Sequence record: PQ724394.1
From: a phage
Strand: one strand, 5' to 3'
Length of the DNA stretch: 64,000 bases
Positions 1 to 64,000 of this stretch are shown here, one piece after another. Positions within the stretch are counted from its first letter, which is position 1, and each line of letters opens with the position of its first letter. The translations under genes were made by a program, and so were the position numbers. The notes under the pieces were generated by a model, which was not told the origin of the DNA, did not search any database, and saw only the letters and a program-made list of their open reading frames with translations.

Positions 1-779
1 TTATCAGTATTCACAATTTCCTCACATTTTTCTTGGTAAATTTCAGCGTCAGTTTTTGGAACAGGCCATTTGATTTCGCGAACTGTTACTAAAACTTCAT
101 ATCCTTTCCAGCCTAAGTGGTGTTTAACTTCTTGGGTCTCATATTTCTCTACTGTATCCATCAAAGCTAAGGCTTGTTCGATAGTATTCAAGGTATCGTA
201 AGCAATATCTTGATACTTTACAACTTCCGCATCATCTTTAGGTTTCCAACTAGGTGACCAAATAACAGAAATAATAGCTTTTCCTTTATAACTATTTGTT
301 TTAATCATGCAATTAGCCATCGGGTGAATAGTACGACAATCACCGGAAACTATAGTTTTAGAGGCCGCTTTGAGAATTAATGCAGAGTTAGCCTTGAATT
401 CGCTAACCCAACGTTGCGGAAATAAACTACTAGGGTCCATACCTTTAATTTTGACATAATCTTTTATGGTATCACCAAACCATTTGTAGCTAACAACATG
501 GTTAGAACCCGGATATTTCTCTTTACCGAACTCAGAAAGGATGTCCTTATTGACCAGTCGAGAAAGCAGTCGAGAACCTTTAAATGTATCTACGATATCA
601 GGAATAAACAAACGACCCGCTATCTTTTCGATTTCAGCTTTGAAACAGCGCGATAATGCATCATCAATTTGGTCGACCCATTTATTGATATTAGAAACTA
701 TTACCACATATGGGGTTAATGGAGGGGTTTTGTCAGTGATATACTTAGTAAAGGCATTAATGTATTCAGTACGGGTCAT
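1..779 (-). CDS. hypothetical protein, 3' end runs off the window edge
   Basis: Open minus-strand frame from ATG at 777-779 to position 1 with no stop; absent from the ORF track because it is incomplete; no recognisable motif. Confidence 0.45.
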   Translation of the reverse strand, partial: MTRTEYINAFTKYITDKTPPLTPYVVIVSNINKWVDQIDDALSRCFKAEIEKIAGRLFIPDIVDTFKGSRLLSRLVNKDILSEFGKEKYPGSNHVVSYKWFGDTIKDYVKIKGMDPSSLFPQRWVSEFKANSALILKAASKTIVSGDCRTIHPMANCMIKTNSYKGKAIISVIWSPSWKPKDDAEVVKYQDIAYDTLNTIEQALALMDTVEKYETQEVKHHLGWKGYEVLVTVREIKWPVPKTDAEIYQEKCEEIVNTD

Positions 780-838
780 GATATTCTCCTCAGTAGTTGA
801 TAAAAGGATTATACTCCATCCGTCCTTGGATGTAAACA

Positions 839-1744
839 CTATTTTAGAGCTAATAGTGCCGCGCTGAGCTTGTCACGCTGGTTTTCCATATTCTTGATGC
901 GGGTCAATACGTCTTGAATGCTCTTTTTCTCATCTTCAATCTGACCATTTAAACGGTGGATTGATTCCTGAATGCTATCTGCATAATAGGTCTCAATAGG
1001 TTTCATCGTAGGGTTAGTAACAACCAAAGAATTATCAGGTTTAATTTTCCAATGATACGGTTCGGAATTGAATGGACTAGGCACAGCAGTGGTTTTGAAT
1101 TTGTCATAGGCAGCATACTGGCCTACGCTGTCACATGATACTGTAGAGGTAGCGGTAGATATACGACGTTCCATTTGTGGGTCCTTTTGTTGGGATTGAT
1201 AAGGGGCATAAGATAAAAGATATTCGCGAGTTAGTTTAACATTAAAATACACTGCATCGGCTTGCCCTGAACAATCGGCATATTCATCGGTTGTAACTTT
1301 ATACGATTCTACCGCTTTAATACGATTTAATGCTTCTTTGAATAGGGTTTTGAATGCTTCACGAAGAGCCTTATTACCTTTTGAGGTAGGACGGAAACGA
1401 ACTTGAATACCGTCAGCCAGAATATTAATGACTAGGTTATGAGCCGTAAAATTAATATTCTTGATATTAACAGGAACCGTAGAAATACGTCCTGCAGTGG
1501 CCAAGAGGTCTTTGATATTAGCCCGCAATGTTGCACCAAACAGGTGGGCTGGGCACCGGCAATAATCGTTCAAAGAACTAATATAGGTCCCTTTACGTCC
1601 TACACCATAAGTATAATTACCATTACAAATATGACCAAAGTCGGCCAGCCGATCGATAGCGATACGACGAGTCGTATCGTGGTCGTATATAGAATATTCT
1701 TTACGTGTTTTAATGTTCATATTAAAGTCCAAATAATTTTTCAT
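839..1744 (-). CDS. hypothetical protein (301 aa) with Cys/His-rich N-terminal region and C-terminal coiled coil
   Basis: Long ORF in minus-strand gene array; CxxxxxxC..CxC..H cluster near N-terminus; function unknown. Confidence 0.5.
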   Translation of the reverse strand: MKNYLDFNMNIKTRKEYSIYDHDTTRRIAIDRLADFGHICNGNYTYGVGRKGTYISSLNDYCRCPAHLFGATLRANIKDLLATAGRISTVPVNIKNINFTAHNLVINILADGIQVRFRPTSKGNKALREAFKTLFKEALNRIKAVESYKVTTDEYADCSGQADAVYFNVKLTREYLLSYAPYQSQQKDPQMERRISTATSTVSCDSVGQYAAYDKFKTTAVPSPFNSEPYHWKIKPDNSLVVTNPTMKPIETYYADSIQESIHRLNGQIEDEKKSIQDVLTRIKNMENQRDKLSAALLALK

Positions 1745-1937
1745 AGAATTTAGCGAAAGGCCATGCGATACACATTATAATGCCCACTATCCAAAACATA
1801 GGCCATGCTAAAGTAGTGAATACTGCATCATACTCATCACCGGTTTCATACGGACTATCAAACTTATGGAGCAGTACAGTAGTAATGAATCCTATCACAA
1901 AATATCCAAAAATAGAACCAATAATTAAAGTAGTCAT
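1722..1937 (-). CDS. small membrane protein (71 aa, two predicted TM helices)
   Basis: Hydrophobic stretches IIGSIFGYFVIGFITTVLL and AWPMFWIVGIIMCIAWPF; overlaps upstream gene end. Confidence 0.45.
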   Translation of the reverse strand: MTTLIIGSIFGYFVIGFITTVLLHKFDSPYETGDEYDAVFTTLAWPMFWIVGIIMCIAWPFAKFYEKLFGL

Positions 1938-2021
1938 ATTAACCTATAATGTTTGAGAAAATTAGCCACAGAACACCCGTGGCTACGATTACATATCCAA
2001 GAACAGCGAGCCATTCCATAA

Positions 2022-2867
2022 TTAATCCTTAAGAAGATTTAGGATATCGATATATTTCTGACGTTCAGCCTTAGCTTTGGCATTCAGACCAGAGAGTCGG
2101 AAAATCTCATCATCTTGTTGTTGGATTGTAACATTCAAGCAAGTAAGCAAATTGCTAAAATACTCAATCTGGGCTTGATGTTTCTCATTGCTGCGCACTG
2201 GTACAGGTTCCATTTTAGGAGCTTGTTCTGAATGCTCTTCAGCCAGGTCTTTAATTTTATAAAGTTTAATACGTTGACCTACTCCAGTTTCAGCATCACC
2301 AAAACTAAGAACACCGTGCTGTTCTAATTCAGACAGGGCTAATCGGAGATGGAACTTCCAGTTGTCATATTGACAACCACTAAAAGTTGAAATGGTATAC
2401 TCATTTTCATTTCCGGGGTGGTTAACAATATTAAAGATAATCCAATCGCCTGAACCATTGGTCTTAAAGGTCATTTGTTTATCAAGACCTTTTGCAAGGC
2501 GAGCGCCAAGAGCCAGTAGACGTCGTTGGTTGGCATGAAGGTCTTGAACAACTTCGTCAAATGACATCGCAGGGATTAAACGACCGTAGAGGTCGTAGCC
2601 TTTGTTATAATTTTTAAGAATAATTTTGGCATTAGCACGAGACAACATACCTGTTTTACGAAGAGTTTTCATGACTCGGTCTTCTAACGTAAACGAACCT
2701 TTAGTCTTGTCAAAGATTTTAGTGAAGTCATCTTTAACAGTACAAACATTGAACTTGTCCCACATCATATATAGGACCTTTTCAACCACTTCTTTAGAAC
2801 TAGGAATACGGCCAAATTTAACAACTTTTTTAACTTCAGAACGAATTTGATTAATTGCTTGTGACAT
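2022..2867 (-). CDS. hypothetical protein (281 aa)
   Basis: Long ORF, co-directional gene array, no recognised motif. Confidence 0.5.
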   Translation of the reverse strand: MSQAINQIRSEVKKVVKFGRIPSSKEVVEKVLYMMWDKFNVCTVKDDFTKIFDKTKGSFTLEDRVMKTLRKTGMLSRANAKIILKNYNKGYDLYGRLIPAMSFDEVVQDLHANQRRLLALGARLAKGLDKQMTFKTNGSGDWIIFNIVNHPGNENEYTISTFSGCQYDNWKFHLRLALSELEQHGVLSFGDAETGVGQRIKLYKIKDLAEEHSEQAPKMEPVPVRSNEKHQAQIEYFSNLLTCLNVTIQQQDDEIFRLSGLNAKAKAERQKYIDILNLLKD

Positions 2868-2930
2868 AATAATTTCCTCAGTAAGTAATTAAGAACCTAG
2901 AACCATTATACCATCCTTGGTATAAAGCGT

Positions 2931-3455
2931 TTATGCGAGAACCGTCTTTAAACGCTCTTCAAATTTCTGAAGCAGAGCTTGGCGTTCAGCTCGTTGTGAT
3001 TTGTACTGCTCGATACGACCTGAAGTGAGGGCGTACTGTTCGTTTACTGATTCCCGCATAAATTCAGGAATCTCTTTACAAGCTTTGATTTCGTCAAACT
3101 TATCAATAACTGCTTGTTGTTCAGCAATCAAGTTATCGAAATAAGCGATATCTGATTTAACGTTTGCCAGGTCAGATTCAGTAGGCATTAAACGTTTATT
3201 ACGCTCGGCTTGATAAGCTTGGTTGGTTTCACGACTCCAGTGAAGAGTACGTTTTTTGTTGGTGTTTTTATAGAGCTCTACAATACCAACTGAATCGATT
3301 ACAGCAATCCAGTTCCAACGGCTTTTGTAAATCTCTCCTCCAGATACGGTAATCTCATTACCACAAGCAACATCATTAAAGAACTTGCTTTGTTTTTCAG
3401 ATTTGAAATTACCATTGTTAAAATTAATCAGTGAAAAAATATCTTTAGCGTTCAT
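2931..3455 (-). CDS. hypothetical protein (174 aa)
   Basis: ORF directly downstream of a PeSL-like promoter cassette; ATG at 3455. Confidence 0.55.
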   Translation of the reverse strand: MNAKDIFSLINFNNGNFKSEKQSKFFNDVACGNEITVSGGEIYKSRWNWIAVIDSVGIVELYKNTNKKRTLHWSRETNQAYQAERNKRLMPTESDLANVKSDIAYFDNLIAEQQAVIDKFDEIKACKEIPEFMRESVNEQYALTSGRIEQYKSQRAERQALLQKFEERLKTVLA

Positions 3456-3457
3456 GA

Positions 3458-3510
3458 TAACCTCCAGTAGTTGATAGGTCTATAGTATCATTTCTACTGG
3501 AGATGTAAAC
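3458..3510 (-). promoter_or_regulatory. PeSL-like early promoter cassette (GTTTAC -35, 17-nt spacer, TACTAT -10, inverted repeat CTCCAGTAG/CTACTGGAG, RBS)
   Basis: Minus-sense GTTTACATCTCCAGTAGAAATGATACTATAGACCTATCAACTACTGGAGG then ATG; conserved core shared with other copies. Confidence 0.65.
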
Positions 3511-3512
3511 AA

Positions 3513-3854
3513 CTAATAAAAACTTTTTTCACCGGCTTGCCCACTAAACCATGCGGATTGGGTGTTCTCTTTCCGTTGGTGTTCAATACGAATACGGTAT
3601 TCGTTCCTGATGGCGTAGAGTTCATCCCTGAAGTCGCCTGCCAACTTAACCTGCTTACGGTCTAGATTTATTAAGGCTTGGGTCTTCGCTGCCAAGAGCA
3701 GTCTCCTGTAGTCTCCTTCTTCACAATCGGTTTTATAAACTCTATTGGTATATCCGTCGATAACTTCCTTATCATAGTCCTCGACGGACCGTTTCATGGC
3801 TTTGGAAAAAGTCTGACCTGCATTAAAAAGATTGTAAATAAATTGTTCGAACAT
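3513..3854 (-). CDS. hypothetical protein (113 aa)
   Basis: ORF in gene array; no motif recognised. Confidence 0.5.
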   Translation of the reverse strand: MFEQFIYNLFNAGQTFSKAMKRSVEDYDKEVIDGYTNRVYKTDCEEGDYRRLLLAAKTQALINLDRKQVKLAGDFRDELYAIRNEYRIRIEHQRKENTQSAWFSGQAGEKSFY

Positions 3855-3864
3855 AATTTCACCT

Positions 3865-4845
3865 TTATTTCAGAAGTGTAACTTCAGCGATTTCGCTCCA
3901 GTCATTTTTATCGGTGGCAATGAAGTCCGCCAGATAAAGAGCCGTACGCAATGATACGTTACGAAGACGAGATACATTAGCCTTCATCCATGCTAAAGCT
4001 TGATAAGTCTCAGCATCAGTCAGACCTCGGTTTTGCATCATATCAGTGGACAGGATAACGTCTTCAACACGAACCATAATCTCTTCGTTCGAGTGAACTC
4101 CGAGGTCCAAGTAAACTGAACGAGATACTAAAGCCTGGAGGTGCGGAGCAAGTTTAGTACCACGTTCTAATTCACGGTCAATATCAACGTTGGTGATGAA
4201 CACGATGGTGCCTTCGTATTCGAATTCTTTATCGATATTTTTATCATCGAGATAAGAACTTGAAGTGCTCCAGCACACCTTACGTTTCTCTCCTGTATCC
4301 AACGCCGCTTTAAGAAGGTTCAGGATATCCATGTCAGAGAATACATCAACATCATCAATAAGAAGAACACTATTAGGGCCGCGGTTATTCCAAAGCTGCT
4401 CGTAAAGACCGATTCCACTAATCTTTCCGTTGATTGATTTATATTCGATAGTTTCATTTTCGTGGGCATTTTGTAATGCTTTATCCAAAGAGTATGTTTT
4501 ACCAATACCTGCGGCACCGGAGATGATAAGGGAACGAATTTTACCATCGATGATTCCGTTAGTCATCATGTTCATTACTTTAAAACGTTTGTTGATGCGG
4601 TGTTTCATTTCTTCGGCGGATTCAGTAATCACCGCAGGAGCTTCGGCACCTTCCATTTCGATGTCACATTTGAACACCCATACACCACGTTCAACACCAT
4701 CAATCTGTACAAATACCTTACCATCACCGAGATGAGCTTCGGATTCATGAATTTTATTAGGGAACCAGGTTTTACCTGAACTCATGAACGTACCAGAGAT
4801 TTCATTACCACGATAGATACCTTTGTTGATTTTGATAGTTAACAT
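3865..4845 (-). CDS. AAA+/P-loop ATPase (326 aa)
   Basis: Walker A GAAGIGKT, Walker B VLLIDDVD, sensor-like IVFITN; ATG at 4845 preceded by RBS GGAGAATAAA and a PeSL-like promoter. Confidence 0.6.
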   Translation of the reverse strand: MLTIKINKGIYRGNEISGTFMSSGKTWFPNKIHESEAHLGDGKVFVQIDGVERGVWVFKCDIEMEGAEAPAVITESAEEMKHRINKRFKVMNMMTNGIIDGKIRSLIISGAAGIGKTYSLDKALQNAHENETIEYKSINGKISGIGLYEQLWNNRGPNSVLLIDDVDVFSDMDILNLLKAALDTGEKRKVCWSTSSSYLDDKNIDKEFEYEGTIVFITNVDIDRELERGTKLAPHLQALVSRSVYLDLGVHSNEEIMVRVEDVILSTDMMQNRGLTDAETYQALAWMKANVSRLRNVSLRTALYLADFIATDKNDWSEIAEVTLLK

Positions 4846-4911
4846 TTTATTCTCCGTTTAACTCAGTAGATTTGATAGGTCCATAATAACATGCTCTACG
4901 AGAGTGTAAAC
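4846..4911 (-). promoter_or_regulatory. PeSL-like early promoter cassette (diverged core)
   Basis: Minus-sense GTTTACACTCTCGTAGAGCATGTTATTATGGACCTATCAAATCTACTGAG then GGAGAATAAAATG. Confidence 0.55.
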
Positions 4912-4928
4912 TCTTTTTTGCACTAAAC

Positions 4929-4952
4929 CCAAAAAAGGACCCCGAAGGGTCC
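4929..4952 (-). terminator. rho-independent terminator (GGACCC-UUCG-GGGUCC hairpin plus U-tract)
   Basis: Minus-sense GGACCCTTCGGGGTCCTTTTTT immediately downstream of the nucleotidyltransferase gene stop. Confidence 0.65.
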
Positions 4953-4961
4953 TAAATTTAG

Positions 4962-6002
4962 TTAACGGTAATAAGAGTTGTGGTTGTCAAGGTACACCTC
5001 TTCGACGAACTTGTCCCAGAACTTCATGTCCACCTTCGCAGGCATACCATTCTTAGCTGCCTGGATGGCCAGAACTTCAACTAAATCGACAGTATCTTCA
5101 AGAAGTTCTTGAACTTCTTTAAATGGTAATTCACCAGCTTTAATCAGCTTAATGATAGAGGCTTCACGCAATGGGAATACCAAGTCACCAGTTTGGTAGA
5201 TTTCCATCAATTGGTACCCGGCACGATAAGCATGGCTCAGAGCTTTCCAGTCAATACCTTCATTGGCTTCAGCCTTACGAGCACGTTCGCCATATTCGGC
5301 ATCGAGTTTATTCAGAGATTGCTTAAGCTCGACCAATGACAAAGTAGTTTGGTACTTACGTCCGAGGACAGTATAGAACGTTTGAGGACCTGTTTTCTCA
5401 TGGTTATGAAATACCCATTCGCAAAACTCGTTTTCAGGGAGCCTGTGCTTGATATCTTCTACCTTAGTCCGACGTAAACGATCCGGAATGCCTTCTTGAT
5501 AATCAACCCATTGTTCAGGAATCTGGTTAACAATTGCCAGTACACCACGCAGTGCAGCCAATCGAGAACCTTTAACACCATATTTAGAGGCTTGCTTACG
5601 GACGTACCCTAAATAGGCTTTCATGTTAGTTGTATAGAAACGCGAACGGTTATCTTGGATAAATTTCCATACATCAGGTAAATCAGATTTAACCACTAGT
5701 TCAGGTGGAGTGTGGAGCATATCCAGAGCAACGGTTTCGCCTTCAGCAGCCAGTTTAAAGAAATATTTCAGACTGTAAAGCTCATGGTCAACATCATCTT
5801 TAGTGTTTTTGGAAGCAGTGTTATTCGTATTCAGGTTGGTATGGTTCATTGCCGTACCTAACAGAATATCACGCGGATGCGGAACAAAGATTTCTTTAAA
5901 ATCGACATCAGATTCCGGAGTACTTGTTCCATAAAGATGGCTACCGAAGTAGCCTTTCATAACTGTTCTCATTCTTTGTTCTCGAAGTGAATTACAGGAC
6001 AC
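4962..6002 (-). CDS. Pol-beta-superfamily nucleotidyltransferase-like protein (346 aa)
   Basis: N-terminal GS-x10-DVD motif (YFGSHLYGTSTPESDVDF) typical of the nucleotidyltransferase fold; substrate unknown. Confidence 0.55.
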   Translation of the reverse strand: MSCNSLREQRMRTVMKGYFGSHLYGTSTPESDVDFKEIFVPHPRDILLGTAMNHTNLNTNNTASKNTKDDVDHELYSLKYFFKLAAEGETVALDMLHTPPELVVKSDLPDVWKFIQDNRSRFYTTNMKAYLGYVRKQASKYGVKGSRLAALRGVLAIVNQIPEQWVDYQEGIPDRLRRTKVEDIKHRLPENEFCEWVFHNHEKTGPQTFYTVLGRKYQTTLSLVELKQSLNKLDAEYGERARKAEANEGIDWKALSHAYRAGYQLMEIYQTGDLVFPLREASIIKLIKAGELPFKEVQELLEDTVDLVEVLAIQAAKNGMPAKVDMKFWDKFVEEVYLDNHNSYYR

Positions 6003-6421
6003 ATCTTAGATTTACGAGCTTTAATGTATTGGACGACGATATTTTCTTTAATTTCCTTTCCTTCACGTTTAGCTTTAATTCGTTCCCATTCCTTTTCTTC
6101 TCTACGGGCATCATACCATGCATGTAAATTCATCGCACCGAATGCTAAACCGATGGATAGCGCAATAATAAGAGCTATTGCAGTCAACCCTAAAACAAAC
6201 CCGAGGCTCAACAGAACGGGAGTACTTAATACAAAGAAATGCTCTAATACACCAGCGCCTGCAACAGTTAATCCAAAAAGCGTACTACCTACAACAACAG
6301 CACAAGCAAAACAAGCCCAAATCATTTTCCAGAAATAAGCACACAAAGAGTGCGGTCGAGAATGACTGTCATAAAAACGGTCGTGTAATTTAACGTGCCA
6401 AGAGTTTGAATTGATAATCAT
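5969..6421 (-). CDS. membrane protein (150 aa, multi-TM) with basic C-terminal tail
   Basis: Hydrophobic segments WACFACAVVVGSTLFGLTVAGAGVL and LLSLGFVLGLTAIALIIALSIGLAFGA; overlaps downstream gene by 34 nt. Confidence 0.5.
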   Translation of the reverse strand: MIINSNSWHVKLHDRFYDSHSRPHSLCAYFWKMIWACFACAVVVGSTLFGLTVAGAGVLEHFFVLSTPVLLSLGFVLGLTAIALIIALSIGLAFGAMNLHAWYDARREEKEWERIKAKREGKEIKENIVVQYIKARKSKMCPVIHFENKE

Positions 6422-6431
6422 AATATTTTCC

Positions 6432-6992
6432 TTAAGGGTTCATAGTTGGGATAACAGAGTTCAGATAAGAGACTAAAACTTTTAGCTCGTCTTTAGTAAA
6501 TACCACTTCATTTTCACCGTCGTGTCTTTGGGTCAAGGATAGCAAATCACGACCCTGGTGTTGATACACGGATAATTCGGTATCATAATCCAGTTCTTCT
6601 TCATCACCTTCAAATGTTTCACTAGAACGAATCACCGCATCTTGACCTGGAACTTTCCATTCAACTTCAGGCTTGCATTCTTCCTGGAACAGTTTAAAAA
6701 TACATTTAAAGAAATTACTAGAATTCCTAATGCTTAGACATTCCGTATCAGTTTCGATATTAAATCCGTCTTCATTTTTATAAATCTGGGCCCATACATC
6801 GTCGTTAATATCAAACGATGCTCTATGGCGTCCATCAAGATACCCATCTTTATCCAAAACCTTTAAATCATAAAGTGGTTTAATATCTTGGATAGTTAGT
6901 ACGATTTTATCGTCTTCTTGGCAAATCTCAATAGCATTATCAACTACTTCAGCGGTCAGTTCACCAAACAGCTCAGATGTTTCGATAATCAT
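6432..6992 (-). CDS. acidic hypothetical protein (186 aa)
   Basis: ORF in array; D/E-rich; no motif. Confidence 0.5.
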   Translation of the reverse strand: MIIETSELFGELTAEVVDNAIEICQEDDKIVLTIQDIKPLYDLKVLDKDGYLDGRHRASFDINDDVWAQIYKNEDGFNIETDTECLSIRNSSNFFKCIFKLFQEECKPEVEWKVPGQDAVIRSSETFEGDEEELDYDTELSVYQHQGRDLLSLTQRHDGENEVVFTKDELKVLVSYLNSVIPTMNP

Positions 6993-7002
6993 TTTTATTT
7001 CC

Positions 7003-7233
7003 TCAACGGTTATGTTTTAAAATACTATAAAGTTCTTCGACTTGGCTTGCATCCAGATAAATGACCTCGTCGTCTTGTTCCAGGACAATTCCACCTTTAA
7101 TAAGATTCCACTCTACCACTTCAACGGTCATATCATCACCAGAACCTGCTAATGTTTCAGGTTTCAAAACAATAACACCATCTTCAGAATTACCACTCGG
7201 GTCGTATAAACTCATCTCATGCTCCTGTGCCAA
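7003..7233 (-). CDS. hypothetical protein (76 aa)
   Basis: Small acidic ORF in co-directional array. Confidence 0.4.
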   Translation of the reverse strand: MAQEHEMSLYDPSGNSEDGVIVLKPETLAGSGDDMTVEVVEWNLIKGGIVLEQDDEVIYLDASQVEELYSILKHNR

Positions 7234-7469
7234 CAGTTACGTGGCTCACGTTTAAAAATTTCATCATGCATTGACTGACAACCTATACAGTATATCACAC
7301 CTTTGATAGCTTGACGTCGTGCTTCAGGAATCTCTTCATCACAATCAAAACAATATTTAGCCGATTCACGTTCAACTGCTACTTGCTTACGGGCGTGTAC
7401 TATAGCGGCCTGTACGACCGCTTCCATTTCGAGCTGTTCAGCTCCGTCCTTAGCAAATCCAACAGCCAT
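7212..7469 (-). CDS. TraR/DksA-family C4 zinc-finger protein (85 aa)
   Basis: CFDCDEEIPEARRQAIKGVIYCIGCQ matches the CxxC-x17-CxxC TraR/DksA zinc-finger pattern. Confidence 0.6.
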   Translation of the reverse strand: MAVGFAKDGAEQLEMEAVVQAAIVHARKQVAVERESAKYCFDCDEEIPEARRQAIKGVIYCIGCQSMHDEIFKREPRNCWHRSMR

Positions 7470-7651
7470 TATGCTTTCAACTCATTAAGATACTCAACCA
7501 AGGCTGCTTTAGAGTTAGCCAAATCTCGTTTACACTGCTCTATTCCGGAATACGAATAGCCTTCGCAATGTTCTACTGCAATATCATAAGAATCGCGTTC
7601 AACATCGCTAGCAAGTTTGATAATTTTCTCAATCTGTTCAGTAGTTAACAT
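7469..7651 (-). CDS. hypothetical protein (60 aa)
   Basis: Small ORF, start overlaps upstream stop. Confidence 0.4.
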   Translation of the reverse strand: MLTTEQIEKIIKLASDVERDSYDIAVEHCEGYSYSGIEQCKRDLANSKAALVEYLNELKA

Positions 7652-7655
7652 AATA

Positions 7656-7892
7656 TCACCAGTATTTGTTGATAGTAGAAATTAATTCTTGGGCTTGAGT
7701 GGTCTTCAGCTTACACCCACAACCCTTTAATGTGTCTTTAAGGAGCCATGGTTCCTTGAGCTCGTCCTTTTCTAGGCGAATTCTGTACCCTCGGTAGTCA
7801 GCAAATATACTTCGGTCGTCGAATATCTTAATCTCAAGGAGGTGGTTATTGATTTCGTATTCCAATGAAACCGTAGTACTTGTAAGTTTCAT
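7656..7892 (-). CDS. hypothetical protein (78 aa)
   Basis: ATG at 7892 preceded by GAGGAG RBS and a PeSL-like promoter. Confidence 0.5.
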   Translation of the reverse strand: MKLTSTTVSLEYEINNHLLEIKIFDDRSIFADYRGYRIRLEKDELKEPWLLKDTLKGCGCKLKTTQAQELISTINKYW

Positions 7893-7949
7893 ACTGTTCT
7901 CCTCATTAGTTGATAGGTCTATAGTATCACGTTCCTAGAGGATGTAAAC
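7893..7949 (-). promoter_or_regulatory. PeSL-like early promoter cassette
   Basis: Minus-sense GTTTACATCCTCTAGGAACGTGATACTATAGACCTATCAACTAATGAGGAG. Confidence 0.65.
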
Positions 7950-7957
7950 ACTAAAAC

Positions 7958-7984
7958 GAAAAAAGGTCCCACCGAAGTGAGACC
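7958..7984 (-). terminator. rho-independent terminator (UUCG-loop hairpin plus U-tract)
   Basis: Minus-sense GGTCTCACTTCGGTGGGACCTTTTTT downstream of the 7990..8376 gene. Confidence 0.6.
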
Positions 7985-7989
7985 TTTGA

Positions 7990-8376
7990 TTATTCTAACG
8001 TTAACAAATACTTAGTCTGGTAAAAGACACCAGTGATGTCGTCCAAAGTCGATTGGATGGCCTTAGGAAGATTTTTGTAGATTTTATCAGACGCTTTAAT
8101 AAGTTCATCAAGAAAATCTATGGGGTCTTTAGGCAGTTCTGAAGCAGATGGTAGTGATGCTTTATATTCTTTGCCACTAAATCCTAAATACTGTTCACTG
8201 AACTGGTCTAGTGGTCCTTGAACTTCTGTATAATAGAAGTCATATGCTTTGTGTCTTGCATAGCTTTTGGTTTCCAAATGGGCTGACTTAAAATAGGCTA
8301 AAGAAACCAACAGCCAGCCAATATAAGAATCTACTTCAGTCCCTCGACTAAGTACGAAATCATTGAATTTCATCAT
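7990..8376 (-). CDS. hypothetical protein (128 aa)
   Basis: ORF immediately downstream of the rI-like gene. Confidence 0.5.
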   Translation of the reverse strand: MMKFNDFVLSRGTEVDSYIGWLLVSLAYFKSAHLETKSYARHKAYDFYYTEVQGPLDQFSEQYLGFSGKEYKASLPSASELPKDPIDFLDELIKASDKIYKNLPKAIQSTLDDITGVFYQTKYLLTLE

Positions 8377-8653
8377 CTACCTTCATTAGTTTAGCGTATC
8401 GTTCTCCGATAGCCCGACCTTCAATCGAGCAAGACTCTATTGTATTGCAATTTGAAATTTTCCAAGAAGCAGTTACATAAGCCCAGTAGTCTTCGGAGGC
8501 CTTTACACTAGGTTTACTCATTTGCGCATAAACTGGCATCGCACTACTAGCAAAGGCGTCCATCAATTTAGGGTCGGATTTGTTTGCTAGTGAAGATGTT
8601 GGGCTTAAACATCCAATCATAAGGATACAAGCCACTGTACGGAAAATACCCAT
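8360..8653 (-). CDS. rI: rI-like lysis-inhibition regulator (97 aa, signal-anchored periplasmic protein)
   Basis: 97 aa, N-terminal hydrophobic segment, position two genes downstream of tk as in T4; C-terminal similarity to T4 RI from memory only. Confidence 0.45.
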   Translation of the reverse strand: MGIFRTVACILMIGCLSPTSSLANKSDPKLMDAFASSAMPVYAQMSKPSVKASEDYWAYVTASWKISNCNTIESCSIEGRAIGERYAKLMKVDDEIQ

Positions 8654-8746
8654 ACAAAAGTCCTTTGTTATTTTATACGAATTTGCCTTTCGGCCTTAAC
8701 CGATAGCGATTACCAAAAGCTAAAGCTCTACGGTTAGTATTACTAT

Positions 8747-9025
8747 TTATAGCTTTTTAAGCTTGCGACAATAAGAATAGAACACGTCGTTAAAATTATA
8801 TTCAACCCAATTCCTCTGTATAGGCGAGGTAATGGAAAGCATATAATGCGCTTTAATTAAATCCATCCCATTTTTATTAGGGCATTCTTTATTATTAGCA
8901 TTATACGTCGCTGCTACAACTTCTATCTCTCTTTTGTAAGCCGCATCATCCATGATGGGCGAAAGAACAATATAAGAGATGGCCACAGCGAACGCTAGAA
9001 TTAAAATCTTTGAATTTAGGTCCAT
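8747..9025 (-). CDS. hypothetical signal-anchored protein (92 aa), rI.1 position
   Basis: N-terminal hydrophobic helix ILILAFAVAISYIVL; lies between tk and the rI-like gene. Confidence 0.45.
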   Translation of the reverse strand: MDLNSKILILAFAVAISYIVLSPIMDDAAYKREIEVVAATYNANNKECPNKNGMDLIKAHYMLSITSPIQRNWVEYNFNDVFYSYCRKLKKL

Positions 9026-9032
9026 AGTACCC

Positions 9033-9605
9033 TCAACTCGTTATTTCTATCCAGTGCTTCCTGCACAATGACACGTAAGAATCGTTGCCACCTATAGAAA
9101 CTTGGGCTCCGTCCTTAATTGCGACACCATCTTGGACCCTAGCAGTCATAGTAGCTTTACGGCCGCAATGGCACACACCTTTGTACTCAACGAGTTTATC
9201 TGCCGTAGCGAGTAATTCGGCAGAACCAGGAAACAGTTTACCCTGAAAATCAGTTCTTAGCCCATAACACATAACCGGAACGTTATAATTGTCTACTATC
9301 TTTGCCAGTTGTTTTATCTGTGTAGGTTCTAAGAACTGTGCTTCATCCACAAACACACAGTGGATATCTTTTTGAGATTCAGCCCAACGATAGAACTCGT
9401 ATAGGTCCATATCTGGAGTCACTGCATTAGCCTCTTGACTAATCCCTATACGAGACGAAATGGTATGGCTTGATTCTCTATTGTCTATCGCAGGCTTTAA
9501 AAGGAGCACGCCCATACCACGTTCTTTATAATTATGGGCGGCCGTTAGCAATGAAGCGGTTTTACCGGAGTTCATTGCCGCGTAGTGAAAATAAAGTTGA
9601 GCCAT
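9033..9605 (-). CDS. tk: thymidine kinase
   Basis: P-loop MNSGKT at N-terminus, C-terminal Cys cluster CHCGRKA...C typical of thymidine kinases; 190 aa. Confidence 0.9.
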   Translation of the reverse strand: MAQLYFHYAAMNSGKTASLLTAAHNYKERGMGVLLLKPAIDNRESSHTISSRIGISQEANAVTPDMDLYEFYRWAESQKDIHCVFVDEAQFLEPTQIKQLAKIVDNYNVPVMCYGLRTDFQGKLFPGSAELLATADKLVEYKGVCHCGRKATMTARVQDGVAIKDGAQVSIGGNDSYVSLCRKHWIEITS

Positions 9606-9614
9606 ATTACCTTC

Positions 9615-9788
9615 TTAAAGACTATTTACATAAGCAATTAATTCATTTTCCTTTTTAGAAAACTCATCCTCTTCGCCGCCTCTCCAATCCCAATCCAGAG
9701 AGTTATCAAATTCGCATTCTATATTAAGTTCCATGAGCTCATGGATAAGCTCAAACAATTTGTCTTTCTGTTCTTTACTCAAACTCAT
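9615..9788 (-). CDS. small acidic hypothetical protein (57 aa, below the ORF-track cutoff)
   Basis: Hand-translated ORF MSLSKEQKDKLFELIHELMELNIECEFD...; ATG overlaps upstream stop as ATGA; fills the gap upstream of tk. Confidence 0.35.
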   Translation of the reverse strand: MSLSKEQKDKLFELIHELMELNIECEFDNSLDWDWRGGEEDEFSKKENELIAYVNSL

Positions 9789-9991
9789 TTGGGTTCCCCA
9801 TATCGCACAAATTTAGGATGTTCGCAATAACCGGAATGAAAACCTTCACCCTTATGATTAGAACATCCTTTATTAGAACAGTACCACCAGTAATCAAATT
9901 CACATTCCATTTCATCGTTGCATAAAGCGGCGATTACTGGCCATTCGCATTTTTCACATTTGGCCGTTTTAAGAATTCGGGCTTGGCTCAT
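9785..9991 (-). CDS. Cys-rich putative zinc-binding protein (68 aa)
   Basis: Eleven Cys including CEKCEW and CSNKGCSNH motifs. Confidence 0.45.
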   Translation of the reverse strand: MSQARILKTAKCEKCEWPVIAALCNDEMECEFDYWWYCSNKGCSNHKGEGFHSGYCEHPKFVRYGEPK

Positions 9992-10185
9992 AATTCAATT
10001 CCGTCCATAGCCAAAATTCTTTTTCGTTGGGCCTTGAGAGCTGTTTGGGTTTTGTCATAATCTTCTTGACTACCGCTAGGCTGTAAAGCCGCTACTTTTT
10101 TGGCCAAGTGAATAAGCTTATCCAAGTTTTCAACAATACGTTCTTGTTCTTCATTCAGGCTCATAACCATTGCACCTTTAAGCAA
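9988..10185 (-). CDS. hypothetical protein (65 aa)
   Basis: Small ORF with overlapping stop/start in array. Confidence 0.4.
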   Translation of the reverse strand: MLKGAMVMSLNEEQERIVENLDKLIHLAKKVAALQPSGSQEDYDKTQTALKAQRKRILAMDGIEL

Positions 10186-10373
10186 TATTCTTCTACATGC
10201 TGTTTACGTTTATTTTTATCTATAAAAGTATATTCAACATATTCACCGATATACCATTTATCCGTGTTGTGTTGGCTTTTTATAGGGCATTTAGTTACTC
10301 GGGTTTCGGTCCAGCGCCGAATAATTTCGGCTTTGTTTTTAGGGTCAAACGGATGTGGGTAGTGTGCTTTCAT
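10161..10373 (-). CDS. hypothetical protein (70 aa)
   Basis: Small basic ORF in array. Confidence 0.4.
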   Translation of the reverse strand: MKAHYPHPFDPKNKAEIIRRWTETRVTKCPIKSQHNTDKWYIGEYVEYTFIDKNKRKQHVEEYCLKVQWL

Positions 10374-10824
10374 AATCCACCACTATTAAATCAATATCAG
10401 GGGTAAACATGTCGATTAATTTAGAAACCTTGTCCCAATCACCGCCAGCAATACCACAACCAATGCGAGGAATATAAATTCTTGGTTTAAACAAAAGAGT
10501 TTCTGCTTGTAGATTTAATTCTATCATACAGTTTACTAAAGCACCGTAATCAAGATTAGGGCCTGGTTCGTATTGTGTATACAAGTTATAGCACATACCA
10601 AACCCTGCAGGCTTATGTTTAAAAACAATAGACATGTCGCCTAATTTATCACGAGAACCGTATTCAGTAGTGGTCTTATCAATTTCTAATATTTTAGGAT
10701 AGGCTCTTGCTAATTGACCAGCAACACCTGAACCCATAGTATGAAAACAGTTGCACCCATGTGCAATAATATTACCTTGGAGAAACAGGGCGACGATATC
10801 GCCCTTAATATAATCAATAATCAT
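10345..10824 (-). CDS. macro-domain (ADP-ribose binding/processing) protein (159 aa)
   Basis: GDIV...NIIAHGCNCFHTMGSGVAGQ and IPRIGCGIAGG align with the macro-domain NAAN...GGGV...G and xSTGxxG motifs, compared from memory with E. coli YmdB. Confidence 0.55.
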   Translation of the reverse strand: MIIDYIKGDIVALFLQGNIIAHGCNCFHTMGSGVAGQLARAYPKILEIDKTTTEYGSRDKLGDMSIVFKHKPAGFGMCYNLYTQYEPGPNLDYGALVNCMIELNLQAETLLFKPRIYIPRIGCGIAGGDWDKVSKLIDMFTPDIDLIVVDYESTLPTSV

Positions 10825-11177
10825 TTAGAGTTTAGCCCTCGGTTGTAAGAGTCAACGAGTCTGTCTACCATAGACGCGCACATTTCTTTGTACTTTTTAT
10901 CAGATGGAACACATTCAGTAACGTTTAGACGTTGCTCGTATCTTTTAGAAAGAGTTTTCTCTTTCATTCGGCGATGCTCGACGTCGTTCTGCCCATCTTT
11001 AAAAGCAGCTGTTATTTTTGAACTGAATTCAATAACACATTCAGTATTACTCGGATGACAATAATCTTTTGCTGTACGGGTGGCATACTCGACAATTGAA
11101 TTATTTGTATCATCAACCTGTGATGCTAATACTCCCGGAGCAATCAACATAAGCGCTATAGTCATCTGTTTAATCAT
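10821..11177 (-). CDS. secreted hypothetical protein (118 aa, signal peptide)
   Basis: N-terminal MIKQMTIALMLIAPGVLASQ signal-like sequence. Confidence 0.45.
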   Translation of the reverse strand: MIKQMTIALMLIAPGVLASQVDDTNNSIVEYATRTAKDYCHPSNTECVIEFSSKITAAFKDGQNDVEHRRMKEKTLSKRYEQRLNVTECVPSDKKYKEMCASMVDRLVDSYNRGLNSK

Positions 11178-11717
11178 TTAATATACCGCCTCAAACATCT
11201 TTTTAGATTTTAGGTAATTGGCCTTTTCTAGAACTTCGGAAGCATATTTACTGCCTGCTTTGACATTCCAGCCCGCATTATAAGAAGCAATCGCTTTTCT
11301 CAGGTCACCTTTGTGAACATTAATCCAATAAGACAGCTCAATGTAGGCCCAAGAGGCACTGTTCTGTCGTTTTTGGACCATACGAATTATTTCTTTGTCT
11401 GACATCTTCCAACCTACCTGTTGAACACGACTTCTTAACGTAGGCAAGTAATTTTGGAACATGCCATAAGCATGGTGCTTATCTTTATTTAAACCTTGAT
11501 TAATTCCAGCAGATGATTCCTGCCATAATAATCCGGCCATTATATATCCTAATCCTTTTTGATTAGGGTTTTCTTTGAACTTTCCCGACTTTTGGTATTG
11601 TTCACCGAAAGCATACGCATAATGTAAATTATCGAGTTGTTCATTACTGAAAGTAGGCTCTACGCTATAGGCAGACATACTAACTGTCAATAGTAAAGTG
11701 GCTAATACTTTTTTCAT
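11178..11717 (-). CDS. secreted lytic transglycosylase-like protein (SLT domain, 179 aa)
   Basis: Signal peptide MKKVLATLLLTVSMSAYS; SLT-like motifs QESSAG, GMFQ, SYNAG. Confidence 0.5.
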   Translation of the reverse strand: MKKVLATLLLTVSMSAYSVEPTFSNEQLDNLHYAYAFGEQYQKSGKFKENPNQKGLGYIMAGLLWQESSAGINQGLNKDKHHAYGMFQNYLPTLRSRVQQVGWKMSDKEIIRMVQKRQNSASWAYIELSYWINVHKGDLRKAIASYNAGWNVKAGSKYASEVLEKANYLKSKKMFEAVY

Positions 11718-11729
11718 GAGACCTCATTA

Positions 11730-12188
11730 TTAAAGATAGATTACTTTCGTGCTGGTTTTACCTTCTAAACGTTTAGAGTTAACAAATGCCATACGACATT
11801 TTAATGAATATCCTTTATCAGGATGTTTACGATCTACGGTCATACCCAACCATAAGGTTTTATCGGTAATCTCGAGACGCAGTGGACGATACACCTTACC
11901 TGGAATAATTTCAGATTCTACGTCAGGAAGAGGCTCCTGGATTAAAAATTCATGGATTTCTTTAACATGATTGTGGAGCTTCTTGAACAAAGAGAAAACA
12001 TATTTTTCGTCAATTTCACGTTGGATAGCACGGTCCAACAAGTGATTAGAGTACTTAATAAAGAAAGCTGGGACCCCGCTCTTAATGGCGGCTTTTTTGA
12101 TGGACGCGTTAAGTTCACGAAATTCGGTTTCGAACTGACGACGTAATTTGTTGCGGCGGATGAATACTTCTGAATTAATTTCTGACAT
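11730..12188 (-). CDS. regB: RegB site-specific endoribonuclease
   Basis: MSEINSEVFIRRNKLRRQFETEFRE... closely matches T4 RegB from memory; ATG at 12188 just downstream of a PeSL-like promoter; the ORF track extends upstream through the promoter. Confidence 0.75.
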   Translation of the reverse strand: MSEINSEVFIRRNKLRRQFETEFRELNASIKKAAIKSGVPAFFIKYSNHLLDRAIQREIDEKYVFSLFKKLHNHVKEIHEFLIQEPLPDVESEIIPGKVYRPLRLEITDKTLWLGMTVDRKHPDKGYSLKCRMAFVNSKRLEGKTSTKVIYL

Positions 12189-12245
12189 TTTGTAATCTCC
12201 TGTAGTTGATAGGTCTATAGTACCACGTCTACAGGAGATGTAAAC
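12189..12245 (-). promoter_or_regulatory. PeSL-like early promoter cassette
   Basis: Minus-sense GTTTACATCTCCTGTAGACGTGGTACTATAGACCTATCAACTACAGGAG; perfect 9-bp inverted repeat CTCCTGTAG/CTACAGGAG. Confidence 0.65.
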
Positions 12246-12250
12246 TGCTT

Positions 12251-12529
12251 TTAGTATTTTTCCTCGGGTTGGAAAACGGAACGACAGGCCCACATGGATG
12301 CTTCTTTCAAGCGTTCGATTGCCGTGCGAATCTGGGCGAGACGTTCATGAGTGAGGTCGAATTCTTCACCACTCATTTTATCAACACCTGAGCATGTAAA
12401 GGCTTCAACGTATTCTTCTTCTAGTGCTTTAAAGATTAAGCCTAATCGAACTTCAGCATCTTTAATGGCATTCACTTTACTGATTTTATCGTCGGTATGT
12501 GGCTTGTAACCCTTGATATCTTCAATCAT
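12251..12529 (-). CDS. hypothetical protein (92 aa)
   Basis: ORF in array. Confidence 0.45.
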   Translation of the reverse strand: MIEDIKGYKPHTDDKISKVNAIKDAEVRLGLIFKALEEEYVEAFTCSGVDKMSGEEFDLTHERLAQIRTAIERLKEASMWACRSVFQPEEKY

Positions 12530-12744
12530 TTCGCTTCCTCATCAGATGCAATATCATATTCTACAAAACGAAGGCCATCGTATCCACCACTAACAGAGAT
12601 ATACGTAGTCGGGTAAACAATTTCTTTACCATTCCATTGGCCGCCGTCCCAACATTCCATAAAGCCTTGTTCGCCCTGTTCGTGGAACCAGTCAACAAAC
12701 ATCTTCAGAGCTTCATCAGAGCCTTCAATTGTCAATTTAGACAT
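12526..12744 (-). CDS. hypothetical acidic protein (72 aa)
   Basis: ORF in array with overlapping stop/start. Confidence 0.45.
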   Translation of the reverse strand: MSKLTIEGSDEALKMFVDWFHEQGEQGFMECWDGGQWNGKEIVYPTTYISVSGGYDGLRFVEYDIASDEEAK

Positions 12745-13033
12745 ATTTTTTCCAGTCAGAAATCATATGAATCTCTTGGTCATACGTCAAGAGACTGCGA
12801 GTAATAATACCCTTACACGGCCCTGAGATGAACTCGAGGGTGAAGTAAGGAACCTGTTTCATTAATCGGATGCTTGGGGCATGACATCTAAAACGAGAGC
12901 CCTTAAAGGGCCCTGACATGAATACATATTCCAATGGATAGAAATAAGCATATTCGAAATTTGCAGTAAGGTCCTCTCTTCGAACCTTACGTGAGAAATA
13001 ACAGAACTCAAAAAGCTCTTCATCAGTCATCAT
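12737..13033 (-). CDS. hypothetical protein with internal duplicated SGP-x-KG motif (98 aa)
   Basis: Two copies of a Y/F-x-LE-x-x-F/I-x-SGP-x-KG segment within 98 aa. Confidence 0.45.
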   Translation of the reverse strand: MMTDEELFEFCYFSRKVRREDLTANFEYAYFYPLEYVFMSGPFKGSRFRCHAPSIRLMKQVPYFTLEFISGPCKGIITRSLLTYDQEIHMISDWKKYV

Positions 13034-13557
13034 TGCATTCCTATCACAAAGAACAGTGGCAGAGGTTTAGAACCCTGGCACATAAATTTGTTAATCATTA
13101 CCTGGTAAGCTTCATAGAACTTATCCATCGATGGAAGGCGCATTGGCTCTTCGATAATAATCAATAATCGAGTAACTGATAGACCACGATACTTATGGAA
13201 GTTATCTTCGTCTAAAAATGAACGCACAGTATCATATACAACAAACCCAGGACCTTCTACCTGAAGGTGTGGGTGGGCCTTAGAAACCCTTTTTATTATA
13301 TTACAGATTTCTCGTGAGCGATGCGAAGAACTCGACATAACAATCACATCATTACCCTTGGAAACCCAATCAGCCGCGAACTGGGCAAGGGCACTTGTTT
13401 TACCTGTTTGACGCCCACCGTCAAGTCGAAGAGTACCAAACTCTTGCATTCTTGAAGTAGGTTCGTACCAGGTATATTGGTCTGAGTCTAAACGTTCAAT
13501 GGCGCGTTCAGCGAAGGCGTGCATTAAGGTTAGATAAATAGGGGTTAAAAATTTCAT
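13030..13557 (-). CDS. P-loop NTPase-like hypothetical protein (175 aa)
   Basis: Walker A-like GGRQTGKTS and hydrophobic-acidic LLIIIEEP. Confidence 0.45.
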   Translation of the reverse strand: MKFLTPIYLTLMHAFAERAIERLDSDQYTWYEPTSRMQEFGTLRLDGGRQTGKTSALAQFAADWVSKGNDVIVMSSSSHRSREICNIIKRVSKAHPHLQVEGPGFVVYDTVRSFLDEDNFHKYRGLSVTRLLIIIEEPMRLPSMDKFYEAYQVMINKFMCQGSKPLPLFFVIGMQ

Positions 13558-13704
13558 AGTGGTCTCTTAGTTGTGGGCCGTTCCTTGGCACATTAATTCG
13601 TCCCTTTCTGCATTTACCCATTACCGCACTTGGGCTCGACCTTATTACAGGTTGGCAGGAGTCCCTCACAGAATTGTGAGGTCCAGGTTGCTCCCATTTA
13701 ATTA

Positions 13705-14064
13705 TTAAAGATGGTCAAGTGCTGGGTTGTGAGGTTTTTCTGCTTTAGTAGTGTTTTTGTGCCAATCTGATTTAGAGACACGAATTGCATCAGCGCCATA
13801 AGAACTCTTAAGGATGCCTTTTTTATTGTACACACTTACTGAAGTAAGAGAATCACCGTTCCAAGTAGCATGGACGAAGTTGGATTTAGATTTAAGCTCT
13901 TTAGCCAGGCTCTGATTAGTAGCCATAGAAGCAAAATCTTTACCCGTAACTTTAAAGACTTCAGACGGGTTCAGGCCTTCTTTAGCCTTAGCCAACTGTT
14001 CAGGCGACATACCTTCATTAATGCGTTGGGTAGATTCTGTAATAAATTCTTGATAAGTTTTCAT
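13705..14064 (-). CDS. internal-protein-like protein with capsid-targeting leader (119 aa)
   Basis: N-terminal MKTYQEFITE matches the T4 internal-protein capsid-targeting sequence; adjacent to denV/e as ipII/ipIII are in T4. Confidence 0.55.
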   Translation of the reverse strand: MKTYQEFITESTQRINEGMSPEQLAKAKEGLNPSEVFKVTGKDFASMATNQSLAKELKSKSNFVHATWNGDSLTSVSVYNKKGILKSSYGADAIRVSKSDWHKNTTKAEKPHNPALDHL

Positions 14065-14106
14065 ATTATTCCTTAAGTTGATAGAAGTATTCTATCACGG
14101 ATTTAA

Positions 14107-14523
14107 TTAAGCGTAAATAGCCTTGCCATAGTGTTTGTACCAGGTAGGACGTTGTGCAATTTTTTCATCCAAACGGGCTTGTGAAATAGCGATAGAAGCT
14201 TCGTGAGGAACATAATCACCACGGAATTCCTGAGGAATATCACTAATGTCCTGGACTGTAGTATCCTTGATATTAAAGCCACGTTTTAAACATTCAGCTA
14301 TAAGCTCAATTTGACGCTTACGTAAAAATTCAAGCTTATCATAAAAGAATGTAACATGGCCCGTACCAAGTATAAAAGTAGGGCTGATTTTAAAATCACG
14401 AACACGTTTACCGTTAGCAACATGCTTACGAACCGCACCGAAAACACGTGGTAATTCACGGTATTCAGCCATTAAGTGTTGGTCAGCCAATTCAGATACT
14501 AAGGTAAGGTTGATACGAGTCAT
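14107..14523 (-). CDS. denV: endonuclease V (pyrimidine-dimer DNA glycosylase)
   Basis: 138 aa, near-identical to T4 endonuclease V as recalled ([28 protein letters not shown]...). Confidence 0.9.
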
Positions 14524-14578
14524 TTTAATCTCCTGTAGTTGATAGGTCTATAGTATCATGCCTACTGGAGATGTAAAC
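14524..14578 (-). promoter_or_regulatory. PeSL-like early promoter cassette
   Basis: Minus-sense GTTTACATCTCCAGTAGGCATGATACTATAGACCTATCAACTACAGGAG upstream of denV. Confidence 0.65.
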
Positions 14579-14583
14579 TGCTT

Positions 14584-15072
14584 TTATCTATAAGCGGCCC
14601 AAGTACCTGTTTTAAAGGCGGCGATAACACGCTTGGCACGATTCGGGGTTTGCTTGTACCAACGAGACTGCGCCAGGTTAACTGCGGCGTCATCCCAACG
14701 TTTCTGTTGGAGCATACGCAGAGAGTTGGTAAACCCCGCTACACCAGCTTCACCCATTTGGAAGACCATATTAATCAATGCACAACGACGAACTTCGTCC
14801 AGCACATCATAAACTGGTTTCAATTTAGGATTACGCATTATAGCTCTACGAGCATTTTCCACTGAACGATTAAAGAGTTGTTCAGCTTCAGCCATAGTAA
14901 TACGACCATTACAAACTCGACCCATAAGCTTATCAAGTTCAGCGCGAGCAACATCTTTAGATGGGTTCTTGGTAACTAACTGGCCTATACCAATAGTCCA
15001 ATAACCTTCAGTGTCTTTATAAAGATTTAAATCAAGACCTTCGTCTTGACGTAACATATCAAAAATATCCAT
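14584..15072 (-). CDS. e: lysozyme (endolysin)
   Basis: 162 aa; strongly T4-lysozyme-like ([30 protein letters not shown]...[15 protein letters not shown]). Confidence 0.95.
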
Positions 15073-15103
15073 AATTACCTCCTGATTATAGGAGGTATTT
15101 ATA

Positions 15104-15550
15104 TCAAAAGAGTGAATCTAAAACCTTAAACATCGACTGGCCCATGACGTATTCCCATTGCGGACGTTTAATCAAAGCGAAAGCGTCGAATTCTGGAATC
15201 GTACGACCATCAGGGAACGTATGGTAAGCCGTACATTTGCAATTCTTGAACTGCTCGTGTTCGACAGGCACAGTATATAAGAACAGGTGTAGATTCTTAT
15301 TGCTTGAATATTTGAACTCACCTAGGTCTTTCAGGAACGCAGGGTCGTATGCCGTGAATCCAATCTCTTCTTCGGTTTCACGCATTGCTGCTTGAATAGG
15401 CTCTTCGCCTGGTTCGACATGACCTTTAGGAATGTCCCATTTATGACGCATGTTCTCTGGATTACGAGAGCCTGTTACACGACCCATAACCAATTCTTTA
15501 TCGGCGGTCATGAACAAAATACCTGCGGATAATTCTTTAACTTTACTCAT
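15104..15550 (-). CDS. nudE: Nudix hydrolase
   Basis: Nudix box [22 protein letters not shown]; directly upstream of e as in T4; start taken at internal MSKVKEL. Confidence 0.8.
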
Positions 15551-15779
15551 CGTCTCGTTTCCATGATTGTTCAAAAATATCTCGTATAATAATTTCAACA
15601 CACGTTTCTGTTGACGGACTTTCACTATCAGATATTTGGACCATATAATCAGAAATAGGTCGGAACAAATCCAAGTCGCTTTCTAAATCTTCTTTGATTT
15701 TCTCTTCTGATGTTCCAGTGTCATAGGAATACAGATACGAATCGCATGACTCGGATTTAATATAAATCGCAATACTCAT
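15543..15779 (-). CDS. acidic hypothetical protein (78 aa)
   Basis: ORF in array, D/E/S-rich. Confidence 0.45.
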   Translation of the reverse strand: MSIAIYIKSESCDSYLYSYDTGTSEEKIKEDLESDLDLFRPISDYMVQISDSESPSTETCVEIIIRDIFEQSWKRDDE

Positions 15780-16363
15780 TTACGGCATTCCTCAATAAAA
15801 GAGTTTAATGTATTTTTCTTAGTGATATCGTCATACACCTTTTTAACTTTAGAAATACGAAAAGGTACTTCAACAACTGCAGTCCATAAAAATGATGCGA
15901 TAAGTCCTAAGATAGCCGCAGACATCGCTGAAGCAAATAGCGTAATAGGCAGGTCATTATCCGTTGTCAGGAAAAACCCTAGGAGTGGGAAAAATAATAT
16001 CCCCATCCAAACATAGAACCTAGAACTCACTAATTTGTCGTATTCATCACTCCATGTACGAAAGCCGTATTTTTTGCTATAACAAATCAATGGGTCTGGT
16101 GTCTGTTCTTTATGGGGTTCCGGTTGCCAACCATTTACGATATATCCCATTTTATATTCCTCAATTAAAAGTTGTTTCATTTCAGCAGTACAACCTGACC
16201 AATCTATTGTACTGGCTGAAATTCCTTCATCGCCATCATCAATATTTCGCCAGGACTTTTTAATAATCATATTCTCACCACTTGGGATAATGATTCCGGC
16301 ATTTTCTGACCGACGGATGAAGTTTACATCAACACCCATGCATCCGGGTTCATAAAGGGCCAT
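15776..16363 (-). CDS. membrane hypothetical protein (195 aa)
   Basis: C-terminal hydrophobic helices FYVWMGILFFPLLGFFL and AILGLIASFLWTAVV. Confidence 0.5.
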   Translation of the reverse strand: MALYEPGCMGVDVNFIRRSENAGIIIPSGENMIIKKSWRNIDDGDEGISASTIDWSGCTAEMKQLLIEEYKMGYIVNGWQPEPHKEQTPDPLICYSKKYGFRTWSDEYDKLVSSRFYVWMGILFFPLLGFFLTTDNDLPITLFASAMSAAILGLIASFLWTAVVEVPFRISKVKKVYDDITKKNTLNSFIEECRK

Positions 16364-17049
16364 TACCAGCCCTCCATAGGGAATTCCAGATATACTTGAG
16401 CATTAACGCGGATTTCATTTGTAATCTTTTTAACACGGTCGGTATTACGAGACACACGACCAAACCAGCGCCAACCGTTACTTACTGCACGAGAACCTGT
16501 ATGCCATGTCTGCCAATCAAACTGGAGCAATGTGCGGTCAGGAGCATCCCACTTGGTTAGTTCATTGGACTCGATTTTTTCCAGAACTTCTTTATGCCAC
16601 TGGCGATAGATAAGTTCGCCTTCAGGAATCTGGCTAAATTGTGCAGTTCCGGTTGCAAAATAAGTAGGACACACATCAGCGTTAACAAGACCAAGAATAT
16701 GTTCAGAATGGTATCGAGGATTATCATAATCAGGTTGCCCTGCAGTAATAAAGTGTTGACCAACCGGAATATCCGGACGTGGTACATCATCATGGTGATA
16801 ACCTGGGATAGCAGGATACCAACCAGGCATAAGCATATGAACTCGAGAATCAAATACAACCTGGTCGGTGTTCCACTCATCTGGCAGGTTCATGATGAAG
16901 CTGCGAGTAATAGGGCCGCCGTTATCAAAAGCGAAGGCCAACGAACTGTTGAAGAACATAGTTTCATTTTTGATTTTATCGTTAGAAATTTTACCGGCAA
17001 AACTACCTACTGCACGAGCTTTGGAATTAAAAGTTTTCGGGCCGTTCAT
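16363..17049 (-). CDS. hypothetical protein (228 aa), possible enzyme
   Basis: Long ORF, His/Asp-rich segments (HHDDVPRPD, RYHSEH); family not recognised. Confidence 0.5.
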   Translation of the reverse strand: MNGPKTFNSKARAVGSFAGKISNDKIKNETMFFNSSLAFAFDNGGPITRSFIMNLPDEWNTDQVVFDSRVHMLMPGWYPAIPGYHHDDVPRPDIPVGQHFITAGQPDYDNPRYHSEHILGLVNADVCPTYFATGTAQFSQIPEGELIYRQWHKEVLEKIESNELTKWDAPDRTLLQFDWQTWHTGSRAVSNGWRWFGRVSRNTDRVKKITNEIRVNAQVYLEFPMEGW

Positions 17050-17063
17050 AATATTTTCCTCAA

Positions 17064-17276
17064 TTACTTTTTGTTGAAAAAGTACATTTTACCTTTAGGG
17101 GATAAGGATACACGAAGTGCGTTACCGATACCAACTGAACATTTAACCAGGTCGGCAGATTTCAATTCACCAAATGCTTGACGAAGGTCACCGTCACGAG
17201 TGTTAACCATCAGGCATTTAGCACCAGCTGCACGAACTTCGTTTAACATGTTTATTGCTTGGTTAGAAAGTTTCAT
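17064..17276 (-). CDS. small hypothetical protein (70 aa)
   Basis: ATG at 17276 preceded by RBS GGAGAATAAA and a PeSL-like promoter; the ORF track extends upstream through the promoter. Confidence 0.5.
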   Translation of the reverse strand: MKLSNQAINMLNEVRAAGAKCLMVNTRDGDLRQAFGELKSADLVKCSVGIGNALRVSLSPKGKMYFFNKK

Positions 17277-17342
17277 TTTATTCTCCATTTCACTCTGTTG
17301 TTTTGATAGGTCTATAGTATCACACCTATAGACCTTGTATAC
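17277..17342 (-). promoter_or_regulatory. PeSL-like early promoter cassette (-35 variant GTATAC)
   Basis: Minus-sense GTATACAAGGTCTATAGGTGTGATACTATAGACCTATCAAAAC; 10-bp inverted repeat AGGTCTATAG/CTATAGACCT. Confidence 0.6.
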
Positions 17343-17354
17343 TGTTTTATGCAA

Positions 17355-18314
17355 TTATTTTTCGAAAGGACGAATTAAATGTTGATTACGCTTAAACCGG
17401 TTGATGTAGTCACTTTCACCTAGGGTCCTATACATATTCACTACAGCTTGGTAGTTTTCCCAAGCATACTCACGGAACCATCCAGAAGTAATGGAGGTAC
17501 AGACTTTTTCCAGAGCAACATGGAAGCTCACGGATGGAGAGATATTAAAGTCATTAGGAACCTGCGAACGCTCCAGAGCAAGTACACATGCTTCTTCATA
17601 AACGCCGGCCAGTTTAATAGCTTCAGGCAAAGCTTCAAACTTCTCACGTGAGGTCATGACTTCAGAACCATCCTTCATATAAAAGGTATACGCTGGACGT
17701 CCGGCTAATGCCACAGCTTCATGGATAGAGTCGTGGTCTAATGTATAAATGGTATCATTAAAGAACGATGATTTGTTTACATCCAATTTAGGATGAGAAT
17801 AGCTCAACGTTTCTTTCTGACGTTGCAGCATGATTTCTTGGAGCTCTTCATTCAAGGTTACACCTTTATTACGAAGATATTTGATGTGGGACATCGTCTT
17901 CAAAAAGAAAGGGTTGTTCTTCAAATAACGATGGCTCATTTTGATGGCCAGACAGATATCAGGTGTGGCCCAATAGAAACCCGTAAGACGGTCCTTTTTA
18001 ATATGATTTTCGGCATATTTCAGGAGACGATAACTTGAAGTGAAATCTTCGCCCTGAAGCTCACCGGTGATTTCTCGTACGTTAGTCAGGGCACGGACGA
18101 TATAAGCTTCAAAATAGGTTTCTTTACCATTGTGCATACATTTAAAGGCCTGGACATCAGGGTTATCCACAGGAACATGAGCGCCGAACATCCGGGCTTT
18201 AAATTGATTCCATGAGCCTTGGTCGGCAATAAAATCCCAATCAGAATTTTCGATATACTTACTTTCAATCAGACCAGCGTGGTGCAGTGCACGAGAACCA
18301 ATAACTAGCATCAT
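17355..18314 (-). CDS. hypothetical protein (319 aa)
   Basis: Long ORF in array; no motif recognised. Confidence 0.55.
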   Translation of the reverse strand: MMLVIGSRALHHAGLIESKYIENSDWDFIADQGSWNQFKARMFGAHVPVDNPDVQAFKCMHNGKETYFEAYIVRALTNVREITGELQGEDFTSSYRLLKYAENHIKKDRLTGFYWATPDICLAIKMSHRYLKNNPFFLKTMSHIKYLRNKGVTLNEELQEIMLQRQKETLSYSHPKLDVNKSSFFNDTIYTLDHDSIHEAVALAGRPAYTFYMKDGSEVMTSREKFEALPEAIKLAGVYEEACVLALERSQVPNDFNISPSVSFHVALEKVCTSITSGWFREYAWENYQAVVNMYRTLGESDYINRFKRNQHLIRPFEK

Positions 18315-18516
18315 AATATTTTCCTCATTAATAAAGACGAGTTACTTCATATTTACCCAGTTCAGATTTTTTTGCTTCAATACGCGTTGCGGCTAGATTA
18401 GCAGCCTCTAGTGAAGAAAATTGGACCACTTGGGAAGTATTCTGCCTTACGCCACCTTGTGGGTGAGTAACAAAAACAATAAGAACATTATACATAATAT
18501 TTTCCTCAGAGTAAAC

Positions 18517-18756
18517 TTAAATTTCAGCAACGTAATCGTTATGCAATTCCCACATATCATCAGAATTATTCTTAATGATAGGAATTATCTCATTAGAGAT
18601 TTCTTCTGCATAAGGGTCGTTGATACAGTGGGCATCTTCAAAACGAACACCGTAATCAGACTTCTTATAGGCAAAGCCATAAATCTTTTTAAACTTGGCA
18701 CGACTAATGCGTACCGGCTCATCAGACTTATCAGACAGTGGAGAGTAATACCACAT
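18517..18756 (-). CDS. hypothetical protein (79 aa)
   Basis: ATG at 18756 preceded by GAGGAG RBS and a degenerate PeSL-like sequence. Confidence 0.45.
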   Translation of the reverse strand: MWYYSPLSDKSDEPVRISRAKFKKIYGFAYKKSDYGVRFEDAHCINDPYAEEISNEIIPIIKNNSDDMWELHNDYVAEI

Positions 18757-18800
18757 AATGTTCTCCTCATGTTTGAGTAAGGTAATAGTAACACAAGTTT

Positions 18801-19130
18801 TTAGAGTTGTACATCACTTCTGCAATATTCTAAAAATAATTTATCGCTGTCTACTGTATCCCAACGTCTCCAAGATGGGTTCCAGACCAAAGCGTTGTCA
18901 CCACAATCATTGAGCTTAAAATGGTCATAGTACATAGCTATGTGTCTAGTCTCGTCACCAGAGAACCCTAGTATAGGCTCGCCATGGGTATGATACATAT
19001 GATGGTGCATTGAGAGGTCGCATTTATAAAACATCTCACGTTTACCACGGACGAACAAGAAAGCTTGTCCATTCATATAGAATTCTTTATCTGTTTTCAA
19101 AAGATATTTGAATACTGAATCTTTGTGCAT
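18801..19130 (-). CDS. His-rich hypothetical protein (about 109 aa)
   Basis: Start taken at ATG 19130 with strong GGAGG RBS, avoiding overlap with the upstream paralogue; HHHMYHTHGEP His cluster. Confidence 0.45.
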   Translation of the reverse strand: MHKDSVFKYLLKTDKEFYMNGQAFLFVRGKREMFYKCDLSMHHHMYHTHGEPILGFSGDETRHIAMYYDHFKLNDCGDNALVWNPSWRRWDTVDSDKLFLEYCRSDVQL

Positions 19131-19161
19131 AAGTCCTCCTACCACATCCTTGTGGTTATTA

Positions 19162-19386
19162 TTAACAGCTACTTGGGTACCAGATTTTACCATCAGAGCG
19201 AGCAACGAAGGTACGACCAGCTTCTTCACCATAACAAGAGCTATTCAGCCAATCTTCAAGACGAACTTCACCGTCGTAATCATCTAGCTCAACACCAAAA
19301 TCCTGAGCAGAAGCCATATCTTTTACTTTCTTATACAGCGCAGCCAGTTCAAGAGCTGCTTTTTCTAATTCATTAATATTAGACAT
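19162..19386 (-). CDS. small acidic protein, W-x-SS-C C-terminal family, paralogue 1 (74 aa)
   Basis: Ends ...GKIWYPSSC; own AAGGAA RBS; one of five tandem paralogues. Confidence 0.55.
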   Translation of the reverse strand: MSNINELEKAALELAALYKKVKDMASAQDFGVELDDYDGEVRLEDWLNSSCYGEEAGRTFVARSDGKIWYPSSC

Positions 19387-19395
19387 TTTTATTCC

Positions 19396-19626
19396 TTAGC
19401 AAGACATAGAGGAGTTAAACCAGAAACCCTGGCCATCATTGATGCCGTAATCACTGCGAATCCAGTCATATTCTTCATATTCTTCGCTAGAAGCCGGAAT
19501 ATAACGTTGGAAACGGTCTGCGGCGTGTAAATTAAAAATTTCACCGGTTTTATCGGCCAACTGCTCGCCTTCACAGATTAGTGCACGGATTTGGTCTTCG
19601 ATTTCTTTAACAGTTTTAGCAGTCAT
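19396..19626 (-). CDS. small acidic protein, W-x-SS-C C-terminal family, paralogue 2 (76 aa)
   Basis: Ends ...GFWFNSSMSC; own AAGGTAA RBS. Confidence 0.55.
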   Translation of the reverse strand: MTAKTVKEIEDQIRALICEGEQLADKTGEIFNLHAADRFQRYIPASSEEYEEYDWIRSDYGINDGQGFWFNSSMSC

Positions 19627-19635
19627 TTTATTACC

Positions 19636-19833
19636 TTAACATTCGTAAGAGGAGGACACCCAAGAGGTACCACTAATAGTAATACAACCGTTATAAAGCG
19701 TTATATGTCGTTCTAAGTCACGAGCACCATCAATATAGATATCAGCTTCTTCGCGTTCTTCTTTACAAATCTGAATAACGTTTTCAATAGCCGCCGCTGC
19801 GGTACGGATTGCACAATCTAATTCACGAGACAT
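19636..19833 (-). CDS. small acidic protein, W-x-SS-C C-terminal family, paralogue 3 (65 aa)
   Basis: Ends ...GTSWVSSSYEC; own AAGGAA RBS. Confidence 0.55.
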   Translation of the reverse strand: MSRELDCAIRTAAAAIENVIQICKEEREEADIYIDGARDLERHITLYNGCITISGTSWVSSSYEC

Positions 19834-19842
19834 AATATTTCC

Positions 19843-20124
19843 TTAACATTCAGAAGAAGAGGACACCCAACCGCCAGTTGCGAGGTCAGTTGTATAGTCA
19901 TGAGTATTAACAATAGCCCATTCAGGATGACCATCTTCTTCCCAATGGGCAAGGTCAGCTTTCAAGGCGCCAGGAGAATAATAGTCACCGCCCATACCGC
20001 GAGCAGGGTATATATTAAAATGAGTCTCATATTTGTCTGCAATTTCCTCGGCACGACGAATAGCTTCATGAATTTCTTTTACTGCGGCCAGAAGCTCTGG
20101 ATGGTTATGATTATCATTCATCAT
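19843..20124 (-). CDS. small acidic protein, W-x-SS-C C-terminal family, paralogue 4 (93 aa)
   Basis: Ends ...TGGWVSSSSEC; own AAGGAA RBS. Confidence 0.55.
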   Translation of the reverse strand: MMNDNHNHPELLAAVKEIHEAIRRAEEIADKYETHFNIYPARGMGGDYYSPGALKADLAHWEEDGHPEWAIVNTHDYTTDLATGGWVSSSSEC

Positions 20125-20133
20125 AGCTTTTCC

Positions 20134-20424
20134 TTAGCACATTGCCGAAGAGGAGACCCAGGCACCAACTGTAACGACGCCATTTTCAACTTCACCGCCA
20201 TTGTTTTCAATTTCATCTTTAAACCACTGGGAGCATTCATAACCAACAGGGTAGTAGGTACGTCCTGAGCCATAATCACCTGTTCCGAATTGAATACCGT
20301 ACTTATCGGCAATAGCTTCACATTTGGATTCGATGATATCTACTTTACCGAGCAGGGCATAGATAGCTTTTTCTGCAGATTTCTCGTCGTTGTATTCAGG
20401 GATTTCAATTTCAATTTTATTCAT
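20134..20424 (-). CDS. small acidic protein, W-x-SS-C C-terminal family, paralogue 5 (96 aa)
   Basis: Ends ...VGAWVSSSAMC; own AAGGAA RBS. Confidence 0.55.
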   Translation of the reverse strand: MNKIEIEIPEYNDEKSAEKAIYALLGKVDIIESKCEAIADKYGIQFGTGDYGSGRTYYPVGYECSQWFKDEIENNGGEVENGVVTVGAWVSSSAMC

Positions 20425-20810
20425 GATTTACATTCCTTAATAAAGGTTTCAAGGTCATTACGTTTGGTTTGTTTTACATACTCATTATAATTAGCCATCT
20501 CTAAAGCATATCTCTTACGGATGGGGGCATTCAAAGCATTTGTATGGCAAATATCATACACTAGAGGGATAAAATAAGCCACGACAGCCGGAGCGATTAT
20601 CATATAGAAACCCATCTCAATAGGCATGACTCCTTCGATTGCGGCCATAACTGTGGTCATTACCAGACCAACCAGACCGCCGAGCATACCTGTGACAATT
20701 CCCGTGAATAAGGAAATAGCAATATCATATTCAGCCAATTGATAAACATGCGATGAAAGACTAGGCCGTTCCATTTTGAACCTCTTTAGCGTATTCACGG
20801 CATTCAGCAA
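20421..20810 (-). CDS. membrane hypothetical protein (up to 129 aa)
   Basis: Hydrophobic helices GIVTGMLGGLVGLVMTTVMAAI and FYMIIAPAVVAYFIPLV; start uncertain. Confidence 0.45.
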   Translation of the reverse strand: MLNAVNTLKRFKMERPSLSSHVYQLAEYDIAISLFTGIVTGMLGGLVGLVMTTVMAAIEGVMPIEMGFYMIIAPAVVAYFIPLVYDICHTNALNAPIRKRYALEMANYNEYVKQTKRNDLETFIKECKS

Positions 20811-21303
20811 TAAAGCGATTAAGCTTCCGTTGTTGTTTACGACTTTCTAATGTGTACTCAGCAGTTAAGATACCAAGCTCGGCTTTATCATAATTTTTAA
20901 TATCGGTGTAAGATGGTCGACGGTCGACCATTCCAAATACATCACCATTTTCTAAAGCCACATAGCATACTAAATGGTAATCATCGTCTGCTATATTAAG
21001 AAGCACACAATCATTGCTCTCATTTAAAGAATATACTGAATAACGTAGTCCAGCGAATTCCACTCGTTGAATAGCCAGATTTACGTCAATAATTTCCAAA
21101 GCATCTTCAAAAGAAAGGTCTTCAGCTAAAGCAAAAATAAAAGGTAATTTGGTAGTATCGCCACGGCTAGATGTTCTGCTTAAGAAATCGTTTGAATAGC
21201 CTAGGTCTTGGCGAATTCTATAAAGAACTGAATTGGTTTCATGGGAAAGACCACTATTTTTAAACCAATCAATATTTGATATAAGGTTATCATATAAACT
21301 CAT
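20761..21303 (-). CDS. hypothetical protein (180 aa)
   Basis: ORF in array. Confidence 0.5.
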   Translation of the reverse strand: MSLYDNLISNIDWFKNSGLSHETNSVLYRIRQDLGYSNDFLSRTSSRGDTTKLPFIFALAEDLSFEDALEIIDVNLAIQRVEFAGLRYSVYSLNESNDCVLLNIADDDYHLVCYVALENGDVFGMVDRRPSYTDIKNYDKAELGILTAEYTLESRKQQRKLNRFIAECREYAKEVQNGTA

Positions 21304-21326
21304 AATATTCTCCTCTCCTCCAAATA

Positions 21327-21344
21327 GGGAGACTTCGGTCTCCC
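21327..21344 (-). terminator. palindromic UUCG hairpin GGGAGAC-TTCG-GTCTCCC
   Basis: Perfect 7-bp stem hairpin between two minus-strand genes; identical 18-mer recurs at 59491..59508. Confidence 0.45.
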
Positions 21345-21351
21345 GGTAACA

Positions 21352-21945
21352 TTACTTAAGTGAATTGATGTAGTCTTCGATATCGGCTGAAGTCGTATCC
21401 ATTCCAACTTGAGGGCCTTTAAACGTTTCTACACGCATCAGTGTATCTTCAATATCAATCTTAGTCAGTGCAGCGATTTCAACAACGTCATCAGCAGTAG
21501 CAATACCAAGGGCGGCCATATTACGAGTTTCACGGATGTACTCGAGCTTAACGGCCAGTTCCTGACGAGAGTCATCAAGTTCCTTGACCTTCAGTTTAAT
21601 TTCATTACGCATTTCGATATAATCGTCAGCTTTCTTACGAAGTTGAGTAGCTGTACGACGATAAAGGAGGCCAAGTTTAGCATGCACCTGGACATCTGCA
21701 CCTTCTTTAATCAGTTTACGAATTTCGCGTTCTTTAGAAGCAGCCAGTTGGTCTTTTTCATTTGCCAATGCACGAATGCGTTTTTCTTCATTCACAGACT
21801 TAACATGAGCAGTCTGGAGTTCGGTAATTTTATCAATCAGGGTAGAAGCAGCTTTAGTATACTGGTCTTCGATTGACAGGTTCTGAGCCATCGCGGTACC
21901 CAGTTTAGAACGGATGAATTCAACAATTTTCTTTAAAGTATTCAT
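21352..21945 (-). CDS. coiled-coil protein, possibly PspA/IM30-like (197 aa)
   Basis: Start at ATG 21945 (MNTLKK) just downstream of promoter cassette; long heptad-like helical segments. Confidence 0.45.
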
Positions 21946-22018
21946 AGTATTTCCTTCAGTCGGTTGGTATTTTGTAATCCATGAGGACATTATACCCTGT
22001 CCTCTGAGGGTTGTAAAC
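21946..22018 (-). promoter_or_regulatory. early promoter with stem-loop, PeSL variant with canonical -10
   Basis: Minus-sense GTTTAC-N17-GTATAAT with inverted repeat GAGGACA/TGTCCTC bracketing the -10. Confidence 0.55.
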
Positions 22019-22020
22019 AT

Positions 22021-22419
22021 TTATTTCATTTTTGCGAGGCAAATTTCATTGGCTTCCCATTGAGCTTGCTTAATAATAGCTTTGGATACAGGAACCCTTT
22101 GGCCATAAGTTTTTGACGTTGAGAGAACAATATATTTGTTTGCCTCATTATGCCAACCTAGTGATTTTTCACCATGAGTACCTTTAATCACAGCTGACAC
22201 CTCAACAGAGCAACCACCATCAGAAATCTTGGTTTCTACAATCCATTCATTTCTCTCGACAGCTTCAATTTCCGATCTCCTTTTTTCTTCATACATGGCG
22301 GCCCAATCAGTTTTTGCCAAGCTGAAAGTAAGAGCTTTCTCTAATTCTTTGGCAGCTTTTTGTTGTTCGGGTGTTAATGAATTATACAACTCTTGCATTT
22401 CTTTATCTTCGATATTCAT
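22021..22419 (-). CDS. hypothetical protein (132 aa)
   Basis: ORF in array. Confidence 0.5.
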   Translation of the reverse strand: MNIEDKEMQELYNSLTPEQQKAAKELEKALTFSLAKTDWAAMYEEKRRSEIEAVERNEWIVETKISDGGCSVEVSAVIKGTHGEKSLGWHNEANKYIVLSTSKTYGQRVPVSKAIIKQAQWEANEICLAKMK

Positions 22420-22476
22420 TATGCTCTCCTCAAATTATAGGCTCATAATATCTCAATCATGAGCCCATGTAAACAA

Positions 22477-22740
22477 TTATTTCATATTATTGAAATAATC
22501 TTCCGCATCAAAATCGTTATCGTGATAAACTTTGGTAGACAATTTGACGTAACCTTCGGCAGCAAACATATTAACCACAACCTTTACGGTATACCATTGT
22601 CCATCATCATTACCCATTACTGCGTAAGTTTCAAATATGGGATGGTCATCACCTATAACCTTAATATCGTTAACAGTAGCACCAAATTCTTCAGGAACGC
22701 ATTTCATAAAGAAATTAAACAATTCACCGTAATTATCCAT
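22477..22740 (-). CDS. hypothetical acidic protein (about 87 aa)
   Basis: ATG at 22740 preceded by AAGGGGAG RBS and a PeSL-like promoter. Confidence 0.5.
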   Translation of the reverse strand: MDNYGELFNFFMKCVPEEFGATVNDIKVIGDDHPIFETYAVMGNDDGQWYTVKVVVNMFAAEGYVKLSTKVYHDNDFDAEDYFNNMK

Positions 22741-22804
22741 TTTACTCCCCTTCACACTGTTGTTTTGATAGGTCTATAGTATCACGTTTAAAGGAGGTGT
22801 AAAC
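22741..22804 (-). promoter_or_regulatory. PeSL-like early promoter cassette
   Basis: Minus-sense GTTTACACCTCCTTTAAACGTGATACTATAGACCTATCAAAAC. Confidence 0.6.
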
Positions 22805-22838
22805 AACTTTGTGAAATTATTTTTAGATTAAACCCCCT

Positions 22839-22858
22839 AAAAGGAGACCGAAGTCTCC
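22839..22858 (-). terminator. hairpin terminator candidate (GGAGAC-UUCG-GUCUCC)
   Basis: Minus-sense GGAGACTTCGGTCTCCTTTTAG downstream of the 22864..23481 gene. Confidence 0.45.
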
Positions 22859-22863
22859 TTTCA

Positions 22864-23481
22864 CTATTTACGAGTCTTTTCGAACTGAGCTGCGTCTCCG
22901 GCCAGACGACGTGCTTGACGAAGTTTGTTATCAATTTCTTCGCGCATAGGCTGGGTGTACTTAAGGCCTTCAACTGTCAGGTAAAGACGATAGAGGTCCG
23001 GCGTGTCCAGGTTGTTAATGTGTTGGCCGTTACGAAGGGCATTGAATTCACGAACAACCTGTTTTGTTTCAGATTCGATTTCTGAAATCAAAGAAGCTAG
23101 CTGGTTATATTTTTTAACAATAGTAGTGGTGTCAAACTTGATTTTAGATTTAGGAGCTTCTTTTACAGGCTCTGCTTTAGGCGCCGGTTTCGGTGCTGCA
23201 ACTTTGGTTGGGGCTGCTGGTTTAGCAACAGGAGCTTTAGCTGGTTTAGCAGGCTTAGTAGCGCCACCGGCTACGATATCTTTAAAAGCTTTGGAAGCTT
23301 TGTAATATTCTTTCTGGCTACTAGTATCAAAACCATACATATCATAAACGTTTTTAAAGAACTCAGTAGTGGTTTTAGTCCCGGAAATTTTATCATAAGC
23401 CGCTTGCCACATATCTTTAGTCATGCGCAAGCCGGCTTCACTCAGAACGCTTTCGTTCAAAAATTCATTGTAAGTTTTCAT
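22864..23481 (-). CDS. internal-protein-like protein with capsid-targeting leader and Ala/Pro/Lys-rich histone-H1-like region (205 aa)
   Basis: N-terminal MKTYNEFLNE leader; low-complexity PAKPAKAPVAKPAAPTKVAAPKPAPKAEP segment; TATAAATA late promoter upstream. Confidence 0.55.
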   Translation of the reverse strand: MKTYNEFLNESVLSEAGLRMTKDMWQAAYDKISGTKTTTEFFKNVYDMYGFDTSSQKEYYKASKAFKDIVAGGATKPAKPAKAPVAKPAAPTKVAAPKPAPKAEPVKEAPKSKIKFDTTTIVKKYNQLASLISEIESETKQVVREFNALRNGQHINNLDTPDLYRLYLTVEGLKYTQPMREEIDNKLRQARRLAGDAAQFEKTRK

Positions 23482-23509
23482 TATTGTTTCCTGTGTTAAT
23501 TAACTTATC

Positions 23510-23517
23510 TATTTATA
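23510..23517 (-). promoter_or_regulatory. late promoter TATAAATA (minus strand)
   Basis: Minus-sense TATAAATA about 30 nt upstream of the ATG at 23481. Confidence 0.55.
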
Positions 23518-23518
23518 C

Positions 23519-23546
23519 AAAAAAGGCCCAACCTTTTGGAAGGGCC
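23519..23546 (-). terminator. rho-independent terminator
   Basis: Minus-sense GGCCCTTCCAAAAGGTTGGGCCTTTTTT immediately downstream of the 23552..24106 gene. Confidence 0.6.
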
Positions 23547-23551
23547 GTAAA

Positions 23552-24106
23552 TCAGTTCTTGTAGAACCGGAACGGGTTCACGTGGAAGGCTAACATAGCT
23601 TTAGGGATTTTACGAGACAAAAGGCTCTTAAGCTTCCATCCACAGTACACGCGAAGGTAAAATGTGATTCCGCCGACCTTAAGATAAGGAACTGAAGCAA
23701 ATACACCCCAGGCATCATCATTCCACATCCATAACCAACCATGGTGGGCTTTATCAGGAGAACCTGATTCTACGTCAGGATTGCCGCGATAATGGAATTC
23801 TGAACTACAATCACGTCCTAGTTTATGATAAGCAAAGTTATAAGCTTTATTTCGCCATAGCCAAGCTACTCTCTGGAGATAAACACCACCAGGCATTTTC
23901 CTGATTTTAGCCCAACGTTTAATATGACCTTTATCGCCGTCAATTGGATTATCGTATGTCATCATCCAATCAAAACCGTATGGCAATTTACCAGTCTTTT
24001 TATTGTAGAAAGGAACCACAAAAGGCGCAAGGATAACAGCCAGAACCATAGAGATAAAATCTAGTGGGACCAACAGAATCCAACTCAAATATTTTAAAAG
24101 TTTCAT
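23552..24106 (-). CDS. membrane-anchored hypothetical protein (184 aa)
   Basis: N-terminal TM helix WILLVPLDFISMVLAVILAPFVV; flanked by two near-identical terminator/late-promoter modules. Confidence 0.5.
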   Translation of the reverse strand: MKLLKYLSWILLVPLDFISMVLAVILAPFVVPFYNKKTGKLPYGFDWMMTYDNPIDGDKGHIKRWAKIRKMPGGVYLQRVAWLWRNKAYNFAYHKLGRDCSSEFHYRGNPDVESGSPDKAHHGWLWMWNDDAWGVFASVPYLKVGGITFYLRVYCGWKLKSLLSRKIPKAMLAFHVNPFRFYKN

Positions 24107-24132
24107 ATTATTTCCTAAGTTAGTTTACTGTA

Positions 24133-24140
24133 TATTTATA
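24133..24140 (-). promoter_or_regulatory. late promoter TATAAATA (minus strand)
   Basis: Minus-sense TATAAATA upstream of the 23552..24106 gene. Confidence 0.55.
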
Positions 24141-24141
24141 C

Positions 24142-24169
24142 AAAAAAGGCCCAACCTTTCGGAAGGGCC
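24142..24169 (-). terminator. rho-independent terminator downstream of tRNA cluster
   Basis: Minus-sense GGCCCTTCCGAAAGGTTGGGCCTTTTTT; near-identical to the copy at 23519..23546. Confidence 0.6.
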
Positions 24170-24180
24170 TTTAACCTAGG

Positions 24181-24482
24181 GTAACCTTGTCGGGGTTCCA
24201 CCTGCTAGGCAAGTGTTTGTACGAAACGCCGGGATTCGAACCCGGTTATTAAGCAGTTGACGCTACTCAATATTTTTTTAAAAGGCCATATCTCGACCAT
24301 ATCCGAACGTTCCGTCAAAAACGCTACTCGGCTTACGGCAAAGATATTTCCTCGAATCGATAATTCGATGCGCCGTTTCAGCTGTGATAGTAAAGAACCA
24401 GAACACAGTAAAACTGTGGGAGGAACTATACTCCAGGGAACTTCAGTCCGACGACTTACCGGTAGCGACCCGGTTTCTTGTT
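24181..24482 (-). ncRNA. candidate structured stable RNA(s) or degenerate tRNA-like elements adjacent to the tRNA cluster
   Basis: No credible ORF; contains canonical T-arm-like CCGGG-TTCGAAT-CCCGG and several hairpins but no complete cloverleaf by hand. Confidence 0.25.
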
Positions 24483-24558
24483 TGGTCGAGACAGTAGGGA
24501 TCGAACCTACGACCCAGGACTTAGAAGGTCCTTGCTCTTCCTTCTGAGCTATGCCTCG
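24483..24558 (-). tRNA. tRNA-Arg (anticodon TCT)
   Basis: Hand-folded cloverleaf: acceptor CGAGGCA/TGTCTCG, anticodon loop CTTCTAA, T-arm GTAGG-TTCGATC-CCTAC, encoded CCA. Confidence 0.7.
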
Positions 24559-24562
24559 TATT

Positions 24563-24637
24563 TGGCGGACATGCATGGATTCGAACCATGGACCAATTGA
24601 TTAACAGTCAACTGCTCTACCGCTGAGCTACACATCC
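24563..24637 (-). tRNA. tRNA-Asn (anticodon GTT)
   Basis: Hand-folded cloverleaf: D-arm GCTC/GAGC, anticodon loop CTGTTAA, T-arm CATGG-TTCGAAT-CCATG, encoded CCA; acceptor stem has two G-U pairs. Confidence 0.6.
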
Positions 24638-24641
24638 GAAT

Positions 24642-24715
24642 TGGTGGCCCTGGGTGGAATCGAACCACCATCCAGCGATTATGAGTCGCTCGCTTGACCG
24701 TCCAGCTACAGGGCC
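24642..24715 (-). tRNA. tRNA with CAT anticodon (Met or lysidine-modified Ile)
   Basis: Hand-folded cloverleaf: acceptor GGCCCTG/CAGGGCC, anticodon loop CTCATAA, T-arm GGTGG-TTCGATT-CCACC, encoded CCA. Confidence 0.7.
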
Positions 24716-24800
24716 TTAATTCTATTATGAAAGGCTCTTTGAGGGAAGAACCTTTGGTAATAGAGGGTATTAATGATAGAGTAATAATATCACATAATTC

Positions 24801-25085
24801 TTAAAGCATATTAATGTAATCAAGTTTAATAGAAGCAATCTTCAAAGGATTTTTAAAGATGTCGTATTCGACCAACCCATTTTCATTTGCCGTATAAAAA
24901 GTAAAGTTAACAGAATTATAGCGTTGGCTGTTAACTTTGAGTTTAACATCGCTTGAACTACGGCCAATATTAACCTGTTGAACATCAAGCACAGCATCTT
25001 TGCCGTAATTTCGAATCAACAACTCAGCTGCAACCTGATCGGATTTATAGCCATTCTCTGGATTAGTAACCTTAACGTATAACAT
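24801..25085 (-). CDS. hypothetical protein (94 aa)
   Basis: ORF between tRNA cluster and ipI-like region. Confidence 0.45.
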   Translation of the reverse strand: MLYVKVTNPENGYKSDQVAAELLIRNYGKDAVLDVQQVNIGRSSSDVKLKVNSQRYNSVNFTFYTANENGLVEYDIFKNPLKIASIKLDYINML

Positions 25086-25490
25086 TTAACCCTCGTCTAC
25101 AATAGTGTGGGTATTGGCATTAACAATCTGCCACCAGCCAAAACGATTAGAACCGTAAAGAGGCTTATTCTCGTTTTCTTTAATGATATCGCGCAGTTCA
25201 TCTTCAGAGAAGGCTTTAGCGATTAAATCAGTATACCCACCGCGTGGATAATAATTATCACCCGCAAACAAAAGGAAATTTACCTTTCCGGAAGGAACAT
25301 ATGCTTCCTTAGGATACTTGTTTCCTGCATGGTCTACCACTTCAATATAACGGTAAGGAATATCAGTACTTTCAACCCATTGCCATGCTGCAGCAGGGGA
25401 TTCAAAAGCATCTACACCTAAACGATTATCTTCATCTTTAGACGGATTATTTTCGTAATCCGCATATACATAATATTCAATGTTCATCAT
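25086..25490 (-). CDS. hypothetical protein (134 aa)
   Basis: ORF in array. Confidence 0.5.
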   Translation of the reverse strand: MMNIEYYVYADYENNPSKDEDNRLGVDAFESPAAAWQWVESTDIPYRYIEVVDHAGNKYPKEAYVPSGKVNFLLFAGDNYYPRGGYTDLIAKAFSEDELRDIIKENENKPLYGSNRFGWWQIVNANTHTIVDEG

Positions 25491-25672
25491 TCACCTTTAG
25501 AGATTTTATCCATAACGAAAGAGATTGAACCAATTAAGAATGCCACTACTAAAGAGATTGTATTCTCGGAAGTTGTAAGCAAATCCAACATGAATCCTGC
25601 AAACATACTAAAGCCAAAAGCAGTAACGGCGGCCAGTGCAGTAACATTTCTAATTAATTCACAACGTTTCAT
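25487..25672 (-). CDS. small membrane protein (about 61 aa)
   Basis: ATG at 25672 preceded by GGAGAATAAA RBS and a PeSL-like promoter; two hydrophobic helices. Confidence 0.45.
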   Translation of the reverse strand: MKRCELIRNVTALAAVTAFGFSMFAGFMLDLLTTSENTISLVVAFLIGSISFVMDKISKGE

Positions 25673-25737
25673 TTTATTCTCCAATCACTCATTTGTTTTG
25701 ATAGGTCTATAGTATCATGCCTATAGACCTTGTAAAC
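25673..25737 (-). promoter_or_regulatory. PeSL-like early promoter cassette
   Basis: Minus-sense GTTTACAAGGTCTATAGGCATGATACTATAGACCTATCAAAAC; inverted repeat AGGTCTATAG/CTATAGACCT. Confidence 0.65.
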
Positions 25738-25749
25738 ATCTTTTTTAAA

Positions 25750-26004
25750 TTATTTTAGGTCTTCTAGACGTTTCTTCATCTTAGAGCCATTCTTAGCAAT
25801 TTCGCCAGCGTCTGAACATAGAGCCAAAAGGGCTTTAACTTTAGTCTGGTCACCTTTAAAGGAACTCGGGTCAACAGAATCAGCAAGTTCTTTAATACGC
25901 GCGAACAAACGTTCGGCTTCAGCTAAAGCAGTACCAAGTTTTACTTCCATACCGTGTGAGGATTCGGTTAGAGGTTGCGCAGAAAATTCTTGATAAGTTT
26001 TCAT
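25750..26004 (-). CDS. internal-protein-like protein with capsid-targeting leader (84 aa)
   Basis: N-terminal MKTYQEFSAQ leader; ipI position downstream of 57B. Confidence 0.55.
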   Translation of the reverse strand: MKTYQEFSAQPLTESSHGMEVKLGTALAEAERLFARIKELADSVDPSSFKGDQTKVKALLALCSDAGEIAKNGSKMKKRLEDLK

Positions 26005-26022
26005 TTTGTTCCTTAGTTTAAA

Positions 26023-26924
<902 letters not shown>

Positions 26925-26932
<8 letters not shown>

Positions 26933-27686
26933 TTTTATTTCCTAATAATTTATCAATAGTAGTGTATAGTTCAGAAAGAGTGCCGTTATTTTCAACAACA
27001 ACGTCACCAGGTAAAATTGGTAGACCCGCTTCAGTGATGTGCGAGTCTTGTACTTGACCGGTTTCAGCGCGAACTACATGAATAATCGTAGCACCCATCG
27101 CTCTGAGCGAATCAATTTCGTGTGTTTGACGAACATCAGGTACGACATAGTATTTCGCATCAGAGTATATTTTATCAAAATAGTCTAAAGCGAACAACTT
27201 AACCCAATACATCTTATCAAATTGGTTAACAATAATATCAGTCCCAAGGGTCTGCATGAGACGACGTACTGACCAATTGTTATTTTTATTTATTACTTCA
27301 AATAGCTGGTCTTTTGTTTCTTCAGACAGATATTGGACCGGGGTAAGACCATAATGATACGCGGTAAGAACATCAATTCCCGGAATAGGAAGGATATTAT
27401 TCAGCTTAACAATAGCATGTTCAAAAATATCAACCACATCATACGGTTTTAAAGGAATGATTTCTTCACGGTCATAACCGATACCTTCAAAACAATTAAA
27501 ATCTAATTTAGGCATATAGCTACGGTCGAATACAGGGTCATCAGATATGTATTCATAAGCTTCAGCCAGATACTTTTTAATAGGACCTGCGAGTTGGAAT
27601 TTTACGGAATCCATATTTTCAATTACATAGTTAGCAACGGTATCCTTACCGCTACGTTTGATTCCTACAATTGATATTAGTTTCAT
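26925..27686 (-). CDS. 1: deoxynucleoside monophosphate kinase
   Basis: 253 aa; N-terminal GIKRSGKDT P-loop; strong resemblance to T4 gp1 as recalled. Confidence 0.85.
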
Positions 27687-28276
27687 TATTTTCTCATAGA
27701 TGGATGCATAGACATACGAGCCACACGTTGTTCGGCATACGAATCAATTTGTGGACGACCTGTAACTATTGTACCATCTATTTCTACAGCAAACGACTTG
27801 AAGTTGAATGTTGCTGTAGCGATTATAGCAGGGTCGGAATCTTCTTTATAAGAGTACTGAATCTCGGAAAGGTCGGATGGCCAACCGCCGTAGTAATGAA
27901 TGCTCATTACGATTTTCTGTTTGTTGTTATCAAGAATGTGGAGGGTAATCGCTTCAGGCAAGCCTTTAGGGTGCCAGGCTTCAGATTCATGTGTTACATA
28001 ATTGTTTAATGATAGCATCCATTTATAAACGTCCATCCATGATTTCAGCTCACGGTCTACAAGAAAGTTTACAATCAAGGGGTCGAATTCTACTGTAGAA
28101 CCTGGCAGCTTAGCACGATGTATGCCCTGGGTCGATCCAGGGACGTCTGAGATAGGAATATGGATACCCGGTAGTGTTACATCTTGCACGTTCAATTTGA
28201 ATGACTGCGTCATTCCTGAGTCACTAACCTCTAAGATAAAGTTGGTAGTGTTAGTTTGGTTAAATAAACCGTTCAT
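27686..28276 (-). CDS. 3: gp3 tail completion and sheath stabiliser protein
   Basis: Position between genes 1 and 2 as in T4; start taken at ATG 28276 with AGGA RBS to avoid overlap with gene 2; the ORF track extends further upstream. Confidence 0.55.
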   Translation of the reverse strand: MNGLFNQTNTTNFILEVSDSGMTQSFKLNVQDVTLPGIHIPISDVPGSTQGIHRAKLPGSTVEFDPLIVNFLVDRELKSWMDVYKWMLSLNNYVTHESEAWHPKGLPEAITLHILDNNKQKIVMSIHYYGGWPSDLSEIQYSYKEDSDPAIIATATFNFKSFAVEIDGTIVTGRPQIDSYAEQRVARMSMHPSMRK

Positions 28277-28361
28277 AGGATTCCTATATTGCTTAAGTCC
28301 TAGCCAGTGTATAATGGTCCTAGGTCTGTTCCATTCAATAACTGGCTGGGATAATAGATTA

Positions 28362-29198
28362 TTATGCGTTCTTCCATACTTTCTGAGCTGAGTAACGCTT
28401 ACCTTTAGACATGAATTGCTGAAGCGGAAGCATGACCACATTAGCCCAATCAGAAGGTTTTATTTCTACTAAAGGACCCTTGATATTTCCAGGGATATAA
28501 GCCTTAATCATCACGTCAGCGCCAGCGAATCCTTTTACCTTACTCCAATCGATTTTTAATTTAGTCGAGTTCGTAATGGTAGGTGTACTCGCGTATTGCT
28601 TCAGCAATTCTTCTAGAAATTGTTGGCGCGCTTTAGGCGGAATATAGTGTAAGTTCAACCCGTACATCAGATTATGCTTACCAAGTCCAAGATAAATGAT
28701 TAAAGGATATTTGTCCCAGTAGGGTAATGTGTCCTTGTGTTTAGCATCATAGATATAAGCATAAAGCTTGCCAGGAGATGGTTTAGATACCTGGTGTCCA
28801 CGAATTCCTTTCTTTAATGTTTCTGTAAACCATTTAGCTGATTTATTGTTTACAGCAGCGCCTTCGTTAGCAATCTTATCACGAATACTCTTTCTAAAAC
28901 TATTCACCAAAATTAATTGACGTTCGGCTTTGGTCAATTTATTGCCAGGTTTCTTCTGGAGTTTTTCGACCTGTACAGCAGTTTTAATTCGACTAGAATA
29001 TCGAGACATCGCAGATGTAAAGCTAGAATACTTAATGCCTTTATCTTCAGCGAATTTCTTAGCCGAGACACCTTTGGCCTTAGCTTTGGCATATTCAACA
29101 CCTAAAGCTATCCATTGTTGCTCTGAACGAGTAGGCTTAGAACCTTTTGTGGTTTCAGTAGCCTCATTGATGTAGGAAAATATACTCATCCTTTCCAT
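28362..29198 (-). CDS. 2: gp2 DNA end-protector protein
   Basis: 278 aa ORF (T4 gp2 about 274 aa); basic; synteny 1-3-2-4; alternative start at 29189 overlapping gene 4 stop. Confidence 0.75.
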
Positions 29199-29635
29199 CC
29201 TAATTTTTTCAGTGAGTTTTCAGTTATCAATCTAAAATTGATTCCCATTTTATCTGCTGTAGCTTTAGCAGCTTTCCATTTATCTTTATTTACACTCCAT
29301 GTATAATGTTCATTGATATATCTCTTTTTAGCAGCTGTAGTCATTTTAGCAGGAGCCGCCGGAGGATGGGTTTCTTTAAAAGGTTTGACTTCAAAAAAGA
29401 ATTGTTGGCCGTTATCAAACTTAACCCAGAAGTCCATAAAATATCGACGTTTCTTTCCATCAGCATTACTAAAATACGGAATAACTACCTCTTCAGAGTT
29501 CCATTGGACTACGTTAGGATGATTGTCAAGCCAACGCATGAGCCATGCTTCCCATGAGGAACGATATTGGATTTTCTTCCAGTCACCTTTATATTTTTGT
29601 AAGTTGGTAGGTTTAAATTTCCCTGAGTAAGCCAT
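29186..29635 (-). CDS. 4: gp4 head completion protein
   Basis: 149 aa, MAYSGKF... strongly T4 gp4-like. Confidence 0.85.
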
Positions 29636-29646
29636 AGTTGCCTCCT

Positions 29647-29654
29647 TATAAATA
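29647..29654 (+). promoter_or_regulatory. late promoter TATAAATA for gene 53
   Basis: TATAAATA about 30 nt upstream of the gene 53 ATG. Confidence 0.6.
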
Positions 29655-29661
29655 TTAATAT

Positions 29662-29669
29662 TATTTATA
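29662..29669 (-). promoter_or_regulatory. late promoter TATAAATA for gene 4 (divergent)
   Basis: Minus-sense TATAAATA about 27 nt upstream of the gene 4 ATG. Confidence 0.55.
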
Positions 29670-29681
29670 CTCGGAGGCCCT

Positions 29682-30284
29682 ATGCTCTTCTCATTTTTCG
29701 ATCCTATCGATTACGAATCAAAAACAGTCAAGCCAGATTCCGGCTCATTAACAAATGCCGATGTATTGAGCGTGCCGATGACTGATATATTTAGAAATTA
29801 TAAAGAATATTTTGATAGAGTGGCTAAAAATTATACACTAAAAACTTATTATATCAATGGAGCCCCGCGTCCGGAAGAATTAGCCCATCTTCTTTATGGC
29901 AATGTCCAATTATATTGGGTTTTACTGATGTGTAATAATATATACGACCCGTATTATGGATGGATTACTGGTCAAGAAGCCGCCTACCAAGCAGCCATCC
30001 AAAGATATTCTACAGCTGGTGGAAACCAGGTCCTTTACCATGTAAACGAAAAAGGCGAGAAATTCTGGAATCTTGTCAACACACCAGAAAATCCGTATAC
30101 TTGGTATGATAAAGGCGATACAGAAAAACGTTATCCTCAATACGAAGGCCCATTGGCCGCAGTAGATATTTACGAGGATGCTATTCGCAAAAATGAATAT
30201 AAGCGCGAAATAAAAATTATAGACCCTAATGATATTGAGTCTTTTATTTCTGCTCTTATTCGTGAAATGGAGAAAGCCCTCTAA
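29682..30284 (+). CDS. 53: gp53 baseplate wedge subunit
   Basis: 200 aa; MLFSFFDPIDYESKT... strongly T4 gp53-like; precedes gene 5. Confidence 0.9.
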   Translation: MLFSFFDPIDYESKTVKPDSGSLTNADVLSVPMTDIFRNYKEYFDRVAKNYTLKTYYINGAPRPEELAHLLYGNVQLYWVLLMCNNIYDPYYGWITGQEAAYQAAIQRYSTAGGNQVLYHVNEKGEKFWNLVNTPENPYTWYDKGDTEKRYPQYEGPLAAVDIYEDAIRKNEYKREIKIIDPNDIESFISALIREMEKAL

Positions 30285-32026
30285 TGATTAACATGTCTGA
30301 TAATTTAAGTTGGTTCGTCGGTGTAGTTGAAGACCGAATGGACCCACTCAAACAGGGCCGAGTACGCGTACGCGTCTGGGGTATGCATCCATATGAAAAA
30401 GTACAAGGTCCCGTAAAAGGTCTTCGTACAGAAGATTTACCATGGATGTCGGTATTAATGCCTACATCTTCTGCCTCTGTTTCAGGTATCCAAACCGCTA
30501 TGACTGGTATGGTCCCAGGTACACAAGTTTACGGACACTTTCTTGATAAGTGGAAATTAAACGGGCTTGTCCTCGGCACATACGGTTCGGCTTCAAAACA
30601 AAAGGCAAATCCAAACGAAGGTTTTAGTGACCCAACAGGACAGTATCCGCTTTATTTAGGTAATGATGCCGCTGCACTAAACCGAGGTGGTGAAGTTGGA
30701 TATGATGCCACTTCTAACGTAATACAAGATGCAAACACTGATGTAGGTATTAATCCGGATGGATTAGATTTAAGCCAAGTTAAGCCTGATGATAATCCTA
30801 ATTTCACAATAGAAAACATGCTTCATCGTGATGAGGGTCTTCGTCTGAAGGTATATTGGGATACCGAAGGATACCCTACTATTGGTATAGGTCACCTTAT
30901 TACACCACAACCTATTAGAGATATGAATCAGATAAACAAAATATTATCTAATCAAATAGGCCGAGAAGTTAAAGGTAACCCTGGTGCAATATCAATGGAC
31001 GAGGCTTCCAAGTTATTCCAAGAAGACCTTAAAAAAGTTCAAAACGATATAGGTAGGCATAGTGTTGTAGGTCCTGTTTACAATAAAGAAAACCGTTCAA
31101 GACAAATGGCCCTTGAAAACATGGCTTTCCAAATGGGTTTAGGTGGGCTTGCTAAATTCCGTGGTATGCTCAGTGCAATGCTAATAGGTGATTATAAAAA
31201 GGCATTTGAGGAAGCTCGCAATTCAGTATGGTTCAACCAAACTAAAGGCCGAGCATCAAGGGTATCAATGATTATCCTTACAGGTAATATGGAATCATAT
31301 GGTATTATGGCCCCTAAAGAAAGAGAATTTAATGGCCGTTCTTATAGGATGATTCAAACCTTTGCAGCCCCTACAAATTCTGACCCTGCCGACCCGTGGA
31401 CCCCGGAAGATACAAGGATTCTTTTTAAAGAGCCGGATTCTAGTTATAAAGGCGAATACCCGTATGTCCAAACCATGCAAACTGAAGGTGGGCATATCCA
31501 AGAATTCGATAACACCCCAGGGCAAGAACGTTACCGATTAATCCACCCTACAGGTAGTTACGAAGAAGTCGCTCCTGACGGACGTAAAACTTCTAAGACA
31601 GTAGCCGATGGGTATTATATGACCCAAGGCGATTCTAATACTTATGTCGGCGGTAATAATAAAGTCAATATAGGTGGTGATGAAACCTATTATAATATGG
31701 CAAACGTTCGACGTCAAACTGACGGTTCTGAAAGCATCCATATTCGTGGTAATGAAACCAAAACAGTAGAAGGCGACGGGACCCTTATTGTTAAAGGAAA
31801 TGTTACGGTTATTGTTGAAGGCAATGCCGATATAACTGTTAAAGGTGATGCAAAAACCTTAGTCGAAGGCAACCATGATTATACAGTAAATGGAAATGTT
31901 AAGTGGTCGGTAAACGGAAACGTCGATATGACTGTTGCCGGTAATTGGTCTGAAACTATGTCGACTATGAGTTCTATTGCGTCCGGTCAATATACTATTG
32001 ATGGTTCGAGGATTGACATTGGCTAA
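30284..32026 (+). CDS. 5: gp5 baseplate hub subunit and tail lysozyme
   Basis: 580 aa; internal lysozyme domain HRDEGLRLKVYWDTEGYPTIGIGHLI paralogous to e; C-terminal VxGxxxV-type beta-helix repeats. Confidence 0.95.
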   Translation: MINMSDNLSWFVGVVEDRMDPLKQGRVRVRVWGMHPYEKVQGPVKGLRTEDLPWMSVLMPTSSASVSGIQTAMTGMVPGTQVYGHFLDKWKLNGLVLGTYGSASKQKANPNEGFSDPTGQYPLYLGNDAAALNRGGEVGYDATSNVIQDANTDVGINPDGLDLSQVKPDDNPNFTIENMLHRDEGLRLKVYWDTEGYPTIGIGHLITPQPIRDMNQINKILSNQIGREVKGNPGAISMDEASKLFQEDLKKVQNDIGRHSVVGPVYNKENRSRQMALENMAFQMGLGGLAKFRGMLSAMLIGDYKKAFEEARNSVWFNQTKGRASRVSMIILTGNMESYGIMAPKEREFNGRSYRMIQTFAAPTNSDPADPWTPEDTRILFKEPDSSYKGEYPYVQTMQTEGGHIQEFDNTPGQERYRLIHPTGSYEEVAPDGRKTSKTVADGYYMTQGDSNTYVGGNNKVNIGGDETYYNMANVRRQTDGSESIHIRGNETKTVEGDGTLIVKGNVTVIVEGNADITVKGDAKTLVEGNHDYTVNGNVKWSVNGNVDMTVAGNWSETMSTMSSIASGQYTIDGSRIDIG

Positions 32027-32060
32027 TATTTTACCTATGAGCACAGATTTAGGAGACTCC

Positions 32061-32558
32061 ATGGAAGGAGCCTCAATCGATGTTACGTTTACCGCTCAAT
32101 TAGAAACAAACGAAACATTAGTTGAAATAAATATAACAGAATATGAGCCAACAGAAGGCATTATTATCGATGGGGCCCGTTTATACGGAACCTATGAATC
32201 GGTATTCGGATTTTCTGAAGATGCGTTAAAATATCGATTAGGTGATGAATTTAAAACAGCAGGTTCATGGAAAGATTTACCAGAGGACAAGAGCACTCAA
32301 TTATACCTCTGGAAAGCCCCTGGTAATCTTCAGAAGACTTTTTCCTATACTGTCACATTAATCTATGACTTTCAGGAAGAGTCATCAGGAGGTGATACAG
32401 GGAGCTCAGGAGGAAGTAATTCTAGAGCCGGTAACGAAACCGACCCTCCTCCAGCACCGGTAAGAAAAACTCTTACTAAGGTTTATACCAAGGTTATAGT
32501 GGGTAATTGGAGTCGCTGGGGAGACCAATTAAGAGAATATGTATATGCGAGGCCATAA
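32061..32558 (+). CDS. hypothetical protein in gene 5.1 position
   Basis: ORF between gp5 and 5.4; start ambiguous (31977, 32037 or 32061); 32061 has the strongest RBS (AGGAG). Confidence 0.5.
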
Positions 32559-32851
32559 TGTCGGGCTTAAGTTATAATCAATGCGTAACAGCAGGTCATG
32601 AAGCATGGCCTCCTACAGTAATAAATGCCACCCAGGGTAAAGTATTTACAGGCGGCATTCCTGTATTAGTCGATGGGGACCCAATAACTCCTCATACAGA
32701 AATTAAAAAACCATATGAAACCCACGGTGGGGTAACCCAACCTAGAACATCAAAGGTATATGTTACAGGCAAAAAGGCTGTCCAAATGGCAGACCCTATT
32801 TCGTGCGGAGATACAGTCGCACAAGCCTCATCTAAAGTATTCATAAAATAG
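32558..32851 (+). CDS. 5.4: gp5.4 PAAR-repeat spike-tip protein
   Basis: 97 aa from [19 protein letters not shown]...; start overlaps upstream stop (TAATG). Confidence 0.85.
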
Positions 32852-32859
32852 GAATTAAA

Positions 32860-34818
32860 ATGGCTACTCCTACGAATTACCAATTAACAAGAACCGTTAA
32901 CGCTATCCCAAAAGTATTTGTGGGAGCTACGTTTGAAGAAATTAAAAAGAATATTATCGATTGGCTTTCCAGCCAGGAAGAATTTAAGGATTATGATTTC
33001 GTTGGTTCTCGAATGAATATCCTTATTGATATGCTTGCTTATAATACTCTTTATATACAGCAATTTGCTAACACAGCTTTATACGAGTCTTTTATAGGAA
33101 CGGCAAACCTTCGTTCTTCGGTTGTCCAGGCTGCACAAGATAACGGATACCTTCCTAGTTCCAAATCTGCGGCAAAAACAAGTATTATGTTGACCTGTAC
33201 TCAGGCCCTGAATGAAAAGAATATTCGTATCCCACGTGGTACTAAATTCTTGGCCTATGCTCGTGATACTTCGGCAGACCCATATGCTTTTGTTACCACG
33301 GAAAACGTTATTGCCGTACGTGATGTTAATAACCAATATCTCCCTATTGTATCTTTAGCACAAGGTCGTATTATTCGTACCGAACTTAAGTATGACCCTA
33401 AAACTCCTATTCTTATTCGTGACCCGGATATTGATAGACAAGAAGTTAAACTTTATGTCGATGGTGCAGAATGGACTAACTGGACTAATAAATCCATGGT
33501 TCATGCTGGTAGTACATCAACCATTTACTATATGCGTGAAACCGTAGATGGTAATACTGAATTCTTCTTTGGTGAAGGCGTTGCCGAAAAATCAGTTGCG
33601 GGTGGTGTATTAGAAGCTAATTATATTGGTGGTTTAAAACCTGTTAAAGATGCTACAATTGTTATAGAATATCTTCGTACCGATGGTGAAGTTGCTAACG
33701 GCGCAGTGGACTTTAGTTATGCGGATTCTTTGGCATATATTACGGTTGAAAAAATTACAGAAAACTATGATGGGAATCCGGATTATGTAGGTGCTGATGG
33801 TGGCGGTGACCCTGAAGATATCGAACGTATTCGTGAACTAGCTGTAGTTAAACGCGAAGCCCAGATGCGTGCCGTAACTGGTACAGATTATGATACATTC
33901 GTTTCAGAGCGATTTGGTTCTATTGTACAAGCAGTACAAACCTTTACGGACCCAAATAAACCAGGTTACGCCTTTGTTACTATTAAACCTAAATCAGGAT
34001 TGTATTTGACTGCGGTTCAACGTGAAGATATCCAGAATTATCTTTCAGAATTTAACTTGGCGCCTATTACTCCTTCGGTTATTTCTCCGGACTACTTGTT
34101 CTTAAAGCATAAAATTAAGGTTTCATATGCACTGAACAAATTACAGGAATCCGAACAATGGCTAACGGCTCAAATCCTTTCCCAAATAGACCGTTATTAT
34201 ATTAACGAAGTTGAAATATTCAACCACGGATTTGCCAAGTCTAAAATGCTGACTTATATTGATAATGCAGACCACAGTATCCTTGGCTCTTCGGCTACGG
34301 TAACAATGGTTCGCGAGGTATTAAACTTCTTCAAAACACCTGAAGCAGGTATTAAATACTATAATCAATACACCAACCGTTCTGTAACTTCTAGTGAATT
34401 TGAGTTCGTCCCAACAAACGTATCGGATGATATTAAATCTTATAACGTACGTATTGTTGCCACAGATAAAGACGAACGAGGCGATGGTAAAATGGTTATA
34501 GGTCCTTTCCGTCCAGGTGATGTAATTGAAAACCAATACATCCAACCTTACACCGGAGATGACTTCGATAAAATGGCAGCTCCTGCAGACCAATCGGTCT
34601 ACTATGTTATTGGCGAAATTGATTATTACTCAGACTTTATTTTCTGGGATATCGCCGCGATAGGCCTTACTTCCGACCGTTTTGAAGTCCAGTCTATTGA
34701 ACTTTATGCAGGACCAGACCAAGACAACATCTTTACCAAAGACGGTTCTTTAATCGTATTTGAAGATGACCTTCGTCCTCAGTACACAACTATAGAGTTG
34801 GAACCAATTACAATATAA
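32860..34818 (+). CDS. 6: gp6 baseplate wedge subunit
   Basis: 652 aa; synteny and N-terminal similarity to T4 gp6. Confidence 0.9.
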   Translation: MATPTNYQLTRTVNAIPKVFVGATFEEIKKNIIDWLSSQEEFKDYDFVGSRMNILIDMLAYNTLYIQQFANTALYESFIGTANLRSSVVQAAQDNGYLPSSKSAAKTSIMLTCTQALNEKNIRIPRGTKFLAYARDTSADPYAFVTTENVIAVRDVNNQYLPIVSLAQGRIIRTELKYDPKTPILIRDPDIDRQEVKLYVDGAEWTNWTNKSMVHAGSTSTIYYMRETVDGNTEFFFGEGVAEKSVAGGVLEANYIGGLKPVKDATIVIEYLRTDGEVANGAVDFSYADSLAYITVEKITENYDGNPDYVGADGGGDPEDIERIRELAVVKREAQMRAVTGTDYDTFVSERFGSIVQAVQTFTDPNKPGYAFVTIKPKSGLYLTAVQREDIQNYLSEFNLAPITPSVISPDYLFLKHKIKVSYALNKLQESEQWLTAQILSQIDRYYINEVEIFNHGFAKSKMLTYIDNADHSILGSSATVTMVREVLNFFKTPEAGIKYYNQYTNRSVTSSEFEFVPTNVSDDIKSYNVRIVATDKDERGDGKMVIGPFRPGDVIENQYIQPYTGDDFDKMAAPADQSVYYVIGEIDYYSDFIFWDIAAIGLTSDRFEVQSIELYAGPDQDNIFTKDGSLIVFEDDLRPQYTTIELEPITI

Positions 34819-34819
34819 G

Positions 34820-34831
34820 CCTCTTCGGAGG
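34820..34831 (+). terminator. weak UUCG hairpin candidate between gp6 and gp7
   Basis: CCTC-TTCG-GAGG followed by TTTAAGGAG; short stem, no clear U-tract. Confidence 0.3.
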
Positions 34832-34845
34832 TTTAAGGAGATTTA

Positions 34846-37800
34846 ATGTCTGTACAAGCGCCTTATGTTACTAGTCTGAGAATTGATAAGCTCTCGGCTA
34901 ACCATGTGAGCATTCTTTGGGATGACGTAGGCGCCAACTTCTATTATTTCGTAGAACTGGCCCAAACGAAGGATGCGGGTGTAGAAATTCCCGACGATAG
35001 ATTATTTTGGAGAAATTTAGGTTACACCCCTAATAACGAATGGTTTGAAGAGGCATTCATTTCTCCTAATTCATTTTATAAAATGCGAGTTGCGGTAGCT
35101 GCTCAGGGGTTTGAGCAGTCTGAGTGGGTTTACACTGAAGAATTTGAAACTTTCTCTACCAACGCATATACATTTGAGCATATGCGTGAATTCACATTGT
35201 CTAATAAATTTATTGAAGAAAAATTCACAAAAAATAATCAGAATTATGTGAACTTTAATACTGACGCCATTATGGCTTCCTTAATGACGGAAGATTTTAA
35301 CTTTACGCCGGCGTATTCGCATTTGTCATCTATATCAAATTATGTTTTAAAAGCCGACCGATTCCATGAAATCCAAGGAAGCATTCAAGCAGTTTGTAAA
35401 GACCCTAAACGTTCTATTTTAATGGAACTTGGTGGAGTTCTGTATCTTTTAGAAAGATTCCAAAGCACTGCTAAAGTTTCTAATGATAAAGGACAAAACT
35501 GGCACTATATTAGATTGTTTAACGATAGAGTGGGTAATCCGGTATCTAGAACGGCCCATTACCAAACAGAAACTACTACATACGTACTAGGTTATGACCA
35601 AATATTTTACGGGCGTAAATCAAGTGATATTAGATGGTCTGCTGATGACGTTCGCTTTAGTTCTCAGGATGTAACATTTGCTAAAATCGGTAGTGATATC
35701 GACCTTCCGTTTGAAATAGAAATATTTGGGTCATATGCAAAACTCCCATTGCCTATTTCCACTATCGCCGAAGCTATGTGTGCTTCCGACGATTTCATTT
35801 ATGTTGCGGGTAGAGACAGAGTTTATAAAGCAAAAACATCTGAGGCCCCTATAGACACTGACCCTAGCTCACCAACTTATGGCGAGAAGATATTTGAAAG
35901 CGGATATTCAACTATCACAGGGAACCCTAAAGCTGTTTGTTATAAATTAGATTCTATCCAAGGGCATACGTTTGCTTTAATTACAGGCGAAGTTAAAGAA
36001 GAAAAAATGGACCCTACAGTAGAGGCTAACGTAATTGATTCTGAATCTAAAGGTGTCTATTGGTTGGATGTAGAAACAGATACTTGGACTCGTGTATTCG
36101 GAAATACTGAAGAAGAACGTCGTCGTATAGAGCATGGATATACTAGCATGTCTACAGATGGCGAAGAGTTATTTTTCAGTTCAAGCAACTTTAGATATGA
36201 AGTGGAGGTTGATTCTGAACTTCCTTGGAAATATCCTGAAATTGTTACTTCGGCTGTTAAATACGTTAAAGACGAACAGTGGATTCATAATAAGCATTAT
36301 TTGATGATGAGCTTTAGGTCTAACTCTAAATCAGATTTTAAAGAATTTAAACCAGGTCGTATGGCTTATTATGCTGAACCATTCTTCAGTTGGTCACGTC
36401 GTGATGGAACCCGTTCTTGGATTACTACAGGTGACCATGCGATGGTTGTTTATAACGATGCTTTGTATCAGAAAGTAATCGACCTTAATAGTGGTTCATC
36501 GCCAGAACGTATTGTTCATGAGATTTGGAATAAAGGATTTTGCAAAGTTACATCCCCTAATATCGAATTTAATGGCTTTAAAAAATATTCCTCTGGTATG
36601 ATGATTCACAAATCTACAGGTGAATTAGTTGGTTATTTTGAATTCGACTATCGTGTGCGTGATGAAGTCCGTGTTATTTGGAAGCCTAAAGAAATTATGT
36701 TTACGGCAGAGCTCCAAAACCAAGAGCATGAAATTCCATGGGCCCCTAAAGAAGAGACCGGCGAACAAGACCCCGATTTGAAACCATTATTAGTCAAAAT
36801 GGTTCCCGATAGTTATTTACTCCAAGATTCCAATTTTGAAAAATTCTGCGAATATTATCTACAGTTTATTAGTGATGGTTCCGGCACTCATTATAATAAT
36901 TTGTTAAACCTTATTCGTAATCAGTATCCTCGTGAAGAAGACTCATGGGAATACCTATGGTCTGAAATTTATAAACGTAATATCTATTTGTCAAAAGAAA
37001 AACGCGACGAAGTTGTTAGATTTTTCCAAGCTCGTCAGTCTGATTTTTGGTCAACTAAAGGTACTGAAGCTTCATATAAATTCCTGTTTAAATTGCTTTA
37101 TAATGAAGATGTCGAAATTGATATCGAGTCCAAGAACTCTATCGAATATGATATCATCGTAGAATCCGACAATATCAGTGAAGATATCGTAGGCCAAACG
37201 ATTTATACTCCTACAGGAAGAAGTAATGTTACTTATATAGAACGAAATTACAAAGACGGTAAATTGCAATGGCGTTTAACCATTCACAATCTTTTAGGTC
37301 GTTTTATAGTCGGTCAGGAAATCAAATCTGAACGTACTTCATTTAAGGGTATGATTGTTCAAGGTGTTCGCGGCAAAGAGCTTTTGAGTAACAATATAGA
37401 TTATATCAACCGTAACCGTTCTTACTATGTGATGACTATTAAGTCTAATCTCCCGACCTCTCGTTATCGCAACGACGTTTTGAGATTTGTTCACCCGGTA
37501 GGTTTCGGCTTTATAGGTATAACTTTGCTTTCTATGTTTGTTAACGTTGGTTTAACACTAAAACATACAGAAACCATTATTAATATCCTTAAGAACTATA
37601 AATGGGACTCAGGTTTGCCATCTGAATGGTATGATAGAGTTGCTGTAATAGGTTTTGATGGTAATATAGAACGAGACCCTCGTACAGGTGCTCCGATGTA
37701 CAACGTTGGACCTAAAGCGGGTGAACCATTTGATATTCCTGCTGATTATGATGCAGAAAATGATTTCTCTGTATTCCAAGGTCAATTACCACACGAACGT

Positions 37801-37941
37801 ATTAAAAAGCATAGTCCATTGTTTGACCAAAGTGCTGTGACTTTTGCCAATTGGCGTGCACTGGTTGATAAGCGTCTTAAAGACGATATTGGAAATCCTA
37901 GAGACCCTAAAGTTCCAACTCAGGTAAAAATTAATGATTAA
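34846..37941 (+). CDS. 7: gp7 baseplate wedge initiator
   Basis: 1031 aa (T4 gp7 about 1032 aa); synteny. Confidence 0.9.
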   Translation: MSVQAPYVTSLRIDKLSANHVSILWDDVGANFYYFVELAQTKDAGVEIPDDRLFWRNLGYTPNNEWFEEAFISPNSFYKMRVAVAAQGFEQSEWVYTEEFETFSTNAYTFEHMREFTLSNKFIEEKFTKNNQNYVNFNTDAIMASLMTEDFNFTPAYSHLSSISNYVLKADRFHEIQGSIQAVCKDPKRSILMELGGVLYLLERFQSTAKVSNDKGQNWHYIRLFNDRVGNPVSRTAHYQTETTTYVLGYDQIFYGRKSSDIRWSADDVRFSSQDVTFAKIGSDIDLPFEIEIFGSYAKLPLPISTIAEAMCASDDFIYVAGRDRVYKAKTSEAPIDTDPSSPTYGEKIFESGYSTITGNPKAVCYKLDSIQGHTFALITGEVKEEKMDPTVEANVIDSESKGVYWLDVETDTWTRVFGNTEEERRRIEHGYTSMSTDGEELFFSSSNFRYEVEVDSELPWKYPEIVTSAVKYVKDEQWIHNKHYLMMSFRSNSKSDFKEFKPGRMAYYAEPFFSWSRRDGTRSWITTGDHAMVVYNDALYQKVIDLNSGSSPERIVHEIWNKGFCKVTSPNIEFNGFKKYSSGMMIHKSTGELVGYFEFDYRVRDEVRVIWKPKEIMFTAELQNQEHEIPWAPKEETGEQDPDLKPLLVKMVPDSYLLQDSNFEKFCEYYLQFISDGSGTHYNNLLNLIRNQYPREEDSWEYLWSEIYKRNIYLSKEKRDEVVRFFQARQSDFWSTKGTEASYKFLFKLLYNEDVEIDIESKNSIEYDIIVESDNISEDIVGQTIYTPTGRSNVTYIERNYKDGKLQWRLTIHNLLGRFIVGQEIKSERTSFKGMIVQGVRGKELLSNNIDYINRNRSYYVMTIKSNLPTSRYRNDVLRFVHPVGFGFIGITLLSMFVNVGLTLKHTETIINILKNYKWDSGLPSEWYDRVAVIGFDGNIERDPRTGAPMYNVGPKAGEPFDIPADYDAENDFSVFQGQLPHERIKKHSPLFDQSAVTFANWRALVDKRLKDDIGNPRDPKVPTQVKIND

Positions 37942-38938
37942 TTCTACAGTAGTTTATCGTTCTATTGTTACTTCAAAATTTAGAACGGAAAAAATGTACA
38001 ACTTTTACAGAACAATAGGTGACGGTGAAGACCAGAACACTATGTATGTATCTTTCGGAAGGGCCCGACCGTGGGCCGATAACGAAAATGACCCTGGTTT
38101 TGCACCACCCTATCCTGTAGATGATTCTGAAGGCGTAGAAGACGTCTGGACCAACATGATGGGTTGTGTTAAGGTTTATAAGAGTATGCTGGATTGTGTT
38201 GTCCCACGCAAAGACTGGGGTGACACAACTTATCCTAACCCATTTACTTTCCAGATAGGTGAAATTGTAGTAGCGAATAGCCAACCACAAAACCGTACTG
38301 ATGTAGGTGCTGGGTGGATGGTTTATCGTTGTGTAGATATTCCTGAATCAGGTACATGTTCTATTTTGTCCCTTGATAATAAAACCGAGTGTATTAAACT
38401 TGGTGGCAAATGGACTTCAAATGTGCAATCGGTTAAAGCCCCGGCAGGACAAGGTGATACGGAAGGTATGGTGGATACTGGTGATGGATATCTCTGGGAA
38501 TATTTGTATGAGATTCCACCTGATGTAAGTATTAACCGATGTACTAATGAATATATTGTAGTTCCATGGCCAGAAGAAATTGCTGAGGACCCTGAACGTT
38601 GGGGATACGAGAATAACCTCACTTGGCAACAAGACGATTATGGATTAATTTACCGTATTAAAGCCAATACTATTCGCTTTAAAGCATTCTTAGATTCGGT
38701 TTATTTCCCTGAATTTAGTTTGCCCGGCAATAAAGGTTTTAGACAGCTTTCGATAATTTCTAACCCGTTAGAAGCTAAAGCCCACCCATCCGATCCGATC
38801 ATTAAAGCCGAAAAAGAGTACTATGATGTTATAGACCTCTCCCGCCACTCCGGTGAAATGATTTATATGGAAAACCGTCCTCCGGTTATTCGTTCCATGG
38901 ACCAAACAGAAGAAATTAACATTGTCTTCGAATTCTAA
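37934..38938 (+). CDS. 8: gp8 baseplate wedge subunit
   Basis: 334 aa matches T4 gp8 size; synteny. Confidence 0.9.
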   Translation: MINSTVVYRSIVTSKFRTEKMYNFYRTIGDGEDQNTMYVSFGRARPWADNENDPGFAPPYPVDDSEGVEDVWTNMMGCVKVYKSMLDCVVPRKDWGDTTYPNPFTFQIGEIVVANSQPQNRTDVGAGWMVYRCVDIPESGTCSILSLDNKTECIKLGGKWTSNVQSVKAPAGQGDTEGMVDTGDGYLWEYLYEIPPDVSINRCTNEYIVVPWPEEIAEDPERWGYENNLTWQQDDYGLIYRIKANTIRFKAFLDSVYFPEFSLPGNKGFRQLSIISNPLEAKAHPSDPIIKAEKEYYDVIDLSRHSGEMIYMENRPPVIRSMDQTEEINIVFEF

Positions 38939-38941
38939 TAA

Positions 38942-38965
38942 GGGCCGCAAGGCCCTTTCGGGTTT
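38942..38965 (+). terminator. hairpin terminator after gp8
   Basis: GGGCCGCAAGGCCC followed by TTTCGGGTTT. Confidence 0.5.
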
Positions 38966-38999
38966 AATAAATACAGTATATCAATAATGAGGCATACCT

Positions 39000-39860
39000 A
39001 TGATTAAGCAAACTGGTAAAGAACTAATTGACGTCGGTGAAATTGGTAATGCCAGCACCGGCGACATTCTTTATGACGGCGGTGTTAAACTGAACACTGA
39101 CTTAAACAACATCTATAATACTTTCGGCGACCAACGTAAAACTGCTTTAACCGGTGAATTGACCGGCCAGAAATTACACGCTACAGGTTATTATCAAAAA
39201 TTTGGTGATATGGACCAAGCAAGCTCGGTTGATTTAGGCTCTTTGGTGGATATCGATGCTTCTAGCGGTTCTATCGTATTAACCACTGTAAAGGGTGCAG
39301 TTGGTGAAGGAATTGAGATTATCAACTCTAACGGAAGTATTTCATCTACCAACTATCTTGAAATCCGTATATTAGATACTTTTGCAAGTCATCCTACTTC
39401 AACCCTACGTATTGTAACACCTTATACCCGAGTTCTTTTATGGTGTGTATCGGATACAAACGGTGTTGCGGTATGGGATTATTCAATTGAAAGCATGTTT
39501 GGTGATAAACGAGTTCCATTAAATAAGACATATAATATATCTTCTGTCGCTCGTGATATTCCGGTGGTTTATTCAGGTCAGTATTCATTGGTCAAACTTT
39601 TAGTTACTGCAGTGAATGCCAACGAAACCATTTACAAAGCTTCAGAATATCTTGTGTTTATCGATAACCAAGCTAAAAAGATTTATTCCACTGAATACGC
39701 AGTTATTAAACGTGGACAAACTTCAGATGATGACGAAATTTATTCTCTAGATTTTAAATTCGATACATCAAACTATATTATCGCGACCGCTTCTTCTGTC
39801 AATCCTATGAGGCTTGCAATTAAGGTCGTAGAAACCCAAACTATTGGAGTTCCAGTATAA
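39000..39860 (+). CDS. 9: gp9 baseplate wedge tail-fibre connector
   Basis: 286 aa (T4 gp9 288 aa); synteny. Confidence 0.9.
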   Translation: MIKQTGKELIDVGEIGNASTGDILYDGGVKLNTDLNNIYNTFGDQRKTALTGELTGQKLHATGYYQKFGDMDQASSVDLGSLVDIDASSGSIVLTTVKGAVGEGIEIINSNGSISSTNYLEIRILDTFASHPTSTLRIVTPYTRVLLWCVSDTNGVAVWDYSIESMFGDKRVPLNKTYNISSVARDIPVVYSGQYSLVKLLVTAVNANETIYKASEYLVFIDNQAKKIYSTEYAVIKRGQTSDDDEIYSLDFKFDTSNYIIATASSVNPMRLAIKVVETQTIGVPV

Positions 39861-41671
39861 TGAAACAAGACTTAAAAGTAGGTTCCGCTGTTGATGACGG
39901 GTCCGGTGATTACCTGCGCGCAGGTGGTCTTAAAATTAATAACAACTTCAATGAGCTTTATTACCAATTAGGCGACGGCAATAACCCACATGCCGCAGGC
40001 GCTTGGAAACAACATTCTACTGAAGACGGTGCTTTGTTGAATGCCGTAATGGGTCATAGCTACACCCTTAATACCCAGGGTGGGCGTATTAACGTCCAGC
40101 TTCCTAAAGGCTCTCCTGAAGAATATAACTTTGTTATCCGTGTACGTGACGTGTATTCTTCATGGCAAGCTAACCCAGTAACCTTAATCCCTGCCACAGG
40201 TGATACCATTAAAGGTTCAGCTACTCCAGTTGAAATTGCTCGCAACTTCTCTGACCTTGAATTAGTTTATTGTGCACCTGGTCGTTGGGAATATGTTGAA
40301 AATAAGCAAGTAAACCGTATTCCAAATAACGACCTTGCTACCGTAGCAACTAAGCAGTTTATTGCTACTGAAGGTCAAACAGATTTTCTAGATGTTTTCC
40401 CTGGCCTTTCTTATAACGTAGCAAGTTTAAGCGTTTCACAACGTGGTAACAATTTGTTCTATGGTGTTGATGATATTTTTGATGCAGCTACCGCAGAGTT
40501 TGGTTCTCCAGGTGCTCAACCGGGTGAATTGGTTGCCTTGAATGGTAAGGACATCCGTTTAAAATATCCATGCGAAGCAGGTGATACTGTTATTATCAAA
40601 TCGTATAATGACGGACTTGCCCAATGGCGCAGTTCTTATAACCGCCGTGATATAACAATCAAAAGTTCAGAATTGACTAAAGACGTTTCTGTTCCTGGTT
40701 CTTCTTTCGTGGGCGATTTGAGTACTTCACATGTTATATCAGCAGCTGATTTGAATATTTCCGTTAACAGTCCTATCAACCCAAATGCTTGCCAAGTCAT
40801 GCTTAATAGCACATTACTTCATCAAGCTGGTACTGCTGGTCTTCCTTCGTTTTATTGTGAAGGTGCCGACGGACGTACTGCTACCGAGTGTTTTAATGCA
40901 GGTGGACAATGGACCCAATCTAAATCAGATTATATTTTTAATTTGACCGCTGAAGATAAGATTGAATCCATCGAATTTGGACGTGACTTTGAACATGGTG
41001 ATATTCTTACGGTAATTTGGTACAATAACGATATCGGTACCACCATGGAAATTGATGAGATTTTGGATTATACCAACAACATCTATATTTCTAAAGGCCC
41101 TTCTATTGATATATCAGGCCAGGTTCGTATAACTGATGTAGATAATCCTTTTGCACCTAACGTTGAACCTGTCGCCCCATCTAATATTACAATAGATACG
41201 GCATCGACATTTTTTGATTTAATTTACCCTGTAGGAACCATCTATGAGAACACGGTGAACCCTAATAACCCTAAAACTTATATGGGCTTTGGTTCATGGA
41301 AGCGTTTATCTGATGTGTTCTTGGTAGGTTGGTCTCCTGACGCTAGTTCTTTGTTTAATGCAAATAATAACGACCTGGATTCAGCGGGTGTTCCACAATC
41401 AACTGCAGGTGGGACTGGTGGTGCTCATGTGGCTAATTTGAAATATGAGAATATCCCAGAACTTAATACAGATGATAAAGTCCTTATTGCTGATAATGAT
41501 GGCCCTATTTTTGTAGGTGGATGTTTAGTTGACCCTGATTCACAAGGACCGGCTTATACAAAATATCGTGAAGATAAAGCCAGTATTAATAAGGCTCAAG
41601 GGACCACTCCTATCCCGGTTAATACTCTACCACCATACTTAACTGTTCATCGCTGGATGAGGATTGCATAA
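39860..41671 (+). CDS. 10: gp10 baseplate wedge subunit and tail pin
   Basis: 603 aa; synteny; start overlaps gp9 stop. Confidence 0.9.
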   Translation: MKQDLKVGSAVDDGSGDYLRAGGLKINNNFNELYYQLGDGNNPHAAGAWKQHSTEDGALLNAVMGHSYTLNTQGGRINVQLPKGSPEEYNFVIRVRDVYSSWQANPVTLIPATGDTIKGSATPVEIARNFSDLELVYCAPGRWEYVENKQVNRIPNNDLATVATKQFIATEGQTDFLDVFPGLSYNVASLSVSQRGNNLFYGVDDIFDAATAEFGSPGAQPGELVALNGKDIRLKYPCEAGDTVIIKSYNDGLAQWRSSYNRRDITIKSSELTKDVSVPGSSFVGDLSTSHVISAADLNISVNSPINPNACQVMLNSTLLHQAGTAGLPSFYCEGADGRTATECFNAGGQWTQSKSDYIFNLTAEDKIESIEFGRDFEHGDILTVIWYNNDIGTTMEIDEILDYTNNIYISKGPSIDISGQVRITDVDNPFAPNVEPVAPSNITIDTASTFFDLIYPVGTIYENTVNPNNPKTYMGFGSWKRLSDVFLVGWSPDASSLFNANNNDLDSAGVPQSTAGGTGGAHVANLKYENIPELNTDDKVLIADNDGPIFVGGCLVDPDSQGPAYTKYREDKASINKAQGTTPIPVNTLPPYLTVHRWMRIA

Positions 41672-42336
41672 TGACTTTAACTGAAATGAAAAGCGGGTTA
41701 AAATCCCGCTTAGCTGACTATTTGGAATTATCTTACACCAGTGACAAGCCTACTGCTGTTGCTGACCAACGACCTATCGGTGGCCCTTCTGCAAACCAAA
41801 CCCAGAAGGGTGTTTATTTTCCTACAGTCCAAAGTGCAATAGATGATATTGCATTTAGAACAGAGCTTCCTGTGAACTCTGTTATTATTACCACAGAAAA
41901 CAGAGCACCCGGATTTATCCAACAATCTGATAAAATTACATTTACCGGTTCTATTTCTTCAGGCGGCGAACTTGGCGACCCGGTTATTATTAAAGTGTTT
42001 GGACTTCCTGTAGAAGTCTTAGTTGGTGATTCATCTGTATTGGTTGCATCTAAAGTAAATGAGGTATTTTTAGACGCCATTGCTAATAGCTATATTTTAG
42101 CCGAAACATCTATTGACGCCTTAGACCAATCTACCTTGAATATTAAATACAATGACTATCAGAATCATATTTTTTCACCATATAAACAATCGGGTTGTAC
42201 AATTTCCCATACTATAGTCCAGCAGCCAAGGGCCGGATATGGTAAGTGGGAATACTTAGGTAACTCTACCCAATCGTTAGCAGGTGGTACAGTTAACGGC
42301 ACGATTCCTTTATATTACTATAAGAGATTATATTAA
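41671..42336 (+). CDS. 11: gp11 baseplate wedge subunit and tail pin
   Basis: 221 aa; synteny. Confidence 0.9.
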   Translation: MTLTEMKSGLKSRLADYLELSYTSDKPTAVADQRPIGGPSANQTQKGVYFPTVQSAIDDIAFRTELPVNSVIITTENRAPGFIQQSDKITFTGSISSGGELGDPVIIKVFGLPVEVLVGDSSVLVASKVNEVFLDAIANSYILAETSIDALDQSTLNIKYNDYQNHIFSPYKQSGCTISHTIVQQPRAGYGKWEYLGNSTQSLAGGTVNGTIPLYYYKRLY

Positions 42337-43862
42337 TGTCAACAAACACACTAAAACACATTAGTGATAAATCGGAATTCAAATCATTCGACCCTACTGG
42401 GTCGAATTTCCCGCCTGATATTACTAATGTTCAAGAAGCATTGGCGGCTATTTCATTAATCGGTGTCACAGGTAATGTTCCTTCAGCCACAGAAACATCC
42501 CAAGGTATTATTCGTCTTGCCACAACACAAGAAGTAATGGATGGGTTGGATGCCTATAGTGCAGTGACTCCGGCAACTTTAAAAGCACGTTTAGATATTC
42601 CTACTCAGGCAACAGAAACTTATGTAGGTATTACCCGTTATGCTACTAACGCTGAAGCTATAGCAGGCACAGAGCCCCAGGCTGCAATCGTAGCAACCTC
42701 TTTGAAAGCGGTAATGGATTATACATTTGAGAACCGTTTATCAACAGAGAACACTACAGGCGTTATCAAGATTTCAACTACGCCTGCTGCATTAGCTGGT
42801 ACCGATGATACCACAGCAATGACCCCACTTAAAGTATCTCAAGCAATTGGTGCGGCCACAGCAGCGTTACCGGTTTATTCTACGGCAACGACCACAAATG
42901 AAGGTTTGGTTCGTTTAGCTACTAATGCTGAAGTTGGCAATGGAAGTCTTTCGGTAGGTATTGCTATTTCTCCAGCCGGATTAGCCACATTAACTTCCAC
43001 CGAAGCCAGAAGTGGTATTATTAAACTCGCAGGTTGGGATATGGTATCTAATGGTACTGACCATACTGCTGCTGTTACTCCGGCATCTTTGCTAGCTCGT
43101 ACAGGTAATACAGGACGAATTGGCTTGGTGCGTTTAACTACTACAGTAGGACAAGGCGATGGTAATACGGCCCTGGCTTATAATGCTAACGTTATTTCTA
43201 CTTCAGGTGGTGAAATATGGGGTACTTTAAACGTTAATGGCGCATTACGTCGTAATGGTGTTGATGTTGTTACCCACGACCAATTATCAGATAGCGTTCC
43301 GGTAGGTACTATTTGTATGTGGGGTGGACATGAAGGTAATATCCCAGGCAAATGGCGAGCTTGTGTAGGTGGGACTTATACTGGTGGTGCATATTTAAAT
43401 GCTGTTGGCGGACGTTGGGGATGGTGGGGTGCTATTCCGGATTTCCGTGGATTATATCCTCGCGGTGCCAACATGGTTGGTGGATATTCTGAAGGTGAAG
43501 TTAACCCGCATATTGCCGGTAACCGAGGAGAAGACGGTAAAGGTAAAGCCCGTTTAGGTAACGGTGTAGGTTCGTTCCCACAATCTTCTGTTCAAGCCCA
43601 AGCATTACGTTATCATAAACACGCCGGTGGTTTTGGTGAACATGATAACTATGGTGCTTTTGGTAACACCGCTAACTCTGGGTATGTTGGTACTCGTAAA
43701 GGCCTTGACTGGGATAACCGTAGTTATTATACTAACGAAGGGTTTGAGACCACCGAACCTTGGAACCGTGATGGCCATACCACACTGAATAGTGAAGGAC
43801 TTATTGCAAATGAAACACGTCCTTGGACAATGTCCGTTCTTTTTATTATTAAAGTAGAATAA
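42336..43862 (+). CDS. 12: gp12 short tail fibre
   Basis: 508 aa; repetitive TPA/L... beta-structure repeats; synteny. Confidence 0.9.
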   Translation: MSTNTLKHISDKSEFKSFDPTGSNFPPDITNVQEALAAISLIGVTGNVPSATETSQGIIRLATTQEVMDGLDAYSAVTPATLKARLDIPTQATETYVGITRYATNAEAIAGTEPQAAIVATSLKAVMDYTFENRLSTENTTGVIKISTTPAALAGTDDTTAMTPLKVSQAIGAATAALPVYSTATTTNEGLVRLATNAEVGNGSLSVGIAISPAGLATLTSTEARSGIIKLAGWDMVSNGTDHTAAVTPASLLARTGNTGRIGLVRLTTTVGQGDGNTALAYNANVISTSGGEIWGTLNVNGALRRNGVDVVTHDQLSDSVPVGTICMWGGHEGNIPGKWRACVGGTYTGGAYLNAVGGRWGWWGAIPDFRGLYPRGANMVGGYSEGEVNPHIAGNRGEDGKGKARLGNGVGSFPQSSVQAQALRYHKHAGGFGEHDNYGAFGNTANSGYVGTRKGLDWDNRSYYTNEGFETTEPWNRDGHTTLNSEGLIANETRPWTMSVLFIIKVE

Positions 43863-43871
43863 GGGTAAAAA

Positions 43872-46406
43872 ATGATTAACAAATTGGAACTTAGTGAGTT
43901 ACCATTTGTTGACGGCGTACCTGATGCTCCTCAAAAGCGTATCCAATGGATACGCGAGGGTGATTGTATGTCTGCAGCAAAAACAAAATACGGCAATGAA
44001 GGTAATTTGAACGCTGCTGCTTTAGGAGTTCAGAAAAACGTAGAAGCTCTTGATGCCAACGATTTAAAAACTGCTGATAAAGTTAATGAGCTTATAGAAA
44101 ACGTTAATAATATCAATGACGCTTTAGAAATGTCAACAGATATTTCCATCATTCAACAAATAGAGAAAAACCGTGTTGATATTGTAGACCTTAAAAAAGT
44201 CACCGAAGATACAACAGAAAAATTGGACACCTTAACAACCAATTTTGATTTCTTGCGTGAAGATGTTGGATATCATGACCCTTTACAAGATGGGCCTTAT
44301 TTAACTGTACGTGAAAATATTGTTCTTCTTAAAAATGAAATTGGTCACTATGAGGACCAGGATATAAACGGTAATCCTTTACCTCCAGGTGAAACTAGTG
44401 AAGCCACTGGTATAAAACGCCGCATCATGGATAATACCACTGAATTGGTGGACCATCGTCTTCGTATTGATACCCTTGAAAGAAACTATGAAGATTCTGA
44501 TGTTGGGCAATTAGGTATTAAACTAAATGAAATTCGTGCCGAATTAGGACCACATTCTGATACGGTAGGTAAACAACCCGCTTACACCCGAATTTCAGTA
44601 TTAGAAACGGCTGCAGTTAATTTTAATACGGCTATTGACGAAATTAAGGATAATATTGATTTCTCTGGTATGCCTATAAAGGACCGAGTAACTACTTTAG
44701 AAAGCAAAACCTTTACCTTAGAAAATTCAGTTAACGTTGATTTAAAACCTAGAGTAACTTCTATAGAAACTCAAATCGGTTCTGAGTCTGCACCAGCATC
44801 TATTAATGGACGTTTAAGTGGGCTTCGTACCGATGTAAATGATTTAAAAACCGTTGTTGGTAATAGTTCTAGTGAAGGACTTCGTTTCCAGGTTTCCGAT
44901 ATTAATCGACGCCTTGGTAGTGAAGTGTCTCCTGCCGCTGGCACTATTAATAAGCGTTTGAATGATGTTATTATTCAAGCAAACCAATCTACCTCGTCCA
45001 TCCAGGATATTCAGGTAGAAATTGGTAACAACCAATCCGGTATAAAAGGTACTTTGCTTAAGCTCACAAATAAGGTTGACGGAACGAACCCTAACGGAGC
45101 TACCGTAGAAGAACGTGGTCTTATTAATGCGGTTACTTCTTTAGAAACCCAGATGCAAGGTAAATTAGGTGACGCGCCTTCTGATGGTAAACTCTATGCA
45201 CGTCGAAATGCGGCATGGGATGAAGTTGTTAATAATTCCACAGAAATAGAAACCGTTAAAGCCGATTTGGTTGTTACCAATGGTAAAGTGACCGCTTTAA
45301 CTTCCAGAGTAGATGATAATGATACTTCTATTTCATCTCTTAATACTCGCACTACTGCTCTAAATACTTCGGTTGGTGAGATTAAAGCCGATATAGTTTC
45401 TATAAAGGCTAAAGATGTTGAACAGGACGGTCGTTTAACTTCTTTGGAAGAGGCTGATGTTACTATTAACGGTAAAATTGCTGCTCTCGAAACTAAGACA
45501 GATACCACTGATGATGATGTCACAGCACTGGCTTTAGACGTTTCTTCTTTAGAGAACCAATTGACTCCTATAAAAGCCGATATTACCAAAAACAAAGGTG
45601 ATATTGTTGCCTTAACCGGTCGAGTGGCTTCTACTGAAGGCGAAATTACCGCAATTAAAGTTGATACAGCCAAAATTGCTCCTTTGACTACTAGAGTTAC
45701 TACGGCAGAAGGTAAAATCACTACTTTAGAAACAGGGCTTGCCGCTGTTAAAGTCGAATCCGATAAGGTAGCAGGTATTAATACCCGTTTAGGTACGGCA
45801 GAAGATGACATCGGAACACTTGAAACGGGTTTGGCTGAAGTTAAGGGTGAAGCCGATAAAGTAGCTGCTATAGATACCCGTTTGGGTGTTGTTGAAGCTG
45901 AAGTTGGTAAAGTAGCTTCTATAGATACCCGTTTAGGCGATGTTGAAGCTGAAGTCGGTACTCTTGAAACAGATTTATCTACTGTTAAAGGTAAAGTTGG
46001 TACTCTTGAAACAGGTTTGGCTGCCGTTAAAGTCGAATCCGATAAGGTAGCAGGTATTAATACCCGTTTAGGTACGGCAGAAGGTAAAATAACTACCCTT
46101 GAGTCTGGCTTGGCTGCTGTTGAAGTTGAATCAGATAAAGTAGCAGGGATTGATACCCGTTTAGCTACTGTTGAAGGCGAAGTTAGTACTCTTGAAACAG
46201 GTTTAGCTGCTGTTAAAGTTGAATCTGATAAAGTTGCTGACTTAGGAACCCGTTTAACCGCTGCCGAAGGTAAAATTACGGCCTTAGAAACAGAATTATC
46301 TAAACGTCCACCGGTGGCTCCTGCCGCAGACGGACTTCCGTATGTTCTGGTTGATAACGCATGGGTATTATTGTCTGATTTTGTGACTTTAAACTCAGCA
46401 CCATAA
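43872..46406 (+). CDS. wac: fibritin (neck whiskers), expanded coiled-coil
   Basis: N-terminal LPFVDG... and C-terminal foldon-like ...YVLVDNAWVLLSDF as in T4 wac; 844 aa versus 487 aa in T4 owing to tandem coiled-coil repeats. Confidence 0.9.
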   Translation: MINKLELSELPFVDGVPDAPQKRIQWIREGDCMSAAKTKYGNEGNLNAAALGVQKNVEALDANDLKTADKVNELIENVNNINDALEMSTDISIIQQIEKNRVDIVDLKKVTEDTTEKLDTLTTNFDFLREDVGYHDPLQDGPYLTVRENIVLLKNEIGHYEDQDINGNPLPPGETSEATGIKRRIMDNTTELVDHRLRIDTLERNYEDSDVGQLGIKLNEIRAELGPHSDTVGKQPAYTRISVLETAAVNFNTAIDEIKDNIDFSGMPIKDRVTTLESKTFTLENSVNVDLKPRVTSIETQIGSESAPASINGRLSGLRTDVNDLKTVVGNSSSEGLRFQVSDINRRLGSEVSPAAGTINKRLNDVIIQANQSTSSIQDIQVEIGNNQSGIKGTLLKLTNKVDGTNPNGATVEERGLINAVTSLETQMQGKLGDAPSDGKLYARRNAAWDEVVNNSTEIETVKADLVVTNGKVTALTSRVDDNDTSISSLNTRTTALNTSVGEIKADIVSIKAKDVEQDGRLTSLEEADVTINGKIAALETKTDTTDDDVTALALDVSSLENQLTPIKADITKNKGDIVALTGRVASTEGEITAIKVDTAKIAPLTTRVTTAEGKITTLETGLAAVKVESDKVAGINTRLGTAEDDIGTLETGLAEVKGEADKVAAIDTRLGVVEAEVGKVASIDTRLGDVEAEVGTLETDLSTVKGKVGTLETGLAAVKVESDKVAGINTRLGTAEGKITTLESGLAAVEVESDKVAGIDTRLATVEGEVSTLETGLAAVKVESDKVADLGTRLTAAEGKITALETELSKRPPVAPAADGLPYVLVDNAWVLLSDFVTLNSAP
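45650..46300 (+). repeat. intragenic tandem repeats (about 93 nt / 31 aa units) within wac
   Basis: Repeated TRLGTAEGKITTLETGLAAVKVESDKVAGIN-type units; a roughly 65-nt near-identical DNA segment recurs at about 45736 and 46021. Confidence 0.8.
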
Positions 46407-46409
46407 TAA

Positions 46410-46429
46410 AAGGGCTTCGGCCCTTTTTT
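46410..46429 (+). terminator. rho-independent terminator after wac
   Basis: AAGGGCTTCGGCCCTTTTTTG immediately after the wac stop. Confidence 0.75.
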
Positions 46430-46431
46430 GC

Positions 46432-46439
46432 TATAAATA
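46432..46439 (+). promoter_or_regulatory. late promoter TATAAATA for gene 13
   Basis: TATAAATA 22 nt upstream of the gene 13 ATG. Confidence 0.65.
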
Positions 46440-46460
46440 CGGTTATTAGAGGAATAAAAC

Positions 46461-47396
46461 ATGGCAAGTGAATCATATAACCCTAAGCAACTCAAGGACG
46501 CTATTCTGCGCCGCCTGGGTGCACCGATTACAAATATTGAAGTAACTACTGACCAAGTGTATGATTGCATCCAGAGGGCCTTAGAGCTCTACGGCGAATA
46601 CCATTATAACGGGTATAACAAAGGTTATCAGGCTTTTTATATCGGCCATGACGATGAAGAAAAATTCCGTAATGGTGTATTCGACCTTAAAGGACGTAAT
46701 ATATTTGCAGTAACACAAATTTTGAGAACTAACGTTGGTTCTTTAACATCTATGGATGGGCAAGCAACTTATCCATGGTTTACAGATTTTGTACTAGGTT
46801 TGGCAGGTATTAATGGTGGCCTTGGGTCTTCATGTAATAGTTTTGGACCTAATGCCTTCGGCGCCGACCTTGGTTATTTCACACAATTAATGCAATATCG
46901 TTCTATGATGCAAGACCTTTTGGTTCCTCTGCCTGATTATTGGTATAATGATGCCACTGAACAATTAAAGGTAATGGGCAACTTTGTTAAAGGCGACTTT
47001 ATTGTAATTGAAGTTTATACCCGTTCATTTAATGGTGTTGATTCCATGGTTGGGAATACAGCAGGATATGGATATGCTTCTGGTGGCTGTGACGAAAATG
47101 AATGGAGCCCTGGGGCTATTTGGGACAATCCTGCACGTCGAATTTCAGGAATGAGAGCTGGTGAGGACCTTGGACTACAAGATGGGGCGTATAATAACCG
47201 TTGGGTCAAAGATTACGCTACAGCATTAGTTAAAGAGGTCAATGGTAATATTTTAGCCAAACACCAAGGTATGCAATTAGCTGGCGGAACCACTGTAGAT
47301 GGCATTCGATTGATTGAAGAAGCTCGTTTAGAAAAAGAACGTCTTCGCGAAGAATTAGATTTGCTCGACCCACCAACACCTATTTTAATTGGATAA
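46461..47396 (+). CDS. 13: gp13 neck protein
   Basis: 311 aa (T4 309 aa); synteny. Confidence 0.9.
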
Positions 47397-47398
47397 TT

Positions 47399-48172
47399 AT
47401 GGCTACTTTCGATTCGAGTTTATTTGCTAAGCTGGAAAATAACACCGGCTATGCTAACACGAACGAAACTGAAATAATGAACCCTTTCGTCAACTTTTAT
47501 CGCCATGAGAACACTCAAACATTGGCTGATGCTTTAGTTGCTGAGTCTATTCAAATGCGTGGTATCGAGCTTTATTATATACCACGCGAATACGTTAATC
47601 CTGACCAGCTATTTGGCGAAGACCTTCAGAACAAATTTACTAAAGCCTGGAAGTTTGCAGGTTATTTGGATTCCTTTGAAGGTTATTCCGGTGACAATAC
47701 TTATTTCAGTAAGTTCGGTATGATGGTTAATGATGAGGTAACAATCACAATTAACCCTAACCTTTTTAAACATCAATGCAACGGTACTGAACCTGTTTCA
47801 GGTGACTTGATTTATTTCCCTATGGACAATAGTCTATTTGAAATTAACTGGGTTCAACCTTACGACCCATTCTATCAAGTCGGTACAAACGTCCAGCGTC
47901 GCATTACTGCTACCAAGTTCATTTATAATGGTGAGGAACTTCGTCCTGAATTACAGAGAAATGAAGGCATTAATATTCCTGAATTCAGTGAGCTTGATTT
48001 AATGCCTGTTAAAAATATCGACGGGTTGGCTGACATCTCTGATATCCAATATGAAGAGGTTAATGAGATTAATGCTGAAGCAGCGGAATTCGTACACCCT
48101 TATGTAGTGATTAACGGTAGAGGAGAAGATGCTCCTCCTACAGCATTTGATGATGCTTTTTTAGATGATTAA
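47399..48172 (+). CDS. 14: gp14 neck protein
   Basis: 257 aa (T4 256 aa); synteny. Confidence 0.9.
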
Positions 48173-48211
48173 ATAATACATGGCGCATCCCGCGCCATTT
48201 TAGGAGGTTTG

Positions 48212-49074
48212 ATGTTTGGACATTGGTATAATAGTTCGCTACGTCGCTATATTGTTTTGATGGGTGATTTATTTTCCCATGTTCAAGTAGCACGTCAAAG
48301 AGAAGATACAGGGCTTAAATTTATTAAGGTTCCTATTACGTATGCTTCTAAAGAAAGATTTATGGCTAACTTAGGTAAATGGACGGCAGTACAGAATATC
48401 CCAAATCCTAATATGACGCCAAAAGAAAGAGCTGAACAAAAAGCTAAGGTGGAAACTGTTCTTCCACGTATGAACCTCCAAATGGTTGACATGCTTTATA
48501 ACTCACAATACAAAACAGCTCTTCAAAATAGAACACAAATTCAATTTGAGAATGGGGACCCTCGTAAACGAGTCAGCCAATATTCTCCTACTCCAGTAAA
48601 AATGATTTTTGAACTGGGTATTTACACTAGAACTCAAGATGATATGTTCCAGATTGTGGAACAAATTATGCCGTATTTCCAACCTCACTTTAATACAACA
48701 ATTACCGAACTCTATACAAACGAAATTAAATTTGACCGTGATATTCGTATTGTGTTCCAATCTATAGCAATGGACGAACAATTAGAAGGTGATACCACTT
48801 CACGTCGTCGCTTAGAATGGTCTATGATGTTTGAGGTTAACGGATGGCTATATCCTCCTGTTAAAGAAATGGAAGGCGAAATCAAAACCATTTATCTTGA
48901 TTTCTTTGCCAACTCTAAAGAACTCGCTCCTGAAGGTAATTTTGAATCGGTTGATAGCGAAGTGGTTCCTAGAGGTGTAGAAGAAAAAGAATGGGACGGT
49001 AAGTCCATTCAAACATATTCACAAGATATTCCGGTGCCTGTTGAACCAGAACCTCCAGCACCAAGGAGAAACCC

Positions 49075-49078
<4 letters not shown>
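48212..49078 (+). CDS. 15: gp15 tail sheath stabiliser and completion protein
   Basis: ATG at 48212 with GGAGG RBS (ORF-track start at 48209 is a TTG); [13 protein letters not shown]... T4 gp15-like. Confidence 0.9.
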
Positions 49079-51388
<2,310 letters not shown>

Positions 51389-51417
51389 ACAATAAAGCAT
51401 AACCAAGAGGATTCAAA

Positions 51418-53400
51418 ATGGCTTTATTATCACCGGGCATTGAGCTCAAAGAAACGTCCGTACAGAGTACTGTCGTTCGTAACGCAACGGGTCGTGCAGC
51501 GCTGGTTGGTAAATTCCAGTGGGGCCCTGCTTTCCAGGTAACTCAGATTACCAATGAAGTTGAACTGGTTGATTTGTTTGGAGGTCCTAATAACGAAGTA
51601 GCAGATTACTTTATGTCTGGTATGAACTTCCTCCAGTATGGTAATGACCTTCGTACAGTTCGTGTCGTTAGTCGCGAATTTGCTAAAAACGCATCTCCTA
51701 TCGCTGGTAATATTGAAACCACTATTACTACGGCTGGTTCCAACTATGCTGTAGGCGATAAAATTAATATTAAATATAACCAAACTGTAGTCGAATCTGA
51801 AGGTCGTGTGACTTCTGTAGATACAGACGGTAAAATTCTTTCTGTGTTTATTCCGTCAGCAAAAATTATTGCTTACGCACGTTCTTTAAACCAGTATCCT
51901 ACCCTAGGCCCGGCTTGGACTGCTGAAGTTACTTCTGCCTCTTCGGGTGTTTCTGGTACTATTACCGTCGGCCAAATTGTTACCGATTCCGGCATTCTTT
52001 TGACTGAAGCTGAGAATAGTGAAGAAGCTATTACTTCTCTTGAATTCCAAGCGGCCCTTAAGAAATTTGCTATGCCAGGCGTAGTGGCCCTTTATCCTGG
52101 TGAAATTGGTTCTACTCTGGAAGTAGAAATCGTTTCTAAAGCAGCTTATGAAGCCGGTTCTTCTAAAATGTTGGATGTTTATCCTGGTGGTGGTACCCGT
52201 GCTTCTATTGCCAAGGCAGTATTTAATTACGGACCTCAAACAGATGACCAATATGCCATTATCGTTCGTCGCGATGGCGCTATCGTAGAATCAGTCGTAC
52301 TTTCCACCAAAGAAGGTGAAAAAGACGTTTACGGTAATAACATTTATCTTGACGACTATTTCGCTAAAGGTACTTCTAATTACATCTATGCTACCTCGTT
52401 AAACTGGCCGAAAGGATTTAGCGGTATCATTAATCTGTCCGGTGGTATTTCCGCCAACGATAAAGTTACTGCAGGCGATTTGATGCAGGGTTGGGATTTG
52501 TTTGCCGACCGTGAAGCACTCCATATTAACCTGCTTATTGCTGGTGCTGTTGCCGGTGAAGGCGATGAAGTGGCTTCTACTGTTCAGAAACACGTTGTGA
52601 GTATTGCTGATGAACGTCAGGATTGCTTAGCATTTATTTCTCCTCCTAAAGGTCTGTTGGTTAACGTTCCACTTACTCGTGCAGTAGATAACCTTATCGA
52701 CTGGCGTACCGGTGCCGGTAATTTCGATGCCAACAACATGAACATCAGTACCACTTATGCCGCTATTGATGGTAACTATAAATATCAATACGACAAATAT
52801 AACGACGTAAACCGTTGGGTACCACTGGCTGCCGATTTGGCTGGTTTGTGTGCACGTACTGATGATGTGTCTCAGCCTTGGATGTCTCCTGCCGGTTATA
52901 ACCGTGGTCAGATTCTTAACGTTCTGAAATTGGCAATTGAACCACGTCAAGCACAACGTGACCGCATGTACCAGGAAGCTATTAACCCAGTTGTTGGTTT
53001 TGCTGGTGGTGATGGTTTCGTATTGTTTGGTGATAAGACTGCAACTAAAGTTCCATCTCCGATGGACCATATTAACGTTCGCCGTCTGTTCAACATGCTT
53101 AAGAAAAATATAGGTGATGCCTCTAAATATAAACTGTTTGAATTGAACGATAACTTCACTCGTTCAAGCTTCCGTATGGAAGTTTCTCAGTACTTAGATG
53201 GTATTAAGGCACTTGGTGGGATTTATGAAGGACGTGTGGTTTGTGATACTACAGTGAACACCCCTGCGGTTATCGACCGTAATGAGTTTATTGCTAATAT
53301 ATACATCAAACCTGCGAGATCGATAAATTACATCACGTTGAACTTCGTTGCAACGAGCACTGGTGCTGATTTTGATGAATTGATTGGACCTTTAGTATAA
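51418..53400 (+). CDS. 18: gp18 tail sheath protein
   Basis: 660 aa (T4 659 aa); synteny. Confidence 0.95.
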   Translation: MALLSPGIELKETSVQSTVVRNATGRAALVGKFQWGPAFQVTQITNEVELVDLFGGPNNEVADYFMSGMNFLQYGNDLRTVRVVSREFAKNASPIAGNIETTITTAGSNYAVGDKINIKYNQTVVESEGRVTSVDTDGKILSVFIPSAKIIAYARSLNQYPTLGPAWTAEVTSASSGVSGTITVGQIVTDSGILLTEAENSEEAITSLEFQAALKKFAMPGVVALYPGEIGSTLEVEIVSKAAYEAGSSKMLDVYPGGGTRASIAKAVFNYGPQTDDQYAIIVRRDGAIVESVVLSTKEGEKDVYGNNIYLDDYFAKGTSNYIYATSLNWPKGFSGIINLSGGISANDKVTAGDLMQGWDLFADREALHINLLIAGAVAGEGDEVASTVQKHVVSIADERQDCLAFISPPKGLLVNVPLTRAVDNLIDWRTGAGNFDANNMNISTTYAAIDGNYKYQYDKYNDVNRWVPLAADLAGLCARTDDVSQPWMSPAGYNRGQILNVLKLAIEPRQAQRDRMYQEAINPVVGFAGGDGFVLFGDKTATKVPSPMDHINVRRLFNMLKKNIGDASKYKLFELNDNFTRSSFRMEVSQYLDGIKALGGIYEGRVVCDTTVNTPAVIDRNEFIANIYIKPARSINYITLNFVATSTGADFDELIGPLV

Positions 53401-53525
53401 TCTATTATCCCAGGCTGTAATATAAAGAACCTAAAACCATTATACCATGTGTTTGGTTACAGCGTACATCACGTAGAATTGCGCCTGGGAGTGATTAACT
53501 ATCAGGAATATGATTTATCAACTGT

Positions 53526-53533
53526 TATAAATA
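53526..53533 (+). promoter_or_regulatory. late promoter TATAAATA for gene 19
   Basis: TATAAATA about 53 nt upstream of the gene 19 ATG. Confidence 0.6.
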
Positions 53534-53546
53534 AATTAATCAGAAC

Positions 53547-53567
53547 GTTCCTGGTGTGGCCAGGAAC
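53547..53567 (+). promoter_or_regulatory. 5' leader hairpin of gene 19 (8-bp perfect stem)
   Basis: GTTCCTGG-TGTGG-CCAGGAAC between the late promoter and the RBS. Confidence 0.45.
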
Positions 53568-53585
53568 TGACTTATGAGGCATCCC

Positions 53586-54077
53586 ATGGAGTTGACAGAT
53601 ATCACTCGTGCGTTTGAGTCAGGTGACTTTGCACGCCCTAACCTTTTCGAAGTGGAAATTCCATTTCTTGGTAAAAACTTTAGCTTTAAATGTAAAGCAG
53701 CACCTATGCCGGCAGGCATTGTAGAAAAAGTACCGGTTGGCTACATGAACCGTAAAATTAACGTAGCCGGTGACCGTACGTTTGATGATTGGACCATTAC
53801 CATTTATAACGATGATGCCCATGACACCCGTCAGGCAATTGTCGATTGGCAAAACCTCTGCCATGGTATGACCAATGAAATTACCGGTGCTGCACCTGCA
53901 GAATATAAGAAACAAGCAGTAGTTCGTCAGTTCCATCGTGACGGTAAGACTGTGACTAAAGAAGTTACAATTTATGGCTTATGGCCTACTAACGTTGGTG
54001 AAGTCCAGATGGATTGGGATTCAAACAACGAGGTAGAAACTTTCGAATCTACGTTCGCTATCGATTGGTGGGAATGA
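53586..54077 (+). CDS. 19: gp19 tail tube protein
   Basis: Start at ATG 53586 with GAGG RBS; MELTDITRAFESGDFARPNLF... strongly T4 gp19-like. Confidence 0.95.
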   Translation: MELTDITRAFESGDFARPNLFEVEIPFLGKNFSFKCKAAPMPAGIVEKVPVGYMNRKINVAGDRTFDDWTITIYNDDAHDTRQAIVDWQNLCHGMTNEITGAAPAEYKKQAVVRQFHRDGKTVTKEVTIYGLWPTNVGEVQMDWDSNNEVETFESTFAIDWWE

Positions 54078-54078
54078 G

Positions 54079-54086
54079 TATAAATA
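54079..54086 (+). promoter_or_regulatory. late promoter TATAAATA for gene 20
   Basis: TATAAATA immediately after the gp19 stop, 49 nt upstream of the gene 20 ATG. Confidence 0.6.
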
Positions 54087-54096
54087 GAATTATAAA

Positions 54097-54110
54097 GGAG
54101 CTTCGGCTCC
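54097..54110 (+). promoter_or_regulatory. UUCG hairpin in gp19-gp20 intergenic region (terminator or leader structure)
   Basis: GGAGC-TTCG-GCTCC followed by TTATCC; lies downstream of the gene 20 late promoter. Confidence 0.4.
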
Positions 54111-54134
54111 TTATCCCATTCATCGGAGACTCTA

Positions 54135-55709
54135 ATGGCAAACTTTAATACAATATTAAGTTTTCTTAAGCCATGGGCTAATGAAGACGAAAAAGAATAT
54201 AAACAACAATTAAATAACAATTTAGAGTCTGTCACTGCACCTAAGCTTGATGATGGCGCTCGCGAAATTGAAACCCAAGAGCAAAATATTCCTTATAACG
54301 CTCTTATGCAACAAATGTTTGGTAGTAATGAGCCTGAAGTTAAAAACACCAGGGAACTCATTGATACCTACCGTAATTTGATGAACAACTATGAAGTCGA
54401 TAACGCAGTTCAAGAAATTGTGTCTGACGCTATTGTCTACGAGGATGATAAAGAAGTAGTTGCATTAAATTTAGACGGGACAGATTTCAGTCAATCAATT
54501 AAAGATAAAATTTTGGCTGAATTTAGTGAAGTTTTGAATCTTTTAAATTTCCAACGTAAAGGCACCGACCATTTCCAACGTTGGTATGTAGACTCGAGAA
54601 TATTCTTTCATAAAATTATAAACCCTAAAAAAATGAAAGATGGTATACAAGAGCTCCGTCGTTTAGACCCTCGCCAACTCCAATATATCCGTGAAATTGT
54701 TACACGTATGGAAGATGGTGTTAAAATTGTAGATGGATACCGCGAGTTTTTCGTTTACGATACTGGTCATGAAAGTTATTGTGCTGATGGACGCATTTAT
54801 TCAGCTGGGACTAAAGTTAAAATTCCTCGTGCTGCTGTAGTTTATGCACATTCTGGGTTATTGGATTGTTGTGGTAAAAACATCATTGGCTATTTGCAAC
54901 GTGCTATTAAGCCTGCAAACCAGCTTAAATTGATGGAAGATGCAATGGTCATCTATCGTATTACCCGTGCTCCTGACCGTCGTGTATTTTATATCGATAC
55001 AGGAAATATGCCTTCTCGTAAGGCTGCAGCACAAATGCAACATATCATGAACACGATGAAAAACCGTGTGGTATATGATGCTTCGACCGGTAAAATTAAA
55101 AACCAGCAACATAATATGTCAATGACCGAAGACTATTGGTTGCAACGTCGAGACGGTAAAGCGGTAACAGAAGTTGATACCATGCCTGGAGCCACAGGTA
55201 TGAGTGATATGGATGACGTTCTTTATTTCCGCACAGCACTTTATCGTGCGCTGCGTATCCCAGAGTCGCGCATCCCTAGTGAATCTAATTCCGGTGTTAT
55301 GTTTGATGCTGGTACGGCTATAACTCGTGATGAGTTGAAATTTGCTAAATGGATTCGACAGCTCCAAAATAAATTTGAAGAAATTTTCTTAGACCCATTA
55401 AAAACAAACCTCATTCTTAAAAAGATTATTACAGAAGATGAGTGGGAAAGAGAAATAAATAATATTAAAGTTACGTTCAACCGTGATAGCTATTTCAGTG
55501 AAATGAAAGATGCGGAAATCATGGAACGCAGAATCAATATGCTAACGATGGCTGAACCATTTATTGGTAAGTATATTTCACATCAAACGGCTATGAAAGA
55601 TTTCCTTCAGATGACTGACGAAGAAATTAATCAAGAAGCTAAGCAAATTGAAGAAGAGTCTAAAGAGGCTCGTTTCCAAAACCCAGATGAAGAAGAAGAG
55701 GATTTCTAA
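54135..55709 (+). CDS. 20: gp20 portal vertex protein
   Basis: 524 aa equals T4 gp20 size; synteny. Confidence 0.95.
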
Positions 55710-55984
55710 TGGAAGATTTAATCGAAGCTATTAAATCAAACGACCTCGTAGCAGTTCGTAAAGCAGCAGCCCCGCTTATCGAATCTCGAGTAGCCGCTTT
55801 GATTGAAGCCCGTAAAGCAGAAATTGCTCGCTCCGTTATGATTGAAGGCGAAGAAGCCGACGAAGATGACGAAGACGAAGATAAAGACGAAAAATCCGAT
55901 AAAGCAGATAAGAAAGACAAAAAAGAATCTGACGATGCGGATGAAGGTGATGACGGCGATGATGAAGACGAGGACGACGAATAA
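55709..55984 (+). CDS. 67: gp67 prohead core protein
   Basis: 91 aa with highly acidic C-terminus ([14 protein letters not shown]...). Confidence 0.8.
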
Positions 55985-56412
55985 TGTTCCTTATCCCTGA
56001 TGATTACGAATTAACTCTAGAAAGCGTAGAGGCCAAAATTCCAGAAGCACAGGGACGTTTTGCTACTCTTTCTGAAGCCCTCGAGAAAAGCGATATAAAT
56101 AATCTTGTAGAGAACATGATTGCTGATGGTGATATCGATACCGCTATTGCCATCGCCTCTTTGAATGAAAATATGGCTCTTAACGAATTTATCGTTAAGC
56201 ACGTCTCTTCTAAAGGTGAGCTTACTCGTACTAAAGATATTAAAACCCGTCAACGCAACGCTTATCAAACGACCGGGTTGTCTAAAGCAAAACGCCGTCA
56301 GATTGCTCGCAAAGCATCTAAAACCAAACGTGCTAATCCATCTATTCAAGTACGTGCCGAACGTAAGCGTAAGAAAGCTCGTTCTAAACGTAAAGCCTTT
56401 GGACTTAACTAA
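55984..56412 (+). CDS. 68: gp68 prohead core protein
   Basis: 142 aa (T4 141 aa); basic C-terminus; synteny. Confidence 0.8.
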
Positions 56413-57047
56413 TGAAACCTGAATTGCTCATCGAACATTGGGGACAACCAGGTGAAATTATCGATGGGGTTCCGATGTTGGAATCTCATGATGGAAAAGA
56501 TTCTGGACTTGCCCCAGGCCTTTATATAGAAGGCATATTCATGCAAGCCGAAGTGGTTAACCGTAATAAACGCCTTTATCCGAAACCTATTTTGGAAAAA
56601 GCTGTTGCTGATTATATGGCAGAACAGGTTGCTACTAAACAAGCTTTAGGAGAATTAAATCATCCGCCTCGTGCTAACGTCGACCCTATGCAAGCCGCTA
56701 TTATTATTGAAGATATGTGGTGGAAAGGTAATGACGTTTATGGACGTGCTCGTATTATTGAAGGCGACCATGGTCCTGGTGATAAACTAGCTGCTAATAT
56801 TAGAGCCGGTTGGGTGCCTGGTGTTAGTTCTCGTGGTCTAGGTTCTTTAACCGAAACCAATAAAGGATATAAGCGTGTAAACGAAGGTTATAAATTAACC
56901 GTCGGTGTTGATGCAGTATGGGGTCCATCTGCTCCTGATGCTTATGTAACTCCTAAACAAATTACAGAATCACAAACGGTAGATACCGATACCAGTGCCG
57001 ATGACGCCTTTATGGCTCTCGCAGAGGCCATGAAAAAAGCGTTATAA
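56412..57047 (+). CDS. 21: gp21 prohead core protease
   Basis: 211 aa (T4 212 aa); synteny between gp68 and gp22. Confidence 0.9.
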   Translation: MKPELLIEHWGQPGEIIDGVPMLESHDGKDSGLAPGLYIEGIFMQAEVVNRNKRLYPKPILEKAVADYMAEQVATKQALGELNHPPRANVDPMQAAIIIEDMWWKGNDVYGRARIIEGDHGPGDKLAANIRAGWVPGVSSRGLGSLTETNKGYKRVNEGYKLTVGVDAVWGPSAPDAYVTPKQITESQTVDTDTSADDAFMALAEAMKKAL

Positions 57048-57050
57048 ATA
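57043..57050 (+). promoter_or_regulatory. late promoter TATAAATA for gene 22
   Basis: TATAAATA overlapping the gp21 stop, 28 nt upstream of the gene 22 ATG. Confidence 0.6.
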
Positions 57051-57077
57051 TTATTATCTAAACAACAGGACTACAAA

Positions 57078-57893
57078 ATGCTTAAAGAACAACTGATCGC
57101 CGAAGCACAGAATATTGATGCTTCCGTTGCTCTTGACAGTATTTTCGAATCAGTTAATATTTCTCCGGAAGCAAAAGAAACTTTCGGCACTGTATTCGAA
57201 GCTACCGTCAAGCAACATGCCGTTAAACTGGCTGAATCTCACATCGCTAAAATCGCTGAAAAAGCGGAAGAAGAAGTTGAGAAAAATAAAGAAGAAGCTG
57301 AAGAAAAAGCTGATAAGAAAATCCAAGAAGCTGCCGGTCGTTTCCTTGACCATGTTGCTAAAGAATGGATGGCTGAAAACCAGCTGGCTGTTGATAAAGG
57401 TATTAAAGCCGAACTGTTCGAATCCATGTTGATGGGTATGAAAGAACTGTTTGTTGAACATAACGTGGTTGTTCCAGAAGAAGCAGTAGACGTTGTCGCT
57501 GAAATGGAAGAAGAATTGGCTGAACAGAAAGCTGAAACCGCTCGTTTGTTCGAAGAAGTTGGCAAGCGTGACGCATATATTAATTACGTACAGCGTGAAC
57601 AAGCTGTTATGGAAGCAACTAAAGACCTGACTGAATCTCAGAAAGAAAAAGTTAGTTCTCTGGTAGAAGGCATGGATTATTCCGATGCATTTGGTAAAAA
57701 AATTGGCGCTATCGTTGAAATGGTTAAAGGCCAGACTGACGTTGAAAAACCAATCACCGAAGCCGCTATAAATAAAACTGAAGACGATGCTGCAGCACTG
57801 AATTACATTTCGGAAGCAGTTGAAGAAAAAGGCGCTAAGCCTACCCTGTCCTTCGCGGACCTGTCTGCAATCGCAGCATCTCGAATTTCTTAA
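57078..57893 (+). CDS. 22: gp22 prohead core scaffold protein
   Basis: 271 aa; E/K-rich helical; synteny. Confidence 0.9.
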   Translation: MLKEQLIAEAQNIDASVALDSIFESVNISPEAKETFGTVFEATVKQHAVKLAESHIAKIAEKAEEEVEKNKEEAEEKADKKIQEAAGRFLDHVAKEWMAENQLAVDKGIKAELFESMLMGMKELFVEHNVVVPEEAVDVVAEMEEELAEQKAETARLFEEVGKRDAYINYVQREQAVMEATKDLTESQKEKVSSLVEGMDYSDAFGKKIGAIVEMVKGQTDVEKPITEAAINKTEDDAAALNYISEAVEEKGAKPTLSFADLSAIAASRIS

Positions 57894-57914
57894 TTTAATA
57901 AGGTTATACAACAC

Positions 57915-59474
57915 ATGAAAAAGAATGCATTAGTTCAAAAATGGTCCGCTCTGCTGGAAAACGAAGCTCTTCCTGAAATCGTTGGTGCTTCTAAACAAGC
58001 TATCATCGCTAAAATTTTCGAAAACCAGGAACAAGACATCCTGACTGCTCCGGAATACCGTGACGAAAAAATCTCTGAAGCATTTGGTTCTTTCCTGACC
58101 GAAGCTGAAATCGGTGGTGACCATGGTTATGATGCTACCAATATTGCAGCGGGCCAGACCTCTGGTGCTGTAACTCAGATTGGGCCGGCAGTAATGGGTA
58201 TGGTTCGTCGTGCTATTCCTCATCTGATTGCTTTTGATATTTGTGGTGTTCAGCCTCTGAATAACCCTACCGGCCAGGTATTTGCACTGCGTGCAGTATA
58301 TGGTAAAGACCCTATCGCTGCAGGCGCTAAAGAAGCTTTCCATCCGATGTATGCTCCGAATGCTATGTTCTCTGGTCAGGGCGCTGCTCAGACTTTTGAA
58401 GCACTGGCTGCAGGTAAAGTTCTGGAAGTTGGTAAAATTTATTCTCACTTCTTCGAATCTACCGGTTCTGCACACTTCCAGGCTGTTGAAGCCGTAACCG
58501 TTGATGCTGCTGCTACCGATGCTGCTAAACTGGATGTTGCCGTAACTGCTCTGTTGGAAGCTGGCCAGCTGGCTGAATTGGCTGAAGGTATGGCTACTTC
58601 TATCGCTGAACTTCAGGAAGGCTTTAACGGTTCTCAGGACAACCCGTGGAACGAAATGGGCTTCCGTATCGATAAACAAGTTATCGAAGCTAAATCCCGT
58701 CAGCTGAAAGCAAGCTATTCCATCGAACTGGCACAGGACCTTCGTGCAGTACACGGTATGGATGCAGATGCTGAACTGTCCGGTATCCTTGCTACCGAAA
58801 TTATGCTCGAAATCAACCGTGAAGTTATCGATTGGATTAACTACTCTGCACAGGTTGGTAAATCTGGTATGACCAACACCGTTGGCGCTAAAGCTGGTGT
58901 GTTTGACTTCCAGGACCCGATTGATATCCGTGGTGCTCGTTGGGCCGGTGAGAGCTTTAAAGCCCTTCTGTTCCAGATTGATAAAGAAGCAGCCGAAATC
59001 GCTCGTCAGACCGGTCGTGGTGCTGGTAACTTCATCATCGCTTCCCGTAACGTAGTTAACGTACTGGCTGCAGTTGATACTTCTGTAAGTTATGCAGCTC
59101 AAGGTCTGGGTCAGGGTTTCAACGTTGACACAACCAAAGCAGTATTTGCCGGTGTTCTTGGTGGTAAATATCGTGTTTACATCGACCAGTATGCTCGTTC
59201 CGATTACTTCACCATCGGTTATAAAGGTTCCAACGAAATGGACGCAGGTATCTACTATGCTCCGTACGTTGCACTGACTCCGCTGCGTGGTTCCGATCCG
59301 AAGAACTTCCAACCGGTAATGGGCTTCAAAACTCGTTACGGTATCGGTATTAACCCGTTCGCTGACCCAGCTGCTCAGGCACCTACCAAACGTATTCAGA
59401 ATGGTATGCCGGACATCGTTAACAGCCTTGGTCTGAATGGTTACTTTAGACGTGTATATGTGAAAGGTATCTAA
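57915..59474 (+). CDS. 23: gp23 major capsid protein
   Basis: 519 aa; long stretches match T4 gp23 as recalled (IGGDHGYDATNIAAGQTSGAVTQIGPAVMGMVRRAIP...). Confidence 0.97.
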   Translation: MKKNALVQKWSALLENEALPEIVGASKQAIIAKIFENQEQDILTAPEYRDEKISEAFGSFLTEAEIGGDHGYDATNIAAGQTSGAVTQIGPAVMGMVRRAIPHLIAFDICGVQPLNNPTGQVFALRAVYGKDPIAAGAKEAFHPMYAPNAMFSGQGAAQTFEALAAGKVLEVGKIYSHFFESTGSAHFQAVEAVTVDAAATDAAKLDVAVTALLEAGQLAELAEGMATSIAELQEGFNGSQDNPWNEMGFRIDKQVIEAKSRQLKASYSIELAQDLRAVHGMDADAELSGILATEIMLEINREVIDWINYSAQVGKSGMTNTVGAKAGVFDFQDPIDIRGARWAGESFKALLFQIDKEAAEIARQTGRGAGNFIIASRNVVNVLAAVDTSVSYAAQGLGQGFNVDTTKAVFAGVLGGKYRVYIDQYARSDYFTIGYKGSNEMDAGIYYAPYVALTPLRGSDPKNFQPVMGFKTRYGIGINPFADPAAQAPTKRIQNGMPDIVNSLGLNGYFRRVYVKGI

Positions 59475-59490
59475 GACCTAACCTTATTAT

Positions 59491-59520
59491 GGGAGACTTC
59501 GGTCTCCCATTCTTGTTTCT
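59491..59520 (+). terminator. terminator after gene 23 (GGGAGAC-UUCG-GUCUCCC hairpin plus U-rich tail)
   Basis: Perfect hairpin 17 nt after the gp23 stop, followed by ATTCTTGTTTCTG. Confidence 0.65.
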
Positions 59521-59523
59521 GTA

Positions 59524-59790
59524 CTATGCAATCTTAACTCGACGGTTGATGATATCACGGAAGTCAATACGATTTTCTTGGATTTTAAGCCAGTTACCAG
59601 ATTTGTCTTTGGTATGGGTAGAATATTCGCCGTTCCACCAGAAGTCGGTTTCATAAGCCAGAGCTTCGTATTTCTTAACCAATGCATTAACTGCATTACC
59701 GTTAGGATTGGAACCATATTTTTCTACCAGAGCTTTGATGTCTTTGTCAAGGTTAGAAAGCGTGGTACGGATAAAGTTTAATTTGTTCAT
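59524..59790 (-). CDS. hypothetical protein (about 88 aa) between genes 23 and 24
   Basis: ATG at 59790 preceded by AGGAG RBS and a PeSL-like promoter; occupies the slot that holds segD in T4. Confidence 0.5.
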   Translation of the reverse strand: MNKLNFIRTTLSNLDKDIKALVEKYGSNPNGNAVNALVKKYEALAYETDFWWNGEYSTHTKDKSGNWLKIQENRIDFRDIINRRVKIA

Positions 59791-59849
59791 TTTTAATCTC
59801 CTCATGTTTTGATAGGACTATAGTAACACGTGGGAACCTTGCTGTAAAC
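59791..59849 (-). promoter_or_regulatory. PeSL-like early promoter cassette (core variant)
   Basis: Minus-sense GTTTACAGCAAGGTTCCCACGTGTTACTATAGTCCTATCAAAACATGAGGAG. Confidence 0.55.
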
Positions 59850-59855
59850 AACTTT

Positions 59856-59863
59856 TATAAATA
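59856..59863 (+). promoter_or_regulatory. late promoter TATAAATA for gene 24
   Basis: TATAAATA about 29 nt upstream of the gene 24 ATG. Confidence 0.6.
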
Positions 59864-59891
59864 AACATATACCCTCAATAAGGAAAGCGCA

Positions 59892-61175
59892 ATGGCAAAG
59901 ATTAACGAATTACTGCGCGAGTCAACAACTACTACCAGCAACTCATTGGGTCGCCCTAATCTTGTTGCTTTGACCCGTGCTACCACTAAACTAATTTATC
60001 GCGATATCATCGCTGAACAACGTACTAGTCAGCCTATTGCTGCATTGTATGGTGTCAAATATCTTACCCCTGATAATGAATTTAGTTTCCAAACTGGTGC
60101 TGTTTATGGTGGTGAAGTTGGTTCTAAAGACCGTGAAACTATCCCAGAACTCACAGATAAAGCCCAGGCGATTGCCAAGGGTGACTACTTTAAGTATCAG
60201 AATGTGGTTTATAAGGCTCTTCAAGCAAGCCCACTCGCATCCACTAGCGCTACAGAATTGGCTGATGCTCTTCAAGAAGGTTTGGTGTCATTAACGTGTC
60301 GTTTGGTTCCTGATGCGGCGCATACCACTAAATTCGAAGCGAGTGATGTAGAAATCTCTGATGCTGTATTCCAGGTTAATAAATGGAATGCTCCTGTTAA
60401 GACCCGTAAATTGAAGACTGCTTTGACCGTAGAATTAGCACAGGATATGGAATCAAATGGCTTTGACGCCCCTGCGTTCTTAGAAGACCTCCTGGCTACG
60501 GTAATGGCAGATGAAATTAATAAAGACGTTCTACAATCTCTAATAACCGTATCTAAACGCTATAAAGTTACGGGCGTATCTGATAATGGTATTATTGATT
60601 TGACTTATGATAGTGCTCCGGAATCTGCACGTAAACTTTATGAAATTGTGTGTGAGATGAATTCTGAAATCCAGAAAACTACTTCTTATTCTGGTACGTT
60701 TGTTGTGGCTTCAAGTCGTGTGGCTGCAATGCTTGCAGGTTCTGGCTGGTTAAAACATAGACCTGAAGATAATAATTGGCTCCCGGAAACTGCCTATGGT
60801 TATTTGTTGAATGGATTACCTCTGTTCTGTGACGTTAACAGCCCATTGGATTATGTTATCGTAGGTGTTAAAGAGAATTATGGCGGAAATGAAGTCGTAG
60901 GCTCAATTTTCTATGCCCCGTATACAGAAGGCTTGGATTTAGACGACCCAGAACACGTCGGTGCTTATAAGGTTATTGTCGACCCGGATTCATTACAGCC
61001 TTCTATTTCTCTGATGGTTCGTTATGCACTGTCCGCTAACCCGTACACCGTAGCTAAAGACGATAAAGAAGCTCGTGTTATCGATGCAACCAATATGGAT
61101 TTAATGGCTGGTCAGAGTAATATGTCCTATCTGCTCGGTGTTAAACTTCCAGCAATTATTTACGAGGCTGATTAA
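59892..61175 (+). CDS. 24: gp24 head vertex protein
   Basis: 427 aa equals T4 gp24 size; MAKINELLRESTTTTSNSLGRPNLVAL... T4 gp24-like. Confidence 0.9.
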   Translation: MAKINELLRESTTTTSNSLGRPNLVALTRATTKLIYRDIIAEQRTSQPIAALYGVKYLTPDNEFSFQTGAVYGGEVGSKDRETIPELTDKAQAIAKGDYFKYQNVVYKALQASPLASTSATELADALQEGLVSLTCRLVPDAAHTTKFEASDVEISDAVFQVNKWNAPVKTRKLKTALTVELAQDMESNGFDAPAFLEDLLATVMADEINKDVLQSLITVSKRYKVTGVSDNGIIDLTYDSAPESARKLYEIVCEMNSEIQKTTSYSGTFVVASSRVAAMLAGSGWLKHRPEDNNWLPETAYGYLLNGLPLFCDVNSPLDYVIVGVKENYGGNEVVGSIFYAPYTEGLDLDDPEHVGAYKVIVDPDSLQPSISLMVRYALSANPYTVAKDDKEARVIDATNMDLMAGQSNMSYLLGVKLPAIIYEAD

Positions 61176-62455
61176 TGTCTAAGATTATAGACCTAATTAA
61201 AGAATCCACATTGACGGCTGCCAACTCGGTTGGCCGTCCTGCTCTTCTTTCATACACCCAAGCAACTAATAAACGAATCTTTAAAGCCCTAGTTGCTGAA
61301 CAAAAAACAAGCCAACCTGTTGCCGCTCTGTACGGGGTTCGTGTACTTAATCCTGACGACAAAATGACTTATCTTGGTGGCGCTACATTTGCAGGCCAGA
61401 TTGGTATGTCGGAACGTGAAAATATTCCTGAATTTACCGATTCGTCTACAGCTTATGCAGCCGGCGATATGTTCCAGTTTGAAAGTGTAGTGTTTAAAGT
61501 TCTAGAAGCATCTCCTTTCGCCGGAACCACAGAAACCGACCTAGGTGAAGTTATTTCTGAAGCAGTGGCAGCCGGACATATTCGTATGGTATCAGATGCT
61601 GCTATTACTTCTAAATTCGAACAAGGTCATCCCGAAATTGCTGAAGCAGGCTTCCGTATTGACAAATGGCAATCTGAAGTTAAATCACGTAAACTGAAAA
61701 CTTCATTGACAGTCGAATTAGCCCAAGACCTAGAATCAAACGGGTTTAATGCTCCTAATTTCATTGAAAATCTGCTAGGCATTCAAATGGCAGAAGAAAT
61801 TAATAAGGACGTATTACAGTCATTAATTACGGTGAGTTCTCGTTTTAAAGTCCAGGGTGTTTCTGAAAAGGGTGTATTAGACCTTACCAACCCACGTTAC
61901 GATAATGCCCAGGACCGTGCTCGTACATTATATTATTACATGTGTGAGATGAACTCTGCCGTCCAACGTCAAACTTCTTTCGCTGGGACTTATGCAGTAG
62001 CTAGTTCTCGTTGTGCTGCTATTCTCGCCGCTTCCGGTTGGGTTGAGAAAAAGGAAGACCAAGACGAACTGGCTTATGGTGTATTAAAGAATGGTCTGCC
62101 TCTTTATGCCGATATGAATAGTCCGTGTGATTATGTTATTGTTGGTGTAAATGCTCAGATGGGTGAAGGACAGACGGTCGCATCTTTATATTATGCGCCT
62201 TATACGGAAGGTTTGGATGTGGTTGATGAAGAAGGTGATACTTCAGTAGGTGAATTTAAGGTTATTGTTGACCCGGAAAGCTTACAACCTACAGTAGCAT
62301 TGCTTGCTCGTTATGCATTGACTGCAAACCCTTATACCGTCGCTAAGGACGATAAAGAAGCCCGCATTATTGATGGTTCTGATATGGACAAAATGGCTAA
62401 CCAAAGCCAGTTGAGTTCTTATCTTGGTGTTAAACTTCCACCTTTAGAAAAATAA
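61175..62455 (+). CDS. gp24 paralogue (second head vertex protein copy)
   Basis: 426 aa, collinear similarity to the upstream gp24 along its whole length (e.g. SRKLKT..LTVELAQD, NKDVLQSLITVS, PYTVAKDDKEAR). Confidence 0.85.
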   Translation: MSKIIDLIKESTLTAANSVGRPALLSYTQATNKRIFKALVAEQKTSQPVAALYGVRVLNPDDKMTYLGGATFAGQIGMSERENIPEFTDSSTAYAAGDMFQFESVVFKVLEASPFAGTTETDLGEVISEAVAAGHIRMVSDAAITSKFEQGHPEIAEAGFRIDKWQSEVKSRKLKTSLTVELAQDLESNGFNAPNFIENLLGIQMAEEINKDVLQSLITVSSRFKVQGVSEKGVLDLTNPRYDNAQDRARTLYYYMCEMNSAVQRQTSFAGTYAVASSRCAAILAASGWVEKKEDQDELAYGVLKNGLPLYADMNSPCDYVIVGVNAQMGEGQTVASLYYAPYTEGLDVVDEEGDTSVGEFKVIVDPESLQPTVALLARYALTANPYTVAKDDKEARIIDGSDMDKMANQSQLSSYLGVKLPPLEK

Positions 62456-62487
62456 AAGGGACCTCGCGGTCCCTTTATTGTTTATTT
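62455..62487. terminator. bidirectional hairpin terminator between gp24 paralogue and rnlB
   Basis: GGGACC-TCGC-GGTCCC flanked by A-run upstream and TTTATTGTTTATTT downstream. Confidence 0.6.
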
Positions 62488-63489
62488 GGATACTAATTCA
62501 ATCCACACAGCTCGTAGCGTATCTTTTACACACTCAACGAGCTGCTTTTTAACTTCAACAGGGTTTTCTGCATCGGTTAATTCTAATTCTTCACGGGCTG
62601 CCTCTTCCAAAATATCTTGGACCGTCAGTCCCATTACCTTTCCAAAATCTTTAGGTGATACTTCACCAATCTTACTGATAACGTTGTTAATACGGTTAAC
62701 AGTCACATAATCTGTGAATTGCCACATCAAGTCCATATCGTCTTGGGACAATACCACTGGAACCTTAATAGGCTTGTCAGACTTTTTCTTCTCGCTGAAT
62801 TTAGAGTTCTTACATTTAATAGCTACACGATTTCCGTTTGGAAGCCAAAGTGGGTAGCAAGGTTTTAATACATACCCTTCAGCCGTAAATACTTCGCCTT
62901 TTGCTTCAGACTTCCATACACGGGCATTAGCTTCAATTAACCCGACATTATCTACTGTAAAATTATAATCAGGAAGGACGGAATCTAAATCATTTGGCAA
63001 TTTAATAAGGTCTTCAAATTTACCACGACCTAAAAGTGGCGCCGTTTTAAATTTGAACGTCTTACAAAATGATTCCATCATATAATCGTCGACATAAGTC
63101 ACATCGCCACTTTCGGTGGTAACAATAATGTCAAATACATAAAAATCTTTATCACCGTAATCAACATTCTTCTGAATGCCTGTTCCAGCGAATTCACCGA
63201 AAACTTGATAAGATACGGCTGCCGAAGTTTCCATAATATCTTGTATGGATTTAATAGAATCGGCATAGTTCTTAAGTACAATTTCATAACCATAGAAATC
63301 TTCAGCAGGGAGAATTGGGCCAGTGCGCTTGGCGCATGTGACTGCGTCACGTTCTATGATTAAACTAAAGTTGGTTCCATGAATCTTCTCACGTGCTACC
63401 CATTCACCACCAGTCAAACCATTGGTACGGAGTTTTTCGATAAACTTACTGTTGTAGTGGTTTTCCAGACTGCTATATTTCTTGAACAT
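62482..63489 (-). CDS. rnlB: RNA ligase 2
   Basis: 335 aa; near-identical to T4 Rnl2 as recalled, including the active-site lysine motif KIHGTN. Confidence 0.85.
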
Positions 63490-63603
63490 AAATCACCATA
63501 ATAAATATAATTAAATAGAAGAGCTAGTAATCTTCTGTCACCAAGCCAAATGGTTTAACGGAAGGACCTAGACCCATTATAACATACCTAAATTTAAAGC
63601 ATA

Positions 63604-63816
63604 TTACTTTAGACCAAAAACGCGCTTTGCGCTGACTTTTTTGTTGTTTAATCTTTTACGATATACGACTTTCTCTCTTGCTTTAAACTTGGCCTTAGCA
63701 TTCTCAACTTCGGCCCAAGCTTTAGCCATATCTCTGGCAGTTCCGCCAATCTTTTTAGCAATATCAATAAAATTCATACCAGATTCATGTAAAAAATGTA
63801 CTTTAATCTTATCCAT
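63604..63816 (-). CDS. small helix-turn-helix-like basic protein (70 aa)
   Basis: MNFIDIAKKIGGTARDMAKAW resembles an HTH; preceded by a PeSL-like promoter. Confidence 0.45.
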   Translation of the reverse strand: MDKIKVHFLHESGMNFIDIAKKIGGTARDMAKAWAEVENAKAKFKAREKVVYRKRLNNKKVSAKRVFGLK

Positions 63817-63874
63817 AACAATTCTCTTGTGATTTGACTATTCAATAGTAACATGAGAATTTTAACTTGTAAAC
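63817..63874 (-). promoter_or_regulatory. PeSL-like early promoter (diverged core)
   Basis: Minus-sense GTTTAC-N17-TTACTAT-TGAATAGTCAAATCA upstream of the 63816 ATG. Confidence 0.45.
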
Positions 63875-63885
63875 AGGAGATTTTA

Positions 63886-64000
63886 TGTCAGACAATCCAT
63901 TATACGGGCATGACGGTAGAGGTCACTTTAGAGGCGTATCATTAGTAGAAGTTCCGCAGGATAAATCATTGGAATTTGCAGACATACTCACTAGTGAAAG
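63886..64000 (+). CDS. hypothetical protein, 5' portion only (runs off window)
   Basis: ATG at 63886 preceded by AGGAGA RBS; open frame to window end (MSDNPLYGHDGRGHF...). Confidence 0.4.

Follow-up and report, generated by a model that had tools for sequence, protein, structure and literature searches.

The window analysed here is a 64,000-nt stretch of phage DNA (sequence record PQ724394.1), and all coordinates are positions within it. It belongs to a Dhakavirus, a JS98/JS10-like T4-type coliphage, and its DNA is 95–97% identical to that of JS10, NC-G and Esco_phi_B-01. Its head genes run in the order g20-67-68-21-22-23-24a-24b and are followed by a convergent rnlB, as they are in JS10. Between g23 and rnlB lie two genes of the gp24 type, referred to below as copies A and B, and the locus has the following features.

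57915..59474, plus strand: g23, major capsid protein, 519 aa (ORF; Pfam PF07068, 410 bits)
59489..59510, plus strand: terminator-like hairpin after g23, a 9-bp stem and then a T-rich tail (consensus match only)
59856..59863, plus strand: T4-type late-promoter motif TATAAATA, 28 nt upstream of the copy A start (consensus match)
59880..59884, plus strand: Shine-Dalgarno-like AAGGA, 7 nt before the copy A ATG (sequence reading)
59892..61175, plus strand: gene 24a (copy A), canonical gp24 head-vertex protein, 427 aa (ORF, homology)
61164..61167, plus strand: Shine-Dalgarno-like GAGG within the 3' end of A, 7 nt before the copy B ATG
61173..61177, plus strand: TAATG stop/start overlap of A and B (A TAA at 61173-61175, B ATG at 61175-61177)
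61175..62455, plus strand: gene 24b (copy B), predicted divergent gp24-type vertex protein, 426 aa (ORF, homology, model)
62455..62476, terminator-like on both strands: hairpin directly after the B stop, 9-bp stem with 5 G-C pairs (consensus match only)
62482..63489, minus strand: rnlB (RNA ligase 2), convergent downstream neighbour closing the locus (ORF; JS10/JS98 annotation)

The original prediction described the two adjacent plus-strand ORFs as collinear paralogues and proposed that they be aligned with each other. The alignment bears this out: the copies are collinear over their full length, with 242 of 428 identities (57%), 77% positives and a BLASTP E value of 0, far above chance. The shared blocks quoted in that prediction are also present, with TRKLKTALTVELAQD in A, SRKLKTSLTVELAQD in B, and NKDVLQSLITVS and PYTVAKDDKEAR common to both. 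Both copies match Pfam PF07068 at 327–330 bits, and neither contains an internal stop. Their upstream neighbour g23 is a distant paralogue of both (26–28% identity, in the C-terminal part), and its product is 98–99% identical to the gp23 of JS98 and JS10. In T4, gene 24 is indeed present just once between 23 and rnlB, as the original prediction stated, and two tandem gp24-type paralogues occupy that place here. The interval 61175-62455, given earlier for the duplication, covers the second copy only.

The arrangement of signals is consistent with a two-gene late operon. The TATAAATA motif at 59856 is the sole one of its kind between g23 and rnlB; matches to the motif number 16 in the window against 7.4 expected, with none inside A or B. 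An internal late promoter for B was rejected, as TATAAATA is absent within A. At all 10 junctions examined, the start of the second gene overlaps the stop of the first (TAATG or ATGA) or lies at most two bases away, and the GAGG before the B start is also found in JS10, JS98 and S16. The TAATG overlap of A and B suggests translational coupling. Transcription would then begin at the TATAAATA promoter motif, proceed through 24a and 24b, and stop at the terminator-like hairpin, which is placed between the convergent genes 24b and rnlB. The position of the pair in the head-gene cluster downstream of g23 is gp24-like, and late expression is predicted from the motif. Codon usage gave no signal of an expression difference between the copies, the CAI relative to g23 being 0.44 for A and 0.43 for B.

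Copy A is 70% identical to T4 gp24, 99% to JS10 24a and 95% to JS98 24a, and it begins with MAKINELLRE↓S, matching the T4 gp24 propeptide exactly. It is nearer to the gp24 of T4, SP18 and ZX13 (65–70%) than to B (57%), while B is 58% identical to T4 gp24. The suggestion that the pair might be a recent duplication in the process of diverging does not fit these distances. Between A and B, pS is 0.71, dS is saturated at 2.26 and dN is 0.357, and within-genome identity of the copies is 52–57% in 16 of the 16 two-copy genomes examined. Gene conversion between the copies was rejected in view of this uniform identity and of A–B DNA matches of only ~65%. A phylogeny, proposed as a means of dating the duplication, also points to an old event. 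The B clade (26 representatives, window B included) and the A clade each have 100% bootstrap, and the A clade joins the T4 clade at 96–98% with B outside, although the tree is a neighbour-joining tree on simple distances, in which long-branch attraction could draw a fast-evolving post-duplication B basewards. Site patterns likewise support B outside A+T4 (4:1:0, 6:1:0 and 6:2:0). Judging from these sequences, the pair probably predates the diversification of the enterobacterial T4-like gp24 lineages and came about either by an ancient duplication with repeated losses thereafter or by early uptake of a foreign gp24.

The distribution of the pair bears on this choice. The same pair is found in JS98, JS10, S16 (Gelderlandvirus), F48/PWKp16 (Marfavirus), Erwinia phage FBB1 and many metagenome contigs, and the arrangement with a B-lineage second gene was seen in JS10, JS98, S16, PWKp16 and five metagenome contigs. 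Records at least 80% identical number 93 for A and 92 for B, and about 126–127 records have two matching places; among the records listed, those with at least 72.9% identity to A always have two places, and those with 71% or less always have one. Among about 126 cultured-phage records, each one examined had A-clade and B-clade genes together. First copies paired with B fall in three different canonical lineages, and some are 76% identical to the single-copy gp24 proteins of T4, CC31 and ZX13, which weakens the idea that the first copy cannot act alone.

It is conceivable, if less probable than not, that B is not a duplicate of the resident gene but a xenologue that an ancestor took up from a distant T4-like phage and that was inserted beside gene 24, the pair then spreading among genera by recombination. 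The placement of B outside the clade of A, T4, SP18 and ZX13 would fit such an origin, as would its distance from A (57%), which is about that of the gp24 of Acinetobacter phage ZZ1 (57–59%), its pairing with three canonical lineages, and the exchange of the g24 region between near-identical phages described below. However, a search of 1,453 phage records and of the 120 best database proteins turned up no single-copy phage with a B-type gp24 that could represent a donor lineage, and every B-type gene examined, even the most divergent, is the second of a tandem pair. First-copy and second-copy distances also correlate (r = 0.80), suggesting that both copies mostly travelled together. A foreign source for B addresses its origin only, and the functional reading of the pair is unchanged by it.

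Both copies are under strong purifying selection, which is at least as strong on B as on A. The dN/dS of A is 0.020 against JS10 and 0.058 against JS98, and that of B is 0.029 and 0.053, respectively. Disabling mutations in the second copy were looked for and none was seen; internal stops are absent from all 16 translated pairs. Across 16 matched genomes, column entropy is lower for B (0.59) than for the first copy (0.70, p = 0.004), so that B is slightly the more conserved. B as a pseudogene or decaying duplicate was rejected on these three grounds: no internal stops, low dN/dS and higher conservation than the first copy.

The g24 locus is also a recombination mosaic, exchanged between otherwise near-identical phages. 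KIT01 and SP18 have gp23 97–98% identical to that of the window, yet carry one gp24 only, of a different allele. Between the window and KIT01, dS is 0.15 for g23 and 1.86 for g24; between the window and JS98, alleles of 24a and 24b differ far more at synonymous sites (0.65 and 1.14) than does g23 (0.12). Rapid in-situ evolution of the KIT01/SP18 gp24 after loss of B was rejected, as its dS against A is at least 1.86 beside a neighbouring g23 at 0.15–0.44; a saturated dS next to a low one indicates allele replacement. The only transition seen is that of both genes being replaced by one different allele. Between two-copy Dhakaviruses and SP18/KIT01, gp23 consistently differs at two positions only (218 and 439), and neither follows copy number in other genera; co-adaptation of gp23 to B was rejected on this basis. 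A near-identical gp23 alongside a single gp24 suggests that this hexamer lattice can do without a second vertex protein and shows no obvious adaptation of gp23 to B, which counts against the structural pair proposed below.

Alternatively, A and B might be interchangeable pentamer formers, with any one capsid built from either or from a random mix, and two divergent versions might provide robustness, for example against host abortive-infection systems, capsid-recognising proteases, or differing temperature and pH conditions. Point mutations in g23 allow T4 to dispense with gp24, which there acts mainly as a stabiliser against low pH, a temperature of 37 °C and digestive proteases; this would suit such a role. 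The dS contrasts with KIT01 and JS98 fit a pressure for allelic variety, and SP18 and KIT01 manage with a single gp24 and nearly the same gp23. Nevertheless, we consider interchangeability unlikely. Redundant genes are expected to be often lost or decayed, whereas here the two copies co-occur throughout the ~126 records, both evolve at a dN/dS of 0.02–0.06 without internal stops in the 16 pairs, B is more conserved than A, and replacement is of both genes for one.

B is, by full-length match, a predicted member of the T4 gp24 capsid vertex family. It matches PF07068 at 326.8 bits (cutoff 24.4) over residues 18–419, and the Pfam search of B matched no family besides this one. It also matches PHROG 138 (phrog_138; E = 1e-123) and PDB 1yue_A (E = 4.2e-152), the latter with query residues 1–423 on chain residues 1–422 and no domain loss or gain. 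An AF2 model of B, of moderate confidence (pLDDT 72, pTM 0.69) and with an unreliable N-terminal 33 residues and a poorly modelled N-arm, finds its best PDB matches in T4 gp24 chains, namely 5vf3_a (TM 0.79/0.81), 7vrt_he and 1yue, against a TM of only about 0.55 to gp23 chains. The modelled fold is thus of gp24 type (HK97 fold plus insertion domain) rather than gp23 type. In T4 gp24, the first 10 N-terminal residues are removed by the gp21 prohead protease, and B carries a putative gp21 cleavage motif in the corresponding place. It reads MSKIIDLIKE↓S in the window, and all 26 B-clade representatives share the form L-(I/L)-x-E↓S.

What distinguishes the two copies lies largely near their N-termini. 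Residues 25–57 of T4 gp24 form the N-arm, which in T4 is turned towards the scaffold in the unexpanded head and grips adjacent subunits once expansion has occurred, and 6 of 10 fixed A/B differences fall within it. In T4 numbering, the ten are at positions 25, 32, 34, 36, 56, 57, 107, 163, 243 and 330. Substitutions fixed in the B lineage there are T32N, L34R, Y36F, K56R and Y57V in T4 numbering. Conversely, 132 of 420 alignment columns are at least 90% conserved and the same in the B and canonical groups, including spine-helix and P-domain blocks. The gp23 bypass-24 positions, T4 N381 and N384, were rejected as a discriminator of A and B, the aligned residues being Arg and Ala in both copies.

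That B has left the lattice to serve as a decoration protein (an option raised in the original prediction as one derived from the capsid fold), assembly chaperone, scaffold-like factor or decoy is very improbable: although the N-terminal fixed differences could mean a new partner, and our full-text literature searches turned up neither functional nor proteomic nor cryo-EM data for a second copy in any two-copy phage and no demonstration of B in virions, B is collinear with T4 gp24 with its domains intact, shares the 132 conserved columns with the canonical group, keeps the 10-residue propeptide motif throughout its clade, and has a predicted fold that best matches gp24 within the capsid (5vf3_a). 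The T4 decoration proteins are of quite different architecture, Hoc consisting of Ig-like domains and Soc being a small protein, and a Hoc/Soc-like identity for B was rejected given a complete shell-type subunit that matches PF07068 only.

We therefore return to the vertex itself. With a probability of roughly 0.6, we propose that the locus is a two-gene late operon for two gp24-type vertex proteins, a sub-functionalised structural pair in which A is the canonical T4-like gp24 and B would represent a separately conserved old lineage, always the second gene. B is most likely a second, co-expressed structural vertex subunit; functionally, it is still best read as an alternative or additional subunit of the vertex. 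Both proteins would enter the prohead, be processed by gp21 and end up as pentameric vertex subunits of one and the same capsid, so that A and B jointly do the job of the single T4 gp24. Most plausibly, each would form homopentamers, and the 11 vertices of the prolate head other than the portal vertex would be divided between them; the concentration of fixed differences in the N-arm fits different neighbour contacts for each paralogue.

A stricter form of this proposal appears doubtful to us. Here both paralogues would be obligatory and would sit at different fixed classes of five-fold vertex. One might, for example, take the single apex at the far end from the portal while its paralogue fills the ten shoulder positions, or each might supply one of the two rings of five, the N-arm differences matching each pentamer to its hexamer environment. 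The T4-type capsid would then consist of three specialised HK97-fold shell proteins, and phages with one copy, T4 among them, would have been simplified secondarily.

The original prediction allowed that the pair might be known rather than novel, and it is known. JS98, JS10, S16, PWKp16 and many others carry both genes, annotated as two head-vertex or capsid-vertex proteins or, in the records of JS98 and JS10, as 24a/24b. The abstract of a 2004 JS98 paper in J Bacteriol reportedly refers to a "gene 24 duplication in JS98". A tandem vertex-gene duplication is described for S16 and Melville in a published note. The pair being already annotated in relatives and noted in print, the observation itself adds nothing new. 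What it brings out is that a predicted second vertex protein under strong purifying selection is retained in about 126 of about 1,440 records of sequenced T4-like phages, or roughly 9%, in contrast to T4 and the near-identical relatives SP18 and KIT01, which manage with one. If the two proteins do occupy distinct vertices, this would inform how non-equivalent five-fold positions are specified in prolate capsids, and would be relevant to T4-type head engineering and to Dhakavirus and Gelderlandvirus phage-therapy candidates.

The closest known systems are JS98 (EF469154) and JS10 (EU863409), which have the same locus, consisting of g23, a small minus-strand ORF, 24a, 24b and a convergent rnlB. 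Over the residues that align, window B and JS10 24b are 100% identical; identity to JS98 24b is 91%, and the A/B junction sequence is that of JS10. B has 426 aa in the window and 427 aa in both JS10 and JS98 due to a different C-terminal end; there is otherwise no substantial difference. S16/Melville (Gelderlandvirus, Salmonella) and F48/PWKp16 (Marfavirus, Klebsiella) share the two-gene order and the stop/start overlap, although genera and hosts differ. Their orthologues are 87% (Gelderlandvirus) and 73% (Marfavirus) identical to A, and 85% and 80% identical to B; downstream of B lies a DprA-like gene in S16 and a gene for a 244-aa hypothetical protein in PWKp16.

T4 gp24 (1YUE, 5VF3, 7VS5) is a single pentameric vertex protein, whereas the window phage has two genes. 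Both copies resemble it in their PF07068 match, predicted HK97-type fold carrying an insertion domain, putative propeptide of 10 residues that ends in L-x-E, and place downstream of g23. One level up, the duplication of gp23 to give gp24 in the T4 superfamily is the same type of event. There, the two proteins are about 20–28% identical and have proven distinct roles in hexamers and pentamers, while A and B are 57% identical and the role of B is predicted. In each case, a capsid-fold gene stands beside a retained paralogue, specialised in gp24 and, as we propose, in B.

The window carries two gp24 genes, A and B, in tandem between g23 and rnlB. The features of the locus are:

57915..59474: g23, major capsid protein, upstream of A
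59489-59510: terminator-like hairpin 3' of g23
59524-59805, - strand: 93-aa ORF between g23 and A (24a); PHROG 6003, function unannotated, E = 1e-49
59856-59863: late-promoter motif TATAAATA, 28 nt before A
59892..61175, + strand: A, gp24 paralogue ORF, 427 aa
61173-61175: TAA, stop codon of A
61175-61177: ATG, start codon of B
61175..62455, + strand: B (24b), gp24 paralogue ORF, 426 aa
62455-62476: hairpin 3' of B, terminator-like score on both strands
62482-63489, - strand: rnlB

As originally predicted, two adjacent ORFs of 427 and 426 aa are collinear: their full-length alignment has 242/428 identities (57%) and 77% positives (E = 0), and every shared sequence block cited in that prediction was found. 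Its interval, 61175-62455, covers the second copy, while the first lies outside that range. The C-terminal part of gp23 is only 26-28% identical to each. A's stop and B's start share a base, and GAGG lies 7 nt upstream of the B start codon. The motif before A is the sole copy of TATAAATA between g23 and rnlB, and none was found inside A; together with the flanking hairpins and the TAATG overlap, this indicates a probable bicistronic late operon with translational coupling. With g23 as the reference, the two genes have the same codon adaptation (A 0.44, B 0.43). Across the window, this T4 late-promoter motif occurs 16 times versus 7.4 expected, and of the 11 on the + strand, 10 are clustered at 46.4-59.9 kb (46432-59863), upstream of the structural genes.

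Both genes show low dN/dS, with 0.020 for A and 0.029 for B against JS10, and 0.058 and 0.053, respectively, against JS98. Within 16 matched two-copy genomes, the second copy is more conserved than the first by mean p-distance (0.238 versus 0.287), mean column entropy (0.59 versus 0.70; Wilcoxon p = 0.004) and invariant columns (184 versus 165). B matches PF07068 at 327 bits, PHROG 138, and the T4 gp24 structure 1yue over residues 1-423 (E = 4e-152). The nearest structure to its AlphaFold2 model (pLDDT 72) is in-capsid T4 gp24 (5vf3_a, TM 0.79/0.81), and the match to gp23 is far weaker (TM about 0.55). The motif L-(I/L)-x-E|S at residues 8-11 is kept in 26/26 B-clade representatives; at the matching position of T4 gp24, the gp21 protease removes a 10-residue propeptide. 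On the likeliest reading (probability about 0.6), B is a second structural vertex subunit, expressed together with A, processed by the protease and belonging to an ancient lineage of paralogues. The available literature yielded no work on the second copy by proteomics, genetics or structure determination.

Between the B group and the canonical group, 132 of 420 alignment columns are identical and at least 90% conserved. The 16 matched genomes contain 10 fixed A/B differences, six of which fall within T4 gp24 residues 25-57 (V25L, T32N, L34R, Y36F, K56R and Y57V). Residues 21-40 have entropies of only 0.26 and 0.32 within the paralogues, yet are 43% identical between A and B. According to a review of the T4 head, the N-terminal region of gp24* lies inside the prohead before expansion and on the outer surface afterwards, as an N-arm binding neighbouring subunits. 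A conserved-but-different N-arm would be expected if the paralogues had different neighbours; that A and B are partitioned among the 11 non-portal vertices is a tentative and rather unlikely extension.

Two relatives with a single gp24 bear on whether both copies are needed. In SP18 (Gaprivervirus) and KIT01, which is listed as Dhakavirus, gp23 is 98% and 97% identical to that of the window, respectively, and each phage has one gp24, with just 68-69% identity to A and 55% identity to B. Relative to the window, dS for g23 is only 0.15 in KIT01 and 0.44 in SP18, but for g24 it is 1.86 and saturated, respectively, so the whole A+B cassette and the single gene 24 are alternative alleles that recombination has exchanged, the breakpoint lying between g23 and g24. 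Gene 24 behaves as an exchangeable cassette. The recombination mosaic is sharp at the g23/g24 boundary (window 59475-59891 and 59892-62455 versus KIT01 and SP18), with a deeply divergent gene 24 beyond it in those two phages. For JS98, dS is 0.12 for g23, 0.65 for 24a and 1.14 for 24b. The gp23 of the two-copy group differs consistently from that of SP18/KIT01 at two positions only, neither of which tracks gp24 copy number elsewhere. Since near-identical gp23 stands beside either arrangement, either A+B or a single gp24 works with the same hexamer lattice. The finding leaves room for A and B being redundant, which we consider unlikely, and fits sub-functionalisation, with the task of one gp24 divided between A and B. 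A non-shell role for B, whose model resembles in-capsid gp24, is very improbable.

A is 70%, 69% and 65% identical to the gp24 of T4, SP18 and ZX13, and B is 58% and 57% identical to that of T4 and Acinetobacter phage ZZ1. A neighbour-joining tree of 138 sequences, bootstrapped 200 times, gave 100% support to a B clade of 26 members and to an A clade of 40, and the A clade united with the T4/SP18/ZX13 clade at 96-98%, excluding B, although with so simple a method long-branch attraction could overstate the basal position of B. With three different outgroups, clade-consensus site patterns supported (A,T4)|(B,outgroup) more often than (A,B)|(T4,outgroup), at ratios of 4:1, 6:1 and 6:2. A-B divergence is synonymously saturated (pS 0.71, dS 2.26; dN 0.357). 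The two copies are 52-57% identical within all 16 two-copy genomes across the whole B clade, and this uniformity gives no sign of gene conversion. Single-copy lineages interleave with first copies of two-copy phages; the first copy of a two-copy contig (L017) is 76% identical to the gp24 of T4, CC31 and ZX13. Taken together, the tree, site patterns, saturation, constant identity and interleaving indicate that the A/B split predates the enterobacterial T4-like gp24 radiation. A recent duplication, as the original prediction had allowed, does not fit the saturated dS or the grouping of A with T4 without B. First-copy and second-copy pairwise distances correlate (r = 0.80, 16 genomes), so for the most part the pair has moved as a unit. 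An ancient duplication with repeated loss would fit, as would a foreign gp24 acquired early, and the choice bears on origin alone. The single gp24 of Klebsiella phage vB_VIPKPNOM02 (L005) and P0022-P0024 is 64% identical to A, 64% to B and 69% to T4, and is the canonical gp24 nearest B (60-65% versus 52-59% for all others); it may belong to a lineage that has evolved slowly and stayed close to the state ancestral to the split.

The neighbouring genes also vary. RnlB of the window shares 82% identity with the T4 protein and just 83-84% with its counterparts in JS10, JS98 and KIT01, which are themselves 72% identical to T4; from this pattern, the allele looks like a hybrid or one from a lineage other than that of the closest genomic relatives. 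The 93-aa ORF had no Pfam family match, and its counterparts in JS10, JS98, SP18 and KIT01 are annotated 'hypothetical protein'; the T4 record has a 220-aa homing endonuclease gene in this slot. Several related phages and contigs carry additional + strand genes directly 3' of the last gp24, before rnlB, either a single one of 239-246 aa or a pair of 337-352 aa and 165-166 aa: L013 4890-6427, L014 6345-7900, L015 6326-7841, L004 4808-5542, the single-copy L005 4833-5573 and L017 5327-6046. They are absent from the window and without family match in the related genomes. Downstream of rnlB, the record of JS10 (L001, 9360-11595) lists a 'tail fiber-like protein' along with a pair of distinct 'hoc head outer capsid protein' genes, one on each strand, possibly another capsid-surface duplication nearby; the window ends at 64000, short of the matching region.

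A tblastn search of 50,697 phage records gave 1,580 places in 1,453 records with B and 1,563 in 1,437 with A. About 126-127 records, roughly 9% of T4-like records, have two gp24 places. At least 80% identity to A is reached in 93 records, and to B in 92. Among the matches listed, identity to A of at least 72.9% always accompanied two places, and of at most 71% always one. A search of 5.8 billion protein sequences gave 21 B-type cluster representatives, with identity down to 67%; one is from Erwinia phage FBB1, whose genome carries another gp24. On the contigs of five divergent B-type proteins, two gp24 genes follow g23 directly, and the B-type gene is always the second one, its start overlapping the first gene's stop or at most 2 bases away. 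No genome with a B-type gene as sole gp24 was found by tblastn, protein search or in the five contigs.

By megablast, 67 phage records match window 57900-63500 at 80% query coverage or more, led by Esco_phi_B-01 (96.9%), NC-G (95.4%) and JS10 (95.0%), then QL01, Bp7, WG01 and JS98. The best relatives are all JS98-like coliphages of the genus Dhakavirus, annotated 'major head protein | head vertex protein (x2) | RNA ligase 2'. A published account covers the pair in phages S16 and Melville, and a gene 24 duplication is reportedly also mentioned in the JS98 paper of 2004. The tandem feature is real, ordinary within its family and annotated before now: the GenBank records of JS10 (EU863409) and JS98 (EF469154) call the genes 24a and 24b, 'gp24 head vertex protein', and the pair is likewise annotated in Salmonella phage S16 (Gelderlandvirus; gp108 and gp109) and Klebsiella phage PWKp16 (Marfavirus). 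The pair is therefore known rather than novel. T4, as the original prediction stated, has one gene 24, whereas the window has two.
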